Source: Promethearchaeota archaeon (lineage in GTDB: Archaea; Asgardarchaeota; Lokiarchaeia; Sigyniarchaeales; SOKP01). Taken from it: a DNA stretch of 14,411 nucleotides. The stretch lies in contig JAFGOA010000085.1 in NCBI GenBank assembly GCA_016926735.1, positions 1 through 14,411 of the forward strand. The letters run 5' to 3'. The notes beneath the pieces were generated by a model, which was given only the letters and a program-made list of their open reading frames with translations, had not been told where the DNA came from and did not search any database. A program made the translations under genes and the position numbers. This document shows, in pieces, positions 1-14,411 of this stretch (position 1 is its first letter; each line of letters opens with the position of its first letter).

Positions 1-38
1 ATTCTTTTAAAAATATTATAATCAATAAAATTTTAATT

Positions 39-566
39 ATGTCACCTAAAGAAGAAACTAAAATTGATATTACTGAGGAGGTTTTTAGAGATCCTATTGA
101 AGTGATAAAAAAATTATCGACACATTTATCAATAGCATATACAAAAGTTATCCAAACATATGTAATGGAAGAAAGAAATCTTGATCTGATATTATTAAAA
201 CAAGGTTCATCATATTTTAAAGGTAAAATTGTATGGATAGGAAATAGAAAAGATGATACAGAGGGAACGATATTTTGTGTTGATACCAGATCAGAACTGA
301 AGAAAATTAATCCTACTTCAGAAAATACTGAAAATATAATTCTTGATCTGAAGAAAAATGCAATTTTAATCTCCACAGAAGCAAAAGCAAAATGTTCTGT
401 TTGTGGAAAGAATATAGAGGTTTTTGATGATGTTTCAGGTTGTCCTTTGTGTGGTGCAAAAGCTCATAAAGATCATTTGTTAGATTGGATTAAAATGAAA
501 CATAATTGTCCAGTATGTAAAAAATCTTTAGATCTATCATCAATTGGTCAAATTATTATTGATTAA
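39..566 (+). CDS. RING-finger-like Zn-binding protein (candidate E3 ubiquitin ligase), C-terminal RING variant
   Basis: C-terminus CSVC-x12-CPLC-x4-HKDH-LLDW-x6-CPVC gives eight ligands in RING-like spacing, with the conserved Trp and CPxC. The N-terminal ~115 aa are not recognised. Confidence 0.75.
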   Translation: MSPKEETKIDITEEVFRDPIEVIKKLSTHLSIAYTKVIQTYVMEERNLDLILLKQGSSYFKGKIVWIGNRKDDTEGTIFCVDTRSELKKINPTSENTENIILDLKKNAILISTEAKAKCSVCGKNIEVFDDVSGCPLCGAKAHKDHLLDWIKMKHNCPVCKKSLDLSSIGQIIID

Positions 567-569
567 TGT

Positions 570-1304
570 TTATATTGATTTAAAATCTTCAATAGTGATT
601 GTGCCATCATACAAAGCCGTCCCGATTAAAACACCAGCGAAATCTTTTTCAATTAATTGCCTAATATCATCAATGTCTCGAATACCGCCCCCAACAAAGA
701 TCTTTCCATTAAACCTTCTTTTTATAGTATTATATAATTTTGGAATACCTCCAATTTTCATTCCAACTCTTTTTAAATCTAAGAGAATTATCTTTTCAAC
801 ACCTAAATTATTTATCTGATTGATAAAAGGTAAAATTTTTTTATTTTGAAAATGAGAATTATTAGAAAAAATTCTTTCACCACACATATCTATACTTACT
901 ATTAATTTATTTAATCCTATAATCTCCATACCAGAGGAAATTACTTTGAAATTCCGAATGGTTTCTAATCCAAAAATGAGATTATGAATATTTAATTTTG
1001 AAAATACTTCGATATCTGCTTCATTTTTAATACCAGGATCTAATATTAATTTTATTTTTTGAAGAGAAATTATTTCTTTAATTAATTTAAAGTTTGGACT
1101 ATTATTAACTATAGAATCTAAATCTGCTATATAGAACTTATTAAAATTGAATTTTTTGCTAATTATTTCTATTATTTCTTTTGGTATAGAAGACTTAAAT
1201 AAATAAGATTGAAGAATTTTATATTTTGACCTTTCTCCTCTTATAGCATGAACAGCCTTTGAGTTTAAGATATCTATAACCGGGATAATTTCAAAGTTAT
1301 TCAT
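570..1304 (-). CDS. HisA/HisF-related TIM-barrel protein (methanogen/methylotroph hisAF-related type, probably not true HisA)
   Basis: IIPVIDI..AVHAIRGERSKY, YIADLDSI, DPGI, GLETI, ILLDLKRVG, FVGGGIR and VLIGTALYDG motifs. It lacks the VRLxQG motif of true HisA. Confidence 0.8.
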   Translation of the reverse strand: MNNFEIIPVIDILNSKAVHAIRGERSKYKILQSYLFKSSIPKEIIEIISKKFNFNKFYIADLDSIVNNSPNFKLIKEIISLQKIKLILDPGIKNEADIEVFSKLNIHNLIFGLETIRNFKVISSGMEIIGLNKLIVSIDMCGERIFSNNSHFQNKKILPFINQINNLGVEKIILLDLKRVGMKIGGIPKLYNTIKRRFNGKIFVGGGIRDIDDIRQLIEKDFAGVLIGTALYDGTITIEDFKSI

Positions 1305-1686
1305 TTTTTTTAGAATTTTGTAGAAGATATATAATTAATTTATAGTAAATAATTTGGTTAAGAAATTCTTTCTTTTTAAAAATAGTGGAATAATTATCAA
1401 TATTAATGTAAATACGGGATATAATATCATGACAAAAGCATTCTTAAATTCTATAAATAATGATGGGATATAGAGTTTGGTGTTAAATTCCCCAATTATC
1501 AAAATTTCTTAATAATTTTAAATAAGATTAGCTAAATTATATTATTTTTAATAATATAATATATAAATCATTTAATCAAGACAGACTTTTTTTTTAAAAA
1601 TAATGGAGTTTAATTAACAATTAAATAAATTTATTTATAAGTTATAAAAGCTAGAATCCTTTTTAGAAAATAAAGAAAAAATAAGT

Positions 1687-3414
1687 GTGATTAACATGAA
1701 AATCGATAATTATATAAAAAAGATTATTGAAGAAACTGGGTTAAATAAAATTGATATAGAGAAAATGGTAAGCGAAAAAAAAGAAGAATTAAAAGGATTA
1801 ATTTCTGATGAAGGAGCACTATTTATAATCGCAAAGGAATTAGGAGTAGATGTTAAAGATCAAGATAGTGATTATTTAGAAGATATTGAAATAAATATAT
1901 CTGATATTACATCAAATATGAGAAATATTATACTCATAGGGAGAATAAAAGAAATATATAGAATCAGCGAATTTAATAAAAAAGATGGTAGTATAGGCAA
2001 AGTAGGTTCATTTTTATTAAGTGATAGTTCTGGAGATATTAGAGTTGTATTATGGGATGATAAAACGGAAATCTTAGATAATGCACTTTTTACCCTGAAT
2101 GAATTAGTTAAATTAATAAATGGTTATGCTAAAGAAGGAAAGTATGGAATAGAGGTTCATGTTTCAAACATGGGTAAGATTATTTTATCTCCAAATGATA
2201 TCGATAATAAAAAATATCCAAAAATAAAAAATAATGATACAATTGCAATTAATGAAATTAATCTTACACAAAGATTAATAACTGTAAAGGGTAAAATTAT
2301 TCAAAAAGGTATAATAAATGAATTTAAAAAAAAAGATGGCGCAATAGGAAAAGTAAGTTCAATATTTATTAGAGATCAGACAGATAGTATTCGAATAACA
2401 ATTTGGGACGATAAAACAGAGCAACTTGAAAATATTGAAATAGGGGATGTCATTACAATTACAAACTTGGTTCCTAAACAAAATAAATATGATCCTAATC
2501 AAATTGAATTATCATCATCTTTTAATTCTAAAATCATTAAAGAAAAGGAAATGTTGGACATAAAAGAGGTTATAATAAAAAAAATAAAATATTTACAAGA
2601 AAAGAATAATATTGTTTCTTTTAGAGGAGTTATTTCATCAATTGAAAATTTAAAAAAAATTAATTTAAGATCAGGGGAAGAAGTCTCTCTCTTAAATATA
2701 ATAGTAAGTGATGATACTGATGGTGTAAGGGTAACATTTTGGAAGGATTCCGCAGAGAAATATTCAAAAACACTTAAAATGGGTCAAGGAATTGTATTAA
2801 AAAATGTTGTATTGAGATACAGCGAATTTTACAAAAGAAAAGAGGTAACTTTTACTAAAACATCCCAATTGGAATTTAAAGATTTAGATATTAAAAACTT
2901 GAAAGAGTTAGATCTTAGTGGCATAGGAGATAAGAAATCATCATATACGGGTAATTATACAAATATTAGTGATATTAATTCTCCAGGAATATATGAAATA
3001 AAAGGTATTATTGTTAAAGAACTCTCTAATATTACGATATATGAAGCCTGTACAAAATGTGGAAGGAAAACAAGTAATTGTAATTGTGAAGATGTTGGAG
3101 GAACTGAAAATCGAATGATTTTGAATATAATTATAGATGATGGAACAAGTACAATAAGATGTGTTTTTGTAGCAGAGAATGCTGAGAAAATAATAAACAC
3201 AGATACAACAAGCATTTCAAAAATAATTAACACCCCAGAATATAACACCTTATTAGAAGGGATCTCAAAGGACCTTATTGGTAAGAATCTAATAATAAAA
3301 GGTAAAGCAAAATATAGCGAGTTTTCAAATACCTATGAGATTTCTGTTTTTGATTTTAAAGAATTGAATATAAATGAAGAAATTGAAAGATTAATGGATG
3401 AAATAGATGTTTAA
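1687..3414 (+). CDS. rpa: Replication protein A large subunit (multi-OB-fold ssDNA-binding protein with Zn finger); ATG at 1696 is an alternative start
   Basis: N-terminal helical GLISDEGALFIIAKELGV domain. Three OB repeats (D.SG.IRVVLWD, DQTDSIRITIWD, DDTDGVRVTFWK). A fourth OB has YEACTKCGRK..CNC and DDGTSTIRCVF. Confidence 0.9.
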   Translation: MINMKIDNYIKKIIEETGLNKIDIEKMVSEKKEELKGLISDEGALFIIAKELGVDVKDQDSDYLEDIEINISDITSNMRNIILIGRIKEIYRISEFNKKDGSIGKVGSFLLSDSSGDIRVVLWDDKTEILDNALFTLNELVKLINGYAKEGKYGIEVHVSNMGKIILSPNDIDNKKYPKIKNNDTIAINEINLTQRLITVKGKIIQKGIINEFKKKDGAIGKVSSIFIRDQTDSIRITIWDDKTEQLENIEIGDVITITNLVPKQNKYDPNQIELSSSFNSKIIKEKEMLDIKEVIIKKIKYLQEKNNIVSFRGVISSIENLKKINLRSGEEVSLLNIIVSDDTDGVRVTFWKDSAEKYSKTLKMGQGIVLKNVVLRYSEFYKRKEVTFTKTSQLEFKDLDIKNLKELDLSGIGDKKSSYTGNYTNISDINSPGIYEIKGIIVKELSNITIYEACTKCGRKTSNCNCEDVGGTENRMILNIIIDDGTSTIRCVFVAENAEKIINTDTTSISKIINTPEYNTLLEGISKDLIGKNLIIKGKAKYSEFSNTYEISVFDFKELNINEEIERLMDEIDV

Positions 3415-3426
3415 TTTTACTTTTAA

Positions 3427-3843
3427 TTAATTAATAATGCAGATCTCTTGGAATTTAATAGGATTAACTAATAAATCATTAAAGAGTTCATTTAGATATT
3501 TTATTGACTCAATATCTAATTCTTTATTAAATGGCCATATTCCAACTAATATATCTCCTTTTTTTTTAGAATTCCCAATCAAAATTCCTTGTTTTTTAGC
3601 CTTTAGTGAAAAAAGAATAACATTGTAATAGTTATAATTCGGTTGAGTAGAATTCTTACCAAATTTTATAACTGCTTCAATATTTTGGAAAGTTATAATC
3701 TTTGCATCTTTTTTTTGCCTAAGCTGGTCTAAATAATCAATAGATATCCCTAATTCAGAATTTAATTCAATTTCTTTAAATGTAAGACTTAACTTTTCTT
3801 TTTCAATCTTATTAGAACCCTTAAAAATTACTTTATAAACCAT
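3427..3843 (-). CDS. hypothetical protein (138 aa)
   Basis: ATG-started 138-codon ORF filling the gap between rpa and the tRNA pair; no recognisable motif. Confidence 0.7.
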   Translation of the reverse strand: MVYKVIFKGSNKIEKEKLSLTFKEIELNSELGISIDYLDQLRQKKDAKIITFQNIEAVIKFGKNSTQPNYNYYNVILFSLKAKKQGILIGNSKKKGDILVGIWPFNKELDIESIKYLNELFNDLLVNPIKFQEICIIN

Positions 3844-3935
3844 TTTAATATATAATAATACTTAAATATATTAAAACTTATGATTCAATTTTGTTATCAA
3901 TTCTAAAATATAATAAAATAAGAAAAAAGATAAAG

Positions 3936-4125
3936 CGCCCCCGGCTTTCTCTAATATCTGTAATTCAGATATTATATGGGACTCGTTATGCTCAGATATT
4001 TAGCATAAACTCGAACATGCGACCGCCCGGTTAACTTCCGGAGGTATTATTTGCTTTAATACCTTAGCCGGGTGCTTTTGGCACACCGTTTATGGCGATG
4101 CTCTACCTAACTGAGCTACGGAGGC
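3936..4125 (-). tRNA. trnN: tRNA-Asn(GTT) with four introns (22/23, 33/34, 59/60, 63/64)
   Basis: Exons 4125-4103, 4076-4066, 4035-4010, 3979-3976 and 3945-3936 join to GCCTCCG TA GCTC AGTTAGGTA GAGC A CCCGG CT GTT AA CCGGG CGGTC GCATG TTCGAGC CATGC CGGGGGC G (74 nt, all four stems paired). Introns 4102-4077 (26 nt), 4065-4036, 4009-3980 and 3975-3946 (30 nt each) are hairpins with BHB/BHL geometry. The intron 1 junction is ambiguous by a few nt. CCA is not encoded. Confidence 0.88.
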
Positions 4126-4140
4126 ATACTTATGTTTTTG

Positions 4141-4243
4141 TGCTTCTGCCGGGATTCGAACCCGGGTCACGAGGGTGAAAGCCTCGGATGCATTGTCCTT
4201 AATTATTAATTAATTAAGTTTGGCCGGACTACACTACAGAAGC
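4141..4243 (-). tRNA. trnE: tRNA-Glu(TTC) with one D-arm intron (~21/22)
   Basis: GCTTCTG TA GTGT AGTCCGGCCAA|GCAT C CGAGG CT TTC AC CCTCG TGAC CCGGG TTCGAAT CCCGG CAGAAGC A. The 28-nt intron at 4219-4192 has an 8-bp hairpin (CTTAATTA/TAATTAAG). Anticodon at 4179-4177. Confidence 0.93.
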
Positions 4244-4597
4244 TTATTTTTTTTTTAATCAATATTACTAGTTTTATTAATCTAATATATAATATTAATC
4301 TGTAATATCCTAAATTATCTAGAAATTAAATATTTTTCTATAAAAGTTATTATTTTTTTTATTCAATAAAAGATTAGATATCTTAACTCATAATTCTTTT
4401 ATTTATTGGAATTAGCAAAAAAAAAATAATTAATAAATTTCCGGAAATTTTGATTCTGATAAAGTTAAAATCCAATTATCTAATTAAATTTATACATCAC
4501 ATGAAATACCGTAATAAATAATATATTTTGATAAATCCAATATTATCAATTAAAAAAAGGTCACTAAAAAGAATTAATAGTTAGGAGAGAAGAAAAA

Positions 4598-4701
4598 TGC
4601 GGGAAGGGAGATTTGAACTCCCGAACTCCTTTGAGAATGGATCTCTTCGAGAATTATCTCTTCTAAGTCCACCGCCTTTGACCATACTTGGCAATTCCCG
4701 C
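4598..4701 (-). tRNA. trnL: tRNA-Leu(TAG) with canonical 37/38 intron
   Basis: GCGGGAA acceptor pairs with TTCCCGC plus discriminator A; long variable arm (CTC/GAG stem); GGGAG TTCAAAT CTCCC T-arm. The 19-nt intron at 4661-4643 forms a BHB (CTTA/GAAG helix, bulges GA|A and AG|A, GAGA/TCTC stem). Confidence 0.92.
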
Positions 4702-4908
4702 TTTTTTATACTATAAGTATATAAATATAACTGCTCCAAATTAATTAAATTTACTATTTAATTACTATTGAAAATTATAAGATTAGAATTAAAAAATAAT
4801 TATGTGATTTAATACTATCATTTATTTATTTTTAAAATTTAAAAGAATAAAAATAAAATAAAGGAATAATATTTGTTTTATTAATGGAAAAAAAAAAGAT
4901 GATAAAGA

Positions 4909-5910
4909 TTGAGTGTTAGAGAATCTCTCATAAAACATTTGACATCCATATTAAGATCATCTGAAGGAACTCTTTTAGTAGTTCTATGTGATTTAGATGG
5001 CCTTTCTATAGCAAAAATCGGAAGAAAAAGTGATCTAGATATAAACCCAAACCATATCACTAGTCTTGCTTCGGCTGCATTCTCAACAACTGCAGAAAAT
5101 TGGGACGATTTAGAAATCAACGAACAAGTTGTTTCATTTATCTTCTTTGATAAAGTATGTCTAATCACTATAAAGATCAATCAAACCCTTCTTAATATCG
5201 TACATAATTATAATAAAGATTGGCCCTTGGATGCTGATAATCTAGCAAGTTCAATGTACTATCTAAAACAAAAACTTGGAGAATTTTTTGGAGGAGTACA
5301 TACAACAGAAAAAGAATTAGAAGAGTTCTCAAATAAAGTAAGAAGTGCTATCTATCTTAGTGGTATGGGAACTGATGTTCCTTTCTTATCTTATACGCCA
5401 AAAGAGTATGATTCTACAAATTTTATTACGGGTATAACAACAATTTTAAATTCTATTCAAAATTCAACAATTTTTTTAAGATATTGTCTTGCAGATCCTT
5501 CAGGATTAATGTTAGATGCAAAGGAAAATAGTAATATAAACTTACCTCTTTCGATTGAAGCATTTTCAGCAAATGCAACAGTAGCATTTCAAAAGATGAA
5601 AGAAGAATCATCTCAAGGGAACATGGGAGATCTTTTGTGTTATATTGCAATTTCAGGGGAAAATACGGACAATCTCTATGGTCTTATCACATGTCCTTCA
5701 GGAAGACTAAGTTTTTCAAAAGGAAAGGATAAAAGTAATATAGAAGATATTTCTTTTATTGGTTTATTTAATCTTGATTATGGTGTTATTCCAATTATAG
5801 GTGAAGCAAGAAATATAGTATATTCGATATTAGAAATAATAGGTGTAGAAAAGGTTTCAGAGCATTTTATAAACGCTGCGAATATATTAATGAAGAGTAA
5901 ATACCAATGA
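4909..5910 (+). CDS. Tandem Roadblock/LC7-like (MglB/LAMTOR fold) domain protein
   Basis: Two similar units: VVLCDLDGLSIA..ITSLASAAFSTT and YCLADPSGLMLDA..IEAFSANATVAF, matching the beta-hairpin DxxGL plus helix pattern of Roadblock domains. TTG start. Confidence 0.7.
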   Translation: MSVRESLIKHLTSILRSSEGTLLVVLCDLDGLSIAKIGRKSDLDINPNHITSLASAAFSTTAENWDDLEINEQVVSFIFFDKVCLITIKINQTLLNIVHNYNKDWPLDADNLASSMYYLKQKLGEFFGGVHTTEKELEEFSNKVRSAIYLSGMGTDVPFLSYTPKEYDSTNFITGITTILNSIQNSTIFLRYCLADPSGLMLDAKENSNINLPLSIEAFSANATVAFQKMKEESSQGNMGDLLCYIAISGENTDNLYGLITCPSGRLSFSKGKDKSNIEDISFIGLFNLDYGVIPIIGEARNIVYSILEIIGVEKVSEHFINAANILMKSKYQ

Positions 5911-5931
5911 ATTATAGAAATGGTTTTTTTT

Positions 5932-7491
5932 TTAGATTTCAATTTTTTTTAAATTTAGATTAGATATTTTATTCAAAATATTTTTCCAAAAAAGAACTAG
6001 TTGGAAGGAATAAAAATCATTTTTCCTTTTAATCTGATATTTTATTATTTCTTTAAGGTATTGATAATTTAATTTTAAACATGTAATCAATGACATATTT
6101 TTACTTGGTCTTACTAAAAGCCCAAAAAAATGTTGATTTATATTAAAAATTTTCCACCAATTTTTATAATAAATCTTTGATCCAAATTTTTCTTCAGCAA
6201 TAACATATAATTTTGAACCAATGAATGCCATATATTTAGAAAAGTCTAAATTTACATTATATTTTTCAACTAATGATTGATCACCATATCTTTTTTTAAG
6301 AAAGAAATCTTTTCCTTGTTCTAATGATAAATTATCTTCACCGGGGGTTCCGATCATATAATAAAATATGATTTTGGAATTAATTCTATTGGACTCCATA
6401 ATTAATTTTCTTGTTTTTTCTAAATAGTGATTTATAGTTCTTTGTAATATATTTTTATCTTTAGCAAGGAATTTCTCCATTCTGTATAACATTAATTCAG
6501 AAGTAAAATCCAATCCAAAATGAGGGATAATATCTAATTCTTTATAATGATATAAATCTTTCAAGGTGCAATATTCAATTCTATCATAGACGATTATTTT
6601 TAATGATTTTTTTGTATTTTTCTTATTTATTTTTTTTAGTTCTTTGAAAAATAATTCTCTTTTAGATCTTTTAGGAAGAAAGAACATATCAGTGATGTGG
6701 ATTTGATTAATAGATAACCAGGAAGTTTTTTTTAAAATTTCTATTTCTTTAATACATAATTTTATAGATTTTATTCTTACTTTTTTATAACAAATAGTAG
6801 TTCCGGATGTTCCACAATAGCTACAACGAAAGATACATCCTCTAGAAAAATCAAGATATAATTTATCTATAACATGTTTATATCTTTTAAATAAACCAAA
6901 ATCAATTAATGGAATATCATTAAGATTTTTAACCATTTCTGTTTTAAGAATAATACTTGGTTCTTTCATATTTTTTCTTAGATTTATATTCTTTTCTATT
7001 AATCCTCTTATTAATTTATAAAAGGGTATTTCACCTTCCTCTTTGATTATAAAATCAAAAGGAGTTTCATTTTTTGGATATTCTTCAAAAAAGTAATTGG
7101 GAATATTATTTATATGAAAATCTTCTGGAACTATACTTGGATGTACTCCTCCAACTACAATAAGAGTGTTATGAAAAATTTTTTTTATTAAGAAAGCTAC
7201 TTCAACGGAATTTAAATAATTAAATGATGTATAACAAGAAATAGCAACTAGATCAAAAGGAAATTTATTATATAATTTATTAAGTAATTTTTTAAGAGCA
7301 GCTCTATAGAGATCTATTTTTTCTGGACAAAATTGAGGCAAATTTTCATGTCTTAAATCTAAATATTTCTCTTTAATAGTAAATTTAAATTCTTTATTTT
7401 TTAAATTAAGATAATTAGAGATTCTTGCAAAATTTAATAATAGATGTGAATTTGCCCAAAAAGCAAAAGGATGAATATATAGGATCCTCAT
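5932..7491 (-). CDS. Cobalamin-binding radical SAM protein (class B methylase-like)
   Basis: N-terminal B12-binding domain motifs DLVAISCYTS, VVGGVHPS and EEGEIPF; SRGCIFRCSYC (CxxxCxxC); YMIGTPGE. Confidence 0.88.
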   Translation of the reverse strand: MRILYIHPFAFWANSHLLLNFARISNYLNLKNKEFKFTIKEKYLDLRHENLPQFCPEKIDLYRAALKKLLNKLYNKFPFDLVAISCYTSFNYLNSVEVAFLIKKIFHNTLIVVGGVHPSIVPEDFHINNIPNYFFEEYPKNETPFDFIIKEEGEIPFYKLIRGLIEKNINLRKNMKEPSIILKTEMVKNLNDIPLIDFGLFKRYKHVIDKLYLDFSRGCIFRCSYCGTSGTTICYKKVRIKSIKLCIKEIEILKKTSWLSINQIHITDMFFLPKRSKRELFFKELKKINKKNTKKSLKIIVYDRIEYCTLKDLYHYKELDIIPHFGLDFTSELMLYRMEKFLAKDKNILQRTINHYLEKTRKLIMESNRINSKIIFYYMIGTPGEDNLSLEQGKDFFLKKRYGDQSLVEKYNVNLDFSKYMAFIGSKLYVIAEEKFGSKIYYKNWWKIFNINQHFFGLLVRPSKNMSLITCLKLNYQYLKEIIKYQIKRKNDFYSFQLVLFWKNILNKISNLNLKKIEI

Positions 7492-7611
7492 CTGATTGAT
7501 TTTTTTTTTGATTAAAGATAGTATTTTTTCTTATCTATCTTTAAAAAATTCCCTAAAAATTCAATTATATTAAATTGAAAAAACATTATTAATTATTTTA
7601 ATGTATTAATT

Positions 7612-8100
7612 ATGAATATTGAAAAAGAAAACATAATTCCGATCCCAAAATTATATTGTATAAGATATATTGAGGGGGGGTGTGCAAAAAATAAATGCAC
7701 AGCAGTTAAATTAAAGAATTTAAATTTATTAAAAATAGTAAATAAGATATATGGTTCTTTAAAAAAATCAATCATTCTTAATCCTTTAGCTAAAAAAGAA
7801 ATTTCTTCAAGAGATCGAGAGATTATTTTAAAAAATGGGCTAATTGTAATAGATTGCTCTTGGAAACATTTTTTCACAATAAAAAATTTTGATGAAGATG
7901 TATCTCGTAAATTACCTCCATTAATAGCTGCAAATCCAGTTAATTATGGGAAATGGGAAAAACTAAGTTCTGCAGAAGCACTATCAGCTGCACTTTATAT
8001 TGCAGGATTTAGAGATCATGCTATACTTATCCTTTCAAAATTTTCATGGGGTCGAGAATTCTTTAGAATAAATAATTTTAAGAATAATAGTATATGTTAA
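7612..8100 (+). CDS. tsr3: 16S rRNA aminocarboxypropyltransferase Tsr3
   Basis: KCTAVKL, IDCSW, RKLPPLIAANPVNYGK..KLSSAEALSAAL and FSWGREF are family signatures. Confidence 0.93.
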   Translation: MNIEKENIIPIPKLYCIRYIEGGCAKNKCTAVKLKNLNLLKIVNKIYGSLKKSIILNPLAKKEISSRDREIILKNGLIVIDCSWKHFFTIKNFDEDVSRKLPPLIAANPVNYGKWEKLSSAEALSAALYIAGFRDHAILILSKFSWGREFFRINNFKNNSIC

Positions 8101-8140
8101 CTTAATTCTTTATAAAAAATATAAAAAAAAAGAGAAAGAT

Positions 8141-9742
8141 TTATTCTCCACCTTTAGAAAGTCTTGAAGCAGCTATTACATCATCAATTTTAAGGATCAT
8201 AGTGGCTACTTCTGTAGCAGATAGAATTGCTTGCGTTAGAACAGCTAAAGGTTCAATAACTCCTAATTTAATCATATCATCTGGTTTACCTAAATCAATA
8301 TTAATACCAAATGAGCTTCCTTCTTCAAACTCATGTTTGGATCTTAATTCTACGATTAAATCAATAGGATTAAATCCTGCATTTTCAGCTAAAGTCTTTG
8401 GAATAATTTCTAAAGCATTTGCATACACTTCAATTGCTAATTGTTCTCTTCCTCCAATGGTTCTTGCATAAGTTTTTAGTCTCTTTGCTAATTCGATTTC
8501 TGTTGCTCCACCTCCAGGTAAGATATATGGAACTTCTATAGTAGCTTTAACAACAGATAATGCATCATGAATCATTCTTTCTGCTTCATCAACAACATGT
8601 TCAATACCTGCTCTGATGAGAATACTAACTGTTTTTGGAGATGCACATTCGGATATAAAAATCATGTTATCATTACCAATTTTCTTTTCTTCAACTTTAC
8701 CGGCATATCCAAGGTCTTCTGAAGTAATCTCAAAAATGTTATTTAATATTTTAGCATTTGTAGCTCTAGCTAATTTTTCCATATCAGATTTTTTTACTCT
8801 TCGAACTGCCACAATATTTTCTTTAGCAAGAAAATTTTGTGCTTTATCATCAATACCTTTTTGACAAAAAACAACGTTAGCTCCTATTTCTTTGAGTTTG
8901 ATAACTCGTTTGTTTAACATATTGGTTTCTTCAGCCAAAAATTTATTTATTTGATCAGGAGTTTGAATTTTTATTTCAGCATCAAATTCAGTTTTTTCAA
9001 CTTCTAAAGCAGAATTAATCAATGCTATTTTTGCATTTTTTAGTAATTTAGGCATCATAGGATTTATTATCTCTTTGTCAACTATCATACCATTAATTAT
9101 CTCAGTATCAAGTAGGCTTTTTCCTTCTTTTTTAATTATTTGAAGTTGATCTAAATCAATAAAAACATTCATACCTCTTTTCTCTTTTATTTGAGAAACA
9201 GATTTTACTACAATATTAGCAAAATGACTTTTTGCACTTGATATTAATTTACTATTCATAGAAGTTTCTGCAACTTTTTTCAGGCTATCTATATCATCAA
9301 TTGAAATTTGATTTGCAAGCTTTTGTAAAATCTCTTTACTTTTTACTAATGCTTTCCTATACCCTCGAAAGATAATAGTTGGATGGACTTGTTGTTCCAT
9401 TAATTCTTGAGCCAGATTTAATAATTCTCCTGCAAGAATTACACTTGTTGTTGTTCCATCACCAACTTTTTCATCTTGAGTTTTAGCAACTTCTACAATC
9501 ATTTTAGCAGCAGGATGCTCTACATCAATTGTATCTAAGATAGTTTTTCCATCATTTGTAATAGTGACATCTCCAAGAGAATCAACAATCATTTTATCCA
9601 TTCCCTTTGGGCCTAATGTTGTTTTAACAGATTCGGATACAGCTTTTGCTGCAGAAATGTTATTTTTTTGGGCATCTTTTCCTCTTTTTCTATCAGTCCC
9701 TTCTTTTAAGATAAGTACGGGGACACCAGATAATTGCGCCAT
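8141..9742 (-). CDS. ths: Thermosome (group II chaperonin) subunit
   Basis: [47 protein letters not shown] and MILKIDDVI motifs. Confidence 0.97.
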
Positions 9743-9848
9743 TATTTTATCACTTTTAGTTAATTTATATTCTAATATATATAGATCTCTATGTCATAAA
9801 ATTAAAAAAATTTTCGAAAATATTATATAAATTAGAAAAAAATCTGAT

Positions 9849-11333
9849 CTAAGCAATCAGATCTTGAATTATATTATTTCTCAAAGTATTGGCATTCTGG
9901 ATTTTTTGAATTCTTCTTAAGTATAAATCATAAAATTCTTTTTTTTCAAAATTTAATTGTTTTAGATAATTTTTTACATTTTTAGTTGAAGGAGAACCTT
10001 GACTTATACGTTTATCTAAACAATTCTTTAAATTATGTAAAGATTCGATAATACTTAATGAGCTTATTATATCATTAAACCCATTATCAGATAATACCTT
10101 ACTAATTATAGCACGATCAAATAAATCATTGGGTTTCTTGGAAAGTTTAACTAAATCTCCAACTATCTGATGAGCTAGTCTAAAGGGAATTTTATAATCA
10201 TTAACCAATATTTCTGCAAGGTCTAAAGCTAAAATATAGCTTTCTTCTATAGCTTTTTTCATGTTGTCATTTTTTAATTTGATTGTAGAAAAAATACCAC
10301 ATAATATTTCAATTATTGAAAATATTAAATTAAATGATTCTCTTACAATAGGTTTTAATTCTTGAAAATCTTTAAGATATCCTGAAGGGATTGCTTTTAC
10401 TATAAGTGATGATTTAAAAGAATTTCCGATTATTATAGAAGATTTTGCACGAATTAATTCAAGGGTATCCGGATTTTTCTTTTGAGGCATTACACTCGAT
10501 CCAGAACAAAATTTTCCATCGATATCAATAAAATCAAACTCTTTAGACGCAAAGATAATTAAATCTTCAGAGATTCTGGAAATGTGCAGTGCAAATAATG
10601 ATAATAGATTCAAGATCTCAATAATATAATCTCTGGAGCTGATGGCATCAATAGAATTCTCAATTAATCCATCAAATCCTAATAGCTCTGTTGTTCTTTT
10701 CCTATCAATATTTATACTTGTTCCCCCTATCGCGCATGCACCCAAAGGGTTATTATTAATTCTTTTATAAACTTCATTAATTCTATTCTCAATACGCAAT
10801 ATCTGGGCGATATAATAATTTATAAAATGAGAGAATTGCCCCAATTGTGCCCTTTGAAGATGAGTATATAAGGGGATGTAATTATCTATTGAATTTTTAC
10901 TTAATTTTAACAAAATATCAATAAAATTAAAGATTTTCTCAGATAAAATATTCAATTCATTTCTGAATTTTAATCTTAGATCAACAGAAACTTGATCATT
11001 CCTTGATCTACCAGTATGGATTTTTCCCCCCGCATCCATTCCAATATCTTCAATAACAGTAAACTCAATAAGAGGATGAATATCTTCAAAATCCTCATTG
11101 AGTATGAAATTATTATTAATAATTTTATTTTGTATTTTTTCAAGCGAAACCAGAATTTTCTTTATTTCATCTTTATTTATTATACCCTGTTCAAATAGCA
11201 TTATATTATGAGCTTGAGTCCCTATAATATCTTCTTCTATAATCCATAAATCATCTTTTAAAGAAGATGAAAAATTCAAGATATCTTTACTCATAGATTC
11301 TTTTATTGCACTTCTGTAAAAATCCTTTTTCAA
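9849..11333 (-). CDS. argH: Argininosuccinate lyase
   Basis: EDIH, KIHTGRSRNDQV, PLYTHLQRAQ and the fumarate-lyase signature GSSVMPQKKNPD. TTG start. Confidence 0.96.
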   Translation of the reverse strand: MKKDFYRSAIKESMSKDILNFSSSLKDDLWIIEEDIIGTQAHNIMLFEQGIINKDEIKKILVSLEKIQNKIINNNFILNEDFEDIHPLIEFTVIEDIGMDAGGKIHTGRSRNDQVSVDLRLKFRNELNILSEKIFNFIDILLKLSKNSIDNYIPLYTHLQRAQLGQFSHFINYYIAQILRIENRINEVYKRINNNPLGACAIGGTSINIDRKRTTELLGFDGLIENSIDAISSRDYIIEILNLLSLFALHISRISEDLIIFASKEFDFIDIDGKFCSGSSVMPQKKNPDTLELIRAKSSIIIGNSFKSSLIVKAIPSGYLKDFQELKPIVRESFNLIFSIIEILCGIFSTIKLKNDNMKKAIEESYILALDLAEILVNDYKIPFRLAHQIVGDLVKLSKKPNDLFDRAIISKVLSDNGFNDIISSLSIIESLHNLKNCLDKRISQGSPSTKNVKNYLKQLNFEKKEFYDLYLRRIQKIQNANTLRNNIIQDLIA

Positions 11334-11482
11334 AATATATTCCTTTAAAATGTAATATTAGTGTTTTTAATTTATAATAATGAATTAATACAATTCATAT
11401 AAAATTTTAAATTTTGGTAAATTGCAATATAGAATCAAAAATATAAATAAATTTTAAGGTATTCAATTCTTAGTTATGAAAT

Positions 11483-12694
11483 ATGACTTTATTAATTGGT
11501 ATTATAGGAAAACCAAGTTCTGGAAAATCTACTTTTTTAAACGCTTCTTGTTTAACACATGTAGAAATGAGTGAATTGCCTTTTACAACTATAAAACCGA
11601 ATAAAGGTGTAGCAACTGTAAGAAGTAAATGTGTTTGTAAGGAATTAAATCTAATAGATAACCCTCAAAATTCTTTATGCATAAATGGCGTGAGATTAAT
11701 TCCAATTAATTTATTAGATGTGGCAGGTCTTGTTCCAGATGCTCACAAAGGTAAAGGATTAGGAAATCAATTTTTAAACGATCTAAGTAAAGCAGATATA
11801 CTAATTCATATTATAGATACAACAGGCTCTTTAGATAAAACTGGTAATAGAACTATTTCAGGATCCCATGATCCCTATGAAGATATCTTATTTTTAGAAC
11901 AGGAGATTAATTTATGGTATAAAAAAATTATAGAAAGAGAAGATTGGAATAAATTTACAAGAGCATTTTCAAGAATTCAAAAAGATTTTATTAGAGCATT
12001 AGGTGAGCGTTTGTCTGGATTAAGAATTACCCCATATCATATAAAAAGGGCACTAAAAGATTCTAATTTAGAATCTAAAAATCCTAATGAATGGTCTGAT
12101 GATGATCTATATATTTATTCAAAAATTTTAAGAGAAATATCGAAACCAATAGTTTTAGTTGCAAATAAAATAGATAAAGATAGCAGTATAGAGAATTTAA
12201 AAAAAATAAAAGAAAAAAATAAAAAAGAGATAATTCCATGTAGCGCATTAACTGAATATATTTTAAGGCAATATGAGGAACAAAAAATCATAAGTTATTT
12301 GCCAGGATCACCGAGTTTTGAAATATTAAAACCAGAAAAACTAAATCCAAAAGAATTAGAAACATTAGACAAAATAAAAGAAAAAATTCTGCAAGAATTT
12401 GGAGGTACTGGGATTCAAAAAGTCTTTAAATATGCAATTTTTGATATATTAGAACAAATTTGTGTCTATCCAGTCTCAGATATAAATAAATTTACAGATA
12501 ATAATAATAATGTATTACCAGACGTTTTCTTGATAAAAAAAGGAACAAAATTAATTGATTTTGTGAGAGATAAGATACATAGTGACTTAGCAGATCATTT
12601 TATTCATGGAATAGATGCCAAAACTAAGAAAAGATTAGGAGAAAATTATGAATTATCTCATAATGATATTATTAAGATTGTCTCTGCAAAATAA
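11483..12694 (+). CDS. ychF: Obg-family YchF/Ola1-like NTPase, archaeal type, with C-terminal TGS domain
   Basis: GKPSSGKST (G1), PFTTIKPN (G2), DVAGLVPDAHKGKGLGNQFL (G3), NKID (G4) and IHSDLA..DIIKIV (TGS). Confidence 0.93.
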   Translation: MTLLIGIIGKPSSGKSTFLNASCLTHVEMSELPFTTIKPNKGVATVRSKCVCKELNLIDNPQNSLCINGVRLIPINLLDVAGLVPDAHKGKGLGNQFLNDLSKADILIHIIDTTGSLDKTGNRTISGSHDPYEDILFLEQEINLWYKKIIEREDWNKFTRAFSRIQKDFIRALGERLSGLRITPYHIKRALKDSNLESKNPNEWSDDDLYIYSKILREISKPIVLVANKIDKDSSIENLKKIKEKNKKEIIPCSALTEYILRQYEEQKIISYLPGSPSFEILKPEKLNPKELETLDKIKEKILQEFGGTGIQKVFKYAIFDILEQICVYPVSDINKFTDNNNNVLPDVFLIKKGTKLIDFVRDKIHSDLADHFIHGIDAKTKKRLGENYELSHNDIIKIVSAK

Positions 12695-12704
12695 TGAATA
12701 ATCT

Positions 12705-12803
12705 CTATTCTTCTTTTGAGGTAAGAAGAATATAAACTAAAATGACAATTAACAATATAATACCTAAGAACGTAAGACTAAATCGAAACAATTCCTCATC
12801 CAA
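12705..12803 (-). CDS. Putative 32-aa single-transmembrane small protein (absent from the ORF track)
   Basis: TTG start 6 nt after AGGTGAGG, which is complementary to the 16S 3' tail seen in this window. Translation: MDEELFRFSLTFLGIILLIVILVYILLTSKEE*. Confidence 0.55.
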   Translation of the reverse strand: MDEELFRFSLTFLGIILLIVILVYILLTSKEE

Positions 12804-12983
12804 TTTAGTCCTCACCTTGAAATTTTTGTTTCATTTTTGATATTTTTCATTATTAATAGTTTTATAGATCTTATTGTGAAGAATATTAAAAATAGTTATT
12901 TATTTTTTCTTCTATAAATCATTGATATTGTCCTATTTTAATGACAAATTTTATTTTAAGTTAATGGTATTAGTACTCTTCTT

Positions 12984-13289
12984 TTAGGGAGGTGGTGGAA
13001 TCAAATCATATATTATATCCATGATTATTGGATATCCTAAGGCATAAGTAATGATCATACCACCAATAGCTATAATAAAAGCGAGAATTGGTTTCCATTT
13101 CTGTTCAGTTTCATTCCATCCCAAGGCACCAATTATAATTGTTAATAATGCCATTCCACTAACAATAAAAACACCAAATGCACCTTCTCTTGGTATTATC
13201 TCCATAAAAGCTAGAACACATAATAATGGACCAATTAAACTTATTATTGCTAAAAGAAGAGCAATGTTAGCATATTTAGCTTTTTCCAT
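12984..13289 (-). CDS. Small integral membrane protein (~3 TM helices), function unknown
   Basis: 101 aa with three hydrophobic segments and a C-terminal PPPP. Confidence 0.75.
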   Translation of the reverse strand: MEKAKYANIALLLAIISLIGPLLCVLAFMEIIPREGAFGVFIVSGMALLTIIIGALGWNETEQKWKPILAFIIAIGGMIITYALGYPIIMDIIYDLIPPPP

Positions 13290-13526
13290 ATCAATAAATC
13301 TCTTTTTAGTTATTTTTTTATCATAACATGAAATATATATATTTTAAATTTATGGTAATTCTTAAAAATATATCTTAAATAATCACATTAGATAGACTTT
13401 AGTTATCTAATCTAAATATATAGAAAAACAAGAGGGTCAATATATAAATCCTTATTAAAATTTATCTATTGCGTATGAACCCTGGAGAGGTAATAATGAA
13501 TCAATAAGTAAGTATGTTACATATAG

Positions 13527-13673
13527 GGTAAACGAGTCAAATGAGGATTATTTCAATCATAAAGAGAAGTTAAAATCAATGTAGATGTAAATGGAGCAAT
13601 GAATATTTTAAGAAAAGTAGTTCCCATAGCCTTCAATGATAAGGAAATAGAAGTGATGGTATTATCGCCTTGA
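13527..13673 (+). pseudogene. tnpB: Decayed IS200/IS605-family tnpB C-terminal fragment
   Basis: One frame reads GKRVK*GLFQS*REVKINVDVNGAMNILRKVVPIAF..P*. This matches the TnpB C-terminal pattern GKRxKRGLF...INADxNGAxNILRK (RuvC-III region), with two in-frame stops. Confidence 0.8.
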
Positions 13674-13781
13674 ACTGCTTAAATATGTTAGTTTTGTTAT
13701 AATTTTATATAATTCTAAATAGAACTCTATAAGCTATATTAGTGCTAATAAAATAAACTAGTTGATTTAAATAAATAATAA

Positions 13782-13914
13782 TGGACCTGACGGGAATTGA
13801 ACCCGTGACCTCTTGAGTGCAATTCTTGCATAAAGTGCTTTACTTTTTCTGTGTCAAGCGATTTTGAATCAAAACCTTTCAATAGGTCAAAATCTTCCAC
13901 TGATCTACAGGCCC
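13782..13914 (-). tRNA. trnA: tRNA-Ala(TGC) with two introns (22/23 and 32/33)
   Basis: Mature GGGCCTG TA GATC AGTGGAA GATC G CTTGA CT TGC AC TCAAG AGGTC ACGGG TTCAATT CCCGT CAGGTCC A (72 nt) with the G3:U70 Ala identity pair. Introns are 13893-13863 (31 nt, helix TGGA/TTCA) and 13852-13823 (30 nt, helix CTTG/CAAG). Confidence 0.92.
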
Positions 13915-14009
13915 ACAGTATATGTGGATAAATAATTAAAAGATATAATATTAATAATTTTTTCTTTTTTTTGAGGATAATAAATTGTAAGAACTAGAAA
14001 ATATAAAAA

Positions 14010-14411
<402 letters not shown>

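Follow-up and report, generated by a model that had tools for sequence, protein, structure and literature searches.

Within the window analysed here, the whole stretch of 14,411 nt to which all coordinates without a contig name refer, we found a tRNA-Asn(GTT) gene on the minus strand at 4125-3936 that is divided over five exons of 23, 11, 26, 4 and 10 nt. The four introns measure 26, 30, 30 and 30 nt, and 116 of the 190 nt (61%) are intronic. They are located at Sprinzl positions 22/23, 33/34, 59/60 and 63/64, with 37/38 unoccupied, and the exon/intron boundaries are given in the BHB register (Table 1). The boundaries of intron 1 can shift by up to 4 nt with the spliced product unchanged, because the same four bases are present at both intron ends. 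The host was proposed to be an Asgard archaeon when only the letters of the window had been read, and this agrees with a thermosome whose nearest cluster consists mostly of Promethearchaeota and with the Arf/Roc GTPase and LRR genes found in the window's own genome (G000).

Table 1. The split tRNA-Asn gene, its neighbours in the window and the tRNA arrays on other contigs of G000. For the introns, paired positions of the central helix, length of the intron helix and length of the outer helix are given.
Feature	Position	Strand	Description
Exon 1, 23 nt	4103..4125	-	5' acceptor strand, positions 8-9, 5' D-stem strand, D-loop, first 3' D-stem base
Intron 1, 26 nt at 22/23	4077..4102	-	Relaxed BHB; central 3/4 (one A.A), intron helix 6 bp, outer 1 bp
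Exon 2, 11 nt	4066..4076	-	Remaining D-stem, position 26, 5' anticodon stem, positions 32-33
Intron 2, 30 nt at 33/34	4036..4065	-	Canonical (HBh'); central 4/4, intron helix 8 bp, outer 0
Exon 3, 26 nt	4010..4035	-	Anticodon GTT, 3' anticodon stem, variable loop, 5' T-stem, T-loop to position 59
Intron 3, 30 nt at 59/60	3980..4009	-	Canonical (full hBHBh'); central 4/4, intron helix 7 bp, outer 3 bp
Exon 4, 4-nt micro-exon	3976..3979	-	Positions 60-63; completes T-loop and T-stem, cf. intron-free orthologues
Intron 4, 30 nt at 63/64	3946..3975	-	Relaxed BHB; central 3/4, intron helix 9 bp, outer 1 bp
Exon 5, 10 nt	3936..3945	-	Last two T-stem bases, 3' acceptor strand, discriminator G
T6 run	3923..3928	-	8-13 nt 3' of the tRNA-Asn end, read from the sequence
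tRNA-Glu(UUC)	4141..4243	-	Rfam 52.9 bits, anticodon from the Rfam alignment; 15 nt upstream of tRNA-Asn
tRNA-Leu(TAG)	4598-4701	-	19-nt intron
tRNA with two inserts	13782-13914	-	Inserts of 33 and 36 nt (Rfam)
16S rRNA gene	14011-14411	-	tRNA at 13782-13914 lies about 100 nt downstream of its 3' end
tRNA array L021	G000:C157:7086-8394		
tRNA array L022	G000:C157:12331-13605		
tRNA array L023	G000:C42:7266-7742		Five tRNA genes

The 74-mer obtained by removal of the four introns was called as tRNA-Asn(GTT) by ARAGORN. It forms a cloverleaf with stems of 7/4/5/5 bp and a GUU anticodon at 34-36, and all 21 stem pairs form, one of them as G-U. CCA is not encoded at the 3' end, and the T6 run downstream of the gene is presumably an archaeal oligo-T terminator, judging from what is generally known of archaeal termination. 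The lowest-energy fold of the spliced 74-mer calculated with ViennaRNA differs from the cloverleaf; a minimum-energy fold other than the cloverleaf is common among unmodified tRNA sequences. The sequence-only reading had proposed a tRNA-Asn(GTT) with four non-canonical introns, and the cloverleaf together with the orthologues described below bears this out. Its intron positions and the 61% intron content were confirmed, and the sequence contains the motifs of introns 2, 3 and 4 exactly as that reading had given them.

In the raw locus ARAGORN made no tRNA call, and no Rfam tRNA match was obtained even at E<=10 over a 451-nt stretch, so the expectation that tRNA finders would miss the gene proved right for ARAGORN and Rfam/Infernal. 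A finder of our own lists candidate introns with BHB-like ends, splices out at most five at a time and passes each product to ARAGORN for a verdict. Run blind to the answer, it returned precisely the four Asn introns. From dinucleotide-shuffled GC islands, 80,506 spliced variants gave 0 tRNA calls as compared to 146 calls from 77,055 real variants. For the 190-nt precursor the folding energy is -61.4 kcal/mol (z = -3.75), with the acceptor stem closing the entire structure, and none of 200 shuffles folded as well. Under looser motif rules the finder yields many alternative, false products for genuine tRNA genes, and the exact boundaries of the Asn introns are therefore based on the orthologues and not on the finder alone. 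A census of G000 with the same finder gave 53 rows with 0, 1, 2 and 4 introns in 27, 21, 4 and 1 of them, respectively, but complement-strand calls are duplicated in it and many products longer than 80 nt remain. As this census is incomplete, it does not rank tRNA-Asn as the most interrupted tRNA gene of the genome.

A DNA search in 40 relatives gave matches in 22 (23 of 41 genomes when G000 is counted), and within the same family in 21 of 24. The orthologue set that was examined comprises 20 loci, from G000 and 19 relatives; the matching genomes G009, G011 and G030 are outside this set. Spliced alignment placed 4, 3, 2, 1 and 0 introns in 5, 4, 5, 3 and 3 loci, respectively, with one of the two-intron loci truncated at a contig end. 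The five four-intron loci are those of all four genomes of the window's genus and of G023. As spliced sequences, 19 of the 20 loci were called as Asn(GTT) by ARAGORN, the exception being the truncated one, while the raw loci were called correctly in four cases (intron-free or with one canonical intron), wrongly in three and not at all in 13. The aligned orthologues carry zero to four introns around near-identical exons.

The intron-free orthologues L016-L018 are identical to the spliced product of the window at 69-72 of 74 (73) positions, with L017 reaching 72/74, and in exon 1 point changes are the sole sequence differences. Removal of the four introns restores a canonical tRNA as found in these intron-free genes. 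Across the 19 complete orthologues all 399 stem cells pair. Double compensatory changes occur in 4 of the 21 stem pairs, among them acceptor pairs that link exon 1 and exon 5; pair 6:67, whose two sides are in these exons about 180 nt apart in G000, is found as four pair types. The discriminator is G in 19/19 complete orthologues, and we take G73 to be an identity element for AsnRS. Within the genus the exons are identical at 72-73 of 74 positions and intron 1 at down to 18/33, and the intron ends that form the motifs are conserved. The genus's three other assemblies carry the same four introns (identities of 98, 93 and 85%), which excludes the assembly artefact that had been named as a possible refutation. 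In a contig of run X6, an independent marine-sediment metagenome, exon 3 is joined to the intron 1 region via 28 other letters over window positions 4035-4095; this contig is a relative's version of the gene without intron 2, like L011 and L012.

According to the methods of a preprint on Asgard tRNA genes (bioRxiv 10.64898/2026.10.13.758758), a BHB consists of a 4-bp central helix with a 3-nt bulge on each of its strands, where each bulge is cut once, and a flanking helix. Introns 2 and 3 have this structure. For intron 1 the sole register with 4/4 central pairs excises 24 nt and leaves two extra bases. In L006-L009, L011 and L012 the 26-nt register has 4/4 central pairs, with a T as the base that is mismatched in the window, and this fixes the register at 22/23; the sequences of the intron-free orthologues likewise disfavour the 24-nt register. 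The positions of introns 1 and 4 both carry 4/4 central pairs in relatives. Among the 45 orthologue introns, a canonical BHB was scored for 21 and a relaxed motif plus intron helix for a further 14, as compared to null rates of 0.8-0.9% and 1.6-2.9%, respectively, when the segment was moved or the intron shuffled (900 trials each). Six of the 45 were scored as having no motif, and at least three of these (intron 3 in L002-L004) are boundary artefacts of the aligner. Intron 2 is canonical in 10/10 loci that bear it, and its helix is kept in each of them even though the helix sequence in L009 and L010 is entirely different. Each Asn intron is single-copy in G000, where other matches do not exceed 17 nt, and intron mobility or copying was rejected on this ground. 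Introns 3 (3980-4009) and 4 (3946-3975) share an exact 9-nt stretch, which may be due to chance in AT-rich sequence or may be a trace of common origin.

The micro-exon between introns 3 and 4 is too short to supply the motif of intron 4 by itself. The 5' half of a BHB requires 6 nt upstream of the cut and exon 4 has only 4 nt, and the central helix of intron 4 is formed by the last 2 nt of intron 3 and 2 nt of exon 4, giving 3/4 pairs. If intron 3 were excised first, the missing bases would come from exon 3 and the central helix of intron 4 would fall to 1/4. If intron 4 were excised first, the outer helix of intron 3 would grow from 3 to 5 bp. For the window's genus this geometry predicts that intron 4 is excised ahead of intron 3. 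The exon 4 of G023 has 7 nt and supplies the full motif. As neighbouring introns share motif bases at the 4-nt exon, the predicted fixed order of removal offers a test of how an Asgard enzyme acts on crowded, imperfect sites.

Two EndA paralogues are encoded in G000, on contigs C33 and C100, with lengths of 203 and 202 aa and both PF01974 and PF02778 in each. The closest solved chains are 3p1z_B/3ajv_B for one paralogue and 5x89_A/1a79_A for the other, and one of the two is closest to chains of solved crenarchaeal two-subunit enzymes. The paralogues would assemble as (alpha-beta)2. A two-subunit EndA architecture has been reported for 44 of 60 Asgard genomes (bioRxiv 10.64898/2026.10.13.758758), which the pair in G000 fits, and this type of enzyme is described as able to cut non-canonical introns (PMC5829648). 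The ligase RtcB (PF01139) was not found in the G000 assembly, which is scored as 99.3% complete, and the RtcB region of the closest relative, on a 3.9-kb contig there, had no match in G000. Of 25 genomes searched, 23 have RtcB (22 of 24 relatives), including all three congeners, and its absence from G000 is therefore probably an assembly or binning gap.

From the observed gene structure, conservation, motifs and enzyme genes we infer the following course of expression. The split Asn gene would probably share a transcript with the tRNA-Glu gene, which lies 15 nt upstream, and the T6 run would end transcription. In the 190-nt precursor exons 1 and 5 would pair as the acceptor stem, and every intron would fold into a separate hairpin, with a BHB on display in introns 2 and 3 and a relaxed BHB in introns 1 and 4. 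The two-subunit endonuclease made of the C33 and C100 paralogues would cut the eight sites, with intron 4 leaving before intron 3 and its loss completing the outer helix of the intron 3 motif. An RtcB-type ligase would then join the exons, after which CCA would be added. No RNA run was found to contain the stretch, and nothing from two metatranscriptome runs matched it, a result that speaks neither for nor against splicing.

An intact, intron-free tRNA-Asn(GTT) was also detected in G000 by both ARAGORN and Rfam, at C157:8321-8394, so G000 may not strictly need the split gene. Its GC content is 47% as compared to 66% for the spliced product of the split gene, and the two Asn tRNAs are distinct at many positions. 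An intact copy elsewhere, combined with a lack of spliced reads, had been named beforehand as something that would speak against the split gene; the first of the two, an intact copy, does exist. The split gene is the more tightly conserved of the two genes. Between G000 and G001 the array Asn is identical at 58/74 positions and the exons of the split Asn at 72/74, and this far stronger constraint argues that the split gene is still the main Asn tRNA or is needed.

The intact copy is part of a set of dense tRNA arrays. On C157 arrays of 11 and 10 tRNA genes lie back to back, and together with the five genes on C42 they give 26 tRNAs for all 20 amino acids, a set that could suffice, if wobble and superwobble are assumed, to decode each of the 61 sense codons. 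Their GC content (39-63%) is below that of the dispersed tRNA genes, and the sole intron among the 26 is in tRNA-Phe, with a canonical BHB. ARAGORN made 21 calls in about 6.5 kb (C157:7086-13605), with Rfam scores of up to 66 bits, and C157 qualifies as a tRNA array unit, defined as at least 20 tRNA genes at a density of at least 2 per kb (PMC4758250). Dense arrays were found in 4/4 genomes of the genus, each with both arrays, and in neither G023 nor G004 of the neighbouring genus. The array tRNAs of G000 and G001 share 49-75 identical positions of 74-103, a much quicker divergence than that of the dispersed tRNA genes. Their stems are kept, with 36 double compensatory changes in 222 pairs, and they are therefore structured, fast-evolving RNAs and not debris.

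A viral or contaminant origin of C157 was considered and rejected, as its GC content (26.0% vs 26.2%) and tetranucleotide use match those of the genome. Foreign DNA was likewise rejected on the basis of its genes, which encode Arf/Roc GTPases, LRR and WD40 proteins and aspartate-semialdehyde dehydrogenase. A phage collection gave a single 69-nt match to C157, to one tRNA, and no mobile-element genes were found among the 10 ORFs scanned. The arrays resemble the tRNA array units described for bacteria, phages and some Euryarchaeota (PMC4758250, PMC8421152, PMC6333295), but differ from them in the Asgard-type archaeal host and the ordinary chromosomal neighbour genes. An archaeal survey from 2019 reports tRNA clusters in Halobacteria and Methanobacteria only (PMC6333295), and our literature search found no report of an Asgard tRNA array. 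The intron-free array beside a split gene is the less expected part of the case. It is conceivable, though we regard it with some doubt, that the genus has two decoding sets: a conserved, GC-rich and intron-laden dispersed set that depends on EndA and RtcB, and a genus-restricted array that acts as a splicing-independent supply. If so, the array could, for example, stand in as a reserve or act as a decoy when tRNAs or the splicing machinery come under attack, or help during translational stress, and may have let extreme intron loads persist, such as the four in tRNA-Asn with their weakened motifs.

G023, which is scored as 100% complete, has a four-intron tRNA-Asn orthologue and no dense array. 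No other Asn(GTT) was found there among 30 of the 31 Rfam tRNA hits. Split genes of this kind can therefore explain tRNAs that appear to be missing, as the sequence-only reading had suggested. ARAGORN calls of 'Asn(att)' at C116:13781, C212:36799 and G023 L040 were rejected, with scores of 10-30 as compared to 120 for the true locus. G023 L053 was rejected as an Asn gene as well (score 60, anticodon CUU for Lys). In this locus (G023:C60, 76-181) an insert interrupts the T-arm/acceptor region of the tRNA with the CUU (Lys) anticodon; Rfam aligns model positions 6-65 only and ARAGORN is silent.

Taken with the orthologues, the sequence makes it very probable that 4125-3936 (-) is a functional tRNA-Asn(GUU) gene with four archaeal BHB-type introns that would be removed by splicing. 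It could also be a redundant leftover that is decaying into a pseudogene, with the array copy supplying tRNA-Asn and the introns accumulating under relaxed selection. The intact Asn(GTT) in the array would fit such a history, as would the co-occurrence of arrays and the four-intron state in 4/4 genomes of the genus and the motifs of introns 1 and 4, which are weakened in the genus as compared to the 4/4 central pairs in relatives. However, the exons are 72-73/74 identical within the genus whereas the array Asn reaches only 58/74, not one stem pair is broken, the motif-forming intron ends are conserved, and in G023 the four introns occur without a dense array. We therefore regard a decaying relic as unlikely.

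The mismatch in the central helices of introns 1 and 4 would also be compatible with inserts, these two especially, that EndA does not remove and that leave by another route or are kept in a non-standard RNA, with no normal tRNA as a result. The preprint likewise describes a substantial minority of inserts without a canonical motif, and states that no insert at all has been shown to be spliced (bioRxiv 10.64898/2026.10.13.758758). Against this, the intron-free orthologues match the sequence expected from exact excision, and canonical motifs occupy the same positions in relatives. Formats such as hBH and HBh' are reported at splice sites of archaea with an alpha2-beta2 enzyme (PMC4090602), and a broad-specificity EndA is described as able to cleave relaxed motifs (bioRxiv 10.64898/2026.10.13.758758). 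We regard inserts out of reach of EndA as very unlikely. A chance resemblance or an assembly artefact has next to no probability, given that the shuffled variants gave no calls at all, that the locus is found in four independent assemblies of the genus and that a contig of the likely source run is identical to the window over 4018-4177. A functional gene with four spliced introns thus remains the reading that we adopt.

The sequence-only reading had called the gene possibly undescribed, and this does not hold. Introns have been reported in 92-95% of the tRNA genes of three complete Asgard genomes, with several in over half (PMC11291895, 2024). The preprint of October 2026 gives an average of 2.2 intervening sequences for each tRNA gene, and a maximum of five in one gene, in the families on which it focuses, Freyrarchaeaceae, Jordiarchaeaceae and Atabeyarchaeaceae, and states that tRNAscan-SE misses 30% of the intervening sequences (bioRxiv 10.64898/2026.10.13.758758). 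As heavily interrupted Asgard tRNA genes are already published, the four-intron tRNA-Asn is an example of a known phenomenon, and what the locus contributes is this example along with a prediction rather than a system of a new type. As far as the available text of the preprint goes, our case resembles its Asgard genes in having multiple non-canonical BHB-type introns per gene at sites in the D-arm and T-arm, inserts of roughly 22-30 nt that standard annotators miss, two EndA paralogues, an intron content that differs among close relatives and no sign of intron copying. In contrast, a tRNA-Asn, an obligatory splicing order, a 4-nt exon and a parallel intron-free array are not mentioned in that text.

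Several non-canonical BHB introns per gene and a two-subunit EndA are also known from Thermoproteales (Crenarchaeota), and three introns per gene are described for crenarchaeal tRNA genes, as compared to four in the split Asn gene (PMC4090602). In Thermoproteales the introns form families shared between genes, at 28% as compared to 1.5% in Asgard archaea (bioRxiv 10.64898/2026.10.13.758758), and in G000 no copies were found. Among the literature matches listed there was no further archaeal case of a four-intron tRNA. The locus provides a clean, comparatively validated tRNA gene that is missed by both ARAGORN and Rfam, and annotations of such archaea can falsely score essential tRNAs as absent.

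The tRNA-Glu gene next to the split gene, with which it is probably co-transcribed, contains a 36-nt D-loop insert according to Rfam and is miscalled as Val(GAC) by ARAGORN. Our finder gave no good BHB for this insert; the best candidate has 3/4 central pairs and no intron helix. The gene order Leu-Glu-Asn is common to G003, G004 and G023. At the other end of the window, the tRNA with two inserts has a G3:U70 pair and resolves most often as Ala(TGC). The 23S rRNA gene is absent from the remaining 13.7 kb, and the rRNA genes may therefore be unlinked. Elsewhere in G000, the finder returned a candidate tRNA-SeC(TCA) at C7:183-340 (+), which is 91 nt long once two BHB-like introns of 34 and 33 nt are taken out and has 30 stem pairs with zero mismatches.

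Follow-up and report, generated by a model that had tools for sequence, protein, structure and literature searches.

The BHB motif of tRNA introns is built from four helix bases, a 5' bulge that comprises two exon bases and one intron base, and a 3' bulge that comprises the last two intron bases and one exon base. Several introns of this kind can interrupt one gene, and the nested multiple-intron pre-tRNAs of Crenarchaeota/Thermoproteales are reportedly the subject of work by Sugahara and colleagues in 2007 and by Tocchini-Valentini and colleagues. According to papers that cite such work, the motif of the last intron in these nested pre-tRNAs forms only after the others have been processed (PMC3728597 and PMC3978253, citing Sugahara 2007/2008 and Tocchini-Valentini 2009). 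In ARMAN-2, the description of pre-tRNA-Pro(GGG) places two adjacent BHB introns in the T-loop, at 53/54 and 59/60 (Fujishima et al. 2011, PMC3239211). The tRNA genes of Asgard archaea are described as carrying multiple non-canonical introns, up to five per gene and many of them in the T-arm (PMC11291895, Valentin-Alvarado et al. 2024; Goswami et al. 2026, preprint 10.64898/2026.10.13.758758), and the motif geometry given above agrees with the definition stated in that preprint. Neither tRNA introns that are nested and ordered nor heavily interrupted tRNA genes in Asgard archaea are thus new to the literature. The gene considered here, like other interrupted Asgard tRNA genes, contains multiple introns, two of which fall in the T-arm.

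This gene lies in a stretch of 14,411 nucleotides from a Lokiarchaeial genome (the window), in which it occupies positions 4125-3936 of the minus strand and consists of five exons and four BHB-type introns of 26, 30, 30 and 30 nt. The joined exons form a 74-nt tRNA-Asn(GUU) with a flawless canonical cloverleaf (ARAGORN score 121.6), comprising a 7-bp acceptor stem, a D-arm (GCTC/GAGC), an anticodon stem (CCCGG/CCGGG), a variable loop (CGGTC), a T-arm that reads GCATG-TTCGAGC-CATGC (T-stem GCATG/CATGC, T-loop TTCGAGC) and G as discriminator. The exons reach 66% G+C, against 26% for the genome. The unspliced gene was missed in the window by ARAGORN and by Rfam at the gathering score because the four inserts hide it; their removal restores the canonical tRNA, and intron-free orthologues with identical exon sequence occur in relatives (L016-L018). 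A functional tRNA-Asn(GUU) gene is the best explanation of the locus. In two metatranscriptome runs (X21, X22) of the study that is the probable source, no RNA contig was found on 3850-4750, a result that is uninformative on expression.

Another tRNA, at 4141-4243 on the same strand, sits 15 nt upstream of the tRNA-Asn gene and is possibly co-transcribed with it; it scores 52.9 bits with the Rfam tRNA model and is read by ARAGORN as Val(GAC) with an intron. Besides this neighbour, the window contains intron-containing tRNA genes at 4598-4701 and 13782-13914, both on the minus strand, and at its edge (14011-14411) lies an archaeal 16S rRNA gene, of which it holds the 3' end. This end of the SSU rRNA and the Arf/Roc small GTPases encoded on contig C157 are the host markers that were seen.

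Exon 1 (4103-4125, on the minus strand, as are all parts of the gene) holds positions 1-22, which include the 5' strands of the acceptor stem and D-stem as well as the D-loop. Intron 1 (4077-4102, 26 nt) interrupts the D-arm, where its junction is ambiguous and may fall anywhere from 22/23 to 26/27, because AGCA is repeated on both sides. Read by hand, it forms a helix GGT(A)/(T)GCC and an inner hairpin of 5-6 bp, compatible with more than one BHB register. If the best 4-bp helix found by hand, GGTA/TGCC, is taken, the predicted cuts leave behind two bases too many; a canonical D-arm is obtained in a register with only 3/4 central pairs. Exon 2 (4066-4076, positions 23-33) is followed by intron 2 (4036-4065, 30 nt, at 33/34), which combines a central helix CCGG/CCGG (4/4 pairs) with an inner helix of 8 bp and has no outer helix. 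The helix-bulge-helix of intron 2 is seen in the unconstrained minimum-energy fold.

The T-arm is divided among the remaining three exons. Exon 3 (4010-4035, positions 34-59) includes the 5' strand of the T-stem, GCATG (4020-4016), together with TTCGAG. Intron 3 (3980-4009, 30 nt, at 59/60) consists in order of T, TTATGCT (4008-4002), a loop, AGCATAA (3992-3986), CGAG (3985-3982) and TC (3981-3980). Exon 4 (3976-3979, positions 60-63) is only CCAT, of which C60 and CAT are conserved in the intron-free relatives (L016-L018); the assignment of these four bases to an exon, made in the original prediction, is borne out by the tRNA-Asn that the joined exons give. Intron 4 (3946-3975, 30 nt, at 63/64) consists of A, TAATATCTG (3974-3966), AATTA, CAGATATTA (3960-3952), GAGA (3951-3948) and AA (3947-3946). 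Exon 5 (3936-3945, positions 64-73) supplies GC, the acceptor 3' strand CGGGGGC and the discriminator G. Two other ways of dividing the T-arm were rejected. If it is read as one long intron with TATGC as the 3' strand, the resulting 8-nt T-loop is non-canonical and the intron-free relatives have C60-CATGC; if the intron 3 junction is moved by one base, T is placed at position 60, where the relatives conserve C60.

In the motif of intron 3, TTCG (54-57) pairs with CGAG (3985-3982) to form a central helix of 4/4 pairs, one of them G-U, which is accompanied by an inner helix of 7 bp and a 3' bulge of T, C and C60. As long as intron 4 is present, the outer helix has 3 bp (G53-C61, U52-A62 and A51-U63). 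Once intron 4 is removed it becomes the 5-bp T-stem, and in the predicted structures the anticipated lengthening to the full GCATG/CATGC is indeed obtained. In the motif of intron 4, T3981, C3980, C3979 and C3978 face G3951, A3950, G3949 and A3948, giving 3/4 central pairs and a C60.A mismatch between an inner helix of 9 bp and an outer helix of 1 bp. The intron 4 motif of g1, the window's own genus, is relaxed, as its central helix has 3/4 pairs with a C.A mismatch and its outer helix is 1 bp long; the rule given in preprint 10.64898/2026.10.13.758758 likewise classes 3/4 central pairs as 'relaxed'.

The helix of intron 4 overlaps intron 3 because it needs four bases upstream of the bulge and the exon is only 4 nt long. 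It reaches 3/4 central pairs only when the last two bases of intron 3 are counted, and junction-anchored pairing agrees with the earlier proposal that TCCC/GAGA borrows TC from the end of that intron. Without intron 3, the strand becomes A58 G59 C60 C61 and 1/4 central pairs is left, which is the collapse to AGCC/GAGA that had been foreseen. The strand TCCC (3978-3981), made up of the last two intron 3 bases and of C60 and C61, is the 5' strand of the central helix of intron 4; the same four bases provide the 3' bulge of intron 3 (T, C, C60) and the pair C61-G53, the first of its outer helix. The BHB motifs of introns 3 and 4 share 3981-3978, and it is impossible for both to be cleavable at once. 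The mutual exclusion that was predicted from the place of TC in the intron 3 bulge holds on these shared bases.

The arrangement was followed in relatives by locus BLAST against 41 genomes (own genome included) and spliced alignment. All four introns are kept in 4/4 genomes of g1 (own genome included), with 84-98% identity across the locus; the exons are nearly invariant and the introns variable, and in one genome (G002, where G-numbers denote individual genomes) a G-C pair of the intron 3 inner helix has changed to A-T on both sides, a compensatory change. Exact-pattern searches of 135 family genomes found the double intron with CCAT between in 13 (g1 4/4, g11 4/54, g2 5/42), the 63/64 intron alone in 17 (g5 4/10, g11 4/54, g2 9/42) and the 59/60 intron alone in 44, with 45 loci in six of 13 genera (g11 30/54, g2 9/42). 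Both T-arm introns also exist singly, and all combinations occur within g11 and g2. Since exact T-arm words were required, these searches missed other variants, such as L010. One locus (L006/G023) was parsed by hand, and four g2 double-intron loci (L040-L042, L044) were mis-parsed by the spliced aligner. A 14th match to the double-intron pattern (L031 in G044) was discarded as a chance match, as there is no tRNA 5' half upstream. In a scan of wider genome contigs with a pattern that proved too loose, the matches listed included chance bacterial ones and no further cases. Kept in 4/4 g1 genomes and recurring in two other genera, the double T-arm arrangement is, on this comparative evidence, not due to chance.

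Some relatives depart from these patterns. In the tRNA-Asn gene L010 (G018, genus g5) the insert at 63/64 measures 60 nt, compared with ~30 nt in the other genes, and its end does not fit their GGAA-type central helix; it may represent an intron within an intron or a different motif. Four genomes (G129, G055, G087 and G016) have two tRNA-Asn loci with different intron sets, of which G129 combines a double-intron copy with one that carries the 63/64 intron only. Such paired loci may be true paralogues, or else the assemblies mix strains.

The bases with which intron 4 pairs provide a test of the order of removal. If recognition of intron 4 comes first, its positions n-3 and n-2 should match the final two bases of intron 3; if it follows the loss of intron 3, they should match N59 and A58. 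The pairs were counted by junction-anchored scripts in the 13 double-intron genes (26 pairs), and a MAFFT alignment was not used for this purpose because a 1-nt difference in the length of g2 intron 4 landed in the acceptor stem. Position n-3 forms a Watson-Crick pair with the final base of intron 3, and n-2 with the base before it, in 26/26 cases (13/13 genes). The covariation rests on three lineages, each a genus with its own dinucleotides: g1 has TC/GA, g11 TT/AA and g2 AA/TT. With A58/N59 as partners, the two positions yield 6 Watson-Crick pairs, 3 G-U pairs and 17 mismatches (n=26). When the intron 3 end of one lineage is combined with the intron 4 end of another, 2 Watson-Crick pairs and 1 G-U pair result from 12, and the chance of six lineage-level Watson-Crick pairs is ~4e-4, estimated from base composition. 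Owing to the A or T runs with which intron 4 terminates, 22/26 Watson-Crick pairs are still obtained with a partner slid by +1.

Genes that carry one of the two introns complete this comparison. In the intron-4-only genes (n=17), n-3 pairs with N59 in 17/17 (12 Watson-Crick, 5 G-U), as G59-C in two genomes and as T59-A or T59.G in the others. This pairing, including the C opposite G59, means that the helix of intron 4 tracks whatever base stands upstream of C60. Within g2, closely similar introns 4 end in GGAAAA where intron 3 is missing and in GGTTTA where intron 3 ends in AA. The 3' bulge dinucleotide of the intron-3-only genes (n=45) is AA in 35, AT in 4, TT in 3, AG in 2, TA in 1 and TC in 0. 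Perfect pairing with the end of intron 3, poor pairing with the exon bases, and pairing with N59 throughout the intron-4-only genes together point to recognition of intron 4 before intron 3 leaves. As far as covariation can tell, intron 4 is evidently recognised with intron 3 still present, and the likely order of removal would be intron 4, then intron 3.

Folding was modelled with ViennaRNA at 37 and 20 C; all probabilities below are nearest-neighbour estimates without protein and are to be read loosely. In the full-length precursor of the window, the intron 3 motif has a probability, P(BHB3), of ~0.007-0.02 and the intron 4 motif, P(BHB4), one of ~0.009, so that neither is clearly preferred. 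When intron 4 is removed from the full-length molecule, the strict BHB of intron 3 becomes the minimum-energy fold, with a probability of ~0.3 at 37 C and 0.2 at 20 C, compared with 0.01-0.06 before removal in the full-length and mini-substrate models. T-arm mini-substrates were modelled for all 13 double-intron genes. Those of g1 give a P(BHB3) of 0.03-0.06 and a P(BHB4) of 0.006-0.02 at full length, and P(BHB3) rises to 0.12-0.44 after intron 4 removal. In g11 and g2, P(BHB4) at full length is 0.003-0.12 and P(BHB3) is 4-200 times lower, increasing more than 100-fold after intron 4 removal. Loss of intron 3 lowers the intron 4 motif ~10- to 6000-fold in 12/13 substrates, a range spanned by g11 and g2; the reduction is ~170- to 570-fold in three g1 genes, and for the window's own gene, in which a single central pair is enforced, it is ~2-fold. 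The models agree that removal of intron 4 would promote the intron 3 motif in all genera, and that intron 4 would come first in g11 and g2. For g1 they predict no thermodynamic preference for intron 4, and any order there would have to stem from the reverse path being unproductive.

We regard it as fairly probable that the main productive path removes intron 4 first and intron 3 second. The transcript would pass through four rounds of cutting and joining, the cuts being made by the archaeal splicing endonuclease (a two-subunit EndA) and the joins by an RNA ligase. Intron 4 would be recognised and cut out with intron 3 in place, its helix being finished by the last two bases of intron 3. Joining of CCAT to GC would then complete the T-stem, and the finished stem would free TC and C60 as a 3' bulge, by which intron 3 would gain a strict helix-bulge-helix-bulge-helix motif and be removed second; the reverse order would be unproductive. 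Because the motifs share bases, the four sites would never be cut together and the 4-nt exon would stay on a larger piece. A likely benefit of this interlock is that CCAT would never be released as a free tetranucleotide. The original prediction went further, in that it called for an obligatory order driven by refolding. Its direction is supported by covariation in 13/13 genes, but neither 'obligatory' nor 'driven by refolding' could be upheld, as the g1 model gives each conformer a few percent, with intron 3 slightly ahead, and the post-removal helix of intron 4 keeps 3/4 pairs in g2 and G061.

The genome encodes two proteins of the EndA family, one of 203 aa on contig C33 and one of 202 aa on contig C100, each with PF01974 and PF02778. 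By eye, the catalytic Tyr/His/Lys are present in one of them and missing from the other. The best PDB matches are 3p1z_B/3ajv_B for the C33 protein and 5x89_A for the C100 protein. Asgard archaea are described as having an (alpha-beta)2 EndA with an L1 loop, which is linked to a broad substrate range (Kaneta et al. 2018, PMC5829648). The two genes fit this type, the heterotetramer and the L1 loop being presumed by analogy with that description. A canonical RtcB (PF01139) was not found in this assembly (G000; 238 contigs, 99% complete). As RtcB is present in 24/26 relatives, including all 3 others of the genus, an assembly gap is the likely reason.

The breadth of such an enzyme leads to the reading that no order is fixed: a broad-specificity (alpha-beta)2 endonuclease would cut either motif, even the degenerate one of intron 4, and both paths would end in mature tRNA. 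Relaxed motifs are described as substrates of (alpha-beta)2 enzymes (PMC3239211, PMC5829648), and in the g1 full-precursor model both conformers are minor and similar. Even before intron 4 is removed, the motif of intron 3 possesses 4 central pairs, and its outer helix is 3 bp long. Moreover, the 3/4 central pairs that intron 4 retains after intron 3 removal in g2 (5 genes) and G061 might permit the reverse order there. However, the central pairs fall to 1/4 in the window's gene and to 2/4 in three g11 genes. Selection has kept all 26 Watson-Crick pairs with the end of intron 3 and not the pairing with N59, whereas the intron-4-only genes pair with N59 without exception. A splicing order that is free in this sense seems unlikely to us.

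The opposite order, in which intron 3 leaves first, would start from a motif that is transcribed earlier and is more stable in g1, and intron 4 would then have to be removed without a central helix. Judged from the order of the gene, the hairpin and central helix of intron 3 are complete before intron 4 is transcribed, and in the g1 mini-substrates P(BHB3) lies 2-5 fold above P(BHB4). In g11 and g2, by contrast, the models favour the intron 4 motif 4-200 fold, and the covariation between the introns is left unexplained. This order would also need helix-free cleavage, a mode that to our knowledge has not been found for EndA. PMC3978253 names the BHB as the dominant element in recognition, and we consider removal of intron 3 before intron 4 very improbable.

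A second tRNA with anticodon GUU, which is intron-free, lies in a tRNA array on contig C157, so the window gene is not demonstrably the sole source of tRNA-Asn. The contig (L232/L233) holds two divergent arrays, at ~7086-8394 (minus) and 12331-13605 (plus), with 21 tRNA genes together. All 21 pass the Rfam gathering score, and 20 are free of introns. Their G+C content is low, that of the Asn(GUU) copy being 47%, as compared with 66% for the spliced tRNA of the window. The arrays flank a gene for a 1031-aa leucine-rich-repeat protein, in surroundings of Asgard type (Arf/Roc GTPases, WD40). The 8 ORFs scanned showed no viral hallmark, and a search of 9 other relatives at E <= 1e-8 did not find the array. 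C157 seems to carry an additional tRNA set that is intron-free, in contrast to the intron-rich tRNA genes elsewhere in the genome. That the window gene is a decaying pseudogene, with tRNA-Asn supplied by the C157 copy (Rfam 60.7 bits), is scarcely credible, given that its joined product is a flawless cloverleaf, that its exons are near-invariant in four g1 genomes while the introns diverge (to 84% overall identity) with compensatory change, and that a C157-type array occurs in 2/3 other g1 genomes and in 0/9 other relatives, none of which is a g11/g2 double-intron genome.

A further-reaching proposal, on which we are evenly divided, is that two neighbouring introns co-evolved into an interlock, in which the final dinucleotide of one forms part of the recognition helix of the other; the order would become strict and the 4-nt exon would never be freed. 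Three Lokiarchaeial genera would have reached it by three compensatory routes, through changes in intron 3, in intron 4 or in both, and censuses that assess motifs only after full splicing would overlook such introns systematically. The known splicing mechanism is left unchanged by the finding. [quoted passage not shown] Natural 'mutants' exist for it, since single genera contain genes with either of introns 3 and 4 alone, with both or with neither. The gene indicates that the splice motif of one intron can be built partly from another, which is a warning for intron annotation and for Asgard tRNA intron statistics that score each intron with all others removed. According to its description, the 2026 census (preprint 10.64898/2026.10.13.758758) scores each intron 'in the fully spliced context', in which the intron 4 of the window, with its 1/4 pairs, would count as not BHB-like.

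A term search of the main text of this preprint found no mention of four introns, micro-exons, or anything sequential or nested, and 'order' is used there for the taxon only; its supplementary tables could list such genes. In the literature on ordered splicing, micro-exons and nested tRNA introns, a search that covered texts other than the 2024 and 2026 Asgard supplements, no Lokiarchaeial arrangement of this type and no BHB completed by a neighbouring intron were found. The ARMAN-2 pre-tRNA-Pro(GGG) resembles the present gene in its adjacent T-loop introns but differs in the exon between them, which has 6 nt compared with 4 here, and in its epsilon2 enzyme; the account of that gene mentions no splicing order or shared bases (PMC3239211). 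The nuclear pre-tRNAs of the red alga Cyanidioschyzon merolae are likewise multi-intron, and they are spliced in a preferred order (Soma et al. 2013, PMC3728597). As described there, RT-PCR of intermediates revealed this order, which correlated with the free energy of the motifs. Their motifs, however, fold independently and are stated not to be nested (PMC3728597), whereas those of the tRNA-Asn gene share bases.

The nested crenarchaeal pre-tRNAs come closest to the present gene. As far as the citing papers describe them, they too have several BHB introns per gene, with a last motif that is completed after the processing of another; they too would be spliced in serial operations of two cuts and one ligation, by a broad-specificity (alpha-beta)2 EndA. 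The tRNA-Asn gene belongs to a Loki-type Asgard lineage, and its order is supported by covariation between introns instead of an enzyme assay. The use of covariation between two neighbouring introns as evidence for splicing order adds to what these systems have taught, as does the point that fully spliced scoring in the 2026 census, as described, would exclude the intron 4 of the window. Unlike the crenarchaeal cases, as the citing papers present them, the intron that would be removed first here has its helix finished by the 3' dinucleotide of its neighbour, across a 4-nt exon. Because the helix of intron 4 is built on the 3' dinucleotide of intron 3, the dependence in this gene runs both ways.

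Follow-up and report, generated by a model that had tools for sequence, protein, structure and literature searches.

Heavily interrupted tRNA genes have already been described in Asgard archaea, in the available text of a 2024 study (PMC11291895) and of a preprint covering 90 Asgard genomes (bioRxiv 10.64898/2026.10.13.758758). Asgard archaea are also known to carry the splicing endonuclease EndA with an L1 loop (Kaneta et al. 2018, PMC5829648), and an Asgard (alpha-beta)2 EndA is in print. The window analysed here, a stretch of 14,411 nucleotides from a Promethearchaeota archaeon, contains four tRNA genes. The interruption of all four was confirmed, and the pattern that they show is largely known. 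A sequence-only reading had counted eight introns in these genes (19 nt; 28 nt; 26, 30, 30 and 30 nt; 31 and 30 nt), and all eight were recovered at those lengths, seven of them beginning with A and five ending in AA, as that reading had also claimed.

The four genes and the introns within them are all encoded on the minus strand. The class II tRNA-Leu(TAG) gene (positions 4598 to 4701, 104 nt; Rfam RF00005, 44.9 bits) regains its cloverleaf once a canonical 37/38 intron of 19 nt at 4643 to 4661 is taken out; the BHB motif of this intron has 3 of 4 central pairs, an h' helix of 4 bp and an h helix of 6 bp. The tRNA-Glu(TTC) gene (4141 to 4243, 103 nt; Rfam 52.9 bits, with a 36-nt D-loop insert) contains a non-canonical D-loop intron at 21/22 (4192 to 4219, 28 nt), with a relaxed motif of 2 of 4 central pairs and an 8-bp intron hairpin. 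The tRNA-Asn(GTT) gene (3936 to 4125, 190 nt) is interrupted by four introns and has a parser cloverleaf score of 33.6. Its first intron lies in the D-arm at 22/23 (4077 to 4102, 26 nt; 3 of 4 central pairs, h' 6 bp) and its second in the anticodon loop at 33/34 (4036 to 4065, 30 nt; 4 of 4, h' 8 bp). The third lies in the T-loop at 59/60 (3980 to 4009, 30 nt; 4 of 4, h' 7 bp, h 3 bp), its position having been set from the T-loop of a compact ortholog (locus L044), and the fourth in the T-stem at 63/64 (3946 to 3975, 30 nt; 3 of 4, h' 9 bp). The motif of this fourth intron is present in the unspliced precursor only, because its central helix needs the last 2 nt of the third intron. The tRNA-Ala(TGC) gene (13782 to 13914, 133 nt; Rfam 40.7 bits, with two inserts) lies 97 nt downstream of the 3' end of an archaeal 16S rRNA gene (14011 to 14411, minus strand; Rfam RF01959, 362 bits, model positions 1077-1478). 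Its first intron lies in the D-arm (13863 to 13893, 31 nt; 4 of 4 central pairs) at 22/23 or up to 2 nt further 3', with an identical product, and its second in the anticodon loop at 32/33 (13823 to 13852, 30 nt; 4 of 4). The AG|A and AA|A bulges proposed at 22/23 are present in the Asn gene as well as in the Ala gene.

Comparison with orthologs provided a check independent of the splicing motif. The closest loci belong to Promethearchaeota or Promethearchaeia MAGs, in support of an Asgard identity. Compared with compact orthologs at syntenic loci of related Promethearchaeia MAGs, each of the eight introns of the window is an insertion. The Leu(TAG) intron is missing in seven related loci, and L036 and L037 carry it with a length of 19 nt. 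The Glu intron is precisely what the 75-nt ortholog in L047 is without. The compact Asn ortholog in L044 is without all four introns, and an intron at the Asn 22/23 site also occurs in L036, L037, L038, L045 and L047, where it measures 21-34 nt. The first Ala intron is missing in L041 and in L038, which carries the compact Ala ortholog; the second is found in L036 and L041 and is missing in L038. Exons are 92-100% identical to those of the nearest relatives, and the intron loops diverge. After deletion of the eight stretches the cloverleaves score 31-33.6 on our own scale, equal to intron-free genes.

The boundaries of these insertions carry the expected motif. In the window the central helix has 4 of 4 pairs in four introns, 3 of 4 in three and 2 of 4 in one (Glu), with a flanking helix (h' of 2-9 bp or h of 6 bp) in all eight. 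Among the 49 introns of a genome-wide catalogue, 4 of 4 pairs were found in 31 and 3 of 4 in 15. When stretches of equal length were slid by 7-25 nt (n = 1862), 4 of 4 pairs were found in 2% and 3 of 4 in 14%, so that at least 3 of 4 pairs characterise 46 of 49 catalogued introns versus 16% of slid positions, a comparison that is partly circular because the parser behind about half of the catalogue requires a BHB-like boundary. Intron lengths in the catalogue were determined by the cloverleaf, not by a motif filter. No transcripts of the stretch were found among the RNA runs searched or in two metatranscriptome contig sets, the latter from the same study as the best-matching DNA set; the only joins over the stretch in DNA sets were set aside as belonging to other organisms (85% likeness).

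The best explanation as a whole (probability roughly 0.85) is that these are genuine, protein-spliced BHB introns of tRNA genes in a Promethearchaeia (Lokiarchaeia-type Asgard) chromosome, removed by an (alpha-beta)2 EndA together with an RtcB-type ligase, and that those outside 37/38 form a class of about 30 nt. In this model the genes would be transcribed with their introns included, and the last bases of each intron would pair with the exon immediately upstream, forming a 4-bp helix between two 3-nt bulges. In the usual, relaxed HBh' form, an AT-rich hairpin within the intron would prop this pairing. Both bulges would then be cleaved by an (alpha-beta)2 splicing endonuclease of two subunits, the catalytic one having a Crenarchaea-specific loop, and we infer that an RtcB-type ligase joins the exons.

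Genes that fit this enzyme type are present. The alpha subunit of EndA (203 aa, contig C33) aligns end to end with the catalytic subunit of Aeropyrum pernix EndA (3P1Z_B, E 7e-36) and retains the residues opposite Y125, H133, K164, R157 and W183, and opposite K44 and R46 of the loop; the Tyr-His-Lys triad is kept as Y, H and K opposite Y125, H133 and K164. The Crenarchaea-specific loop aligns without gaps, SKPR standing opposite EKPR (K44, R46) of A. pernix. The roles of these residues are taken from the available text of PMC3241643, according to which mutation of the loop Lys in A. pernix EndA abolishes cleavage of D-loop introns. The beta paralogue (202 aa, contig C100) has both PF02778 and PF01974, with Phe and Ser opposite the catalytic Tyr and His of 1A79 and 5X89 and with the Lys retained. 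A broad-specificity EndA had been anticipated from the window; the loop-bearing alpha subunit and the non-catalytic paralogue are indeed encoded, and on sequence grounds they fit the (alpha-beta)2 type, a predicted heterotetramer. RtcB was not found in this assembly, probably because of an assembly gap, given its 238 contigs; the gene is present in 29 of 30 relatives, among them all three congeners.

Standard tools badly under-call the tRNAs of this genome. ARAGORN with default settings reported 0 tRNAs in the window, and once introns were permitted it gave most interrupted genes a wrong identity, reporting Ser genes as Ala, for instance. Rfam detected three of the four window genes and overlooked the four-intron Asn gene, and at least 18 dispersed genes went undetected by a whole-genome Rfam scan. 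GC-rich islands were tried as a pre-filter and rejected as too unspecific (1489 islands).

The 49 catalogued introns fall in 34 genes. Tyr, Met and Leu-CAA were parsed by eye, the parser's anticodon-loop placements being unreliable for these genes and for Leu-GAG. Genes on C192 (the D-arm of Phe), Leu-TAA, Leu-GAG and fragments on C96, C62 and C79 were only partly solved, and the catalogue leaves out Leu-GAG, the Phe D-arm and the 5' half of Leu-TAA. Outside 37/38, 22 of 40 introns are exactly 30 nt long and 33 of 40 measure 28-32 nt; four of these introns (27, 29, 33 and 47 nt), placed at 38/39 or on the 3' side of the anticodon stem, may in fact belong with the canonical ones. Because 22 of the 40 have exactly the same length despite a search range of 10-70 nt, the clustering goes beyond chance. 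The nine canonical introns measure 17, 19, 19, 19, 20, 24, 29, 43 and 47 nt. The eight single non-canonical introns that came from a brute-force search, run over 10-69 nt without any filter on motif, measure 28 nt (three introns) or 30 nt (five introns). When the parser was applied to related loci, 19 of 25 non-canonical introns measured 27-33 nt, a somewhat broader class. The size-constrained class claimed from the window thus holds across the genome and among relatives. The narrow class of about 30 nt appears at every position, in the D-arm, anticodon arm, variable region and T-arm, and the T-loop (58-60) is a hot spot in which 12 genes carry introns of 30-32 nt with an exon helix of 5 bp. 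This hot spot and the sharp, position-independent 30-nt mode outside 37/38 are the two quantitative oddities of the genome. No report of such a mode was found in the literature searched, which for PMC11291895 and the 2026 preprint means their available text.

The size class may reflect two limits: a floor, below which a hairpin inside the intron would not be stable in RNA that is so AT-rich, and a ceiling set by deletion pressure. This favoured reading does not fully explain the introns of the T-loop: they already possess an exon helix of 5 bp and yet measure 30 nt, a length that does not follow from hairpin stability alone. The length could instead be a mark of intron arrival, a unit hairpin of about 30 nt having been inserted or copied, for instance by spreading via the universally conserved T-loop, and not trimmed by selection. 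Uniform length at every position, including the 12 T-loop introns that already have a 5-bp exon helix, would agree with such an origin, as would several sequence similarities. The Lys(CTT) and Arg(CCT) introns at 58/59 are 87% identical, against a maximum of 0.80 in 30 shuffles; the Arg(GCG) intron is 73-77% identical to both, and the Val and Phe introns share 73%. Identity of at least 70% was seen in 23 intron pairs, against a shuffle mean of 9.6 and a maximum of 16. However, only 1 of 1176 pairs (Lys-CTT with Arg-CCT) is a cross-isotype pair above every shuffle, and the remaining introns have no recognisable shared sequence. Orthologous introns also vary in length among relatives, from 21 to 34 nt for Asn 22/23 and from 21 to 32 nt for the Glu D-loop, which implies that length drifts after insertion, and the 2026 preprint, which looked at other classes of Asgard archaea, found no general route of copying according to its available text (bioRxiv 10.64898/2026.10.13.758758). 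Arrival at unit length is considered unlikely; were it true, a length fixed by the insertion mechanism would give a handle on how archaeal tRNA introns arise, which that preprint, in the same text, leaves open.

Nor do the introns appear to stem from one event. A lineage-wide proliferation had been proposed, and in related MAGs the same genes are intron-free or have introns at other sites, which points to repeated gains. Repeated gains are also concluded for other Asgard classes in the available text of bioRxiv 10.64898/2026.10.13.758758.

Protection of attachment sites had been raised as a further cause of persistence: introns would disrupt the sites used by integrases and so shield tRNA genes from integrating elements. 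On this hypothesis, as cited in the sequence-only reading, the T-loop and the anticodon arm are regions that integrases commonly use, and introns lie in the T-loop of twelve genes and in the anticodon arm of others. Contig C96 carries three copies of the 3' half of tRNA(CAT), unbroken from position 30 to the 3' end, which border single cargo genes, one for an AAA_14/DUF4143 ATPase and one for a YhcG-type nuclease. This is one anecdote, too little to test the idea, and the single match to Phage_integrase (PF00589, tyrosine recombinase) in the genome is on C228, a contig without a catalogued tRNA gene. No integrated elements were seen beside tRNA genes among the genes examined. Attachment-site protection finds no support here and is regarded as very improbable.

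Among dispersed tRNA genes, 34 of 41 are interrupted, 13 of these by two or more introns. The genome holds a second, divergent tRNA set of 26 genes in dense arrays on C157 and C42, which covers all 20 amino acids; 25 of these genes are intron-free, and the lone interrupted one, Phe-GAA, has a 28-nt BHB intron. With the arrays counted in, 35 of at least 67 tRNA genes are interrupted. The sequence-only reading had taken broadly distributed lengths and a majority of intron-free tRNA genes elsewhere as evidence against it. Intron-free genes are indeed numerous, 32 of at least 67, but 25 of them sit in two or three dense arrays, and intron lengths are narrow. The arrays recur in the congeners G001 and G003; dense arrays were not seen in G010 and G032, each of which has 25 dispersed Rfam matches. 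Contamination or a virus was rejected as their source, since the contigs encode Arf/Ras GTPases, LRR and WD40 proteins at genome-like GC and arrays occur in two congeners; against phage records the array region gave a single 69-nt match, nothing meaningful. A divergent, intron-free array set conserved in the genus, conceivably a back-up, is apparently unreported.

The genus also has this complete intron-free set, which leaves the role of the interrupted genes as the working set unproven. The dispersed genes might be decaying or silent copies, with the arrays supplying the working tRNAs and efficient splicing needless. Such a division would suit arrays that serve every amino acid and persist in two congeners, but the exons of the interrupted genes retain full cloverleaves (29-33.6), GC-rich stems and BHB motifs, and these genes are conserved across genera in which dense arrays were not seen (G010, G032). 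Isoacceptors such as Ala-GGC/CGC, Ser-GGA/CGA, Thr-CGT/GGT, Leu-CAG and Glu-CTC come from dispersed genes only, and the array gene Phe-GAA is itself interrupted. Decay of the dispersed genes is accordingly judged most improbable, and functional, spliced genes remain the preferred reading.

These results appear to extend the pattern of heavily interrupted Asgard tRNA genes to a Lokiarchaeia-type family. As in the available text of PMC11291895 and bioRxiv 10.64898/2026.10.13.758758, multiple BHB introns per gene occur in the D-arm, anticodon arm, variable region and T-arm, standard annotators overlook genes (here Asn and at least 18 more), intron presence varies among relatives, and two EndA paralogues are found. 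Unlike in the 2026 preprint, in whose main text the strings 'Lokiarchae' and 'Promethearchae' are absent, the class here is Promethearchaeia. That text gives a median length of 22-23 nt, against the sharp non-canonical mode at 30 nt in this genome, and 2.2 introns per gene in its focal families, against about 1.2-1.4 per dispersed gene here. Relative to the interrupted Asgard sets as described there, the intron-free arrays are an added feature of this genus.

Beyond Asgard archaea, relaxed BHB introns at many positions, several per gene, with an (alpha-beta)2 EndA recall the Thermoproteales, for which intron transposition is also reported (Sugahara 2008 and Fujishima 2010, as cited in the available text of bioRxiv 10.64898/2026.10.13.758758). 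Transposing intron families of the Thermoproteales type were not found here: among the 1176 pairs from 49 introns, one cross-isotype pair (Lys-CTT/Arg-CCT, 87%) has 80% identity or more. The predicted enzyme resembles the (alpha-beta)2 EndA of A. pernix (PDB 3P1Z; Hirata et al. 2011, PMC3241643, available text) in the full-length alignment of its catalytic subunit, the triad, the loop Lys and a putatively non-catalytic paralogue. It differs from A. pernix EndA in its beta subunit, which is full length (202 aa) and matches the crenarchaeal structural subunits (3P1Z_A, E 0.0035) less closely than it matches the proteins of Methanopyrus kandleri (E 2e-23) and Methanocaldococcus jannaschii (E 5e-17).

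The window is one contig (C116) of a genome (G000) of 3.88 Mb in 238 contigs with 26.2% G+C. An Rfam search of the window returned the 3' end of an archaeal 16S rRNA gene and three tRNAs, all three with large inserts, and ARAGORN at default settings returned no tRNAs in the window. A fourth gene, tRNA-Asn(GTT), directly downstream of tRNA-Glu, was seen by reading the minus strand, on which all four genes lie. tRNA-Leu(TAG) (4598-4701) carries a 19-nt intron at the canonical position 37/38, and tRNA-Glu(TTC) (4141-4243) a 28-nt intron in the D-loop. tRNA-Asn(GTT) (3936-4125) is interrupted four times, by 26 nt at 22/23 and by 30 nt at each of 33/34, 59/60 and 63/64, and tRNA-Ala(TGC) (13782-13914) twice, by 31 nt at 22/23 and 30 nt at 32/33. 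A sequence-only reading had reported these eight lengths, with A first in seven of the eight introns, AA last in five, and common AG|A and AA|A bulges in Asn and Ala; re-reading of the minus strand gave identical numbers, the recounted terminal letters were the same and the bulges were present. That observation is confirmed as correct in every detail and far beyond chance; its interpretation was right in part.

Around the tRNAs, the window carries the usual archaeal housekeeping genes, the thermosome among them, with an Asgard character. Eukaryote-like genes adjoin the tRNAs, encoding a RING-finger protein (39-566), a multi-OB RPA-like protein (1687-3414) and a roadblock/LC7-like protein (4909-5910; MAPKK1_Int, a weak match). 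At the end of the window (13300-14411), tRNA-Ala lies 97 nt past the 3' end of the 16S rRNA gene and is followed by an AT-rich non-coding stretch of approximately 490 nt, beyond which lie protein-coding frames. As this arrangement is accompanied by no Rfam match to 23S rRNA within the window, the two rRNA genes, 16S and 23S, are apparently not linked.

With the thermosome gene as anchor, syntenic loci were gathered from public genomes, allowing the introns to be delimited independently of any splicing motif. The 14 closest loci share 69-98% protein identity, come from records titled as Promethearchaeota MAGs, Promethearchaeia MAGs or 'uncultured archaeon' (by taxonomy look-up, Promethearchaeia is a class of the Asgard phylum), and have in common the Leu-Glu-Asn cluster and the 16S-linked Ala gene. 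A compact ortholog was found for every window tRNA gene (Leu without an intron in seven loci, Glu in locus L047, Asn in L044 and Ala in L038), and the segments absent from the compact orthologs are exactly the eight window introns. The comparison also settled the boundary of the Glu intron, giving it 28 nt, and placed the T-loop intron of Asn at 59/60. Relative to the nearest relatives, exons are 92-100% identical and intron loops are divergent.

A whole-genome Rfam scan listed 49 matches, and nhmmer with a profile of the dispersed mature tRNAs found many further exon fragments, which were resolved by a cloverleaf parser permitting introns anywhere, with five genes resolved by eye. Of 41 dispersed tRNA genes, 34 are interrupted, at least 13 of them by two or more introns, and seven are intron-free (Gln-TTG, Ile-GAT, Lys-TTT, Val-GAC, Val-TAC, Gly-CCC and Ala-GGC). 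The resulting catalogue holds 49 introns in the 34 genes. Nine lie at 37/38 and measure 17, 19, 19, 19, 20, 24, 29, 43 and 47 nt. The other 40, of which four (27, 29, 33 and 47 nt) lie at or beside 38/39 and may be canonical, were found with searches permitting 10-70 nt; the length is exactly 30 nt in 22 and falls within 28-32 nt in 33, the remainder measuring 22, 24, 26, 27, 33, 33 and 47 nt. The non-canonical class near 30 nt first noticed in the window thus holds genome-wide. Eight single non-canonical introns found without a motif filter are 28 or 30 nt long, and T-loop introns at 58-60 occur in 12 genes, every one 30-32 nt. Non-canonical introns begin with A in 27 of 40 cases and end in AA in 23, and the parser placed two introns, of 30 and 29 nt, in tRNA-His. 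Outside the catalogue are approximately 62 extra nt in the Phe D-arm (contig C192), the Leu-TAA 5' half, Leu-GAG, and fragments on contigs C96, C62, C79 and C8. tRNA-Thr(GGT) (C166:4106-4207, minus strand) has a 29-nt 37/38 intron with a weak bulge-helix-bulge (BHB) and an unusual T-loop without TTC.

The central helix of the BHB (H) was scored as pairing between four exon bases and four intron bases, each set ending 2 nt short of its cut (the 5' cut for the exon bases, the 3' cut for the intron bases), with h' the helix within the intron and h the helix joining both exons, a layout matched by the two canonical Leu introns. Of the window introns, four have an H of 4/4 pairs, three of 3/4 and one, that of Glu, of 2/4, and each has an h' of 2-9 bp or an h of 6 bp. 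Across the catalogue, H pairs at 4/4 in 31 of 49 introns and 3/4 in 15, compared with 2% and 14% in a slid control (same lengths, shifted by 7-25 nt), a statistic that is circular for the approximately half of the catalogue taken from a parser demanding a BHB-like boundary. The central helix of Asn intron 4 draws on the final two bases of intron 3 (window 3946-4009), and in Leu-CAA (C130:5186-5340) the canonical BHB reaches 4/4, as judged by eye, only once the 30-nt 32/33 intron is removed. These dependencies imply that the order of cutting would be constrained in both genes.

One candidate cause of the 30-nt length is a floor that the need for a stable hairpin in an AT-rich intron (introns average 27% G+C) may impose. 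It fits the contrast with canonical introns, most of which measure 17-24 nt and are supported by the anticodon stem (h 5-7 bp); in non-canonical introns the exon helix is often absent. The T-loop introns misfit this idea, having a 5-bp exon helix yet measuring 30 nt, and in that respect favour an origin of the non-canonical introns as units of approximately 30 nt. Such an origin is nevertheless unlikely, as sequence families are nearly absent: the 30-nt 58/59 introns of Lys-CTT (C8:2831-2945) and Arg-CCT (C227:834-940; ends approximate for both genes), which are 87% identical, form the sole cross-isotype pair above all shuffles. The Arg-GCG 58/59 intron is 73-77% identical to these two.

Parsing of 13 related loci resolved 27 of their 31 tRNA clusters, giving 8 intron-free genes and 19 interrupted genes with 27 introns. 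Two of these introns are the canonical 19-nt Leu intron; the other 25 range from 21 to 47 nt, with 19 at 27-33 nt and five at exactly 30 nt. One gene may be compact, carry a canonical intron or carry a D-arm intron depending on the relative, and all three states occur in Leu(TAG). Since the same gene differs in intron state among relatives, the comparison points to repeated gains or losses over a single burst. The lineage-wide proliferation proposed from the window is not supported as one burst; the size class recurs in the relatives in a somewhat broader form. The same-family and same-order relatives G010 (100% complete) and G032 (93%, a single contig) have only 25 Rfam-detectable tRNA genes each, a number suggesting that introns hide roughly half of the tRNA genes there too.

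Two G000 genes each encode both domains of the splicing enzyme EndA. The protein encoded on contig C33 (203 aa) aligns over its full length to the A. pernix EndA catalytic subunit 3P1Z_B (E 7e-36) and retains Tyr, His and Lys opposite Y125, H133 and K164, as well as R157 and W183. Its Crenarchaea-specific loop retains Lys and Arg opposite K44 and R46. In the sections of the A. pernix study that assign residue roles (PMC3241643), K44A abolishes D-loop intron cleavage, and grafting the loop onto a narrow enzyme widens specificity. The paralogue on contig C100 (202 aa) carries Phe in place of the Tyr and Ser in place of the His, as would be expected of a structural subunit. Broad specificity, which the sequence-only reading had anticipated from the introns, is predicted for this pair from its residues; a passage of Kaneta et al. 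2018 (PMC5829648) already states that Asgard archaea have this EndA type bearing the L1 loop. RtcB (PF01139) had no match in the G000 assembly (99% complete), probably an assembly gap because 29 of 30 relatives and all three congeners encode it.

A second, divergent set of tRNA genes forms dense arrays on contig C157 at 7086-8394 (minus strand) and 12331-13605 (plus strand), with 11 and 10 genes, and on contig C42 at 7266-7742 (minus strand), with five class-II genes. These 26 genes cover all 20 amino acids and 25 are intron-free; the array Phe-GAA has a 28-nt BHB intron at 32/33. Array and dispersed genes of the same anticodon are 53-70% identical, with 49% and 58% G+C, respectively. The array contigs have genome-typical GC, with Arf/Ras GTPase, LRR and WD40 genes alongside. 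Two congeners, G003 (94% identity) and G001 (72-87%), have conserved arrays; none was seen in G010 or G032. A passage of a 2019 survey places archaeal tRNA clusters in Euryarchaeota only (PMC6333295).

It had also been suggested that the introns could block integrase att sites. The one tyrosine-recombinase match in G000 lies on a contig without any catalogued tRNA gene. The sole att-like feature seen, a single anecdotal case, is on contig C96 (5244 nt), where the 3' half of a tRNA(CAT) occurs three times without interruption between position 30 and its 3' end (1226-1291, 2767-2808 and 4610-4654, minus strand). The copies flank single genes, for an AAA_14/DUF4143 ATPase and a YhcG-type PDDEXK nuclease, and no full tRNA 5' half was found. 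The arrangement resembles the outcome of repeated insertion at the 3' half of a tRNA gene.

No statement of a 30-nt length class, or of Promethearchaeia/Lokiarchaeia intron lengths, was found in the literature searched, including the main text of an October 2026 preprint (bioRxiv 10.64898/2026.10.13.758758). Three features merit follow-up: the 30-nt class, the hot spot in the T-loop and the arrays. Heavily interrupted Asgard tRNA genes are already known as a kind of system. Passages of Valentin-Alvarado et al. 2024 (PMC11291895) give 92-95% of tRNA genes as intron-bearing in three Atabeyarchaeia/Freyarchaeia genomes, with several introns in over half of genes and many of them non-canonical. 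The preprint text, a motif-free census of 90 Asgard genomes, puts the load at 2.2 intervening sequences per gene for its three focal families and at 0.91 for the remaining families, with lengths whose medians are 22-23 nt. It also describes gains that recurred, BHB enrichment, and two EndA paralogues in 44 of 60 genomes.
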